Positions 1-64,000 of a DNA stretch of 64,000 bases are shown in pieces. Source of the stretch: Squalus acanthias. Lineage: Eukaryota. The notes under the pieces are model-generated. The model searched no databases and was not told the origin of the DNA. It saw only the letters and a program-made list of their open reading frames with translations. Made by a program: the position numbers and the translations under genes. The stretch's first letter is position 1; each line of letters begins with the position of its first letter. The stretch is from assembly GCA_030390025.1 (NCBI GenBank), contig CM059432.1:93932001-93996000 (forward strand), given 5' to 3'.

Positions 1-439
1 TTCATTCTATTAAAACCCTTCATAGCTTTTAAAATTTCCAATAGATAATCCTCCTTTCATAATTTGTGACAATACCTGTACTCCATTTACTGTTGATAGT
101 ATAGACCATGTTATGAGAAATAAGAATTTTTTTTAATTGATTAATCTTGCATCCCACTTCACCACCTTCCTTTATCATTAAGCTACCATCTAAACAGCAG
201 GTGGGATTGTAGACTTCACCCCAGTTCTAACATTTGTGGCTCAGTTCATGTGCACATCCATTCAAAGCATAGCCACTCTTTCCAGTTGGATGGGGAAACA
301 CCAAGGTCAGTAGCTGGCTGAGCATCAGTGAAGCAACAGGCAGGCAGACTGGAGGGTTTGACTTGGCTGGAATTTAAATCCGGCACAGGCATGATGGGCC
401 GAATGGCCTCCTCCTGTGCTGTATCATTTTATGATTCAA

Positions 440-1020
440 AGTATCCTCTTAGTCCACTCTGCTCCAGTAGAAGTTCCAGTATCAAAAGTCACTCCTTAAC
501 TATAGTTTCTCATCCTTGATATTATCCTGGTGAATCTACACTGCACGTGCTGTATGGCTTTAATGTCGTTTCTATAATATGATGTCCAAAATTGCTCATA
601 CTACTCTAACTATGGCCTAAACAGTGGCTTGTACCACTTTATTTTTCAACTCTATGCCCCTATGTATAAACCAAAAATAAGCGTTTGCCAAACCCACCCT
701 ACTTTTGTGACATCAGCAAATTTCAATATCGTACTCCCAATGCCCAAGTCCAACATCTCAAGAACAAAAATGGACCCAGTACTGACCAAGAATATACTAA
801 TTTCAACCAGTTTCTAATCCAAGCCATACTCATTAACCCTAACCCTGTGTTTCCTGTTTATCGACCAACCTTCTATTCATGCTGTTACATTTTCTGCCTG
901 AGTTTTTGTAACAAGCCTCCTGTGAAACACTTTAGCGAACACCTCAAAGTCCACAAGCACTACGCCGACTGCATTCTCTTTATCTATCCAATCCATCACT
1001 TCAAAAAAACTCTTAGTTTT
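440..1020 (-). mobile_element. Old degenerate CR1-like LINE fragment
   Basis: Reverse complement resembles CR1 RT region pieces (tgctgatgtcacaaaagtagg, tagagtagtatgagcaattttggac). Confidence 0.5.
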
Positions 1021-1242
1021 TATATTTTATCAAACAATGTTGAGGTATATTTTTGCACCAATGTGCCATGACACAAACAATATGTGCATCTGTAGCCAGT
1101 TCACTGCAAGGGGAGTTTCTAATTTAAGCCACATCATATATCGAGATCACACAAAGCAGAAGCAAAATGCTTCCCAAAAGGAAGAGAAAAAAAGTTTGAT
1201 TTAGGGTGCAGTTCTACTATCAAGAGCTCTACTTGCCAAAAA

Positions 1243-3036
1243 AAGCCATGGGCGACTAAAGAGGTAAGGGACAGCATAAAACAAAGAAAAAGCATACAAA
1301 AATGCAAAAAATTGCACAGATCCTGGTGAATGGGAAAAATACAAAGAACAACAAAGGGTCATAAAACAGATAGTAAGAGCTACAAAAAGGAGTATGAAAA
1401 GAAACTTGCAAGGAATATCAAAATCAATATGAAGAACTTTTACAATTACATTAGGAAAAAGAGGGTAGTCAGGAACAATGTTGGCCCCTTAAAAACTGAA
1501 AACATAAAATGGCAGACATGTTGAATAATGACTTTGCGTCAGTATTTACAGTAGAGGAAGAGGAGAGCATTCCAGAAATCCCAAGGAAACTAACGGAATC
1601 GGGGACAGGGACTCAATAAAATTAACCTAAGTAAAATAACAGTAATGAAAAAAATAATGGCACAAAAGAGTGACAAATCCCCAGGACCAGATGGTTTCCA
1701 TTCCAGGGTTTTACAAGGAAGTAGGTGGGCACATTGGAAGATTATAGTTAGGGGATCTGCAAAGTTCTCCAGATTCAGGAACCGTTCCTTTAGATTGGAA
1801 AGTTGCACATGTCACTCCACTATTTAAGAATGGCGAGAGAGGGAAATCAGGGAATTATAGACCAGTTAGCCTAACATCTGTTGTCAGGAAATTATTAGAG
1901 TCTATAATTAAGGATAGGGTAACTGAACACCTCAAAAATTTTCAGTTGATCAGAGAGCCAGCATGGATTTGTGAAAGGTAAGTCATGCCTGACAAACCTG
2001 ATTGAATTTTTTGAAGAGGTGACGAAAATAGCGGACAGGGGAATGTCTATGGATGTTATTTATATAGACTTCCAGAAGACATTTGATAAAGCCCCACATA
2101 AGAGACTGTTAACTAAGGTAGAAGCTCACGGAATTGGGAGCAAATTATTGACCTGGTTAGGAAATTGGCTGAGCGGCAGGAGACAGAGAGTAGGGATAAT
2201 GGGTAGGTACTCTAATTGGCAGGATGTGACTAGTGGTGTCCCGCAGGATCTGTGTTGGGGCCTCAACTATTCACAATATTTATTAACAACTTCGATGATG
2301 GTACAGAAAGTCATATATCCAAATTTGTAGATGACACAAAGATAGGCGGCATTGTAGATGAAAGCATAACATTACAAAGGGATATTGATAGATTAAGTGA
2401 ATGGACAAAACTGGCAAATGGATTTCATTGTAAGCAGATGTGAGGTCATCCACTGTGAACCAAAAAAGGATAGAACAGGGTACTTTCTAAATGGTGAAAA
2501 GCTAAAAACAGTGGAGGTCCAAAGAGACTTGGGGGTCCAGGTACATAGATCATTAAACTGTCATGAATGGTACAGAAAATAATCAAAAAGGCTACTGGAA
2601 TGCTGGCCTTTATATCAGGAGGACTAGAATACAAGGGGGTTGAAGTTTTGCTGCAGATATACAAAACCCAAGTTAGACCACACCTGGAGTACTGTGAGCA
2701 GTTCTGGACACCACACCTTAGGAAGGATATATTTGGCCTTGGAGGGAGTGCAGTGTAGGTTTATCAGAATGATACCCGGGCTTCAAGGGTTAAGTTACGA
2801 GGAGAGATTACACAAATTAGGGTTGTATTCCTGGAATTTAGAAGGTTAAGGGGTGATCTGATCGAAGTTTACAAGATATTAAGGGGAACTGAGAGGGTAG
2901 ATGGAGAGAAACTACTTCTGCTGGTTGGGGATTCTAGGACTAGAGGGCATAGTCTAAAAATTAGAGCCAGACCTTTCAGGAGTGAAATTAGGAAGCACTT
3001 CTACACACAAAGGGTGGTAGAAGTTTGGAACTCTCT
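1243..3036 (+). mobile_element. CR1 LINE, 5'-truncated, frameshifted ORF2 (RT)
   Basis: ORF pieces KSPGPDG, KGKSCLTNLIEFFEEVT, DFQKTFDKAPH, SGVPQ, FVDDTK, RPHLEYC. Confidence 0.95.
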
Positions 3037-3447
3037 GGAGGTCATACCTCCTGCAACAGACTGCAAATGGAGCCACTTTCATCTGTTAGATATTTTCACA
3101 ATTCTTCACTAGACAGCTGAAGCCATATTATGGAAGTCACCTGTTTTATATCACCAACTTGACAACCTGGGGTCATACCAGGATTCCAATTGCCAGTAAG
3201 AATTGAGTGCCTGTAGCACATGCTCACGGCCCTAAACACCACCAAATTCGGATACTTCAGTAACACGGTGTCAGCACGTGTATGAATTTCAGTTTTAAAT
3301 TCAGCTGTAATCTAAATTCAGCACATTTCCTGCTCACTCTTGGTGCAATTACAGTGACTCCACAGTCTAGTATTGAGATCTTTTAAGTCTTAGTGACTTT
3401 CATCTGACTTGACTTATCTAAAGGAGCCATATAAAAATGTGACATGC

Positions 3448-3618
3448 CTGCTCCTTCGTCTCAGAATTGCCGATTCCTGCAGGGGTTCCGTCTAGACCGT
3501 CTGCCTGCTGATGCTCGGCACTCTGCTGTTGTTCAGCTGCTGCCTCTTTCTTTTCAGAGGCTTCCTTCTGTTCTTGGTCCTGCTTTGATTCAGAGTCTGA
3601 GCCCGGTTCCGTTGTCAT
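3448..3618 (-). CDS. EPB41L3: First coding exon (exon 2) of band 4.1-like protein 3 (4.1B/DAL-1); exon 3633-3448, 57 codons, phase 0
   Basis: Translation MTTEPGSDSESKQDQEQKEA...ETKEQ closely resembles the recalled 4.1B N-terminus (MTTESGSDSESKPDQE). Acceptor tctgtcttctAG at 3635-3634, ACCATGA start context, candidate donor CAG|GCATGT at 3448/3447. Confidence 0.88.
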
Positions 3619-3690
3619 GGTTGTAAATTATTCCTAGAAGACAGATTCATTAGAGAAAATCAGTTTACAATTGCTTGGTACAGACACAAA

Positions 3691-3933
3691 AGGGTAAAGT
3701 TTCGTCTTAACCTCCTGGGTGTGAAGCATTGCCTGGGCAGAGAGGAAATTCCAGTGGGGAGAAATGCACAACCCCCCACAGAACCTGCCTAATCCACCTT
3801 CTATTTAAATGTAATGGAAGGAAAACCAGGCGAGTTCCGTAACAGGCACGCCAACCTCCCCACCTAATTTTTGTTGCTGCGCTCTACCCGGGCAATGTTT
3901 AGTGCCCAGGTGCTAAAGATGGAAATCTACCCC
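3691..3933. mobile_element. MITE with imperfect TIRs, AAA TSD (PIF/Harbinger-type)
   Basis: GGGTAAAGTTTCGTCTT ... AAGATGGAAATCTACCC; AAA on both flanks. Confidence 0.6.
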
Positions 3934-4029
3934 AAATACTTTTAACTGAAGTTCTAGGTATCAAATCAGGACATTGGGGCAAATGAGAAAATCTCTCACA
4001 AAAACAGTTACCAATTTATACGCCCATCA

Positions 4030-4620
4030 TCAAAAACTGAAGTCAGGCCCTGATCTCAACTCCAAAACGTGAGAGCGCGACCGCCCCCCCACCCCGCCTC
4101 CTTGGAGAAACCATTTCATTTCAGACTGTTTTATCTCACCTCCAAAACATCACCTAATTCTGTCCAATCCATTGTTGCTGAAACCCTAACCTACATCTTT
4201 ATTATGTCGAAGCTTAGCATTTCATGCATTTGTCCTATCGCCCGCCCCACTTCCACAAACTATAACTCATTTAGGAGACTGTGATGCACATCCCCTCTCA
4301 CACAAAGTTCTGCACTCCCATCAACACTACCCTTACCACTGCCCCACCTCCAACCCCCCTCACCCATGTCACAGCAAATTGAATTTCAAGATCTTTGCCC
4401 TTGCCTTCAAATCCCTCCACTACCTCAGTGATGTCCTCCAACCTCTTTCACTCCTCAAACCGTGGCTTACTGCTGACTTCCCACTCCCTCTGCTCCACCA
4501 CTGACGGCCACTCTTTCAGTCACTATGCCTCTGCCCTCTGGAACTCCCATCCTAACCGCCTATACCTCGTCACCTCCCTCCCTGCTTTCAAAAGCCTCCT
4601 AAAGACCTTTGGCTATGCTT
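4030..4620 (+). mobile_element. Degenerate L2-like LINE 3' fragment
   Basis: AETLTYIF..SKL and ASALWNSHP...AFKSLLKT motifs typical of the L2 ORF2 C-terminus. Confidence 0.65.
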
Positions 4621-6286
4621 TCATTCACACAAATTTTTACTTTTCCCTCTCCCTCCTTTTCAGCGACTATTTTTATCCTCCACTAAGACCTCTTTCTTTA
4701 TGTGACAAGCATTGTAGTAAAACGTATATTAAAATGTTGGTTAAAAAGTCTTAATATTTAGTTTATAATTCTTAGGATATTATAACATCCTACAAAATCA
4801 ATTCCCACTGTATTAATAGAAATCACTTATTATAAACATCCAATTTCATAAACCCAGTCTATGCGCTTTACAAGATATATAGTCATATGATAGGGAAAAG
4901 CATTTTATTTGCACTGAATTTTCTATGAACATATTCCCGTGGGTTAGCCATTTGTACTTCAAATATGTAATCTAAGAAAGGCAAAAAGACTAGTCAGGGC
5001 ACTTATCATGCAGTCACCAGAGAAACAACAAAACAGATTATTTGAAAGAATAAGTCATCTGCAAATTTCAGCTTGCTACTTAAGACTCGAGACATTTTTG
5101 GGACCATATTCTGCAGTTTTCAGGTGCACCAATCTCTGCACAAATATAGAGTACCATGCTAAACAAAGCATTTCATTCCTCCTGTAAGTATTGGATCATT
5201 AGCTTGTGCAAGCTATTATTGACAATCTACCAAAATATGAAACCAAAGCACATTACCAATGTTAAAACCCGGAAAATAGCAGATTTAAAGCATTTAACAC
5301 AGATGGATAATGAAGACAGTTGCTTTCACAAATAAACAGTGAATGGAAATAAAAAGAGAGAGATGCTCCCAGGATTTAAAAAAAAAACAGATGTTCAAAG
5401 AAAGGGTGTTGCATTCCAAGAAGCTAAAATATTTTTAAATAATTTTTTTAATATAAAATATAAATTTATTTTCAGTTCTAAACAAACAAATTGGCATTCT
5501 TTGTTTTCTGGAGCTTGGAATCCAGATATTTTAATAGAGCTGAGAAGTTAGTCATCTAAATGAAGATTTTAAGGCGACCACATTAAGAACATGTATATGG
5601 GAATTGCACAACGCAAAGAAATCTTCATACATTTTTGTAGTATCTACTAATAAAGCAAGCAATTGTAAATGTAGCTTAGTAAAAGCTTATATCCTTTTGA
5701 GCTTCTTTGCCAAAATCTTTTTCCGGAGCCACAAAAATCAGACGGTCCATAGCCAAATTCCCAAAGGATTCTATTGCCACATCTCTTTATTTAGTTCTAC
5801 GTTCTTTCCCCAAGAAAATATTGTTAATTTTTAACTTGGTATATTAACAGATCTTTTAAAAAACAAAATGGGTGATAAAATTCAACAAAGTCTGCTCCCA
5901 CTCTGATGGCGTTATTTTGTCCAAGTGCGGCGGAAACCTCATTTATGCATTTACGGCGAAATAAAGGCAGCAGAGCGTGAGCATCTCTGAGGGATTACCC
6001 AGCCAAAGTTCCTTTAAAATATCAGAGCTCACCACTGGGAATGTGAAAAAGGTTTAGATGTATGGGAAATGTTGTGCTTTCATCTTTCAGTTCGGAGGTC
6101 TTATTTACACTGCGATTGTTTTAGCAGCTCTTCGCCAGTCATGCCCTCATCCTTCAGTTTATGCTTCGTGTACTGCTTGCTGTCTCAATTCAGATATATG
6201 TACAGACGTTGGCAAAATTATACACAACAAAATTATACACAACAAATAAGTTTTTGAACTCCTACTGCATTCTGAAGAAACACCAT

Positions 6287-6407
6287 GGGGGTCATTTTAA
6301 CCTAACCTGCCTCAAGTCAATGGAGTAATATTGGGCAGGGTGTAAAGCCAGTGTTCCACACGATCCCATGGGTTTCCCGCCCAGCGAGTTAAATTAAAAT
6401 TACCCCC
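6287..6407. mobile_element. ~120-bp MITE, CAT TSD
   Basis: GGGGGTCATTTTAACCTAAC ... GTTAAATTAAAATTACCCCC; CAT at 6284-6286 and 6408-6410. Confidence 0.7.
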
Positions 6408-6479
6408 CATATAATTCACTTCCAATACTAGAGTGTAAACTTTAGTAACGATACAAGGGTCTCCAAAGGAAAGGTAAAA

Positions 6480-6987
6480 GTCTGATTCAGGTCGGAGCCT
6501 CATGAATTTAGGCTCATCAGGACCCCGTTACATATGATAGGACTCCCCACAGCCATTTTTATGGCCTACTGGGCAGAGCATCCGCCAAGAAAGCTCCATT
6601 CAGCAGATGCTTTCAGACCAGAAACAGAGGCCCTCCAAGGAAAGTAAAAAAACAACTTATGTTTGTGGGCCCAGGCATACCAGGAGTACTCCGCCAGACT
6701 AGATGAAAAATAGTTTGAGATTCTGACAGCCTTGGATCAACCCCCCCCACCCCCCCCAGCTTTCGCATTCCCCAAACACACACCACAATGACTCACCTTG
6801 TTGCCTGATATTGCGCCGGCCCAAGCCCTGCGAGCTGCCTCTGGATGCCCATTTGGGGCGGGCAGCTCGGTGGCTCCAGTTAAATGAGGCCCAGCCATTA
6901 AAACTGGAGCGCGTCTCCTGCTGCACCCTCCCGGGGGTCAGCCAACATGTTCCACCAACCAAATGCCTAATAGTTAAAGTTCCCCCA
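6480..6987. mobile_element. Degenerate non-autonomous DNA-element remnant
   Basis: GC-rich; ends gttaaagttccccc; shares motifs with 63230-63917. Confidence 0.4.
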
Positions 6988-7899
6988 TATATTTTAAAGG
7001 GGTGTCATGCAGCCAACATTCAAGCAATTATTTCTCCTTGCTTTCTATAGATGCCTCACAAGCAGCAGCTACAACTCTCAGTGGCCAGTACCTTGTGTTA
7101 CTCATTTCACCCATCACAAGTACCAGCACAGGTACATCTGCCCCAGTGGATTTCGTAGTCAGCTTGAGGTGGGTGCACTAGGCGATACACAGAACAGCAG
7201 TGAGCAGGAGCAGATGGTGGCAGTGGAGGAGCAAGAACCTACTGGAAGGCAAGTCTGCATCCTTCCTCAGCTGCAGAGTCCTGGGGTTTGGACCTTACAA
7301 ACTCAGCATTTAAAAAAACTGCTATTTCAACACCAACATTTTTGCAGTCATTAGAGTGCGCAAACTTCCTGCAACTGTGGAGGAGTCCATCACGCGCATC
7401 TGTGCAATGATGAATGATAATTTAGCAGAACTGCAGTGAACCATGAAGCATGGGCAAATCTAGGGCCATCTGCTACAGAGCAGCCAGTGGCAGTGGCCCT
7501 AAGCCAAATTAGATTACCTCTTGTGAATGCTCAGGCTGCTACTATGGGTTTTCAGTTCCAATCTCCCAAGAGAATGTCTTCTCCCATTTCAATATGCTAG
7601 GTGATGGGAATAAGAGAGTTTTACTAAATATGCAGGTTTCACTGCCCTCATTGCTGCCCAAACATCTGCTCCATGCAGATCACTGGATATGCTGAGGGAG
7701 TGCCCTTTAGCAGAGGTAAGCCGGAGTCAGCACAGATGTGGTTGCTGCCTCAGAGCGATGCCACTCTGGACCCTATGACCCATCCCCCAACCATCAAATG
7801 GTAGAAGATGGGCCAGAAAGCAAGCAAGGCAAGACAGCCACTGAAGCATCAAACATGGTGTAAGTAGCTACAGGGCTATCTAATGACCCAAGATAAGGA

Positions 7900-8270
7900 T
7901 GGCCTCAATCGCGATATCGGGTTCATGTCACGATACAGAACGTGACTTGACATCATGGCCGGTCTTCCCAGGTGTTTTTTTTTTAAAAAGACTAGCACAA
8001 GAACCAACACAAATTGACAGGATATGCAGCCAGCAGGTGGTTTGACACGTTGGACCCCCTGGGACACATCTCATTGTCTTGGCTGTGCTCTTAGTGTGTC
8101 TTTGATGTAGGGAAATATTTGAATAGATTTTGTCTGTGTTTAAATTGTGAATTCTGGGAGATTCTCTCACTGCTAACTTACCTGAGGAAGGAGCGACAGC
8201 TCCGAAAGCTTGTAAAATTAAATAAATCTGTTGGACTATAACCTGGTGTTGTGCAACTTCTCATTTTTGT
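7900..8270 (+). mobile_element. Penelope-like element 3' end (end of GIY-YIG ORF + 3'UTR), 12-bp TSD
   Basis: Encodes DGLNRDIGFMSRYRT*; CCAAGATAAGGA at 7888-7899 and 8271-8282; highly similar to the reverse complement of 59796-60150. Confidence 0.88.
8178..8215 (+). ncRNA. Minimal type I hammerhead ribozyme motif in Penelope 3'UTR
   Basis: TTAC-CTGAGGA-A-GGAGC(GACA)GCTCC-GAAA-GCTT-GTAA: core boxes, stem II, palindromic stem III, stem I TTAC/GTAA. Confidence 0.75.
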
Positions 8271-9859
8271 CCAAGATAAGGAGGCAGGCGACCACCTGAA
8301 TCCCAGGAGGCCCTCACTGACGCAGCAGCCAGTCTCCTCACTTAGTTCTGCCACTGGGAAAGGACATTAGAAGTACAGAAAACATGCATCACTACCTAGG
8401 GGAAGCAGCCGGCTGAAACACACAGAGCACACATGAATTGAGCACCTGTAGCACAATAAATTGGGTTTAATTTATTACCTCTTTGTGCAGTTTCTTTCAG
8501 CTGGTGCAGATTAAGGCAACAACAGATGACTTCCTTCATTCTGTAACACTTAATGCGTGAAATACAGTAACTGAGATGCTCTTGAAACAACCCCAGAATT
8601 AAGTAAACAGGGACTTGCCAGACAACACAGGACTCTAATGTCTGGTTAAATGCCATAGTGCTCCCAGAGATAGAATGAACACTGAATCATTTTACAGATC
8701 CCCTCTGCTTTAAAAAGGACCTTCCTGTTCAGCAGAACTCTTCGAAAGGCTTTCTTTTCAATTGGCTACACTGTGACATTGGAAACAATGATTCAAGTGC
8801 TGCATGTACTTGCAATGATCTTCTCTATTTCTGACCTGAAAACGAGGCCAAAAAACTCTCAAATTCCACACAGAAAAACCTAACTTAAAAATGAGTCCCT
8901 TTAATAGCTGACTTCAGCTTACATCTACCTTGGGAGCAACTAAAACCTTCTTAAAAGAGCTTCTGATCAGTCTTGAAATTGTACATAAACATTCTCTGAA
9001 ATCAGAACCATTTTGCACAGTGAGCTTTCAGGAGAGGTCCTTCATGGAAACCAAGTGGTTTTCATATAGCAAGTAAAGCGATAACGGAGAGAAACTAAAT
9101 CAAAGGGGTATCTACAATTATATCTTCATGGAGTATATTCTTTTACTTATCCTACTCCAAAAGTATAGAGTTAAAAAAAATGATTTGTACACATAGCATC
9201 TACCTTTCGTCCCTCTTTATATTCTTGTGAAAATTGTAACATTTATCGATGGTCCCTAATTTAAACTACAGAAAGGTTACTCTTGAAACTGCAAATTTTA
9301 CAGGACCCATTAAATATTTATCCATTTGTTTAAGTTATACTGTATCATTTGCTCAATTAATTTAACTTTTTGTACTGAAAATAGGTTAACTGCTTGTTCC
9401 AAAAAACATGTCCCTATTTTTGCAGCTAACTATAAAAGGCCATAATTTAACATCTAAATTGTTCAAGTCCCAATAACATAGCAGCTCCTGCACATAACCT
9501 GGGGGTACTGTCACCAAGCTACATACAATATTCTGTAATAACCAGTATTGGATTTCCCTGCTGTAGGATAATGCCCACAATCGTGCGAAAATCTTGCTCA
9601 ACTCAGCAGTGACAGTTATGAAATCCTGTACCTCAATTATAAACTGCCAGTACTTCTCTAAAGAACTGTGTATAAATGTACAGATTTTTCAGTAACAGGA
9701 AGTCAAAGGGGGCAGGGTTCAGAATGCAGTACTGAAACACTCAACAATTATGGCTGAACTAGCAGCAATACATTCTTTCCATACTGAAAGGATCTTCCCC
9801 AGAGCGCTGTTTTTTTTTACTAAAGAAAGCAAACTGCACTGTAGGAGCATTACATTTAC

Positions 9860-10215
9860 TGAGACTTGAGCACAAAAAATCTAGGCCGACACACCAGTGT
9901 AGTACTGAGGGAGTGCTGCATTGTCGCAGGTACCGTTTTTCGGATCAGACGTTAAACCGTGACCCCGTCTGCTCTCTCAGGTGGATGTAAAAGATCCCAT
10001 TGCACTTTTTCGAAGAAGAGCAGGGGAGTTATCCCTATTGTCCTGGCCAATATTTATCCCTCAACCAACATGACTAAAAAAAAATGATCTGGTCATTATC
10101 ACAGTGCTGCTTGTGGGAGTTTGCTGTGCGCAAATTGGCTGTCGCATTTCCTACATTACAACAGTAACTACACTTCAAAAAGTACTTCATTGACTGTAAA
10201 GCACTTTGGGACATC
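9860..10215 (+). mobile_element. Deu-domain SINE (SacSINE1/AmnSINE1-like), 5'-truncated
   Basis: Contains ctctctcaggtggatgtaaaagatcccattgcac...gtcctggccaatatttatccctcaaccaac, repeated in several other copies here. Confidence 0.85.
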
Positions 10216-13200
10216 GAGAGACAGAGACACAGACACACACTTGCAATGGGGAGCGTTTTCTCCAACTATCTGGATCTCCCACCGAATAATTGGGCATCTA
10301 TTTAGAAACGAAGAGGTGTGTGGCATTTACATGACATCTTAAAGAGGTACCAGTTTCATGAAATGTCCCAACTTCTTTTTGTTTAAGATGGAGTTACTTT
10401 CAATATATGAGGACATCACAAGAGTGATGCATTTTAGCCGGAAACAAATTCTGACAGATATTTTATCACAAATATGATGTCCTTCATTTTGTTTTACATT
10501 ACCACCGTAATATATTTACTGACTGGTCGTCTTCACCAAACTGAGTGATTTGGATTCTACAGAATGATCAAGTACATCACCAGACAGCGGCTACTACAAG
10601 GTACAAAGCTGGAGTACTCTATGCAAGGAGCATGTATAGTTTTTTTTTACTAAATACCTAGTGCACTGCCTACATTGGGGAAGCTTTCTTTATAAAGAGC
10701 TTGAACTTGGGTCTTTATTCCCCCATATAGAACTGCCGTATATAAACCACCACAATTCTAACAGTACTTAATCCTTACCTTTGCTCACAAAACAGAAAGC
10801 AACATTTATAAAGTTACAAAGTACAAAAAGAAAATCCCTTTCAAAATTAAGGCGGCAAGCACCATATCCTCCGATTTATGGTCAAAAGGTGTCCAACATT
10901 TCTGTCTAAATCAACCCTTGCCAGTTTTTACAAAACTATTTTTCAACTAATCTGATATGTATTTGTTCCATATTATCTTAAGAGGGCCCATTCTGAAATG
11001 GCACTGCTAATTGCTGTTATAGGTATTAGATTGGTTACTATTTTTATGCATTGAATAAGTTCAATTCAGTCTGAAAGAAATGGAGCAAGCTACAGTAATG
11101 CTGACAGATCAAAACCAAATTACGAAAATAAATGTACATATATTGGTTGTAAAGGAAAATGTTCCAACACCAAATATGGCTAGCTGTTAAAGGAAATCAA
11201 TGCCTGTGGCTTTCCTTTCACAATGCAAACTAAAGACCTTCAAAAACAAGTTTTGTTTGACAGCATCTTAATTACACTCTAATTATATCTGTTAATATCA
11301 AGTATCTTGTACAAATTCAATTAATTGATATCTCAACACATCATAGCCAAGAGCAGTGACGACTGCGAGGTATCATTTGTCAACTTTAGCAATGATCAGA
11401 GGCATCAATCTAAAAACTTGTGGCTGGTAAGTAATTGTCCCTGCAGATGCAGCTAAAGCTGCTCCAGATGTATGTGAGCTGTCTAAGTGACTAGTCTACT
11501 ACTAATTTTACCCTCTCCCACAGGATAAGAAGTATCTAGCCTATGCTCACCAGTTTCTCCTATATGTGGCAGCTGGAAATTGGGGGTTTGTTGTCTGTGA
11601 AATCCATGGGGCAAATAAGATAGCGCACCAATAATTTTTTCTGTATTCATTTCTCATTGCATTTTCCTATGTGAGAGGACAAACAGGAAATCAGAAAGCT
11701 CTCGGTGTTGTCCACCAATGCCACTCTGGTCAGTTGCCAACATGAAGTGCAAATTAAGATAATATCCAGCTGGCTAATCAATGAAACAGCAAGTGGTCAT
11801 CCAACATGATTACAAACATCATTGAGAAGTTTAAAAGTGCTCCTTTTCTGGCCTTAATAAAAGCAAGCCATCTATATGCCACTTTAATAGTTAGCAGTAA
11901 TGAAGTGAACAATTTTGATCTTCTGCAAACAAAACTATATAGTACACCATTTCCACATATTCACCTTAGACAGAGTTGATGTACTAACCTTTTTCACTTC
12001 TGTATGGTAACTGAAGTATTATTGCTACATGGACAAACAGTCTCCCATGGGGTCACTGTTAAAAAGGAAACCAGATACACAGAAGATTTCCTGGAAGCTC
12101 ATTTTTGAAATGGCCAGTGAGACACATGGATGATTTTCAAAAGGAAACACAAGGCTGTTGAGAAAAAATCCCATAACGTTTGATGCAATTAAGTACAAGA
12201 ATTGTTTCAAGCCATCAAGCTGGCACATCCGGGTTAAAAGATGCATGACTGAATTAAGAATGCTTCTCAGAATGTTCATTAAGAAAAGGCATCCACCATT
12301 TGACAACCAGAAGTCACATCTGAAGTTGGGTATTTAGTGGCAAACTATCCAGTGAAGCATTTAAAGTTACTGAAGTGATAAGTCTGTGTTCATGCCAACA
12401 CCAGAATAGTATTATTCTCCCATCTCCACACAACCCTGTGTTAATATGGCATTAATAAATCCTTCACAGGGATTAGACTAAAGGAAACTATCATCGTCTC
12501 AGACCATCGTATTATACCAACTCCTTAAATTCAAATATAAAGCTCTTTTACGCACACACAAGCAGCAATGATTCAAATCTATAGTACCTGCAATCCAATA
12601 AAACTCCAAAGACAAGAGGAAAAATCAGAATTGAACTATTATATAAATGTAATCTTTAATTAAGAGATGTTAACCTTTCAAACCTTCAAAAAGAAATAAG
12701 AATTGCTGATCAGTACAAGTTTGTGAATTAGGTTTTCCTACAATACTGAAACGGACATCAGCTGGGGAACTCGATCTACAAATGCATGAATCCGGTTTGA
12801 CATTATATGGCACGAATTTCCATCAATGGCCATTCCAGTATCCTGTTCAATTCTGACAATGAAATAATTCTCCTAATACTTTGGAAGAGTTTGCCATTTC
12901 TTAAATAGCAAAAGGTCAGAGAAATGAAATGAAAGCCCAACACTAGTCTACTGTAAGTTAATCAATTCTACTGCACTGAAATTCCATCTACAGCATATAC
13001 TAAATGGAAATCAGATGCAAATGAAACTAGTCATAACTTGACACCACATCAGTGAATCTTTACAATGCCTTTGTACATCAGCACAGCATAAGGGATTCTT
13101 TTAATTGTTTAATGATGATATCTAAATTGGAAACCATCTTCTTTTAGAAATTGCATCCAGGACAGCAAACCAGTATGTTAGACTTTACATTGACAAATTA

Positions 13201-13852
13201 TTTATTAAATGTGTTTCTTTGTCAATATGATTTATATATTTTTCCATCGATCTTCTGGCACTATTAATCTTCCATAGTTTCTGAAGGCAGGTAGAAAACT
13301 CCATCTTAGATCTCTCCCAGTGTTGCTTTGTGATTGAACCAAAGCAAAGCAGACTGATTGGTCTCCAGCCTTTCCTTCAGTACAGGGTAATGGAAACTAC
13401 TCTGCATCCTCCCTCCAATGGCAGGATCAAGAGCACTTGCCTTACTACTTGGGGAATCGTGGGAATGGCATCCATCTCACTACATGGAAAATCGTGGATA
13501 TGCCTACATTTTTGTCACTAGACTAGACTTAGTGTATTGATATTAATGAAATAATTGCACTTGAAAGCCAACAACATTTTTCTTTTGCAATATGCTTAAT
13601 TCTTCACTTGAAATTTGCATTCACTGCAGCCACTACCAGTAATAGACCTGTAGTACCCAATACTTCACCTGATGTAATTTAGCTCAAAATGCTATATCCA
13701 GGCACAATCCAATTCTGGAAGAACAAAATTCGATGTATGAAGTGCGAACAACACAGAAATTGCACACAGCCACTATTATATTTTACTGAAGCCCCAACAC
13801 TAGTATGTGCTACAGTTCAATGAAACCCATTAAAAAGAATTTCCATGGTACT

Positions 13853-14300
13853 TGTCAGCCTTGGTTCAGTGTAGCACTCTCGCCTCTGTCAGAAAGTTAT
13901 AGTTTCAGGTCCCACTCCAGAGACTTAAGATCGTACTCTAGGCTGACACTTCAGTGCAGTACTGAAGGAGTGCTGTCCTGTCAGAGGTGCCATCTTTTGG
14001 ATGAGACGTTAAACCGAGGCCCTGTATGCCTTCTGAGGTAGACGTAAAAGATCCCATGGTACTATTTCAGAGAAGAGCTGGGGAATTCTCCCCAGTGTCT
14101 TGGCTAATAATTATCCCACAACCAACATCACAAAAAATATTTCTCGCTTCATTATTTCATTGCTGTTTGTGGGACCTTGTTGGGCGCAAAATGGCTGCCG
14201 TGTTTCCCTACATTGCAGCAGTGACTACACTGAAAAAGTTTGTAAAGCGCTCTTGGGGTGGTCAGGAAAGGCATCTTTTAAATGCAAGTTCGTTCTTTCT
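13853..14300 (+). mobile_element. Deu-domain SINE, near full length
   Basis: tRNA-like head (cagccttggttcagtg...) plus Deu core and tail. Confidence 0.85.
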
Positions 14301-14667
14301 TTAAAACGTGGTTTATTTTGGGTTATGTGACCCAAAACTCCTGAGAGCTGAGGATTGGATTTCGGAGGCAGCTAGAATACATTCTGGGTCAAGGATAGAT
14401 CATTTCAAATTTGGTGAATAGCATGGAAGGGAAATACAAATTTAGTTCTCAGCTGACAAATGCAGACATTTTGTGCTGTGTTTAAATGAAGGGTGTTACT
14501 AACACATTCTAAGTGAAGAGTTCATATTCAGAATCAAAACTGTGATCCAAGGTTATAGCAGATTTATTTTCATCAGCCGCAAATCTGACAGGCACAACAA
14601 TCCATCACCATGGCTAGGAATCTTTGAACCAGATGTAGATTTCTTAGCACACACATACACCCACATT

Positions 14668-14855
14668 AGTGTAACGGTTGTAGCACTGGACTAGCAACCC
14701 AGAGGTCGTGAGTTCACCTTGCTCTGTGTAAATTGGCTGTCATGTTTCCTACATTACAACAGTGACTACACTTCAAAAGTACGTCACTGGCTGTAAAACG
14801 CTTTGGGACATCCTAAGGTCATGAAAGGCACGATATAAATGCAGGTTCTTTCTTT
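14668..14855 (+). mobile_element. Partial SINE: tRNA-like head joined directly to Deu-SINE tail
   Basis: gcactggactagcaacccagaggtcgtgagttca followed by aaattggctg...cttcaaaagtac...aaatgcag tail. Confidence 0.6.
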
Positions 14856-15664
14856 TCAAAACAAGTGATTCAGAGAAATGGGTTTAAATAAAAATTTATA
14901 CGATTTAATTTCAGCTAAGTCCTACCTTGTTAAAAGCGGAGTTATTTCATCTAAATAAGAACATAAATGGTTTGGCAGAAATGTGATCTGCTTAGAACAG
15001 CAGATACAGTGTAGTGAGTGACTCATTTGCTGATCTGTTGAACCAACCAAAATATAGCTTAAAAACTTCCCTGAAATGAAAACCTAAAAGACCTTATTTT
15101 TTTTGGAATTAATTTCCTGTTTGCGAGAAAACAGATTATAAATAGAAATTATACACCGCATTACAATAAATTGGAAAAGCCAATTTGAGACAAGTAAATT
15201 GAATGCAGCGAAATACACAGAAAATCCTCACAAACACAAAAGATTTCTAACCAGTCATGTGCAAGACAACATAATTAAACCAAAATCAACTGCAGAAGCG
15301 CGTTTCCCTTTGTTAAATAAGATACCGCCCCAGTGTTACTAAGAACCCCAAGATGCTGGAGAGTGAGAGAAAGAAAGCTAAGCCAAAAGGGAGTGGAGTG
15401 CATCTTGGGAAAACTAAAAAGCCCAGAAATCAAGGCTATTCTGGCAGTTAAGAGATTCTCTCCCTGTAGTCTTCACTACCTTGCATTCAATCCTGCTCCC
15501 TTGCTGGCAGAAGCTTCCCATAAGAATATACATATATGCAAAATTTGTTCAGCTAACTACATAAATGAGTACATCTGAAAATGTGCATAATGTGACATGC
15601 GTTGAAATAGTACCTGATCATATCTCGGAAGCACTCACATATAAGGAATTGTTTTAAAGTTCAG

Positions 15665-16040
15665 TGAGTGTTATGTAGGCAAATATGGCACCCATTTTGC
15701 ACACAGCAGGATCCCACAAACAGCAAAGAAATGAATGAACAGTTAATTTTTTTTGCTGGTGTTGGCTGTAGGGTAATTTTGGCCAGGACACAGGGAACTC
15801 CCTGCTCTTCTTAGAATGGGACCTTGAATGTGCACCGAAATGGAGCTGCAGTTTAACTTCTCACCCAAAGGATAGCATCTCTGACAATGCAGTACGCTTC
15901 AGTACTGCACTGCAGTGCCAGCCTAGTTTGTGTGTATTCGTTTTGCAGTGGAGTTTGAACCTACAACTTTCTGACTCAGAGGGAAGAGCACTTTTTTGAT
16001 TCAGAGCGATGAGTGCTATCAACTGAGCCAAGCTGATACA
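15665..16040 (-). mobile_element. Deu-domain SINE
   Basis: Reverse complement of the same family (cagtactgcactgcagtgccagcctag; ctgactcagagg). Confidence 0.8.
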
Positions 16041-16172
16041 CTTCGATTTTTTAGATGAATAACGAGTCATACCAAAACACTGCTGTATGGAAAAATCTAC
16101 TACAGTGAATTCACTCCTCTATCTAAGCACTAATAATCTTCACAGGTAACAATACATAGTATAAATGCCAAT

Positions 16173-16917
16173 GGCCCAAAAATTAGTCTCACTACGCGAG
16201 AGTACGCACTGTGTACTCACGCGTATTCTGTCTCCAATTGCCGGTTTTCTGCATACACTGCGCATGCACTGAAAACCGGCACTTGGTGATTTCAAAAGGG
16301 GGCGGTTCCTAAGTGAACCGCATGCGCGCTACAGGCTGCGCGCACGCAGTGCACTTAGTGCTTTGAACGCGCAGGTAAGCATGGAAGATTTTGCACAAAG
16401 AAAGGAGGCGTAAGACCCTCTTTTAACAAGGTAAGTAGTTAATTAAGTATTATTTTGAATTTTTTTCAACAGGTATATCTTTTTTTAGAGACTTTAAAGA
16501 AAGGTAAGTTTATTTTTTATAACTTTTTAAAAAGATTTTAAATTTTTTCAAAAATTTAATTTTTTGTTTAAAGTGGTTAATTTATTTAACTATACTTATT
16601 TTATTAATGTGATGGTTTTTTTAAAAATTTAATTGAGGTTTAGCTGTTCTTTTGGGAGGGTATAGTATTCATAGCTTTCACAGCCCTTGCTGTGAAAACT
16701 ATGAATGAAAGATGGTGTGCTGCCATTGGCTCTAACTGAATCACGTGATCCCACAGCTCGCACGAAATAACTGCGTCTGTGGGATACGCACACACTGCAC
16801 AGCTGCTGTCTAGAAACTCAAGTTCGTGCGAGCTCGGAAGGAAAAGGCAGGCGCGCAGTGAGATATCGCGGGGAAGCCTTACCCCCGCAGGAAGGCTCAG
16901 TCTTTAATTTCTGGGCC
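16173..16917 (+). mobile_element. ~745-bp non-autonomous TIR element, copy 1
   Basis: TIR GGCCCAAAAATTA ... TAATTTCTGGGCC; flanks AAT/ATT; near-identical to 38985-39734. Confidence 0.9.
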
Positions 16918-17572
16918 ATTAACTAGCAAAAAACATGGAGATTAATCTAGACTCTATCTGGACAAAATTTGCAAAGCTCGACTTCCAGTACTGAGCCTTG
17001 CTAGATGGTAATGAGGGTCAGAGATAACATCATAGCTTTGATTTTCTCACTCGTGCTCCCACCTAGCGAGGTTCCATGCCTGGAGTGCAGCCTCGCTGAA
17101 ATTGCCCTTATATTTCCCAGATAATCAACACTAGCATCTGCATCTGCCACATCATTCAGAATCTAGATAAAATCTCCATGCTTTATGCTGGTTATTGGCA
17201 TTTATACTGTGCAGTTATCTAGCTTATGAAGATGATTAGTGCTTAGACAGAAGAATGGCATTTATGTGATTCCACCACTAAGCACAGCTTCCCATTCCCT
17301 CTTTAATTTCTGGAAGGACTATTCCCTCCAATATATCCTTGTTTCTATCTACGCTTCCCTGGCATGTTCCCATGCAAATACAGTCATTACAGTACACCTG
17401 TCTATTCTTCCCCTTTCCCACATATGGGACCTGCCCCAACATTCCAACTATGTGAGACAGTAGTTTACAGGTATTTCCTGCCGTTTTTTTCTAAATTGAT
17501 ATATAAATCAATATTGCTCTTTCTTTATTTCTTATATGTAGGTTTCAAATTAACACAGTGTTATTCTATTCC

Positions 17573-17903
17573 TACATGACCTCAGAACGTCCCAAAACGC
17601 TTCATAGGCAATGAAGTACTTTTGAAGTGTAGTCACTATTGCAATGTAGGGAAACACAACAGTCAAATTCCCTGCTCTTCTTTGAAATAGTGCTATGGGA
17701 TCTTTTACGTCCACTTGAGGGGACAGACGGGGGCCCAGTTCAACGTCTCATCCAAAAGGCGACACCTGAGATAGTGCAGCACTCCCTCAGTACTGCACTG
17801 AAGCGCCAGCCTAGATTACGTGCTCAAGTCTCTCGAGTGGGGCTTGAACCCTCAACTTCTGACTCAGAGGCAAGAGTTCCACCATTGAATCAAGGCCGAT
17901 ACC
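17573..17903 (-). mobile_element. Deu-domain SINE with internal deletion
   Basis: tatgggatcttttacgtccac...cagcactccctcagtactgcactg. Confidence 0.85.
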
Positions 17904-18238
17904 TGATTCCTGTTTATTATTTCCTGAAGCAGGTAAATTTAGGTGCAAGAATTGCAAAGACATGATGGGGCTAGCTCTGTTAGTCCCCAAGGACTGAAAT
18001 TGAAATCCCCCTCTCCCTCTTCAGGAAAGGGGGCAGTAAAAACAAAAACAAAAAAATCAGAAAAGGAACTGTGTGGTCACAGTGCCCATGGATTTCCCTC
18101 CTGTAGTTTTAACTCCAAATAATACTTCATTTTTACCCAATAATTGAACTTTCAAAATAAATAAAACTTTTTTTTTCATGGTTTCCTAAGACACATGTTC
18201 ATAATATATAGTATGGTGACAATCAGTAAAGCTATTTG

Positions 18239-18284
18239 AATTATTTTACCACACACATTTAAATTATTTTACCACACACATTTA
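18239..18284. repeat. 23-bp tandem duplication
   Basis: aattattttaccacacacattta x2. Confidence 0.9.
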
Positions 18285-18428
18285 AATTGAAGACACCACT
18301 GCAACATATGGATGCCTATCAAAGCAAACTCTGAAAGGAAAAGATTCGGATTGACTTGGAAGCTTGCCCATCAAATGGGAATTCAGATCTGTAAAGTCAT
18401 TTGAGAGTTACTCGAGTTCAAACATAAT

Positions 18429-18538
18429 GGCCGGATTTTGCGGTTGGTATGGCAGCGTACTCAAAAGGTAGGTTTGTAATTCTTTTGCGGGTCGGAGGCA
18501 TACTCCGGAGGTACGCCTCGGACCGCAATTTTTGGCCC
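18429..18538. mobile_element. ~110-bp MITE related to the element at 60550-61226
   Basis: GGCCGGATTTTGCGGT ... ACCGCAATTTTTGGCC; AAT flanks. Confidence 0.7.
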
Positions 18539-21019
18539 AATGCATCAACACAGTTACGACTGTATCTCCAAATGAAGGGGATTGGAAAAATCATCTTTGA
18601 AGGATTTAAAAAAACTGCATATTGTAGTGTTCAGTATATGGGAAAAAAAATGCTTGAAAGTACAAATTTGCTAAAAGGAACCAAGTTTTAGTTTCATGAT
18701 GTCACACGAGTGCAGGAAACCAACACGGTCATCAAAAATATTTGTGTAACAATTTCCTGTCACAAGTTCATGTAATAAAAAAAAAGCCTACTACATCTTT
18801 ACAAGGCAGTTCACAGCCCATTCTCCTAAATGCCACACAGTCCAGTTAGAACACTGCAGTGAACTTCAATTAATACTGATGTTATGGTCAGGTTAGTTTA
18901 AAATAATGCAGCATCACTTATGCCTGATGCACAAACATCGATAATAGTTTTCTCTCAAATCTGAATCAGAGTTACGGGCTTATACTATTTGAAGCAATGC
19001 TGGTATCTTAAGGTATATCATCTTAATATGAACCAGAAATTAAACTTGCAAAGCTTAGTTAAGAAAAAAAAGCATATCATAAAACTCATAATTGTACTCT
19101 TCAAAAGTTTTACATAGAAGAATCTAAATAAGTGCCTGAGTAGTTTGTCATAAAATACTGCACTCTGCTCAGGAATCTATCACAGATCTGAATGAAGACC
19201 ACTGCCTCTCTCGATCGGTGTTTGTTGGAAGCAATTTGCAAAAAGCCTGCACAAAACACACCAACACCCATTCCCCGTCACCCAACACCTCAATCCTCCC
19301 AAACAAAAAATGGCTATATTCCCAAGATCTACAACAACATATAAAATTAAAAACCTCCAGATTTTACAGTAAATTCCTTCATTACATTTCCAGCAATACA
19401 CAACTCTCCAGTATCATTCACACAGCTCACGCCAGACTAAGGCACAGGTCTGAGTCATGCAGAGCAGCTGGCTATTACTCAACCATCCACAAAACAAAAC
19501 CATAGATGAAATAAACAGTAACAAAAATGCTGGTGGTTACATTTCTTAGTTCTCATATAGCATAAACACTAACAGTGTTCTCTATACAATATGATTCAAT
19601 GAGTAGGGCACTTTGGGATATTACACCAATCAGATTTATGCATTTATTCAGACTTGACTGCAAGACCTAAAGAATAGGGAAAAACTCTTTCTTCATTCAG
19701 AGGCAATTCATTGCAACCTCAACAAACGGGCAAGCTGGTGTCTGAAACTAAAAGTACAATCTACTCCACCTATATACCTATCATGTCAAGAGCTTGAAGT
19801 TAAGGCCACATAACTACAGGGCAGTAGGGCTAGCCGAGGACTGAAGTCTTTTGTCTGCATCAGTTGAAAGTAGGTTGCAAAAATCCTTCATTAGAAACAA
19901 ATCCTGGATATGGCAGCATAGTCCAGTAAGCATGTTGGTGTTGGATCAATTCCACTCCAGTCACTGGGCTGCTGCTAAATGTACTGGTCTCTGCTCCAGT
20001 GGATCAGCATTGATTTCAAGCTCGAGTGTATAGATCTCTAAAAACACAAATTTCCCCTCATTCATTCCTATTCAGTTAAAAACTCTAAATCACATCTTTG
20101 GGTGTGCCTCAACAGAAACAAAAAATTGCACACTTAAGACCTGAAATTACACCATATTTGTCTGGAGATTTCTCACTATTTTAGTGAAAGCATTGTATTG
20201 TTTAAAATAAATGAGTTAATGCCTCCTGCAAAATATCAGGAAAAGGAATTTGAGATTCACACATTAGTATTGCATGGTGCAATTTCAGGGCCATCATTAT
20301 AGACAAAAAACCACAATTTAGGAAGTAAAAGTAAAAATTACACAAACATTAACAGTAAATCACTAGCTTTTTTAAAAATTGTGAAGGCACAACAGTGTGT
20401 TGGTTATGCAGTGTGAGATATATCGAAGTATTTATTTTAACTTTTCGCTACTGGAAATGTCAAACCTACTCACTAACAGAGCTCTCCCAAGATCAGAGTT
20501 TCAGAGAGAAAGAAAATTCATTCGAAGCACAACTGGACTCTAAGATGAAACCTAGCCCAATCACGTTAGGACAAACACATCTAAATGAACAATAACACCA
20601 AGGCAAGTGAGGAGCACATGGGACCTTAACAGCATTGTTAAAACCAACATGATCTCATCAGATTTTGACCTAGCATAATTGTCAGTGAAATAATAAGTTT
20701 TGTTCACAGAAAAAAAGTGCATAATAAAACCAAGTATTACCATCAGAATTTCTTTTTAAAAAAAGCAGTTAAAATAATTGTTGTTGAGTTCAACAGCCAT
20801 TTATATTGAATATCTGTTTAAATTTATGAGCGGGTCACGTCATTGAGGAACTAGCTTGGAGCTAGTTCAGTGGTTTGAGAGAGCTCAGCTCAGTAAATGC
20901 TTGAAACCAGTTTCCAATGCTGTCTTTGGTATTCACTGTCTAAACAAAGTCTTTTTTAATTTTCTTTCTGTACTCTTTCTCCTCCTGAAGGTCTTAGCTA
21001 ATATTGGAAGATGGTTCAT

Positions 21020-21290
21020 TAGTTGCTGTCAGCCCCTCGTCCAAGTGGTAATTCTTTATGTGTGAGCCTAGGCATTGAGCGCCGCCAGTCTAATCAACTG
21101 ATATACAAACCCAGATCCTGCTTTCACTTAACATCCACACAGACACTGTCTGAAGCGGTCACTAGATCATGATCAGGAACAGCAACTTCGGGCAATTATT
21201 TCTCCCTTCTCTTGCTAGAGGACAGTGAAACTAACTGTAGCATCCAACATGCTTTCCCTGATCATAGCCCGATCTATACTCAGCGAATTC
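21020..21290 (-). mobile_element. Old SINE remnant (AmnSINE2-like)
   Basis: Reverse complement contains ctaggctcacacataaagaattaccacttggacgagg; related to 56220-56470. Family name from memory. Confidence 0.5.
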
Positions 21291-22659
21291 ACCCCTTGGC
21301 ACCATTCAAATTAAACTAAACCCATTGTAACTATTTGATTTTGCAAAGTGCAGTTATTACAGGGCTAATTTTGTTGACTGTGTAAGCTCTATTACTTAAC
21401 ATTTTCTGTACTATACAAGAATGTACTCTACTGGTCACACCATGTAAAATTCACACCCACTCCTTTTAAACTGGACAAATGACTAACAAAGAATAAATTA
21501 TACTACTGCACAAGACATGTGGCCAGGTTAGTATATGCAATCTAAACAGTGGATTTTACCATACTCTCCACTAGAACATGTTTGAGGTTCAGAACCCCAA
21601 CAGAAAAAGATCACTCGAGTAATTGAGAAGAAAAACCATTGAGGTGCTGTCTTGTACAAATAGGAGACTTGTAAATCTAAACAGCTGCCTGCTGCTGAAA
21701 AAACAACGAAACCAGGCATATTCAGTGCCCACTTGCTAATCTATTCTACAAGATTATTAAACAAATTAGCAGCTTTTACGGTGCTGGATATTCAGGCTGA
21801 GCCTCAATAGGAAGCTATTCATTTTAAAATGGGAGATGACAGCTTCTCTGCAGTGAATTCTGGTGATGAATAATAAAAGACCAGAAATTATTCCATTTTA
21901 AGGTTAACCCAAGTCACTCTAGAAATCTCTCACAACAGCAGCAAACAGTTACCATTTCGACTCTGTTACAACACATGCGATGCACTTCACATTGGGCACA
22001 AGGCCAGCCAACCAATGGTAGTCAATTAACGGACTGTGTGTCTCTGCACAGTTTCATATTACTGTACTTTTCCAGAAACCAACAGTCACAACTGTTCATT
22101 AAAAGATATCAGAAAACTTCTGCTTCTCCAACCATAAATTTAGTGTCACAATGTATAAAGACATCCAACAATCATCGGTCCTAATTAGAGCAGATGAAAT
22201 GACCACTTCAGGAATTCACTACTGAATCAGTGCTCTGTACTATATTCCACAGGGTGAAAGCCTGCAGTTTAACTTTTGAACCTTACTGCACACAAGACAT
22301 TAAAGAAAAACTGATATAAAAATATTTTATGAAAAGATACGAAGACCATTGGTGAATTCAAAACATGCATGCAGTCACAAAATGCTGAGGATATGTAGCA
22401 GTGGTAAAGCCATGAGAAAATTTCACCCCTACTGTGAATATCTGTAACTGAGAGATATACAATTATTGGAAAATAATCTGCATATTTTGACATATGAACA
22501 TGCAATTTGGTAAAATGTGGAATCATTGTGTTGTTTATGTTTGAGCACCAAATAAATACTTCTACTTGGGTTTATGCAATTCTCATTTTCTTACATGAGG
22601 AAAGAACTCAATATTTTAAATTAAAAAAAAAATTAAGATTCTTGGATATTGCAATTTTT

Positions 22660-23230
22660 AAGAACATAGGAATTGCTTGATGGCAAAAGTCCAAGGTTCA
22701 TCTCGTTCACCTTCGACCATCCTGGTAGTCGCATGAAACAACAATAATGGAGTTCGACTAATCATAGCAATCAATCTCTATCAATTAGTCTACAACAGAC
22801 CCAGACATGATGCGAGGAAAACCCCAGTGGTGGAGAGCTTTGGGAACCATATGTCCAAAGTCACCTGTTCCTTCCAAGTGTGCTCTACTTACCACATGTC
22901 ATGTCTCAAATTACTCAATGTATCCCAAAATGTTATTTTCTCAAAGAAATCTATCCAATTTCATTTGAATGAATCAATACGAACTTCTTCCACCGTCTCC
23001 CTAGGGAGCCCGTTCCATAGATTGACCACTCACTCACTGAAATATTGTTTCCACAGATTAGTTTTGAATTTACCCCCTTTCAAACATAGGTTGTGTCCTC
23101 TGCTTCTACTGTTCTGGACAAGGTGAAATAGCTTGTCATGATCGAAGTTATTTATTTGCTTTAGAATCCTAAATACAGCAATCATATCACCTCGCAACCT
23201 TCCCTTTGCAAGTGAGAACATGCCCAATTT
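22660..23230 (-). mobile_element. CR1 LINE 3' end with 3'UTR
   Basis: ORF RLRGDMIAVFRIL...RSRGHNLCL; tail cctatgttctt. Confidence 0.85.
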
Positions 23231-25189
23231 TTGCCAAGATTTAATTAGATGGAATTTATTTTTTAAATGTAGCTAGGATATGAATTGAAAAAAAGTGAAA
23301 AACTAACATATTTGAAAAATACAACATGTTGTTTAATTTAAGTTAACCCAGTTATTTTAAATAAATGCCAAGAAACTTTTCTTTTGTTTTGTAGAAGGCC
23401 TCCACTGAAAAATTATGCAAGTTCTTTTAGAAATTTAACAGTGGTATGGTTCCCAAGTAATCAAATTACAGTCCCTTCACATTCAAACAGTTCACATAAG
23501 AACTAAAACACAATCCTGAATCTGTGGACAATGATGGTTAGACAATCCAAATCCACCAATTTTGCAGAGCATTTACCCATTACTTGCTTAAATATATGCT
23601 GAGAACCATATATGTTCCAATAATAGAAGCTGTAGTTAATTAGGAAAATATGGTCAAGTTCTTTCCTGAGCTGCTGAATACATCTGGTCAGTCAGACACA
23701 CCCCAAGATCTAGTAGTGAAACTGAACATTACTGTACGGTAAACATATTTATCAGCTGATTCAGTGGGACCCATATTCAAAGATATAAGCTGGCTTTAAA
23801 CACCAAAAAATCTTCCAAGTGAATTGTCATAATTTTTCTTATATAAAAGATACCACCCAAAATATTAGCCTATCTTTCCCTTTCAGATGCTGATTGATCG
23901 ATTATACGTTTCCGGTATTTTCAGTTATTACAGTTTCAAGAAAGCAAAAGCTGAACGAATTGGAATCCTAGACAATGTATTAAAATACCACCAACTCCAT
24001 TCAAATGAGGCATCTGAAGAATGGATACATAGATTTATACGATCGCCTAGACATAACCTACAGTTTGCATCAGTTATAAATTCTTGACACACTTCTAATG
24101 AAAACATGGCCTTCATCTGTCCAACTTCCATAGATGTTCCTTAATTTCAGTTCAGCTAATGATCCCATCCAGTTACACAATGACAGAGTAGTTACTAACC
24201 AATCCACGGCTATCATGTTCAGTTCTGAGCACCCTACCACGAATATGTAGACGCAATAGGAAGGGGTCAGAGAAATGAGACCAAGAGGATTCCACACCAT
24301 AGGGGACTAAATTAAGCAGAAAGACAAAAAAAAACTTAATTTCAGTGAAGTTTGGGAGCTGAAATAGAAAGAGAATCAAAAAGAGCAGGACAGAGTCTGT
24401 GAAAATTGTAGAGATGAGTAATGAACTAAAGTTTTCATATAAAAATGCTAATCCCTTCATGTTTGATGGCCCTGTTATTTTTAAATATCCCTCCCCCCCA
24501 CCCAATTGTTAATAGAAGTCTATCTTGCGGTGGTCTTTTATCTTGGGTTTTTATTTCCCCCAATATGATGCTATAGTTGTGACATTGCAGCAGCACTTGG
24601 TGTAATTTCATGAGGATTTATGCATTATACTTATTTGACTACATTTCAGAACTTTCAATTCTATTGTCTTAGGTTTGAAGTTCAAGGTTGTGCCATTCAT
24701 GGACTGAAGCAGAGAGTTGCTTGGATGAGTGACAGCAGTTGTAGAAGAATAATAAATGCCACAATTTCAGTTTTATCCCCACCCAAAAGTATTCTTTTGT
24801 AACAGTGCAATTATACTTCACCTTCACATTAATGTGAAACAGTTTTGGGTCACATAGATATGAAAATGGACTATGGTCCCAATCTAACTTCTGAGGGCAC
24901 TAAAGACTAGTACAAGGTCCCCTCCACAGTTCAATCAGTCCACTGGACCATCCAAGAACTTAAAACTTTTTATGAAATCTTATGAACGAACAAATTATTC
25001 TACCTTCTCTGTCCCAACATTAAAAATCAGCCCCCACCTTCTAATGACCCACAGCAAGGTTCAGTCGGCACCACGATCCCTGTGTCTGAGAGAGTGTAGG
25101 CTCCCAAATCATTCTGGGTCATGCTGATTTATAAATAAAGTAAAATGGAACAACAGTCTAATTATACTCAAGACAATTACAGATTTTAA

Positions 25190-26685
25190 GACGCAAAGGC
25201 TACGGGCTCCAATAACATTCCAGCTGTAGGACTGAAGACTTGTGCTCCAGAACTAGCCATGCCCCTAGCCAAGCTGTTCCAGTACAGCTACAATACTGGC
25301 ACCCAACCAACAAAATGAAAAATTGGCCAGGTATGTCCTCTCCACAGAAAGCAGGACAAATCCAACCCAGCCAATTAGCTGCCAATCAGCCTACTCTGAA
25401 TCAGTCGTCAATAGTGTTATCAAGTAGCACTGACTCACCATAACCTGCTCACTGATACTCAATTTGAGTTCTGCTAGGACCACTCAGCTCCAAGCCTTAT
25501 TACAGTCTTGGTCCAAACTATGGACACAAGAGCTGAATTCCAGAGGTGAGGCAAGTGTGCTATCAAGACAGCATTTGACCAAGTGTGGCACCAAGGAGCC
25601 TTAGTAAATTGGCAATCAATGGGGATCAGGGGAAAAACTCTCGACTGGCTGGAGTCATACCCGTCACAAAGGAAGATCATTGTGGTTGTTGGAGGCCAAT
25701 CATCTCTGGTCCAAAACATTTCTGCAGGACTTCAGGGCAGTGTCCTCGGCCCAACCATCTTCAACTGCTTCATCAATGATGTTCCTTCCATCATAAGGTC
25801 AGAAGTGGAGCTGTTCACTGATGATTGCATAGTGCTCAATTCCATTCACAATTCCTCAAATAATGATGAAGTAATCCATGCCCGCATGCAGCAAGACCTG
25901 GACAACATTCAGGCTTGGGCTGATAAGTAACAAGTAACATTTGTGCCATGCAATGACCATCTCCAGCAAGAGAGAACCTAACCAATCCCCTTGACTTTTA
26001 ATGGCATCACCATATCCTCCACCATCAACATCCTGGGGAGTCACCATTGACCAGAATATCAACTGGACCAGTCACTTAAATGCTGTGGCTAATAAAGCAG
26101 GTCAGAGGTTGGGTATTCTGCAATGAGTGGCTCACTTCCTGACTCCCCAAAGCCTCTGCACAACCAAAAAGAGACAAGTCAGGAGTGTGATGGAATACTC
26201 TCTACTTGCCTGGATGGGTGCAGCTGCAACAACACAAGAAGCTCAACCCCATCCAGGACAAAGCAGTTGGCTTGATCGGCAACTCATCGACTAGCCTAAA
26301 CATCCAGTACAGGCATACCATGTATGTAGTGTGCATGATCTACAGGATGCTCTGCAGCAACTCGAAGATTTCTTCGGCAGCACCTCCCAGACCCACAATT
26401 TTCACCATATAGGCCAAGGGCAGCAGCTGCATGGGAGCACCATCACCTCAAAGTACCTCTGCAAGTCACACACTATCCTGACTTGGACATACATCACCGT
26501 TCCTTCATTGCCGCTGGATCAAAATCCTGGAACTCCTTACCCAACATTGTGGGAGCACCTTCACCACACAGACTGTCGCAGTTCAAGAACAAAGGCCCCC
26601 CACCACCTTCTCAATGACAATACTGAATGGACAATAATGCTGACTTTGCCAGCGACACCCACATCCCAAGGATGAATAAAAGAAA
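25190..26685 (+). mobile_element. CR1/L2-group LINE (second family), truncated RT region and tail
   Basis: WHQGAL, QGSVLGPTIF, FTDDC, DLDNIQAWADK; tail gccagcgacacccacatcccaaggatgaataaaa. Confidence 0.9.
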
Positions 26686-27109
26686 ATCATGCTTCTTTAA
26701 TGCTTTACTATACTGATGTGACAGCAAGCCTGTGTTTTCATTTTAATGCAGGAGTGTCAAACGTACAACCCACGTTCTGGATGCAGCCTGCAGAATAATT
26801 TCATCCAGCCAGTGGTGTGCTATGCTTAAGGATGTCGTGAGTGCTGCAATGGGACACAATTCTCCCGGGCACTGGTTCCAACAGCCTAGGAGAACGGCCC
26901 TTTTTACATTTTGCTCCAAATTAGCAGCCCTCCCCATGCCGTCACCTCCCTCCATGCACCTGCAAGCACAGAGAACCAGCACTCACTTTGGAATGGCCTG
27001 ATACAGAACCGGCTGGTGGATGGGAGAGAAGGAAGAGCTGGGAGAGGTGCTGGGTTGGGCTGGAAGAAGATGACTAGAAAGTCGGGTGGCATGGATTGGG
27101 ATTCCGGTG

Positions 27110-28205
27110 GGGGGAAGCGCAAGGGAGGACAGGTGAATGGGTTGGGCGGGGGGGGAAAGGGAGGACAGGTGAATGGGTTGGGCAGGGGGGAGGGGGGGAA
27201 GGGAGGACAGGTGAATGGGTTGGGCGGGGGGGGGAAAGGGAGGACAGGTGAATGGGTTGGGCGGGGGGGGGGGGGGAAGGGAGGACAGGTGAATGGGTTG
27301 GGGGAAGGGAGGACAGGTGAATGGGTTGGGGGAAGGGAGGACAGGTGAATGGGTTGGGCAGGGGGGAAAGGGAGGCCAGGTGAATGGGTTGGGCAGCGGG
27401 GGGGGGGGATGGGAGGACAGGTGAATGGGTTGGGCAGGGAGGACAGGTGAATGGGTTGGGATGGGGGAAGGGGGGACAGGTGAATGGGTTGGGGGGAGAG
27501 GGAGGACAGGTGAGTGGGTTGGGCGGGGGGGGAAGGGAGGACAGGCGAATGGGTTTGGCAGGGGGGGGCGGGGGGAGACAGGCGAGTGGGTCGGGCGGGG
27601 GGGGGGGGGGGGGGGAGGGCAGGTGACAGGTGATCGGGTCGGGCAGGGGTGGGGGGGGGACAGGTGACAGGTGACAGGGTCGGGCGGGGGGGAAAGGGAG
27701 GACAGGTGACAGGTGAGTGGGTTGGGCAAGGGGGGGGGACAGGTGACAGGTGAGTGGGTCGGGCAGGGGGGGGGGGGGAGGGAGGACAGGTGACAGGTGA
27801 GTGGGTCGGGCAGGAGGGAGGACAGGTGAGTGGGTCGGGAGGGGGGAAAGGGAGGACAGGTGACAGGTGAGTGGGTCGGGCAAGGGGGGGGACAGGTGAC
27901 AGGTGAGTGGGTCGGGCGGGGGGGGGGAGGGAGGACAGGTGACAGGTGAGTGGGTCGGGCAGGGGGGGGGGTCGGGCGGGGGGGAAAGGGAGGACAGGTG
28001 ACAGGTGAGTGGGTCGGGCAAGGGGGGGGACAGGTGACAGGTGAGTGGGTCGGGCAGGGGGGGGGGAGGGAGGACAGGTGAATGGGTTGGGCGGGGGGGG
28101 GGAAGGGAGGACAGGTGACAGGTGAGTGGGTCGGGCAGGAGGGAGGACAGGTGAGTGGGTCGGGAGGGGGGAAAGGGAGGACAGGTGACAGGTGAGTGGG
28201 TCGGT
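27110..28205. repeat. G-rich minisatellite, ~30-40-bp unit GGGAGGACAGGTG(A/ACAGGTGAG)..GGG(T/TC)GGGC(G)n
   Basis: Directly visible tandem units with variable poly-G spacers. Confidence 0.97.
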
Positions 28206-28679
28206 CGTGGGGCATTTTCTGCAAAACCAGGAGCAACATGGTGAGTGGGAGCGACGCCAAGGGAGGAGCAGCCAGCACAGGGTGAGTGAAACCTGGAGAC
28301 TCTACTGTGGGTAAATGGTGAAAGATGGTTTCCACTGGAGCATGAATGGGGAGCAAAGGTATGGAGACGGAAGATTCTCACTGCACCAGGGAGCTGCTCA
28401 CCTTCATTTTACATCATAAGCTCCAATACATGGGGAGTGAGTAGCACGGAGCCCAGCTTCTACAGAGTACGAAACTAGGGAACTTGGTGAGTGAGGGGTA
28501 AGAGGTGCTGCTTGATACATTAAAAAAAAACACAACTAGGGTTAAATTAGGACTGTGGGCTAAGTTACAGTAAAGACCTAAAGCATATAACTATATTTAA
28601 TAAATTAAACAAGGTTATTACCTAGATTAAAAACTATTAATAGACAATTGAGTATTTCAAAACTTGAAAACCTAGTTTT

Positions 28680-29800
28680 TTTTTATTTGTTTATGGGATG
28701 TGGGCGTCACTGGCAATGCCAGCATTTATTCCCCATCCCTAATTGCCCTTGAGAACGTGGTGGTGAGCCATCTTCTTGAACCGTTACAGTCAGTGTGGTG
28801 AAGGTACTCCCACAGTGCTGTTAGGGAGGGAGTTCCAGGATTTTGACCCATCGACGATGTACTTCTAAGTCAGGATGGTGTGTGACTTGGAGGGGAACTT
28901 GGAGGTGGTGGTGTTCCCATGCGCCTGCTGCCTTTGTCCTTCTAGGTGGAAGAGGTTGCGGGTTTGGGAGGTGCTGCCGAAGAAGCCTTAGCAAGTTGCT
29001 GCAGTGCATCTTGTAGATGGTACACACTGTAGCCACGGTACACCGGTGGTGGAGGGAGTGAATGTTTAAGGTGGTGGATAGGGTGCCAATCAAGCGGGCT
29101 GCTTTGTCCTGGATGGTGTCGAGCTTCTTGAGTGTTGTTGGAGCTGCACTCATCCAGGCAAGTGGAGAGTATTCCATCACACTCCTTACTTGTGCCTTGT
29201 AGATGGTAGAAAGGCTTTGGGGAGTCAGGAGGTGAGACATTCGCCACAGAATACTTGCCTCTGACCTGCTCTTGTTGCCACAGTATTTATGTGGCTGGTC
29301 CAGTTAGGTTTCTGGTCAATGGTGACCCCCAGGATGGGGATTCGGCGATGGTAATGCTGTTGAATGTCAAGGGGCGGTGTTTAGACTCTCACTTGTTGGA
29401 GATAGTCATGGCCTGACACTTCTGTGGCACGAATGTTACCTGCCACTTATCAGCCCAAGCCTGAACATCGTCCAGGTCTTGTTGCACGCGGGCATGGACT
29501 GCTTCATTATCTGAGGGGTTGTGAATGGCACTGAACACTGCAGTCATCAGCGAACATACCCATTTCTGACCTTATGTTGGAGGGAAGGTCATTGATGAAG
29601 CAACTGAAGATGATTGGGCCAAGGACACTGCCCTGAGGAACTCCTGCAGCGATGTCCTGGGGCTGTGAAGATTGACCTTCAAATCACCACAACCATCTTC
29701 CTTTGTGCTTGGTATGACTCCAGCCTGTGGAGAATTTCCCCAACCCCCCTCCCGATTCCCACTTCAGTTTTACTAGGGCTCCTTGATGCCACACTCGATC
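28680..29800 (-). mobile_element. CR1/L2-group LINE (second family) inserted in the CR1 5'UTR
   Basis: ORF IYKAQVRSVMEYSPLAWMSAA; same tail as 46163-47650 in reverse. Confidence 0.92.
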
Positions 29801-32161
29801 AAATTAGTTAAATAAAATACAACAGAGATGGCAGGGCAGGTGATGTGTTGCAGCTGTAGCATGTGGGAGATGGTGGACCCCAATGTGATCCACAGTAACC
29901 ACATCTGCATTAAGTGTCTGCAGTTAGAGGAACTTTGGCTCAGAGTTGATGAGCTGGAGTCCGAGCTTCGGACACTGCGATACATCAGGGAGGGAGAAAG
30001 TTACCTGGACACTTTGTTCCAGGAGGCAGTCACACTCCTTAGGTTAAATACTTCAGATCTGGTCCGTGGTCAGGGACAGGAGGGTGCAACTACAAGTGAG
30101 GCAGGTATGGGGATCCAGAAGGTAGCATTGGAGGAGCCTCAGCCCTTGCACTTGTCCAACAGTAGCCTGTATGGACGAGAGCAGGGACTGCAGGGAGGAT
30201 GAGCAAACTGACCACAGCATCGTGGTACAGGGGGCCATTCAAGTTGGGGGAGTAAAAAGGAATATAGTAGTGGTAGGAGGCAGTATAGTTAGGGGGATAG
30301 ATACTGTTCTCTGTAGCTGAGAGCGTGAGTCCCGAATGCGGTGTTGCCTGCCAGGGTTAAGGACATCTCCTCAGGGCTGGAGAGGAACTTGGAGTGGGAG
30401 GAGAAGGGTCCAGTTGTCGTGGTCCACGTAGGTACCAACGACATAGGTAGGACTAAGAAAGAGGTTCTGCTGAGGGCTTATGAGCAGCTAGGGGCTAAAT
30501 TAAAAAGCAGAAACACAAAGGTAATAATCTCCGTATTACTACCTGAGCCACAAGCACATTGGCATAGGGTCGGTAAAAGAGAGTTGAATGCGTGGCTCAA
30601 GGATTGGTGTGAGAGAAACGGGTTTTGACTCATGGGGCACTGGCACCAGTACTGGGGAAAGAGGGAGCTGTTCTGCTGGGGCTGGCTTCACTTGAACCGT
30701 GCTGGGACTAGTGTCCTGGCGAATCGAATAACTGGGGCTGTAGATAGGGCTTTAAACTAAATAGTGGGGTGGGGGGTGGCGGGAGGGAAGGGGAGGGTTC
30801 ACGTGAGGGGAAACTTAGAAAGTTAAAGAGAAAGGACCAGGCAATAGTGCAGGGTAGCGATAGGGGTAATGATAACCAGAGTGTGACAGGAAGGAACAGA
30901 GCGTACAAGCATAAGAGTGCACCAGTAAATAGGGTCACAGTAGGGAAAAATGGTAAAAAGACAAAATTAAAGGCTCTTTATCTGAATGCATGCAGCATTC
31001 GTAACAAGATAGATGAATTGACGGAAAATAGAAATAAATGGGTATGATCCGATAGCCAATACAGAGACGTGGTTGCAGGGTGACCAAGGTAGAGAACTGA
31101 ATATTCAGGGGTATTTAACATTTCGGAAGGGTAGGCAGAAAGGAAAAGGATGTGGGGTAGCTCTGTTAATAAAGGATGATATCAGTGCAGTAGTGAGAAA
31201 TGATCTTGGCTCAGAAGATCAAGATGTAGAATCAGTTTGGGTGGAGATAAGAAATAGTAAGGGAAAGAAGTCACTGGTGGGAGTAGTCTATAGGCCCCCT
31301 AACAATAGCTACACTGTAGGACAGAGTATAAATCAATGAAATAATGGGGGCTTGTAAGAAAGGTACTGCAATAATTGTGGGCGATTTTAATCTTCATATA
31401 GATTGGACAAATCAAATTGGCAAGGGTAGCCTTGAGGACGAGTTCATAGAGTGTATTCAGGACAGTTTCTTAGAACAATACGTTGTGGAACCAAACAGAG
31501 AACAGGCTATTTTATATCTGGTAATGTGTAATGAGACAGGATGAATTAATGATCTCACAGTAAAGGATCCTCTCGGGAAAAGTGATCATAGCATGATAGA
31601 ATTTCAAATTCAGTTTGAGGGTGAGAAACTTAGGTCTGAAATTAGTGTCTTAAACTTAAATAAAGGCAATTACAAAGGTATGAAGACAGAGTTGGCTAAA
31701 GTGGACTGGGAAAATAGATTAAAAAGTAAGATGGTAGATAAGCAGTGGCAGACTTTTAAGGAGATATTTCATAACTCTCAACAAAGATATATTCCAGTGA
31801 GAAAGAAAGACTCTACGAGAAGGATGAACCATCCATGGCTAACTAAGAAAGTTAAGGATGGTATCAAATTGAAAGAAAAGGCATACAATGTTGCAAAGAT
31901 TAGTGGTAGGTTAGAAGATTGAGAAATTTTTAGAAACTTGCAAAGGATGACTAAAAAAATAATAAAGAGGGAGAAAATAGATTATGAGAGTAAACTAGCA
32001 AGAAATATAAAAACAGACAGTAAGAGCTTCTACAAGTATATAAAAATGAAGAGAGTAGCTAAAGTAAACGTTGGTCTCTTCGAGGATGAGACTGGGGAAT
32101 TAATAATGGGAAACGAGGAAATGGCAGAGACTTTGAACAAATATTTTGTATCTGTCTTCAC

Positions 32162-32468
32162 AGAATCACAGAATCCCCACAGTGCAGATAGAGGCCATTT
32201 CGGCCCATCGAGGCTGCACCGACACATATTCCACCCTATCCCGTAACCCCACGTATTTAATCCCCCCTAACACTAAGGGTCAATTTATCATAGCCAAATC
32301 AACCTTACCCGCACATCTTTGGACTGTGGGAGGAAACCGGAGCACCCGGAGGAAACCCACGCAGACACGGGCAGAATGTGCAAACTCCACACAGACAGTC
32401 ACCCGTGGCCGGATTCGAACCCGGGTCCCTGGCGCTGTGAGGCAACAGTGCTAACCACTATGCCACCG
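32162..32468 (-). mobile_element. HE1-like tRNA-derived V-SINE inserted in CR1 ORF2
   Basis: A/B boxes (tggcatagtgg, ggttcgaatcc), V-domain (gggtttcctccgggtgctccggtttcctccc), CR1-like tail (attctgtg)n; host sequence ctgtcttcac|..gtagaagac resumes. Confidence 0.93.
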
Positions 32469-32498
32469 GTAGAAGACACTATAAGCATCCCAATAATA

Positions 32499-34203
32499 AC
32501 ATAAGAACATAAGAAATAAGAGCAGGAGTAGGCCATATGGCCCCTTGTGCCTACTCCGCCATTCAGTAAGATCATGGCTGATCATCGACCTCAACTCCAC
32601 TTTCCCGCCCCATCTCCGTATCCCTCGATTCCCCTAGAATCCAAAAATCTATCTATCTCAGCCTTGAATATACTCAAAGACTCAGCATTCACAGCCCTCT
32701 GGGGCAGAGAATTCCAAAGATTCACAGCCCTCGGTGAAGAAATTCCTCCTCATCTCAGGATAAGGGGTAGGCCATTTAAGACTGAGACTATGCCCCCTAG
32801 TTCTAGACACTCTAGCCAGGGGAAACAACCTCTCAGCATTTACCCTGTCAATCCCCTTCAGAATCTTGTATGTTTCAATGAGATCACCCCTCATTCTTCT
32901 AAACTCCAGAGAGTATAGGCCCATTCTACACAATCACTCATCATAGGACAGCCCTCTCATCCCAGGAATCAATCTAGTGAACCTTCTCTGCACCGCCTCC
33001 AAGGCAAGTATATCCTTCCTTAGTTAAGGAGACCAAAACTGTGCACAGTACTCCAGGTGTGGTCTCACCAGGGCCCTGTACAATTGTAGCAAGACTTCCT
33101 TACTCTTATACTCCAACCCCCTTGCAATAAAGGCCAGCATGCCATTTGCCTTCCTTATTGCTTGCATACTAGTTTTCTGTGTTTCTTGCACGAGGACACC
33201 CAAATCTCTCTGAACACCAACATTTGAAAGTTTCTCACCATTTAAAAAATATTCTGTTTTTCTATTCTTCCTACCAAAGTGAATAACCTCACATTTCCCT
33301 ACATTATACTCCATCTGCCACCTTACTGCCCACCTCACTTAATCTATCTATATCCCTTTGCAGACTCTTGGTGATTTTGTGAACGGGGGCACTATGGAGG
33401 CGGGACTGCTGCTTGGCGGGTCGATGTCACGCCTCCATCGATTTGTGGCCAACTCACGTTATTTTCCCTTGATTGACTTTGTTAAGCCCACCCAGCGGGC
33501 TTAACAAGACCAATTAAGAGAAAGCCGGTTGCAGAGCATGTCAACGTATGACATTTCAACTGTGACATTCTCTGCAGTTTGATGAGGTCTTGCATAGAAG
33601 ACCTCATCAACCTTCTTTGTTTTACAGAAATGAGATGTTTGTTGCATCTGAGAATGCAACGGCCATCTCTCATCTGCAACACGGAGGTCCGAGACTCTCC
33701 ACATACAAACCGACTGAAGCCTGCAGGAAGAAACAAAGGGAAGTACACTTTTAAAAACACTTCGCACTTACCTCAGATACTCACCTCTACACTCTTGCAC
33801 CCATAATTTAACTTCACACCACACTTTTGCACCCCCCACCAACCCCCGCAGACCCAGTACTCGCCTCGCTGAGCTGGCGTGTTTGAGCTTTCGGGAACCC
33901 CGCACTTGAGGGCAAAAAGGGGATAATCCTATTTTCTGCCTGTTAAGTACCTGTTAACAGGCAGTTAATAGGCTTTAATCCCTTCCTGCCTCCAAGGAGT
34001 CGGGACCCGCCGCGGGACGGCTACCCGCCTCCTGGGAAGATGGCATGGAGGCGGGTTGGGCAGCCGCCCCCAAATTCTGCCATTTTCCTGGCAGTCCCGC
34101 CTCCATACCCGCCTCCCCAGGGCTGGCAAAATCGCCCCCCTTGTGTTCTCCTCACAGCTTACTGTCCCACCTAGCTTTGTATCATCAGCAAACTTGGATA
34201 CAT
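32499..34203 (-). mobile_element. 5'-truncated CR1 inserted antisense in the CR1 ORF2
   Basis: (acataaga)n tail; ORFs RRMRGDLIETYKIL and LYRALVRPHLEYCAQFWSP; host resumes at gtggaaaatcaagggg. Confidence 0.93.
33371..34140. mobile_element. Harbinger-type non-autonomous element, TTG TSD, inside the antisense CR1
   Basis: GTGATTTTG ... CAAAATCGCCCC; TTG on both flanks; host cagactct|ttgtgttctcctcac is restored on removal. Confidence 0.75.
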
Positions 34204-37059
34204 TAGTGGAAAATCAAGGGGCAAAAGGGAGGAACTTAAAACAATCACTATCACTAGAGAAAAAATAATAACTAATGGGACCAAAGGCTGACAAGTCTCC
34301 TGGACCTGATGGCCTGCATCCTAGGGTCTTAAACGTGGCTGCAGAGATTATGGATTTATTGGTTGTAATCTTCCAAAATTCTCTGGACTCTGGAACGGTC
34401 CCAGCGGATTGGAAAACCGCAAATGTAACGCCCATATTCAAGAAAGGAGGGCGACAGAAAGCAGGAAACTATAGGCCAGTTAGCCTAACATCTGTCATTG
34501 GGAAAATGATGGAATCCATTATTAAGGAAGTAGTAGCAGGACATTTAGGAAATCATAATACAATCAAGCAGAGTCAGCATGGTTTTATGAAAAGGAAATC
34601 ATGTTTCACAAATTTATTAGAGTTCTTTGAAGGTGTAACGAGCAGGGTGGGTATAGGGGAACCAGTAGATGTTGTGTATTTGGATTTCCAAAAGGCATTC
34701 GATAAGGTGCCACATAAAAGGTTCCTGCACAAGATAAGAGCTCATGTCGTTGGGGGTAATATATTAGCATGGATAGAGGATTGGCTAACTAACAGAAAAC
34801 AGAGTGTCGGGATAAATGGGTCATTTTCAGGTTGGCAAACTAACTAGTGGGGTGCCACAGGGATCAGTGCTGGGGCCTCAACTATTTACCATCTATATTA
34901 ATGACCTGGATGAAGGGACAGAGTGTACTGTAGCCAAATTTGCTGACGATACAATAGGTGGGAAAGCAAGTTGTGAGGAGGACATAAAGTCTGCAAAGGG
35001 ATATAGATAGGTTAAGTGAGTGGGCAAACATTTGGCAGATGGAGTATAATGTGGAAAAATGAGGTTATCCACTTTGGTAGGAAGAATAGAAAAGCAAAAT
35101 ATTATTTAAATGGAGAGAGACTACAGAATGCTGCGGTAGAGAGGGATCTGGTTGTCCTCGTACATGAAACACAAAAAGTTAGCATGCAGGTACAGCGAGT
35201 AATTAGGAAGACAAATGGAATGTTGGCCTTTATTGCAAGGGGTTGGAGTATAAGAGTAGGGAAGTCTTGCTGCAACTGTACAGGGTGTTGGTGAGACCAC
35301 ACCTAGGAGTACTGCATACAGTTTTGGTCTCCTTATTTAGAGAGGGATATACTTGCATTGGAGGCAGTTCAGAGAAGGTTCACTAGGTTGATTCCTCAGA
35401 TGAAGGGGTTGTCTTATGAGGAAAGGTTGAGCAGGTTGGACCTATACTCATTGGAGTTTGGAAGAATGAGAGGGGATCTTATTGAAACATAAGATTTTGA
35501 GGGGGCTTGACAGGGTAGATGCCGAGAGGATGTTTCCCCTCGTGGGGGAATCTAGAGCTAGGGGGCATAGTTTCAGAATAAGGGGGCACCCTTTTAAGAC
35601 GGAGATGTGGAGGAATTTCTTCTCAGAGGGTCGTTTATCTTTGGAATTCTCTACCCCAGAGAGCTGTGGAGGCCGAGTCATTGAATATATTCAAGGCTGA
35701 GAGACAGATTTTTGAACTACAGGGGAGTCAAGGATTATGGGGGAACATCAAGAAAAGTGGAGTTGAGGCAAAGATCAGATCAGCCATGATCTTATTGAAT
35801 GGCGGAGCAGGTTCAAGGGGCCGAATGGCCTACTCCTACTCCTATTTCTTATGTTCTTATGTGAGATGTAGGAGGGCTGTGTATGGGCTAGCAGCGGCCC
35901 ACAGTGGTGCTGTGGAGCTGGGAGGAGCACTCCTGCTCCTCCATTCCCCACAGAAGTTGAAGCAGAAAAAAAAACTTTCCCTACCATTTCATCAGTGACC
36001 TCCAGCATTCCCTTTAAACACCGCTGTAGAACTGAAAAAAACTAGTCAGAGCTTGCATGGCACATGCTCCATCTAGTTTTTCCATGCATTTGAAAAAGGA
36101 TCCTGAAACATGCACAGGATCCTTCTTTACATATTTAAATTGATCCAACGCTAAAGTCAAGCGGCTGCCAGGTACCCTTATAACAGTGAGGACCAATATA
36201 GTGGTAACCACACCACCAGCACAGATTAGGTGCATGACCTTGCACCCAGAAATTGGTATACATTGCATCCGTTTTACGCTCAAAAAAATGGATGAAATGC
36301 ATACCAATTTTTACCGCAGTATGTCCAAGTAACGTTCGCTGAAAGGGCCAGGATGTTGGATCAAGCCGACCATGGAAATCGAGTTTGACACCCTTGCTTT
36401 AATAGATGATTATTTACATAGGTGAGCCTTAGATAAGAGCTGGAGTAATTGACATTTTGGTTTGTGTAGGAGTATTGATGCAGGTTTTCTTGGTTTGTGT
36501 ACCAAAGCTGATAATGTTAATTGACTTTGTATAAACAAGAGGTCATTATATAGATAACATTATATATCTGAGAGCGTTTACAAGGCAGTCAAGTAATCAA
36601 GGGGTTCAAAGCCTGCTAAGTTTGTAACAATCACCTGACCCCCCTTGATTGGATTATTCAAGGATGTTTAGTTCAATTTTACTGAATGCTAACAATTATC
36701 TTTTGTGCCAGTACTGGCTATCAGCGAGAAAACTTTCAATGTACTTCATTATGTTGATAATGCTCACACTGCAGCATTAACAATTACAAGTTTAGCAAGA
36801 AATAAATTGCAGTTGATTACCAAGTACAGTCCCCACCGCTTATAGCGGGCATGTTGATGTCAACATTATTTACCTGCTACACGCAGTGGCCGGTGTAAGT
36901 CAAAAAAAATAATTTATAAAGTACTTTACAGATGTGGGGCAAAATAAAAATAGATGAAAAAATTGTACAAATAGAAATACCTACACTGTATAATGGACAA
37001 TCCTCCAAATTGTAATGAAAATGACACTTCCAGCCGTCCGAGATCCTGGAGCTAGCAGG

Positions 37060-37338
37060 ACAACAAGAACTTGGGGTCACAGTCTCATAATAAGGGGTCA
37101 GCCATTTAGGACTGAGATGAGGAAAAATTTCTTCACTCAGAGGGTTGTGAATTTTTGGCACTGGCTGAGAGCTGTGGATGCTCAGTCATTGAGTATATTC
37201 AAGACAGAAATGGATAGATTTTTAGATACTAAGGGAATCAAGGATATGTGGATAGTGCCAGAAGGTGGAGTTGAGGTGGAAGATCAGCCATGATCTTACT
37301 GAATGGCCTACTCCTGCTTCTATTTCTGTTCTTATGAT
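37060..37338 (+). mobile_element. CR1 3' end
   Basis: RTWGHSLIIRGQPFRTEMRKNFFTQRVV plus tail. Confidence 0.9.
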
Positions 37339-37824
37339 TGTCCCTACACTGCAGCTTGCCATCCGCAACAATGAGGAGCTCAACAAGTTGGCTAGAAGGG
37401 TATGCAGCAGTCACAGGAGTTCTAGAGATGGAAAATAAAAGCCCAAGCAGAATTCTATTGTGCACACTCTTTAAAAAAAATTTAAATTACTGACCTATTC
37501 CTATTCACTGAAAATTGGCAAACACTAAACAAACATATGAAATCTACAGCAACATGACCCAATGTTTTTTAGATGTAATTTCAGCTTACTTTCTTTAATA
37601 CTAGATTTTGCTACAGCTTCTATGAAACATTACTAACTAAAATGCAATCACTAATCCTATTCCACACATTGCTTAACTGGTTGTGAGCCTTTTATTTTGC
37701 TAGCAAAGCATCCAATATAAAACTGGTCCACTTGAGACAGCATGCAATGGACATCTGCAATCAGCATTTCAATTTGGTTGTAAACAATCTAGTGATGGGA
37801 CACCTAATTATTTAAAGATTAAAT

Positions 37825-38210
37825 GTCAGCCTTGGCTTAGTCTCACTTCTGAGTCAGCAGCTCGTATTTTCAAGACTCACTCCAGGACTTGAGCATATAA
37901 TCTAGGATAACACTTCAGTGCAGTTCTGAGAGAGTGCTGTGCTGCCAGAGATGCCATCGTTCAGATAAGATGTTAGAACAGACAGGGCTTCAGTTTATCA
38001 GTTGGATATAAAAGATCCCATGGCACTAGTCAAACAAGAGCAGGTGACTTCTCCCACCGGCACAGCCAACATATATCCCTCAATCAATACCCCAAAAACA
38101 GACTAACTGGTCATTTTCTCATTGCCCTGCATAACACACTTCAAAAGTAATTCATTGGCACTTTATAATGTCCTGAGGATAGTAAAGGAGCTATAAAATG
38201 CAACTATGCT
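37825..38210 (+). mobile_element. Degenerate Deu-domain SINE
   Basis: taaaagatcccatggcacta core. Confidence 0.75.
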
Positions 38211-38984
38211 TTATTTTCTTTGTACGGTAATTTGATAAGGAAAGTAGTTCAGCATTTATATGATCTATATAATTTTTTCTGTTATCTTGCACTCCTACAG
38301 AGCTTGATAGCCAAAGCTGTGTAAGTGTTTAAAACGTTTAATCAAGATTCATAAAGTATTCATAAAAATATTTTGTAGCCTATAATTGTTGAGAAACATT
38401 GAGTTGGTTCCACTCCGCTGTCATAACTCCGTCAGAAGTGCTGCGAAAACCCCATTTACGCATGTAAATGGGACCACCACCATATTTCCAATGAAATTAT
38501 GTAGCTCCGAGGAAATCACCGGCCACAGAGCATTTGCATGCAGTCTTGCTTCAAAAGAATCTCTTTTTGAAGACTTGATGATACACCTCCTCTGGTTACT
38601 ATAATATCACATGTCTGTGTTTTAAATCAAACAAGCATTGGAGTCTTGTATTAGCAGAACTCCTGGCCCTAGTGACCAACACTCCAACCAGCTTATTACA
38701 AATGAGTTTTTCCAAGTTTTCAACTTATCCAACCCAGCAGCAACTGCCAGACAGACACATACCTCCCTCCAGCCAGGCAAAATGCCAAGGTGCATACATG
38801 ACACAACCAGAATGCTGATTATGTTGGACAGGTGTCTGGGTGCTGAGGAACTTCAAGCAAACAGGCTCACAGCTTTAGAGCTTAGCAAACTGAAGGAATT
38901 GTGACTGTTTCTCTGAGAAGCAAAGGAACTTGGTCATCAGTCAAGTTAAATTATTGAATTTAGGAATATAGTCTGAAACAGATT

Positions 38985-39734
38985 GGCCCAAAAATTAGTG
39001 TCTCTACGCGAGAGTACGCACTGTGTACTCTCGCGTATTCTGTCTCCAATTGCCGGTTTTCTGCATGCACTGCGCATGCGCTGAAAACCGGCACTTGGTG
39101 ATTTCAAAAGGGGGCGGTTCCTAGGTGAACCGCGTGTGCGCTACAGGCTGCGCGCACGCAGTGCACTTAGTGCTTTGAACGCGCAGGTAAGCATGGAAGA
39201 TTTTGCACATAAAGAAAGGAGGCGTAAGACCCTCTTTTAACAAGGTAAGTAGTTAATTAAGTATTATTTTGAATTTTTTCCAACAGGTATATTTTTTTTT
39301 TTTTTTAGAGACTTTAAAGAAAGGTAAGTTTATTTTTATAACTTTTTAAAAGATTTTAAATTTTTCAAAAATTTTATTTTTTGTTTAAAGTGGTTAATTT
39401 ATTTAACTATATTTATTTTATTAATGTGATGGGGTTTTTTTTTAATTTAATTGAGGTTTAGCTGTTCTTTTGAGGGGGTATAGATTCATAGCTTTCACAG
39501 CACTTGCTGTGAAAACTATGAATGAAAGATGGTGTGCTGCCATTGGCTCTAACTGAATCACGTGATCCCACAGCTCGCACGAATTAACTGCGCCTGTGGG
39601 ATACGGAAGCACTGCACAGCTGCTGTCTAGAAAATCAAGTTCGTGCGAGCTCGGAATGAAAAGGCAGGCGCGCAGTGAGATATCGCGGGGAAGCCTTACC
39701 CCCGCACGAAGGCTCCGTCATTAATTTCTGGGCC
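38985..39734 (+). mobile_element. 750-bp non-autonomous TIR element, copy 2, ATT TSD
   Basis: TIR as in copy 1; ATT at 38982-38984 and 39735-39737. Confidence 0.9.
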
Positions 39735-40387
39735 ATTGTATTATTCACAGAACTAGATGTGCTCACGTCAAGGTACCCCAGTTATCTAATAGCAAAATAT
39801 ATGGCCACAAACCAAGTTTTTTAGCAATATGTAAAGAATTCTTGATCAAACCACCCAGTAAAACCGTTGGTGTTATTGATGGCAGATGCAATCCAGAATC
39901 AAAGCTCCCAGTTCCGGATAATGAATATGAATACTGGTTTACATCAGCAATTTTTCAGTGGTTCTGTTAAAAAAAAACTGCTCATGTTAACCTCCCATTT
40001 CCCACAGTGACAAAGTTAATTCAGCACAAGTCTTAATTTTCCCATTTTAGATTCCCCCAAAATTTACACTATTTGGCAGCTGTGAAGACAGGGATCTATT
40101 TCCAAGCCACTGCCAAGCCAATGTCACTGAGAAACCTCCTGCTACAAGGTAACTGTGGTCCTGGTTGCCTCCCTCTGGACAACCCTACTGAAAAATCAGT
40201 GATACAAAATGTGAGAAAACTACTGATGTGAACCCACATGCTACCATCACATTGTTGCAGAACTCAACACGTCACAGCCACCTAGGCGGACAATTTAATA
40301 ACATGGGTCACGTGAAACTAGAGCACAGGGAACTCTAAATACGACAAACTACTTACCAGTTCAGTGTGAAATTCAAGTTCACCTAGA

Positions 40388-41680
40388 GCTCAATTTAGGA
40401 TCTGCCAAGACCATTTGGCAAAAGACCTCATTACAGCCTTGGTCCGAACATGGACAAAAGAGCTGAATTCCAGAGGTGAGGCATGAGTGACTGCCCTCGA
40501 CATCGAGGCAACATTTGACCGAATGTGACATCAAAGAGCCCTAGTAAAACTGAACTGAATGGCGATCAGAGGGAAAACTCTTCAATGGCTGGAGTCATAC
40601 TTAGCACAAAGGAAGATGGTTGTGGTTGTTGGAGGCCAATCATCTCAGCTCCAGGACATCGCTGAAAGAATTCCTTCGGGCAGCATCCTACGCCTAACTA
40701 TCTTCAGCTGCGTCATCAACTACCCTTTCATCATCAGATGATCAGAAGTGGGGCTGTTCGCTGATGATTGCACAATGTTCAGGTTCACAATACCTCAGAA
40801 AATGAAGCAGTTCATGACCGCATGCAGTAAGAGCTGAACAACATCTAGGCTTGGGCTGATAAGTGGAAAGTAACATTTGTGCTTTAGCATCCACTTCCTC
40901 CACCAGCAGCGTACCATGGCAACAGTGTTTTTTTTTAATTCATTCACGGGATGTAGGAGTCACTGGCAAGGCCAGCATTGATTGCCCATCCCCAATATGT
41001 CCTCAAGGAGGTGGTGGTGAGTTGCCATCTTGACAGCCGAGTGGCTTGCTAGGCCATTTCGGAGGGCAGTTAAGAGTCAACCGCATTGCTGTGGGTCTGG
41101 AGTCACATATAGGCCAGACCAGGTAAGGAAGGCCGATTTCCTTCCCTAAAGGGCATTAGCGAACCAGGAGTTTTTACGACAATCCAGTAGTTACATGGCC
41201 ATCAGTTTATTCCAGATTTATTTAACTGAATTTAAATTCCCCAGCTGCTGTGGTGGGATATGAACTCATGTCTCTGGATCATTAGTCTAGGCCTCTGGAT
41301 TACTGGTCCAGTAACATTACCACTATGCTACCGTTCCCATGTATTATCTACAGAATGCACTGCAGCAACTCGCCAAGGCTTTTTCGACAGCACTTCCCGC
41401 ATCTAGAAGTACAAGTGCAGCAGATGCATGGGAACACCATCAAGTTGCCCTCCAAGTCACACACCACCCTACTGGGCCATATAGTGCCATTCCTTCATTG
41501 TCACTGGGTCAATATCCTGGAATTACCCACCGAACAGCATTGTGGGAGTACCTTCACCACACTGACTGCAACAGTTCAAATAAAAAAGGCTCACCGTCAC
41601 CTTATCCAGTGCTACTAGGGATGAGCAATAAATGCCAGCCTTGCCCGGGTCGCCCACATCCCAAGAATTAATTTTTAAAA
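40388..41680 (+). mobile_element. CR1/L2-group LINE (second family) fragment, interrupted by a SINE
   Basis: GKTLQWLESYLAQRKMVVVVGGQSS; tail gcaataaatgccagccttgcc. Confidence 0.88.
40929..41337 (-). mobile_element. tRNA-derived SINE with LINE-derived 3' tail
   Basis: Head ggtagcatagtggtaatgttactgg...gagttcatatccc; tail gggcaatcaatgctggccttgccagtgac...tgaatgaattaaaa. Confidence 0.85.
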
Positions 41681-44613
41681 AGCAACTATCTGCGCAAACA
41701 ATTGTAGCTCATACCAAAGGCATTCCCAAATGTAAATACAATCCAAGACATCAAAAAGGTTAAAGTTTATTTATTCTGATGCTGGAATCTAGCCAGATCA
41801 TATATGTGCATATCCTATTTGCTTAGACCAAAAGAATTATCCTCATTTTTAATTAAAATATGTCCTTCAATCGGTGAAGAATTAATGCTTCCAAAATGTG
41901 AACTGTAAACACAAGCTGCAATGTATATAAATTCTTCTAAAAATAACTAAAGGGTCTTTCTCCTTTCGGCACGATGTAGCCTTTATCATACTCCTTTTTG
42001 CTTAAGAGCCAACAGCTGTCAGTTATACTCTCCCTTGTGCACTTTACTGCATTTAATAATCCCCGAGAAGCCAGGCAACCTATAATTTCAAGCTCCAGCT
42101 GTCACAGACTCACTAATGGGACTGCTGCTACACATTAAAGCCTCTTCTGAAGCCACAGGCTTTCTGCACTAACTAAAAGCAAAAATGTACTGGATTGCCA
42201 GAGTTCATTCTATGCTAAAGATAATTCTACATTATTTAGTAGACATATAAAATGTAATATATTTTCATGATCTTGGAAACTAAAGTAATCATTCAGAACT
42301 ATAGCTTGGCCATTGTTGCTTCACTGTGACATTACTTCTGAAAATAAGCCACATTTAGAAGGCTTACGTTAGATCTTGATGACCTCCCCCCTCCCCCAGT
42401 ATGTTCTTGCAATCAAGAATGTTGTCTACTTCAGATTTACAGGGTTATTGTCCAGTGTACATCACAACACAAAGAACAGAGGATGCATTACAACAGAGTT
42501 TTAAAATATAGGGATTGATAATATTCAAACAGAAGATATAAATAGTAAAAACCATAGACACCTTTACCAAATAAGGTTGTTATAAATGATTAAAATGAAA
42601 ACATGACTAATTCTTTATGATTTATTTATAATTGGTTGATCCATATGGTTACCCACTGTTGAGCAACAATTTGACATTTCATTAAAATTGTACCACCCTT
42701 TTCCTGATCCTCTGGCAGTGTATTAACATTTGTAATAAAAAGGGCATGTGTTTAATTCCTGCAGTATCACAAATATAACCCATTAATAAAATGCAAAAAT
42801 AAAAAGAAAGCATATCAGCCATTAACCCACATAGCTATAAACCCATTAATTCAGCATTTAGCTGCCCTGGAAATCATACACTTGCTCATTCATACTCTCT
42901 TACGAATTAATTCCCAATATACTGCTCATTCAAATGGACACAGTTGTGACTATTTTCATTTTTACTGCTAAGAAAGTATGAATTGCCCCGATTTCTGCAC
43001 AAGTTGCTCATCAATTCTTCCCATAATGTCAATCACAGCAGCTATTTTTTGTTTAATTTGCTGATGTATTTTTTCTCCCTCTCTGGGTCTTTCCCACTGT
43101 AAAGAGGCACTATTACCAGCTTTCTGTAACTCTTCACCAGTCTACTCGGCATGTGAAAAAGAACAATGTGCCTTATCTCCTTCCCTTTGGAGATGCACCT
43201 AACACCCACATGAGATAACTCATTCTAACAGCACTGCTTGCTCAGTGAACTGGAGGACATTGTGCGTTTTTAATGTAGACGGCAACCATCACGCCCAGAG
43301 CCGGAGATGCCCACCTCCATGCTTCAGGGATTCTCTCTCTCTCTCCTTCCATTCCCACCTTTGTTCAACAGAGTGGCACTCGGTCTCCAAATTTATGCCT
43401 CTTCAGCCACCACCCCCCACTTCCCCGTCCATCTCAAGGTAGCAGAAACAAAGACATCAGCAGTCTTCAAAATACAGCTGAATACTGGTCTGGGAGAGTA
43501 CTGAAGGTGTGGGTTTCAACGGGCCAAACGACCTTTCCTGGTCCTTGATTGTTGGATCACTTTTCCTACACTAATGATACACTGCCTTTGTCTGTCTTCT
43601 ACCCACAATAGGCTATCTCTTCTCTCTCTCCTCGCTTCTGCTCAAAAGGGTCTCTGCCTCTCTCTCTCTTGCCAAGTTTCAAATAGACCCATCACTCTTT
43701 CCTTCTCCTATCACCACAAAAGGATATCTCTCACACTGTCAATTTGTTCTCCCCTGAACCAGGTCCCTAAAGTGGTCTTTTCCCCTTTCCTATCCCCAAC
43801 ACTTAACAAGGACTTTCTTCCCTTCCTCCCTGGGGCAGGGGGGCGGGGGGGGGGGGGAGCCTCTTTCGTCCCCTTCTCCCACGACAGCATTTGTCGCACT
43901 ATTTTTTCCCCCATTCCCTGAACTGCTGCTGAACTAAATAATTGTCAAGAGTTTATTCTTCGGAGATGAAGCCCTACGCAGGACTATACTGGGCCCAGAC
44001 GCGGGACTGTAGAGGCAGCGCACGCCTGAAACAACAATGCATACCAATTTCTACCCCATTGTTTATTCAAGCCCTTTCCATTTTCTTCTCTCTGCTCTTA
44101 TTTCTTTTTGTCATTTCTTTTCTGCGTCTCTTTCCTACTCTTTTGTTTGACCTCATGCTCTCCACAATTTCTGCAACCTTCGCATTGCCACGTGACAAGA
44201 CTGCAGGAGACCGAGGCAGGGAACAGGCCAATGATGCATCAGTGATAGGAAGGGGTAAGCCACAGAAATGAGGAAGACGTGTCCTTGTGACAAATTATTA
44301 GTAGGCTTGTGGAACCATGCCCTAGCTTGAGTCACCGCCTGCAGCCAAATAGGAGAGAAAATTGGGTCTAAAGCCGAGGAAAGAACAACTTTGAGAATAT
44401 CAGATTCTCTGTAGGATCACATTTAATTCTATAAATTCACTTTTAAGACTTTAAGAAATCTAGGAGACACTGATGTCAAGCCTAAATATAGAAGTCAACA
44501 GAGTTACCAGTAAAAACTTATTCAACATGGTTTTTGCCATAAGATGTCCCTCCTATTAGATGTGAATGACTTCCACCATGGCCCATAACAGATACAAGTT
44601 TGTATCACACAAG

Positions 44614-45291
44614 GGCCTGGAGTTTCCACTGCTGGTTTTCAGCACAATTCGTCCGAAATCAGCCAAACCAATGCAAATGATCGAGAAATTTCAAGCGCAA
44701 TTACGTCCAGCGGAAATCGCATTTCTGTGATCTTTTGCACTAGTTTAAAAAACATTGCGCTAGAAGCCAGCCCCGCCCACAAAACTGGCCACGCCCACAT
44801 ATCATATTAATCCCCATTGCAAGTTTCTGCTAACTGCGCCTGTTCACGGGCCTTCGAGGAGACTCTTAAAATTAAGCTTTTTTTGGCTCAAGGACACAAA
44901 TAGGCACCTTCTAAAAGCTTTTAAATTTTTTAATTTACTAAGAAACACTATTGTACACCAATGTAACTAGTAAATGGTTCTGTAAGTCATTTTCAGTTAT
45001 GTAAAATCGCGTTACTCACGAGTGGTGGGCTAGACACCCGATCAAAAATGCTCATTTCTTGAGATAAACCCATTTTCAGCTGTATTAATAAAACTGCACC
45101 AAGTTACCACATCAAGGAATAAGTTTAATTCAATTTTTTTTTAATTATATTCTAAAACGCTGCCCGTGGCAGATTTTATGTTCAATGATATGCAAATGAG
45201 TGAGCAGAAACTTGAGCAAATTTTTTTTTGAGAACTAGCACTATTTTGGAGCAATTTGCACCCATTGTGCCCAAATTGGTAACTCTTGGCC
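44614..45291. mobile_element. ~680-bp non-autonomous TIR element
   Basis: GGCCTGGAGTTTCCA ... TGGTAACTCTTGGCC. Confidence 0.7.
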
Positions 45292-45324
45292 AACAATCAT
45301 TCTGCATGGATATTAATACACTTG

Positions 45325-45495
45325 GGGGCCAAGTTTGACTTTGTTCGATAGCTTAAAACGGGTGATAGTGAATCAGCAGCCCCTTTCACATCTCTCAATT
45401 TTTATTTCCATTGACTTCAACGAAAACCGAGAAAAATGGGCTGCCGACTCGCTATCACCCATTTTACACTATTGTATAAAGTCAAAATGACTCCC
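45325..45495. mobile_element. Fold-back MITE, TTG TSD
   Basis: ~60-bp imperfect inverted arms (tttgacttt...gggtgatagtgaatcagcagccc / gggctgccgactcgctatcaccc...aaagtcaaaa). Confidence 0.75.
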
Positions 45496-46162
45496 TTGTA
45501 CTTTATTCTCTCCTACATAGTAGATTACTCTCTTTGGGATAACAGTTCATATCACCTGCAAATAAGACCTTCAAATGAAATTTTACTGGCACTAGGATAG
45601 ACTATAAATCCCAGTTTCCAATTAAGTACACTCGATATATGCCAGTAAAAAACTGAACTAATCAAACTAAGATACATGTGAAGAACAATAAAAACAGGTT
45701 AATAGCTTCAAAGCAAATTATAGTGTTTTGGCAACAATGAATGTCAAGCACTTTCAGCAACATTTCTGATACAATGGATTCCACTTCCTGCCATATTCCA
45801 GGTAGTTGTCTTAAGCACTTGCTTTATTTAAACACCCACCCCCATCATCATTTCTAAATGTAGCTGGTTAAATTTTTTTTCATTTGACTATTTTTTTTAA
45901 AGCATATACTTTGTGTGTTTTTTGTTGCATTCGATTCCAGTGATGAACAGATTACAAGTGCTCAAAGCAACCACTAAAGATAGAAGTTAATGTTAATCCA
46001 AAAACCTTCAACACTGAAATATCAGGCAGTGTGAAATCTGCTTTTTTTCCCCCCTTTTTACAACATACCCCCAGACGATTTTTAAGGCCTCATTTCCATG
46101 TGGCTCGTCAGTCGCTCAGCCGAATCCACTACCTGGCAAGCAGCAGGCCGCAGCCATTGAGA

Positions 46163-47650
46163 CCCTGTGGAAATAGTTCCGGTACAGCTACAACACTGGC
46201 ATCTATCAGACAATGTGGAAAACTACCCACGTATGTCCTGTCCACAAAAAGCAGGACAAATCCAATCCAGCCAATTACCGCCCCAACAGTCTGCTCTCAA
46301 TCATCAGCAAAGTGATGGAAGGTGTCATCAACAGTGTTATCAAGCGGCACTTACTCACCAATAACTGCTCACTGATGCCCAGTTTGGTTTCCACTAGAAC
46401 CACGTGGCCCCGGGCCTCATTACAGCCTAGGTCCAAACATGGACAAAAGGAGCTGAATTCCAGAGGTGAGGTGAGAGTGACTGCCCTTGACATCAAGGCA
46501 GCATTTGACCGAGTGTGGCATCAAGGTGCCCTAGTAAAACTGAAGTCAATGGGAAGCAGGGAGAAAACGCTCCACTGGCTGGAGTCATACCTAGCACAAA
46601 GGAAGATGATTGTGGTGGTTGGTGGTCAATCATCACAGCCCCAGGACATCGCTGCAGGAGTTCCTCAGAGCAGTGTCCTAGGCCCAACCATCTTTAGCTG
46701 CTTCATCAATGACCTTCCCTCCAACATAAGTTCAGAAATGGGGACATTCGCTGATGACTGCACAGTGCTCAGCGCCATTCACAACTCCTCACATAATGAA
46801 GTAGTCCATGCCCGCATGCAACAAGACCTGGATGACATTCAGGCTTGGGCTGATAAATGGCAAGTAACATTCGCGCCACAGAAGTGCCAGGCAATTACTA
46901 TCTCCAACAAGCGAGAGTCTAACCATCGCCCCTTGACATTCAACAGCATTACCATCACCGAATCCCCCACCATCAACATCCTGGGGGTCACCATTGACCA
47001 GAAACTTAACTGGACCAGCCACATAAATACTGTGGCAATACGGACGTCAGAGGCTAGGTATTCTGCGATGAGTGTCTCACCTCCTGACTCCCCAAAGCCT
47101 TTCCACCATCTACAAGGCACAAGTAAGGAGTTTGATGGAATACTCTCCACTTGCCTGGATGAGTGCAGCTCCAACAACACTCAAGAAGCTCAACACCATC
47201 CAGGACAAAGCAGCCCGCTTGATTGGCACCCCATCCACCACCTTAAAACATTCACTCCCTCCACCATCGGTGTACTGTGGCTGCAGTGTGTACCATCTAC
47301 AAGATGCACTGCAGCAACTCGCCAAGGCTCCTTTGGCAGCATCTCAAACCCACAACCTCTACCACCTAGAAGGACAAGGGCAGCAGGCACATGGGAACAC
47401 CATCACCTCCAAGTTACCCTCCAAATTACACACCATCCTGACTTAGAAGTATATCGTAGTTCCTTCATTGTCGCTGGGTCAAAATCCTGGAACTCCCTCC
47501 CTAACAGCACTGTGGGAGTACCTTCACCATACTGACTGTAGCGGTTCAAGGCGACGGCTCACCACCACCTTCTCGTGGGCAACTAGGGATGGGCAATAAA
47601 TGCTGGCCTTGCCAGCGACGCCCAGCTCCCATGAATGAATCAAAAAAAAC
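46163..47650 (+). mobile_element. CR1/L2-group LINE (second family), RT domain largely in frame
   Basis: PVHKKQDKSNPANYRP, ALDIKAAFDRVWH, GVPQSSVLGP, FADDC; frameshifts on both sides; tail ccatgaatgaatcaaaaaa. Confidence 0.95.
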
Positions 47651-47659
47651 GGTCCCCAG

Positions 47660-48070
47660 CACTATGTTAGGTTGATTGGGAGGTCAGCAGGTGATCATGG
47701 TTGGGAGGCTGGGGAGGAAAGCTCAGGGCTGGGGAAGCTCAAGGTTACCTTGTGGTCCTGGAGAAAATTTAAAACATCTTACCTCACTGGGCCTCAACTG
47801 GCCTTCAATGCAGCTCCTGGCAGGTTTGGCTTGACGGGGGAAGGCACCACTCGCCGCTCACTCAATCTCAAGCTGAAATTGCAGTCGTCTGGGCCAGATC
47901 CGCACATTTGAGGCAGGACCCCACTGCCTTCTGGCAAGTGTCCCACACGCCTGCTGAAAACATGTTAAAATCCAATCCCACAGAAGGCCGCGGGATCCCA
48001 GGGGCTGCAACCCTGCCTTTATTTTATCTGCCCCCCACCTCGTTTCCATGGGCGGGCTTAAAATTTCCAC
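47660..48070. mobile_element. Truncated non-autonomous DNA-element remnant
   Basis: GC-rich, ends ggcgggcttaaaatttccacc like other MITE termini here. Confidence 0.4.
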
Positions 48071-50231
48071 CAAAGAGTAATTCTGCTCTTTCTACATCTG
48101 TTCAAAATGAATCATTTTTACACAATATCGGACTTTGATCTCAGCAACAATCATTGCACATTAAATACTTTAATCTGCTGAATAAATCTGACAAGGGCAT
48201 TGAATCTAAGTTCTGGCTGCAAATTGATAGGAGGCTGCTGGAGGGAACATCATTTGGTGCTAGAAACTGAACAGCTCTGTCTGAAAAAGATGGAAAATTC
48301 TTGTCTCAAAAAAACAGCAAACAACTTCCAAAAAGCAAATACTGTGTAGCCCTGTATAGACACACTACTGTAAATCTGCATTACACATAAATTATCAAGA
48401 ATTACTGTGCAAAATCAAAAGAAATTCTCATGGTAGAATATCAGCTTGAAGTAAATTTGAATCAGGCTGATGAAAAACAAACCAATTTCTGGTGAGACTC
48501 ATCAATACATGCATCAAAGAATAATTTTATATTGTAAAACAAAATGACTGCTTTGAGGCAGAAGCATAAAATGAAATCTGTTTTTATTTGTTCACCCTGG
48601 TTAGGCAAGGTATAGCCCCCTACCTCATCTCAATAGTCATTATATCACAATTATCTTCAGAAATGTTCTATGATAAAGAAACTAAATTCTGGAGCAACTG
48701 AAATCCACCTCCATAGTATTGTACTTAATATCTACCTTTTTCGTATCATGGTTCTTCCTATACCACCCACAAATATATATTATATATATAATAAATATAA
48801 ATACAATTTCAGTGTTGGTCACATGCAAGACTCAATATTAATTATGGTATAAGGCCACCATTAATCTAACTGCTTTTAACACTTCTGTAGTTAAATTGAT
48901 GGGTGAATTACTATCTATTGCAGCTTGAAGAGGGGTAGAGAGAAACTTTACATCAGGTTACTGCAAAATATCTACCATGCCAGTTTGTTGCAAAGTATAG
49001 CCCAAGCGTCACTGCATTTCTATTACACATAACTGAAACTGGGCAAATTAATTATGTAAGGAGCAGTGACTGACGTATGTATTAAATAGGTAGTGCACCT
49101 GTGGATAATATACAGCAACTACCATAGTAAAATGCTTCAGTCTGTGAATAGGTCATTATGTTGTAATGTCTTACCAGAACAATGAGTAACCAGGTCAAAG
49201 CAAGACATCTTGCCAGAAGCATTGTGGCCTCTGGTGGAAATAGCAGTATATCCATGGTAGCTGCTTTATTTCTATTACATTGCAACAGGATAATATATAC
49301 AATTATTTGTCGAGACAAACCACATGAAAACAGAAAATGTTCTATGGGAGTTTGGTCTGAATGAATACTCAATGGGCTGATGCTGCTGCTGTGGATGCAT
49401 CACCCTTCCAAGTGAAATTTCAAGGTCAGGTGTTTAAGATAAAAATAAATTTTAAAAAACCATTCAAACAATACTTCCAAACCAACAACTCTAGTAATTG
49501 TTTACACAGAAAGCACATACAAATAAAGAATGCTCTACTGACTAAACAAGTGCACTCTCTTTTTCCCTAAAATTAAATCAGTACAAATTTACTTCTGAAA
49601 ACCTTATTTTGGTATGGAGTGTGTGAATAAATTCAAAGTTGATCTTCGGTCAATAATTTTACCAATTCTTTTAAATTGATGCTGTGGCTAAATAATTATC
49701 TATAAATGTATCAATACCATTAAAAAAATCAAGTCCCTTGATTTCCAGGGGTTTTATTTAAATTTAACAAAAGGTGGCAGCACTAATGAAGAAAATTTAA
49801 TTTTGTGTAAAATTGAGTATCAAGCATTAAACTGGAGATACCAGCACATATTTAAATTGTGAAGATTCAACTTTCACAATGTTTTAAAGGTACCTGGATA
49901 TATTTAAAGCAATGTGCAGGATACAATTAGCTGCATGTAGCAGGGTGACTTGGAGCAACAGCATCTTAACAGCCCTGGATTAATCACTGGCCTTTCTTTG
50001 TTGCATTATCAAGTACTCATGCTACAGAATATCTTAAAATGAAGCATAAAATGAACATGCTTAATGAATATAATAAGGACATTCAAGACGACAATGAAAT
50101 GCAACCTTGTTTGGAAATATGGAACACACTAAAGTTGAAAGGCATCAAATGTGATGCAAGTTTCCAAAGATGGATTCCTGGCCACTTTCAAGGTTTCTCT
50201 TGATGGCTACCATATGTTGCCACAAACTTAC

Positions 50232-50420
50232 CAGTGAGGAGGAGAGAGGCGAAATTCAGCCTTCCCCCTGCCTGGTGCGGGAATAAAGTGAGAGAAGGTG
50301 GCAGGGTCGGCGGCAGCTTTTCTCAGTCACGATGCGGTCCGGAGAGTGCTGTCACTGCAGCGGTCCACAACTGCCATTTACTCCACACCACACCCACCGC
50401 ATTGCAGAACTGCTGGCAAT
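50232..50420 (-). other. Candidate alternative first exon / intraexon with strong donor
   Basis: Minus strand GCTGAATTTCGCCTCTCTCCTCCTCACTG|GTAAGT; donor at 50232/50231; moderately CpG-rich upstream. Confidence 0.55.
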
Positions 50421-50689
50421 GGGGAAACAATCAAAGCTGCAACTCATCTTACTGACCAAAAGAGATGAATCACGCAGGGATCTCCCTCTTTTTGTGCACT
50501 AACACGTAGACATATCTGTAATTATGCACAAAATGTTATATAACGTTTTATACATTTAGAAGCATAATTGATGAACCACCCACCCACCCTCAGAATTACC
50601 CTTCTGGCGAAACCAAACACAATGTGGCATATTTCGAGATCATATTTCCAGCTTCAAATATGCCTTTTGAGGTCTTTATTTCGTGTATT

Positions 50690-51560
50690 CTATTGCAGCG
50701 TTTCAGTCATCGACTTTGCAAATTCGTAAACACCACACATCCGAACCGCTGCGATCAAAGTGGCTCCTACAGTGCGATCCGACACTATTATCACTATATA
50801 TATATGTCTGCCGTGTTAAAATCAGCAGCGAATAAAGCTGCCCGCGAGCCGTGCGCGGCCCCATTGCAAGAGACCACATGAAAAGCGATCACAAGACAGG
50901 GAGAGAGTAAACAGAGCTCCGAGCCCGCCACTTAAATCGTGCAGCCCAGCCCTACATCCCCACCAACTGCTCACATCCTGCTGACTCAAATAGAAAACTG
51001 ACAGGAATTACATTTTAAAATAAAAAACCCAGAAAGTTGAATATGGCGCCGGGGGCAGACGGCAGAAAGCGGGCGAGGAGCGGCGCGGCGCGGCGCCCGG
51101 GGAGGGGAGCGCAGCGCTGGGTGCAGAGCCATACCTTGGCCGTCCTTGTAGCAGAGCCGGCTGAAGCACGCTGACTAGCGGCGGCGATGAGCAGCAAGCT
51201 TCCTCCTGAGCCACGCGTCACCGCACCCACAACACGCCAACTCTCCAGCGTCTTACAGCAGCCGGGGGCCCGCCAAATCACTGCCCCGGCTCCAGCCGCC
51301 ACCCACTCGTCCCCCCTTTGAAGCGTCGCCGCCGCTTTTCTGTCGGGTTGCTGTGTGCGGGTGGTGAGGAAGGAGCAAGGACGGTGGCTTGTTTGCCTGT
51401 GCGCAGTGTTACAGTGCATCAGGGAGACTGGAGGGGGAGCCGGGGGGGTGGGGGGGGGGGGGGAGGAGCGCTCCTCCAACAGCGCTGAACCGGCCACCAC
51501 AGATGGGGCAAGCGAGCGCTGTGGGAATTTGGGGGCTGGAAGCTTCTCGCTCTCTCTCTC
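50690..51560. promoter_or_regulatory. CpG island / probable promoter
   Basis: GC- and CpG-dense (cggcgcggcgcggcgcccgg, gcggcggcg) in an otherwise AT-rich, CpG-depleted window, with no recognisable repeat. Confidence 0.8.
51135..51360 (-). other. EPB41L3: Putative non-coding first exon of the EPB41L3-like gene (5' boundary unknown)
   Basis: Inside the CpG island; donor AAG|GTATGG at 51135/51134; no minus-strand ATG between 51135 and ~51415. Confidence 0.6.
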
Positions 51561-53159
51561 TCTACTCGATGCAGTATAATTAGAAACAGATTGCTTCTGT
51601 ACAGTGTTACACACGCAAAGGAACTTTCCTCAGCTGCATACTTTGATGCATGGCAATTTGTAAGATCCCTTCACTGTTCTGTTGCTGCACTGCATCATTT
51701 AATAAATCAAAATGTAAAACTTTCAAAAATCATTTGTATGTACATTATCGGAACACAATGCACTTATGCACCAAATTGCAAACCCCTTAACCCAGTTAAG
51801 TTTTATTGTTCCGCTGCAGTTTAGTGAACATGATATTGAACCATTTAATAAACTCAAATTTTCCGGTGATGGAACGAAATTTTCCTGAAATATAAATTTT
51901 AAAAAAAGGGAACACTCCCTGTACATTCTGAACTTGCAGTTATTGCTAAGCGTGTGAAAGGCACGCAAAGCTAGAGCGGCCGGTTGGTTAAGGCTCTAAA
52001 AGACCAAGTGGGAGAGGGAGGACACTGCATGTCAAGCTGCTTGATGCGATAGGATTTAATTTCCAGGTGGTGTTTCATATTGCCCAATTTAGCTGCAGAC
52101 ATGTCAGCCAAATGTTTGTGCCACATAAGAGACCTGAATTTCCGCACACAGCTGGATTGAAACGATTACAGCACTCGCTGAGTTGATGGCCGTATCTACC
52201 CACACTAATTCAGGTCCCTCAATTACGGTGTGCCGTTAATTCATCCCAGGCAGCTTTCCCGTTTAGATAGATGGTCGTTTTTTTTCTCGATAATCAAAAA
52301 TACACCGAACAAAATTGTGTTAAAGGTAACTAATTCTTCGTAGGCATTTACTTTTAACAATGCTAAAGAGACTCCTTCATTAAAGCAAAACTGTCTAAAT
52401 AATGAGAAATTATTCGGGTATGGAGGTGTCTTCAGTGTAAAATTAGTATATTCTAAGTAGCATGGTAGATAATTATAATTACACCACTGGATGCTGAGAA
52501 GTGTCTTTCCACCCGTGAATACCTTCGTCCTCTCCCACAAACTGTCAGGTTTCCCATCTCAACCACACTGCTGTGAAGAAACCTCAAGCAGAGAATTATA
52601 AGGCGAGATGGAAAACTTGAACAAGTTCAACCTCAGCTGCTCTCGCATAACTCTAAATAACATTAAGGAAGACCTTCGAGCACGTTGGGTGTGATAGTAT
52701 AGAGCAGAACGAATCTCAATTGGGGAATGAAGAAAAATAAAATAGGACGTTATTCTCTCAAAAACCGTTTGCATGTTAGCAATCAACAAAATGAAGGATT
52801 AAGGTTTGTGTTAATAAATTTCCCACACAGTGAGTTACTGACTTAGTCTGAACCATCAGGAACAAGTGTGAGTAAACATCAGATCAAGAGGGTGAAAAAT
52901 AACGGTGTCACCTCCCAGCAGTTAACACAAGAGCAGCATTTGCTGATCATTGGTCACCATCTGCTCCACTGGCCAGGGGTTGGCGCAAAGTGTGGATGTG
53001 GAAGAAAGCAGGCAGATTAATAACTTTTTTTTTTACAAGCTAGTAAACCTCCTATAGGCATCTTTTCCTGAAAATAGCATCCGAACTCTCGACCTCTACT
53101 TGTTTTTTTTCTGGCAATTCCTTTTTTACCAGTCCAGCAAGGGACTTCTCCAGTCTGAC

Positions 53160-53456
53160 TCTACCAGTTCCAATGAAGAATCACACCTAAACTACGTTAA
53201 TTAATTTTCTCTTTCAGATGCCAAACAACCTTCTGCGCATTTTCAGCATTTTATGATTGTTATCTTTTTCATTTGCTGATTTAGGTTATAGATTACTGAG
53301 CCAAAATGATTGGATATGGAACAAAGAGCAAAAAACTGCAGATGTTGGAAACTTGAAAACAGAAACAGAAAATGTTGTAAACACTCAGCAGGTCAGGCAG
53401 CAACTGTGGAGATAACAGACAAGTCAACACTTCAGGTGTGTGAACTTTGTCACAAC
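53160..53456. mobile_element. Degenerate pair of Penelope-type terminal repeats
   Basis: Similar to 56760-56980 (ctgcagatgttggaaac...actcagcaggtcaggcagc). Confidence 0.55.
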
Positions 53457-55014
53457 ACTATGAAATTGCTGTATTTACTAATCTCACTTTTTGTTGTCCC
53501 TGGTCCACTTCACCCCTGTGATACTGAAATCCAGTTGTAGAAATGAGAGCTCCAGCTTACAGTCTCCCATCGCTGAGCATTGCATAGAGAGGCAGACTTA
53601 TGCCTTCATAGCTCTTTACCAAAGGCCCTAAAACCACACAGCCTACCAGCACAGAGCACTGGAAACATTCTCATTACTTGTCCAGTTAGAAGCACCCTAT
53701 CTGTGAGGGTATTGGCTTACAGGGCTATTTGGGTCCTCTAAGAAGAATCCCAGCCACCCAGTGCCACTCCAGGTCCCATTAATTATCCAAGGTGGCTGGG
53801 AGTATAAGCAGAGGTTCCTTGAGGTCCTTTTGGCTACACAGTAACAAGCCTATTGAAGGAACACTAAAACAGAGTCAGTCCTCCACGGCAGTAATCAGAG
53901 GACGAGGATTAATCAGCTTGTGATGAGTAAGGTTGGCACACAACATTACTTGGACATCAAGGTGGCCAGCACACTGCAGTCATTCCATCTGCGAAGACAG
54001 ATGTTCCTCATAAAACAAATGAGAAAACTTTAAGGCTTATATTCAGGGTCTGGTGGCCATCATCGTTTCACACCCAACTAGGAAATCTGGCGCTCCTTTT
54101 CCACTTTCCTCCATTCAAGCTGGTACTCTTCCGTTCTCCTCCCCCCACCCACATGCTGGCACTCTTCCCCATTTCCTGTCAGTTAATTAACGACCAGGCC
54201 ATCAAAATGCTAACCATCTGATGGTTGGCAAGTATGTATCCCTTTTTTAACTATATGCATTTCTTCATTTACCTTGGACATTAAACCACCTCTTCTTTAA
54301 TCAGCAATAACATTATTCCTCTATGTTTACCAAAATATCAGCCCCTTCTTTTCCAAGTTTTGTGCCAACAACTTAGCTCCCATCTTGTACGTGCAGATCA
54401 TTTTCCTCTACAGGTTTCTTACCCAAGGAAACTCCCTGGTTATCTGCAAAATTGATTCCCTCCTGTACACACCATTTTAATAGGTACTCATTGACATCAA
54501 TTAGTTTTCTAGGTCTCCAAATAACATTAGAAGCAACCTAAACATCACTACCTTTGCACCTTTCACTTTAAACAAACATTATATTCCTTTAGATTCCACA
54601 TGTCCATGTCTGATTGTGTGCATTTCCCATTTGAACAAAAGTTATAGATCGGATGACTGAAGCTTAAATTGTCCAAATTCGATATGTAATTGCAGTAAAT
54701 ATGGAAGTTCGCTGGAAAACTGGGATCCCACAATGCAATGGGAGAACCAACACATACTGCCATGTAGATTCACAGGTGTAGGTCCACAGTTATGATTCCT
54801 CCACACTCCTGAATTGCTTATTTCAGCTATATCACTGTAGGAAGGAATCAAGTAGAGGCCAGAGTCCCTGGATAAGGAGGAAGAGAAAACTGCAGAAACA
54901 GTCTCATCCCTGGGTCACTTTCGTGCACCTCCCAGAGACCAAATTTCAGAGCAGTATTAGGAGAAGCCTGGGATCATATCCCCCACACTTCTGGATGGTG
55001 CACAGCATTGGAAA

Positions 55015-55240
55015 TACAACAACTTGCTTTTATATAGCACCTTTAAACAAGGTGCGTCACAGGAGCGTTATCAAACAAAATTTGATACTGAGGCAAGGCG
55101 ATATTAGGACAGGTGACTCAAAGCTTGGTCAAAGATGTAGGTTTTAAGGAGTGTTTTAAAGGGAGGAGAGGTAGAGAGGATTTGGGAGGAAATTCCAGAG
55201 CGTTGAGCTCAAGCAGCTGAAGGCATGGCTGCCAATGGGG
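55015..55240 (-). mobile_element. L2-like LINE 3' end
   Basis: GSHAFSCLSSTLWNFLP; tail aaaggtgctatataaaagcaagttgttg. Confidence 0.75.
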
Positions 55241-56219
55241 AAAGGAGGGAAAATAACAAAAAATGTGGTGCCCTCAGGACAGGAAAAAAAATAAAAGCTG
55301 AAAATATGGCACAGTAGCTGGATTAAACAATGCACCTTACAAAGCTGCAATACAATCAAAGGGTTCTGCAAACTCACTCTTGCCATTGATAAAGTTACCT
55401 GAACCCCGAGGCTGTATTACAGGGTGTAACACAATATCCAAGCTGGGAATTATTTTATTTCATGTGTTTTGATACAACATAGACAACCTTCTGTTGCACC
55501 ATTCAGGTTAGGTTTTTTGGTATGGTCATCAAACTATCACCACTCAGAATTCGATCAGGCATGTGTTACTGCCGGATTCATTCACAGTTGAAAACAAGAC
55601 ATGACAGGAATAGCCAAGAAAAGCAGCACTTTTTTTCCCCCCAGTTGTGGTCAGACTCCAGCACAGACTAGTTGGGCCAAATGGCCTGTTTCTGTGCTGT
55701 ATATTCTATGTAATATATTTTATTTTATTATATAAAAATGAAAAGGTTGCTAATTTTGTTCTGATTTTTTTTTTTTTTTTTTTTAAAAAGGGCCCACATT
55801 TTATTTATAATTTGCATTTATGCCAGTTTTAGAAAATTGATTTCTTTCCCCCTCTGACATTTACAGATTAAGCTATTAAAACCTGAATAAGATACAAGAG
55901 TCATAACGAATTCCAGCTTAATGATTTTTGCTCAAATATCATACCAGCAGACTTGATCCTTTTCCTCATTAGCTACGTCAATTTTACCAAAATAGAATAG
56001 TCTGCTCCGGAAACCAGAACCACAACCTACAAGAAGAAACTTTTATGTTTTAGATGGCTTCAACTTAAAGTAATTTTTCCAACTGGAAATATTAGTTTTA
56101 GCTTTCCTGGATAGTTACCGCCAACCACACCATATATTTAATGGAGCGTCACTTATTATGTTGTCTGGTTATATAATTCAGTGGTTCTTTATTTATTTTT
56201 TTCAAAAGTATCAGGATTA

Positions 56220-56470
56220 GTTGATCTGAACCAAGGTGGCAGCAGGGACAGTGAAACTGGCCACAGCATCCCTGGATTATGGAGGAAAAGAAAAATCAGA
56301 AAGGATTTCCACTCCCCGTTTCTAACCAGCATCCCTGCTGTAAAAGGTACATGTGCAGACTTCATTTGGGGGCAACTGTGATGACTCCACAGTCAAATAG
56401 TCTTCTGATATGATCTCTCTGGGCTCATACAGAAGAATGTCCATATGGGCAAGGTAGTGGAGAGCACACT
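56220..56470 (+). mobile_element. Old SINE remnant (AmnSINE2-like)
   Basis: ggctcatacagaagaatgtccatatgggcaaggtag; related to 21020-21290. Confidence 0.45.
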
Positions 56471-56759
56471 AAGGTACTATAAACCTTTAGGAGAGAAGAA
56501 GGAAAATTAAAAAAATCTTCAGCAGTCTGCCATTTTTTTTTGTTCAAACATAAATTCTGTGACAGAATTGCTTATCTACCATGAAATGGCATAGGATTTA
56601 TAAATCAAAATATCTTTGATTTAGTAACTCAAACCCCTCTGCACATTGCACTGTTTGTTGGATCTTGCACTGGAGAGCAACTGTTCCCAATTCTACGTAA
56701 ACAAATAAATTGCATCAGGACAATCTATCCCCCTGCAGTGACATCAAAGAAACCCCGAA

Positions 56760-56980
56760 TACAAAAGCAAAATACTGCAGATGCTGGAAAGCTGAAATGA
56801 AAACAGAAAATATTGGAAATACAGGTCAGGCAGCATCTGGGGAGAAAGAAACAGAGTTAACGTTTCAGGTCGATGACTGATTCAGGTCTGATGAAAGGTC
56901 ATCAACCTGAAACGTTACCTCTGTCTCTCCACAGATGCTACCTGACCTGCTGAGTATTTCCAGCATTTTGTTTTTATTTC
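56760..56980. mobile_element. Inverted pair of Penelope-type terminal repeats
   Basis: Left arm (caggtcaggcagcatctg...ttaacgtttcaggtcgatgac) is the reverse complement of the right arm (gtcatcaacctgaaacgtta...cagatgctacctgacctg). Confidence 0.75.
56884..56920 (+). ncRNA. Minimal hammerhead ribozyme motif
   Basis: AGGT-CTGATGA-A-AGGT(CATCA)ACCT-GAAA-CGTT-ACCT. Confidence 0.75.
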
Positions 56981-58212
56981 AAAAGGAACCCTATACCAGG
57001 AACTATTGGATCGCCTGTGGTAGCAGCAGTGGTGGTTGTGGGGGGTGGGGGGGGGGGGCGCGGGGTGTGGGCTGGAAGCAATGAGATCCAGACCACCAGA
57101 AAGCAGATAGAGTTCCTGCAACATTGGAGGTGGCTCCTACAGTCAGCGAACAAAATGAAAAGATGGATTTGGTAGCACTGAGGAGGAGGTGTACAGCATC
57201 TGAGAGCACTGGGAAGGGAGGGACCCTGGGTCTGGGAATCCTTGCACACTGCAGTGTGGATCCCATGGTCTGGAAGCATTGCTGACAGGTGGGCTCTGGA
57301 AGTAAATGGGAGTGTCTGGAGTCTGCCAGCATTGGGGGAGGTGGCAAGAGGCCCAACCCCAGCCTACCATTCCCAGTAGTCAGATCCTCAACCACGGTGT
57401 TCTCAGGCCATCAGCTGTTTGTTTTTAAAAAAGAGCACTTCATATTAATTCTGTTTTGGTGCAGTCAGCAACACATATAGTGCAAAGATCCCTCTCCAGC
57501 TCACTCAGCTGTTCCTAATTTCAGAGTTTACTCTTTGTAACTATCAAAAAAACATTGCCGTTCGTAATCAAAGCCTGTTTAACAGGAAGTTTTCAAAGTA
57601 CAATTCATTTATTTTGAAAAAAGCAAGAAGAACTCAATTATGATCAGGAAAAACAACATCCCTCTGTATGTGTATGCTCATGCGTGCATTCTTTCTCCCC
57701 TTTTCTCTGGCTGGCCAGCTATCTTTGCTGTACGTTGCCCCTTTGAGGTAAAAAAAACAACTGGATAAAATATGAAACTTTAGCTGAAAAATGTACTCCT
57801 CAGATTCAAATAATTTTGAGAGTCTAAAATACTTTAACACAATGAGGAGATATATTCCTCAAGTTGTGTCAGCCTGCTGCTCACCCTAATAGAATCCTAC
57901 TGTGGTCCAAGAATCTAGTAATACTGGGGTCGGGGTCTCTGGGTATGGAAGCATGAGGAGGTTGGTGTCGGGTTCAGAGAGCAGTTGGTGGTGGGGGGGG
58001 GGGGGGTAAAAAAGGGGCCTACAACACTGGACATGGATCCCACAGTCTGTTTGGACTTCATCGTCTCCCTGAAGTGATCAGTGTGATTGCTGATGGTCAA
58101 AGTTTCAAGCTCAGGCATTCACGTAAAAAACTTTAAATTAAACTACTCAACACACATAAAAGACAACTTTGCTGTTAAATTCAATAATGTTCAAATAAGA
58201 AACACAGAAATT

Positions 58213-58900
58213 ACATTTACATAGCACCTTTCATGACCCCAAGACGTCTCAAAGTGCTTCCCAGCCAATAAAAAGTGTCTTCACTGCTTTATAAGTGGAC
58301 AAATGAGACAGCCAATTTGTGCACATCAAGGACCCACAAGCAGCAATGAAATAAATGACCAGTTAATCGGTTTCTGATGGTGTTGGTTGAGGAATGAATG
58401 TTGGCCATAACACTGAAGAACTTCCCTGCTCTTCTTTGAAGAACTTGATTTAATATCTCACCTGAAGGTTGACACTGCCAACAATGCAGTACTCCCTCTG
58501 TACTGCACTGAAGTGTCAGCCTGGATTCGGTGCTCAACTCCTGGAGTGGGGCTTGATCCCACAGCCTTCTACATAACATAAGAATTAGGAGCAGGAGTAG
58601 GCCATACGGCCCCTCAAGCCTGCTCCACCATTCAATAAGATCATGACAGATCTTCGACCTCAACTCCACTTTCCCGCCCGATCTCCGTATCCCTCGATTC
58701 CCCTAGAGTCCAAAAATCTCAGCCTTGAATATACTCAACGACTCAACATCCACAGCCCTTTGGGGTAGAGAAGTCCAAAGATCACAATCCTATGAGTGAA
58801 GAAATTCCTCTTCATCTCAGTATTAAATGGCCGACCTCTTATCCTGAGACTATGCCCCCTAGTTCTAGACTCTCCAGCCAGCTAGTTCTGACTCTGTGCC
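58213..58900 (-). mobile_element. Deu-domain SINE interrupted by a CR1 3' end (~58570-58885)
   Basis: SINE ...cagccttct | acataacataag CR1 tail ... | ttctgactct SINE resumes. Confidence 0.85.
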
Positions 58901-59795
58901 AGGCAGGCTGCCACGGTTATTGTGATGTGTAATTTTTTTAAATGTTCGGAACCTTATTTTTAGTCCACACTTGCCAAGCCAAGAGTAAAATAATTTTACA
59001 AACAAAAATAATCAAATAAGGTTTCCAGTGACTTGATTACTTCACCTTCTGCTTTTATTGGAATGTTCTTCTGACTGATTAATGGCCATTCCACACTGGT
59101 TGTTTTCATGATTCCTTAGTAGTTATTCAATGTTCTCATTTTCCTACCTGTTTTTTTAATTTTTGATTTCTACTTCATCACTTCTGATTTGCAGCTGCTT
59201 CACTTTGACAATCAACAGTAACAGATAAATGTGACAGGAAATGGGAGTCAAAAATTGTTACACCTGCATTAAGTGTGCACTATATACACAACTTTTAATA
59301 TATTACTAGCAGATCGCCTGTGGCATAGCTTATGGCAGATTATACACTTTTATGTTACATAATGATTCATGGTGAATGTAATAAAAATGCAATTTCAATT
59401 ATGCAAGGCATGATGAGATTAGCAATAATTTCACATTCAAATGATGTAATGTCAATATTTTCATGGAAATTCTAAACAGTGGCCTTGGTTATTGTTTAGC
59501 TATGTATCACATTTTATTCTTAGAGATTTTTTTAAGTTTAGGATCCTGAGGAAGATGATGAGGAAGACATTGCTATAAGTAGATGTCGTATAGCAGTTCT
59601 GGGGAGCGGGTAGGTGGTGTGGTTTAATTTCTGCTGGGAGGATGCTGTATAGAAGTGTCGGAGGAGTGTGGGAAAACTTGAGCGGGGTGGGTTCCTGAAT
59701 GTTTGAGTGATTGGAGGGGATTCTGGGATCTGAGAGTAATGTGTTGGGAGTGTAGAAATGATGGAAGGGGCTGCTGGGGTGTCACATTAGTGATA

Positions 59796-60385
59796 AAAAT
59801 GAGAAGTCGCACAACACCAGGTTATAGTCCAACAGATTTATTTAATTTTACAAGCTTTCGAAGCAGTTCGCTCCTTCGTCAGGTAAGTTAGCAATGAGAG
59901 AATCTCCCAGAATTCACAATTTAAACCCAGACAAAATCTATTCACATTATTCCCTACAACAAAGAGCACAGCCGAGACAATGAGATGTGTCCCAGGGGGT
60001 CCAACGTGTCAAACCACCTGCTGGCTGCATATCCTGTCAATTTGTGTTCTTGTGTTAGTCTTTTTAAAAAAAAAACACCTGGGAAGACCGGCCATGATGT
60101 CAAGTCACGTTCTGTATCGTGACATGAACCCGATATCGCGATTGAGGCCATCCTCATGAGTGCGGAACTTGGCTATCAGTTTCTGCTCTATGATTTTGCG
60201 CTGTCGTGTATCTCGAAGGCCGCCTTGGAGAACGCTTACCCGCAGATCCGAGGCTGAATGCCCCTGGCTGCTGAAGTGTTCCCCGACTGGGAGGCAACCC
60301 TCCTGCCTGGCGATTGTTGCGCGGTGTCCGTTCATACGTTGTCTCAGTGTCTGCATGGTCTCGCCGATGTACCATCCACATCATG
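59796..60385 (-). mobile_element. Penelope-like element: GIY-YIG endonuclease C-terminus + 3'UTR, 12-bp TSD
   Basis: YIGETMQTLRQRMNGHR...VGEHF...EQKLIAKFRTHEDGLNRD; ACATTAGTGATA at 59784-59795 and 60386-60397. Confidence 0.92.
59848..59886 (-). ncRNA. Minimal hammerhead ribozyme motif in Penelope 3'UTR
   Basis: TTAC-CTGACGA-A-GGAGC(GAACT)GCTTC-GAAA-GCTT-GTAA. Confidence 0.75.
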
Positions 60386-60549
60386 ACATTAGTGATAGGT
60401 TAGTTTTGGGGTTGGGAACACGCAAACGGTGGTTGTGGAGTGTGGGATCATTGGTGAGGGGTTGCTGGCTGTGGGAGTACTAGGAATGGAATCCTGGAAT
60501 TTGGGAACAGGTAGATATGAGCTGTGGTACCATTGAGAACGGAACTAAT

Positions 60550-61226
60550 GGTCCAGATTTTGCGGTGGGTACTGACAGTGAACTGTCAGCATTTGCTCCG
60601 ACGCAGGTTGTGCTGTGGACCACACGCCCCACCCAGCCCCCAATAGCCGGCAATCAGTACTGATGAAAACTTAACCTTTTCCGCAGGAATATCGCAGTTA
60701 AACACCACATTAAATGTTAAGCCTTGTTGGAATAGGTGTAACTGGGGTTTTAACAGCATATTGACTGCTAAACAACCGTTCTGGCCCTAAAAAACTAATT
60801 TTATATTTGTGCAATGTCAAATTTCTCCATTATGATAAAAATTACTAGATTTCTAAAATAAATTAAATAATTATTTTTTTTTTTAAAGTTTGTTCATGAT
60901 ATTTCAGCTTCTACTTTAACCCCATGTGTATGTCCCAATCTTCATTTTGCTCTCTCTAACATTTTATAAAAAGTGCATATAATCAGTGCTTTTCATTTCC
61001 TGGTTTGTGGTCGGTGAGAATTCTTCAATTGTGATTGGCTGCTTAGACAGCTTGATGACATCACTGCTGTTCTACGCTCGGAATCCCCTATTGACAGCGC
61101 TACAATCAATTACACATCGAGGAAGCTAAAATTCTCGCCACAGAGATTGCGAGATCTGTATGAGCAGCTTTCTTTGAGGTCAGCGGCGATTGTTGTCGCA
61201 TCGCCACTGACCATAAATTAAGGGCC
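60550..61226. mobile_element. ~680-bp non-autonomous TIR element
   Basis: GGTCCAGATTTTGCGGT ... ACCATAAATTAAGGGCC; AT-rich core like the other long MITEs. Confidence 0.65.
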
Positions 61227-61879
61227 ATATTTGCATTTATGGCCTTGACCTGGGAAATGGTTGTTTAAAGCATTTACTACTCTTTTATTATCCTTTTCCC
61301 CAAGCGCTTCAAAGAATTTAGAGACTGTTCCTGAATCACAGCAGAGAGCACGCCGATAGGGAGTTCTATCAAGGGGGGGAAGGGTGCTTGGTATAGGGAG
61401 AATGAAAGTTGCAATCTTCCCCACCCGTCCCCTCCCTGGAAGTTTCAGAAAAGGACTTTCGCAGAGCTGAGCTGAATTACAGTAGAAGTGCAGTTTGTGC
61501 TTTAAATAAGAGGCTTCCCCAGCTCTGTGCTGAGGAACCCCTTTAAGGAATCCCAACCTTTAAGGTAGAAAAGTTGCATTCCTGGCCATGATTTGGAACA
61601 GACTTTAACTGTTAAAGTGCTTTTTACACTTTTATTATTTCAGGAAACTGAAAGAAGTTAAAGTATGAAATAACCAGATTACAGCATTGTAAAATATACA
61701 GGTGTTCACGCTTACTTTTACAATATTTCTTTTCGCTTTGTCAGATTATATCTTTGGCAAGCACAACTGTGAGCTCAATGGCCAGCAAAGACTAAGATTA
61801 TCTTGACTTCTCATAGTGCAGCTTGTTTCTGGTGTATACGCTTTGTACTTAACCGAATGACAATGATGATAACTTACAT

Positions 61880-62750
61880 TTTCCTACATGTGAAGGGAAC
61901 TACAGAAATGCATCAAAGCATTGAAGACAAACAAGAGTGGACTCCAATAAGGAGGAGGAAGAAAGGGAGAGATAGACAGAGAAAGGGTGGACAGCTGATG
62001 GTATGGTGAAAGAGAAGGGTTTTGAGGAGGCTTTGGAAAGCAGGGAGGGAAGTCACAGAGCACAGAGGGACCTGGGGCAGGGTGTTTCAAAGAACAAGAG
62101 CATAGTTGTTGATCAGTGGCTACCACTGGTCAAGCAGATGAAGAAGAAGCCTTTGTTAGGGAAGCAGAGAGTGTGCACAGGAATCACTAAGAGAGGGTAG
62201 GGCGAGGTCTTGGAGGGAATTAAAAGTGAGGAGAAGAATTTTGAAACCAACTTGTTGAGGCCCACAGAGCTAGTGGAGCGTGGAGAGGATGAACGCGATG
62301 GGATTACAGGACTTTGTGCAGGTGAGGATGTGGACAGAGGCATTTTGAAGAAGTTATAATTTGTGGAGGGTAGAAGCAGAGAGGTCGCTAGAAGAATGTT
62401 AGAGAAGTCGAGCTTTGAGCTGATAAAGGCATGGACTAAACTTTTGAGAGAGAAATTGGGGTACAACATGTGTGGGGGACAAAACTGAGCTCAGGGTCAT
62501 GAAGTGCACCAAAGCTCCACACCTCCTAACTCAGCCAGATATGCAGCCAGGAAGATGGATGGAGTCAAGGCCAGAGCAACGTAGGTACTGGAGTGAGCCA
62601 AAGGGAGACGGTTTCAGTTTTGATGACGTTAAGCTGAAGGAGGTTTTGCCTCATCCAGTTTTTGATGTCAAATAGGCAGTTGGAGTGTGCAGTGACGGCC
62701 TTTATATCGATGGAACAGATGTCGTCAGCATGCATGTGGAAGCTGACCAA
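61880..62750 (-). mobile_element. Degenerate L2 LINE fragment
   Basis: FHMHADD, DIKNWMRQNLLQLNVIKTE, SLVHAFISSKLDFSNILLA. Confidence 0.85.
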
Positions 62751-63229
62751 TTAAAGAAAATAAACAAACGAACATTCAGTACAGTTTTAAAATTGGGTTT
62801 AAAAATGTTTAGCCTGTAATTACATGCAGACTATGCATCTGCAGCATGACACAGTTTCTAAAATGAGGAGCACCTTCACAGGAATCATTACCCAATGATT
62901 ACACTTATTTAGTAACCAGTTGCTATATTATTTCCACAACTGTGAAGCATCAGTCACATATCACACTGTTCTCACGTAATTATTTAAATTCCAATTGTTA
63001 TACTTATTGTAGAGTCATTAACTGTCATCTTTATTGCTAAGGTCTATGATTTTCTTGCTTTGTGCAATCAAGAAACCTTTCATTTGTGTGCCATTCTTTG
63101 GAATGAGATCACGCAGTTTTAGGGCTCAAAATAATTTTTGGATCTCAATTAACAATGGTATTGTGTAGAACTACAAACACATTAGCAACTGATGTACTTG
63201 AAGCAGCAGCAATTCTCCAGGTTTGCACT

Positions 63230-63917
63230 AAATGAGTGATTGTTAACCATGCCCACCCTACGGAAACCAGACGGGCGGGCAGTTAAAATCACCCGTGTGA
63301 TTTGCCCTTCGAGTTTTGGCTCTTTTCCCACAGGCTCCGATTTTAACCTGCTTTTCGGAGCAGGCTGGGAGAACACCCACTGGAAACTGGTGGGATCCTT
63401 TATATATGCAGCTCGGGCTCCGATTTCATTATCGAGACTTAACTACTAATTTAACTAAAGGCCTGCACAGGGAAGCCATGTCTTTCCTGCCAGGCCAACC
63501 TAGCATGGGAAGCAGCGTCGAGCCCAGATAAAGCCCAAACAGGTAAGTCGTTTTACTTTTTTTGTCTTTCCTTGTGGGACCAGGGAGAAGCAGGAGTGCT
63601 CCTCCAGGCTCCACAAGAAAAGTTTAGGCCTCCCCTGTCCCTGGCTTCCTCCCTACCCCAATCGCTAGGCCCTCCAAAACTCCCTTCCTGTAACTTACCG
63701 GAGTGCCGGGACTGTTCCTTTGGTCCTTGGTGGCAGCCTCCTTATGCCCAACATTTTGCTTCTGCCTGCCGGCAAGCTGCTGCTTGCCACCAGTTTCAGA
63801 CAGGAGACTGACTGAGGCTGTACAGATGAGGAGTGCAAGTTAAAATCACCGAGGCCTTACACTACTGAAGTCGGGATGGTTTGCTGCCCACTCCCGCTCC
63901 AAGTTAAAAATCGAGGC
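63230..63917. mobile_element. Non-autonomous DNA element (Harbinger-type MITE family)
   Basis: Repeated gttaaaatc motifs, terminus gttaaaaatcgaggc, internal AGGTAAGT-Tn-hairpin module. Confidence 0.55.
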
Positions 63918-64000
63918 TTAAGTAGTTTCAAGTAGGTTTTAGGCTGCAATTCAAACCAAGAAAATTGCAAATGTAGAATCTTGGTTCTGCAAATCTAAGT

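Follow-up and report, generated by a model that had tools for sequence, protein, structure and literature searches.

Does a short motif deep in intron 1 of a shark protein 4.1 gene serve as an intraexon, through which a far first exon is spliced past the start codon of exon 2? In EPB41 (4.1R), intrasplicing has been described as the route by which exon 1A joins exon 2 past AUG1 (PMC3439910, PMC4394429, 10.1101/159350, PMC7373989). The motif considered here lies on the minus strand of a 64,000-nucleotide stretch of Squalus acanthias DNA, referred to as the window, and a sequence-only reading had proposed it as such an intraexon. We lean towards a different reading, in which a conserved, minor and untranslated 5' exon ends at the motif, is spliced from its donor to the proximal acceptor of exon 2 and keeps AUG1; this would more likely be an alternative first exon than an intraexon.

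The junction evidence comes from assembled contigs, for which depth is rough, rare paths may drop out and RNA starts are invisible. Seven of 14 runs were examined, X1, X4, X8 and X14 over positions 50000-51700 and X4, X3, X9 and X11 over 3330-3780. None of the 14 is recorded as RNA; six are taken as RNA-like on the strength of contigs in which exons 47-137 kb apart meet at splice sites. Tables for 3330-3780 are complete; for 50000-51700 a further 12 substitution rows, 8 indel rows and 30 loose ends exist beyond those listed, so that substitutions, indels and loose ends there are the listed ones only.

EPB41L3 and its two exon-2 acceptors

In a protein database comparison the peptide of exon 2 shows 93% identity to a shark 'band 4.1-like protein 3', and among the 120 best of 154 matches every named one is a shark, ray or skate protein labelled 4.1-like 3 or hypothetical. 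Exons for the FERM, FA, SAB and CTD domains follow in order downstream of this MTTE-type exon 2, beyond the window (L002-L015). Given the peptide matches and the remaining exons in order, the gene in the window is, by sequence, shark EPB41L3 (protein 4.1B), in agreement with the initial assignment. Its second exon has the following parts.

3448..3633, minus strand: EPB41L3 exon 2, 186 nt, carrying AUG1 (sequence and contigs)
3597..3633, minus strand: exon 2' (37 nt), with AUG1 inside and no AG before 3598-3597

The ATG lies at 3618-3616, between a proximal acceptor at 3633 and a distal acceptor at 3596. No pyrimidine tract belongs to the distal acceptor itself, exon 2' being 40% pyrimidine. 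After a distal join no ATG is left in exon 2, and the next one in frame comes where the FERM domain begins, in exon 3. The X8 contig, from organism C, is an exception to the AG-free state of exon 2': in this one contig a G at 3621 creates an extra AG at 3622-3621, just before AUG1. If that G is fixed in the organism C lineage, a two-step splice there would keep the start codon.

The intron downstream of exon 2 opens with GC (CAG/GCATGT, window 3447-3442), and exit at 3448 into exon 3 in contigs of all four runs marks it as a used GC-AG intron. An X3 contig (depth 224) joins the end of exon 3 (L002:9533-9324) to the start of exon 2 (3633-3448), giving a 396-nt circle of exons 2-3 that is most simply read as a product of back-splicing; on either side of the circle lie two pairs of inverted repeats, about 70% identical. 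The partner once taken for an unknown 'first exon' in X3 is exon 3.

Acceptor choice among the 5' exons

Three 5' exons with donors at 51135, 50600 and 50232 cluster 46-48 kb upstream of exon 2, and all join 3633. A fourth lies far outside the window.

51135..51391, minus strand: CpG-island first exon, joining the proximal acceptor (X4 contig; loose ends at 3635 in X9 and X11)
50600..50944, minus strand: second 5' exon upstream of the motif, joining 3633 (X1 contig, depth 507, with no other letters against the window)
50232..50491, minus strand: minor 5' leader exon, untranslated, with the motif at its end; 260 nt or more in X8 (contig 50491-50244 running into exon 2)
L049:6161-6520 (G000:C8:94072161 and above): far exon 1A, outside the window, with a strong donor (exact match in X4)

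Exon 1A stands 136,528 nt upstream of exon 2 and 89,929 nt upstream of the motif; upstream ATGs are listed in it. In X4 it joins 3596 (depth 103), with an exact match to the exon ending at L049:6161. The distal partner in X11 (depth 90) aligns best to exon 1A, ending 8 nt earlier, at a score of 34 against a background of 33. The distal acceptor, whose use had been predicted, is used in two of the four runs on exon 2 (X4 and X11); its use was not seen in the X3 and X9 contigs.

The CpG-island exon behaves differently. It joins 3633 in three of four runs, from three organisms (X4 at depth 7, X9 at 130, X11 at 50), and joins 3596 in none of the four, as judged from contigs on exon 2, in which a minor form could be lost. 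By our own reading at k=31, the X11 distal contig is unbroken where a path from 51135 to 3596 would merge. The predicted product in which this exon reaches the distal acceptor thus finds no counterpart in the contigs. Intrasplicing of the CpG exon to 3596 by way of the motif, which lies 900 nt downstream of it, is permitted by geometry but highly improbable, given these joins and the proximal joining in X1 of exon 50944-50600, which also lies upstream of the motif.

Promoter-coupled acceptor choice exists in cartilaginous fishes. Two-step splicing is its likely cause, by analogy with the known systems, and we consider it rather probable that one element or another supports intrasplicing at this shark locus. 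As 3596 lacks its own pyrimidine tract, its use is most naturally explained by a branch site and tract borrowed from elsewhere. From known biology, exon 1A would reach 3596 by two nested splices through an intraexon upstream of the promoter cluster. The join would drop AUG1 and move the translation start to the exon-3 ATG where the FERM domain opens (M110 in the closest relative), so that the exon 1A message would encode 4.1B without its N-terminal headpiece. The best sequence candidate for that intraexon is putatively the following.

L044:5243 (G000:C8:94021243), intron 1: TTCTAAC branch, T-rich tract and GT donor; score 28.2

It has a better branch word than the motif, a T-rich tract and a weaker donor. 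Together with L044:5340 it forms a pair of single-copy branch, tract and donor elements 97 nt apart, the best above the promoter cluster. Other candidates were set aside: 114168 lies in a repeat with 10 BLAST matches, 132582 and 118719 lie in repeats with 19 and 8, 124789 has a good branch word and donor and almost no tract, and 130640 and 128692 have weak donors. Also within intron 1, window positions 27001-32000 are strongly G-skewed and GC-rich (at 27-28 kb, GC 0.68 and skew 0.76) and probably form a tandem or simple repeat.

The motif and its readings

The motif lies in intron 1, 46.6 kb upstream of exon 2, with the CpG-exon donor 51135 903 nt and the donor 50600 368 nt upstream of its own donor.

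50226..50262, minus strand: weak branch-like CTGAA, C-rich tract and donor, last exon base 50232 (sequence; donor joined to 3633 in contigs of X8 and X11)
50232..50271, minus strand: possible 40-nt cassette form, a candidate (acceptor AG 50273-50272; no contig with its use)

On the minus strand the order is CTGAA (50258-50254), a pyrimidine tract (19 of 21 nt, as 8 T and 11 C), CTCAC and the donor CTG/GTAAGT, with no AG in the window sequence between 50260 and the 50232 donor. This arrangement, about 900 nt below the CpG-exon donor, is present as first described, and the window sequence likewise bears out that after a 50232 to 3633 join the first AG is at 3598-3597, downstream of the ATG. The branch site is weak, matching at 4 of 6 positions. 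Two features were missing from the earlier description, namely an AG at 50262-50261 that directly precedes the branch-like motif, and a good acceptor AG at 50273-50272 that would give a 40-nt exon (50271-50232) and that a simple filter places in the top 25 of the 3752 AGs found in 3635-64000.

As a pattern alone, the motif stands only slightly beyond chance. It ranks first of six elements passing our filter on the gene strand of the 136.5-kb intron, with a score of 30.4 from an approximate donor matrix; the opposite strand of the same intron holds nine such elements, the best at 29.2. Post hoc thresholds fitted to the motif return one element in 464 kb of gene strand and none in 464 kb of the opposite strand, and easing the pyrimidine limit adds two near-equals. 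A search of the genome with the DNA of 50180-50420 gave no match beyond the locus itself, and a pattern scan of metagenomes for the motif gave none. The motif is counted as real on account of its junction-spanning contigs and its conservation, rather than its pattern score.

Use of the 50232 donor, another prediction of the sequence-only reading, is seen in two of the six RNA-like runs, where a contig beginning at 50491 carries it into 3633 at depth 11 in X8 (organism C) and a 353-nt contig does so at depth 18 in X11 (organism D). The junction is not among the listed joins in X1, X3, X4 and X9, its absence from X1 and X4 not being taken as proof; the main X9 contig starts at 3634, pointing to an unlisted second path. 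Short upstream reading frames lie inside the 50232-50491 exon, and TATA-like words stand at 50552 and 50542, upstream of the contig end at 50491.

Conservation extends over the exon as a whole. In organism F, 2 of the 37 listed substitutions fall in the 260-nt exon against 13 in the neighbouring 345-nt exon (Fisher P = 0.018), and the conserved stretch covers all 260 nt and not the last 40 nt alone (P = 0.005 against flanks), with P = 0.12 once clustered substitutions are merged and the stretch is freely chosen. In organism C the exon is about 97% conserved (X8, one contig), with 6 substitutions in 245 positions against 10 in 187 of coding exon 2 (P = 0.13, from figures of two runs). Changes within the tract in organisms C and F stay pyrimidine and create no AG, although they are few and transitions are common anyway.

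A leader exon with its donor at 50232 is consistent with these data. A possible, if tentative, addition to it is a dual role, in which the motif is a true intraexon for the far exon 1A as well as the donor of a leader exon: its donor would join 3633 first, after which its branch site and tract would let the 1A donor join 3596, while transcripts that start at the exons of donors 51135 and 50600 would give the proximal acceptor to these cap-proximal donors. Of all branch, tract and donor elements in the intron between exon 1A and exon 2 the motif ranks first, its conserved tract keeps pyrimidines and gains no AG, and the low depth of the 50232 to 3633 join also fits an intermediate. At first the 4.1R intraexon, too, was regarded as an alternative first exon, which lends the dual role a precedent. 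The dual role calls, however, for a further rule to explain why redirection spares the two nearer donors upstream. In X8 the contig breaks off in an adapter at 50491, where an intermediate should continue into intron above (contigs cannot show starts), and the same contig carries the AG inside exon 2'. Weakly against it, X4 shows the product of exon 1A and 3596 (depth 103) with neither the 50232 to 3633 junction nor a listed contig on the motif. The branch site is weaker and the tract more C-rich than at L044:5243, and the conserved stretch is far longer than an intraexon needs. The position also differs from that of the human 4.1B intraexon, which reportedly lies about 120 kb upstream of exon 2 and above the main promoter; the shark motif lies below two proximal-splicing first exons. 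That one conserved shark element below the main promoters should be both a leader exon and the intraexon of an exon 90 kb distant, redirecting that exon alone and leaving untouched two donors within 1 kb upstream, strikes us as doubtful.

An unlikely variant makes the motif the end of a short internal leader cassette exon, either one of 40 nt beginning at 50271 or one of 181 or 284 nt that begins after AGs further upstream, fed by 51135 or 50600, with the pyrimidines exonic. The good acceptor at 50273-50272 would serve it. The X11 contig at the 51135 junction begins exactly 30 nt above the donor, which may point to a second partner whose first base is not G, and no more than a 0.05 share of the 50150-51500 words is present in X11. 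Against this, the X8 contig passes 50271 and 50412 without a splice and reaches 50491, and the length of the 353-nt X11 contig is matched exactly by no listed AG, the nearest giving 343. The 284-nt form folds no better than shuffles (z -0.65). The alternative first exon joined to 3633 remains our preferred reading of the motif.

Relation to other protein 4.1 systems

Several features of 4.1-type intraexons are found at the motif: an AG-free branch, tract and donor, joining of that donor to 3633, and a distal acceptor that is the first AG and is used, with the organism C AG at 3622-3621 (one contig) as the exception. In the 4.1 genes, first exons upstream of the intraexon are reportedly redirected to the distal acceptor. 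Such redirection holds here for exon 1A and fails for 51135 (proximal in three of four runs, distal in none) and for 50600 (X1). As it lacks this feature, the motif is not classed as a member of the 4.1 intraexons.

The locus as a whole resembles EPB41L3 intrasplicing, being the same gene with two exon-2 acceptors, a far first exon that goes to the distal acceptor, other 5' exons that go to the proximal one, and a deep-intron branch, tract and donor element available. Promoter-coupled acceptor choice is said to occur in both EPB41 and EPB41L3 from fish to mammals, and the shark gene follows that pattern, its 5'-most exon joining the distal acceptor and the others the proximal. It differs from those cases in belonging to cartilaginous fishes and in having three clustered proximal-splicing 5' exons. 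Relative to the EPB41 system it is a different paralogue, with an exon 2' of 37 nt. The shark genome also holds the corresponding part of EPB41.

L063:5644-5628 (G000:C16), minus strand: shark EPB41 (4.1R) exon 2', 17 nt, with AUG1, a distal AG and no internal AG (sequence; best PDB matches are 4.1R)

Its length and AG-free interior match the layout of mammalian 4.1R, whose exon 2' is given as 17 nt (PMC2614411). In the 200 kb upstream of shark 4.1R exon 2 no standout element was found, only nine weak matches over both strands. The two-acceptor layout in both shark paralogues, judged from their sequences, agrees with an origin before the 4.1R/4.1B split.

A promoter-selective intrasplicing switch would follow if the dual role were true, in contrast to the mammalian rule, which goes by position alone, and the shared layout of shark 4.1R and 4.1B would then place the system before the split of both genes. 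The sequence-only reading further suggested that the mechanism may be conserved in this lineage, which would date it to early jawed vertebrates. The acceptor switch is indeed present, with junction evidence; the dating adds little, since intrasplicing has already been reported in two 4.1 paralogues (PMC7373989), which already implied the age of the mechanism. No publication joining 'intrasplicing' and 'shark' was found in a search that excluded primary papers and so says little about print.

The locus is a further case of a known system and a modest extension of known biology. Exact coordinates are now given for testing which deep-intron element drives the switch. A rare known switch, by which promoter choice sets the N-terminus of protein 4.1, is extended to cartilaginous fishes with junction evidence.
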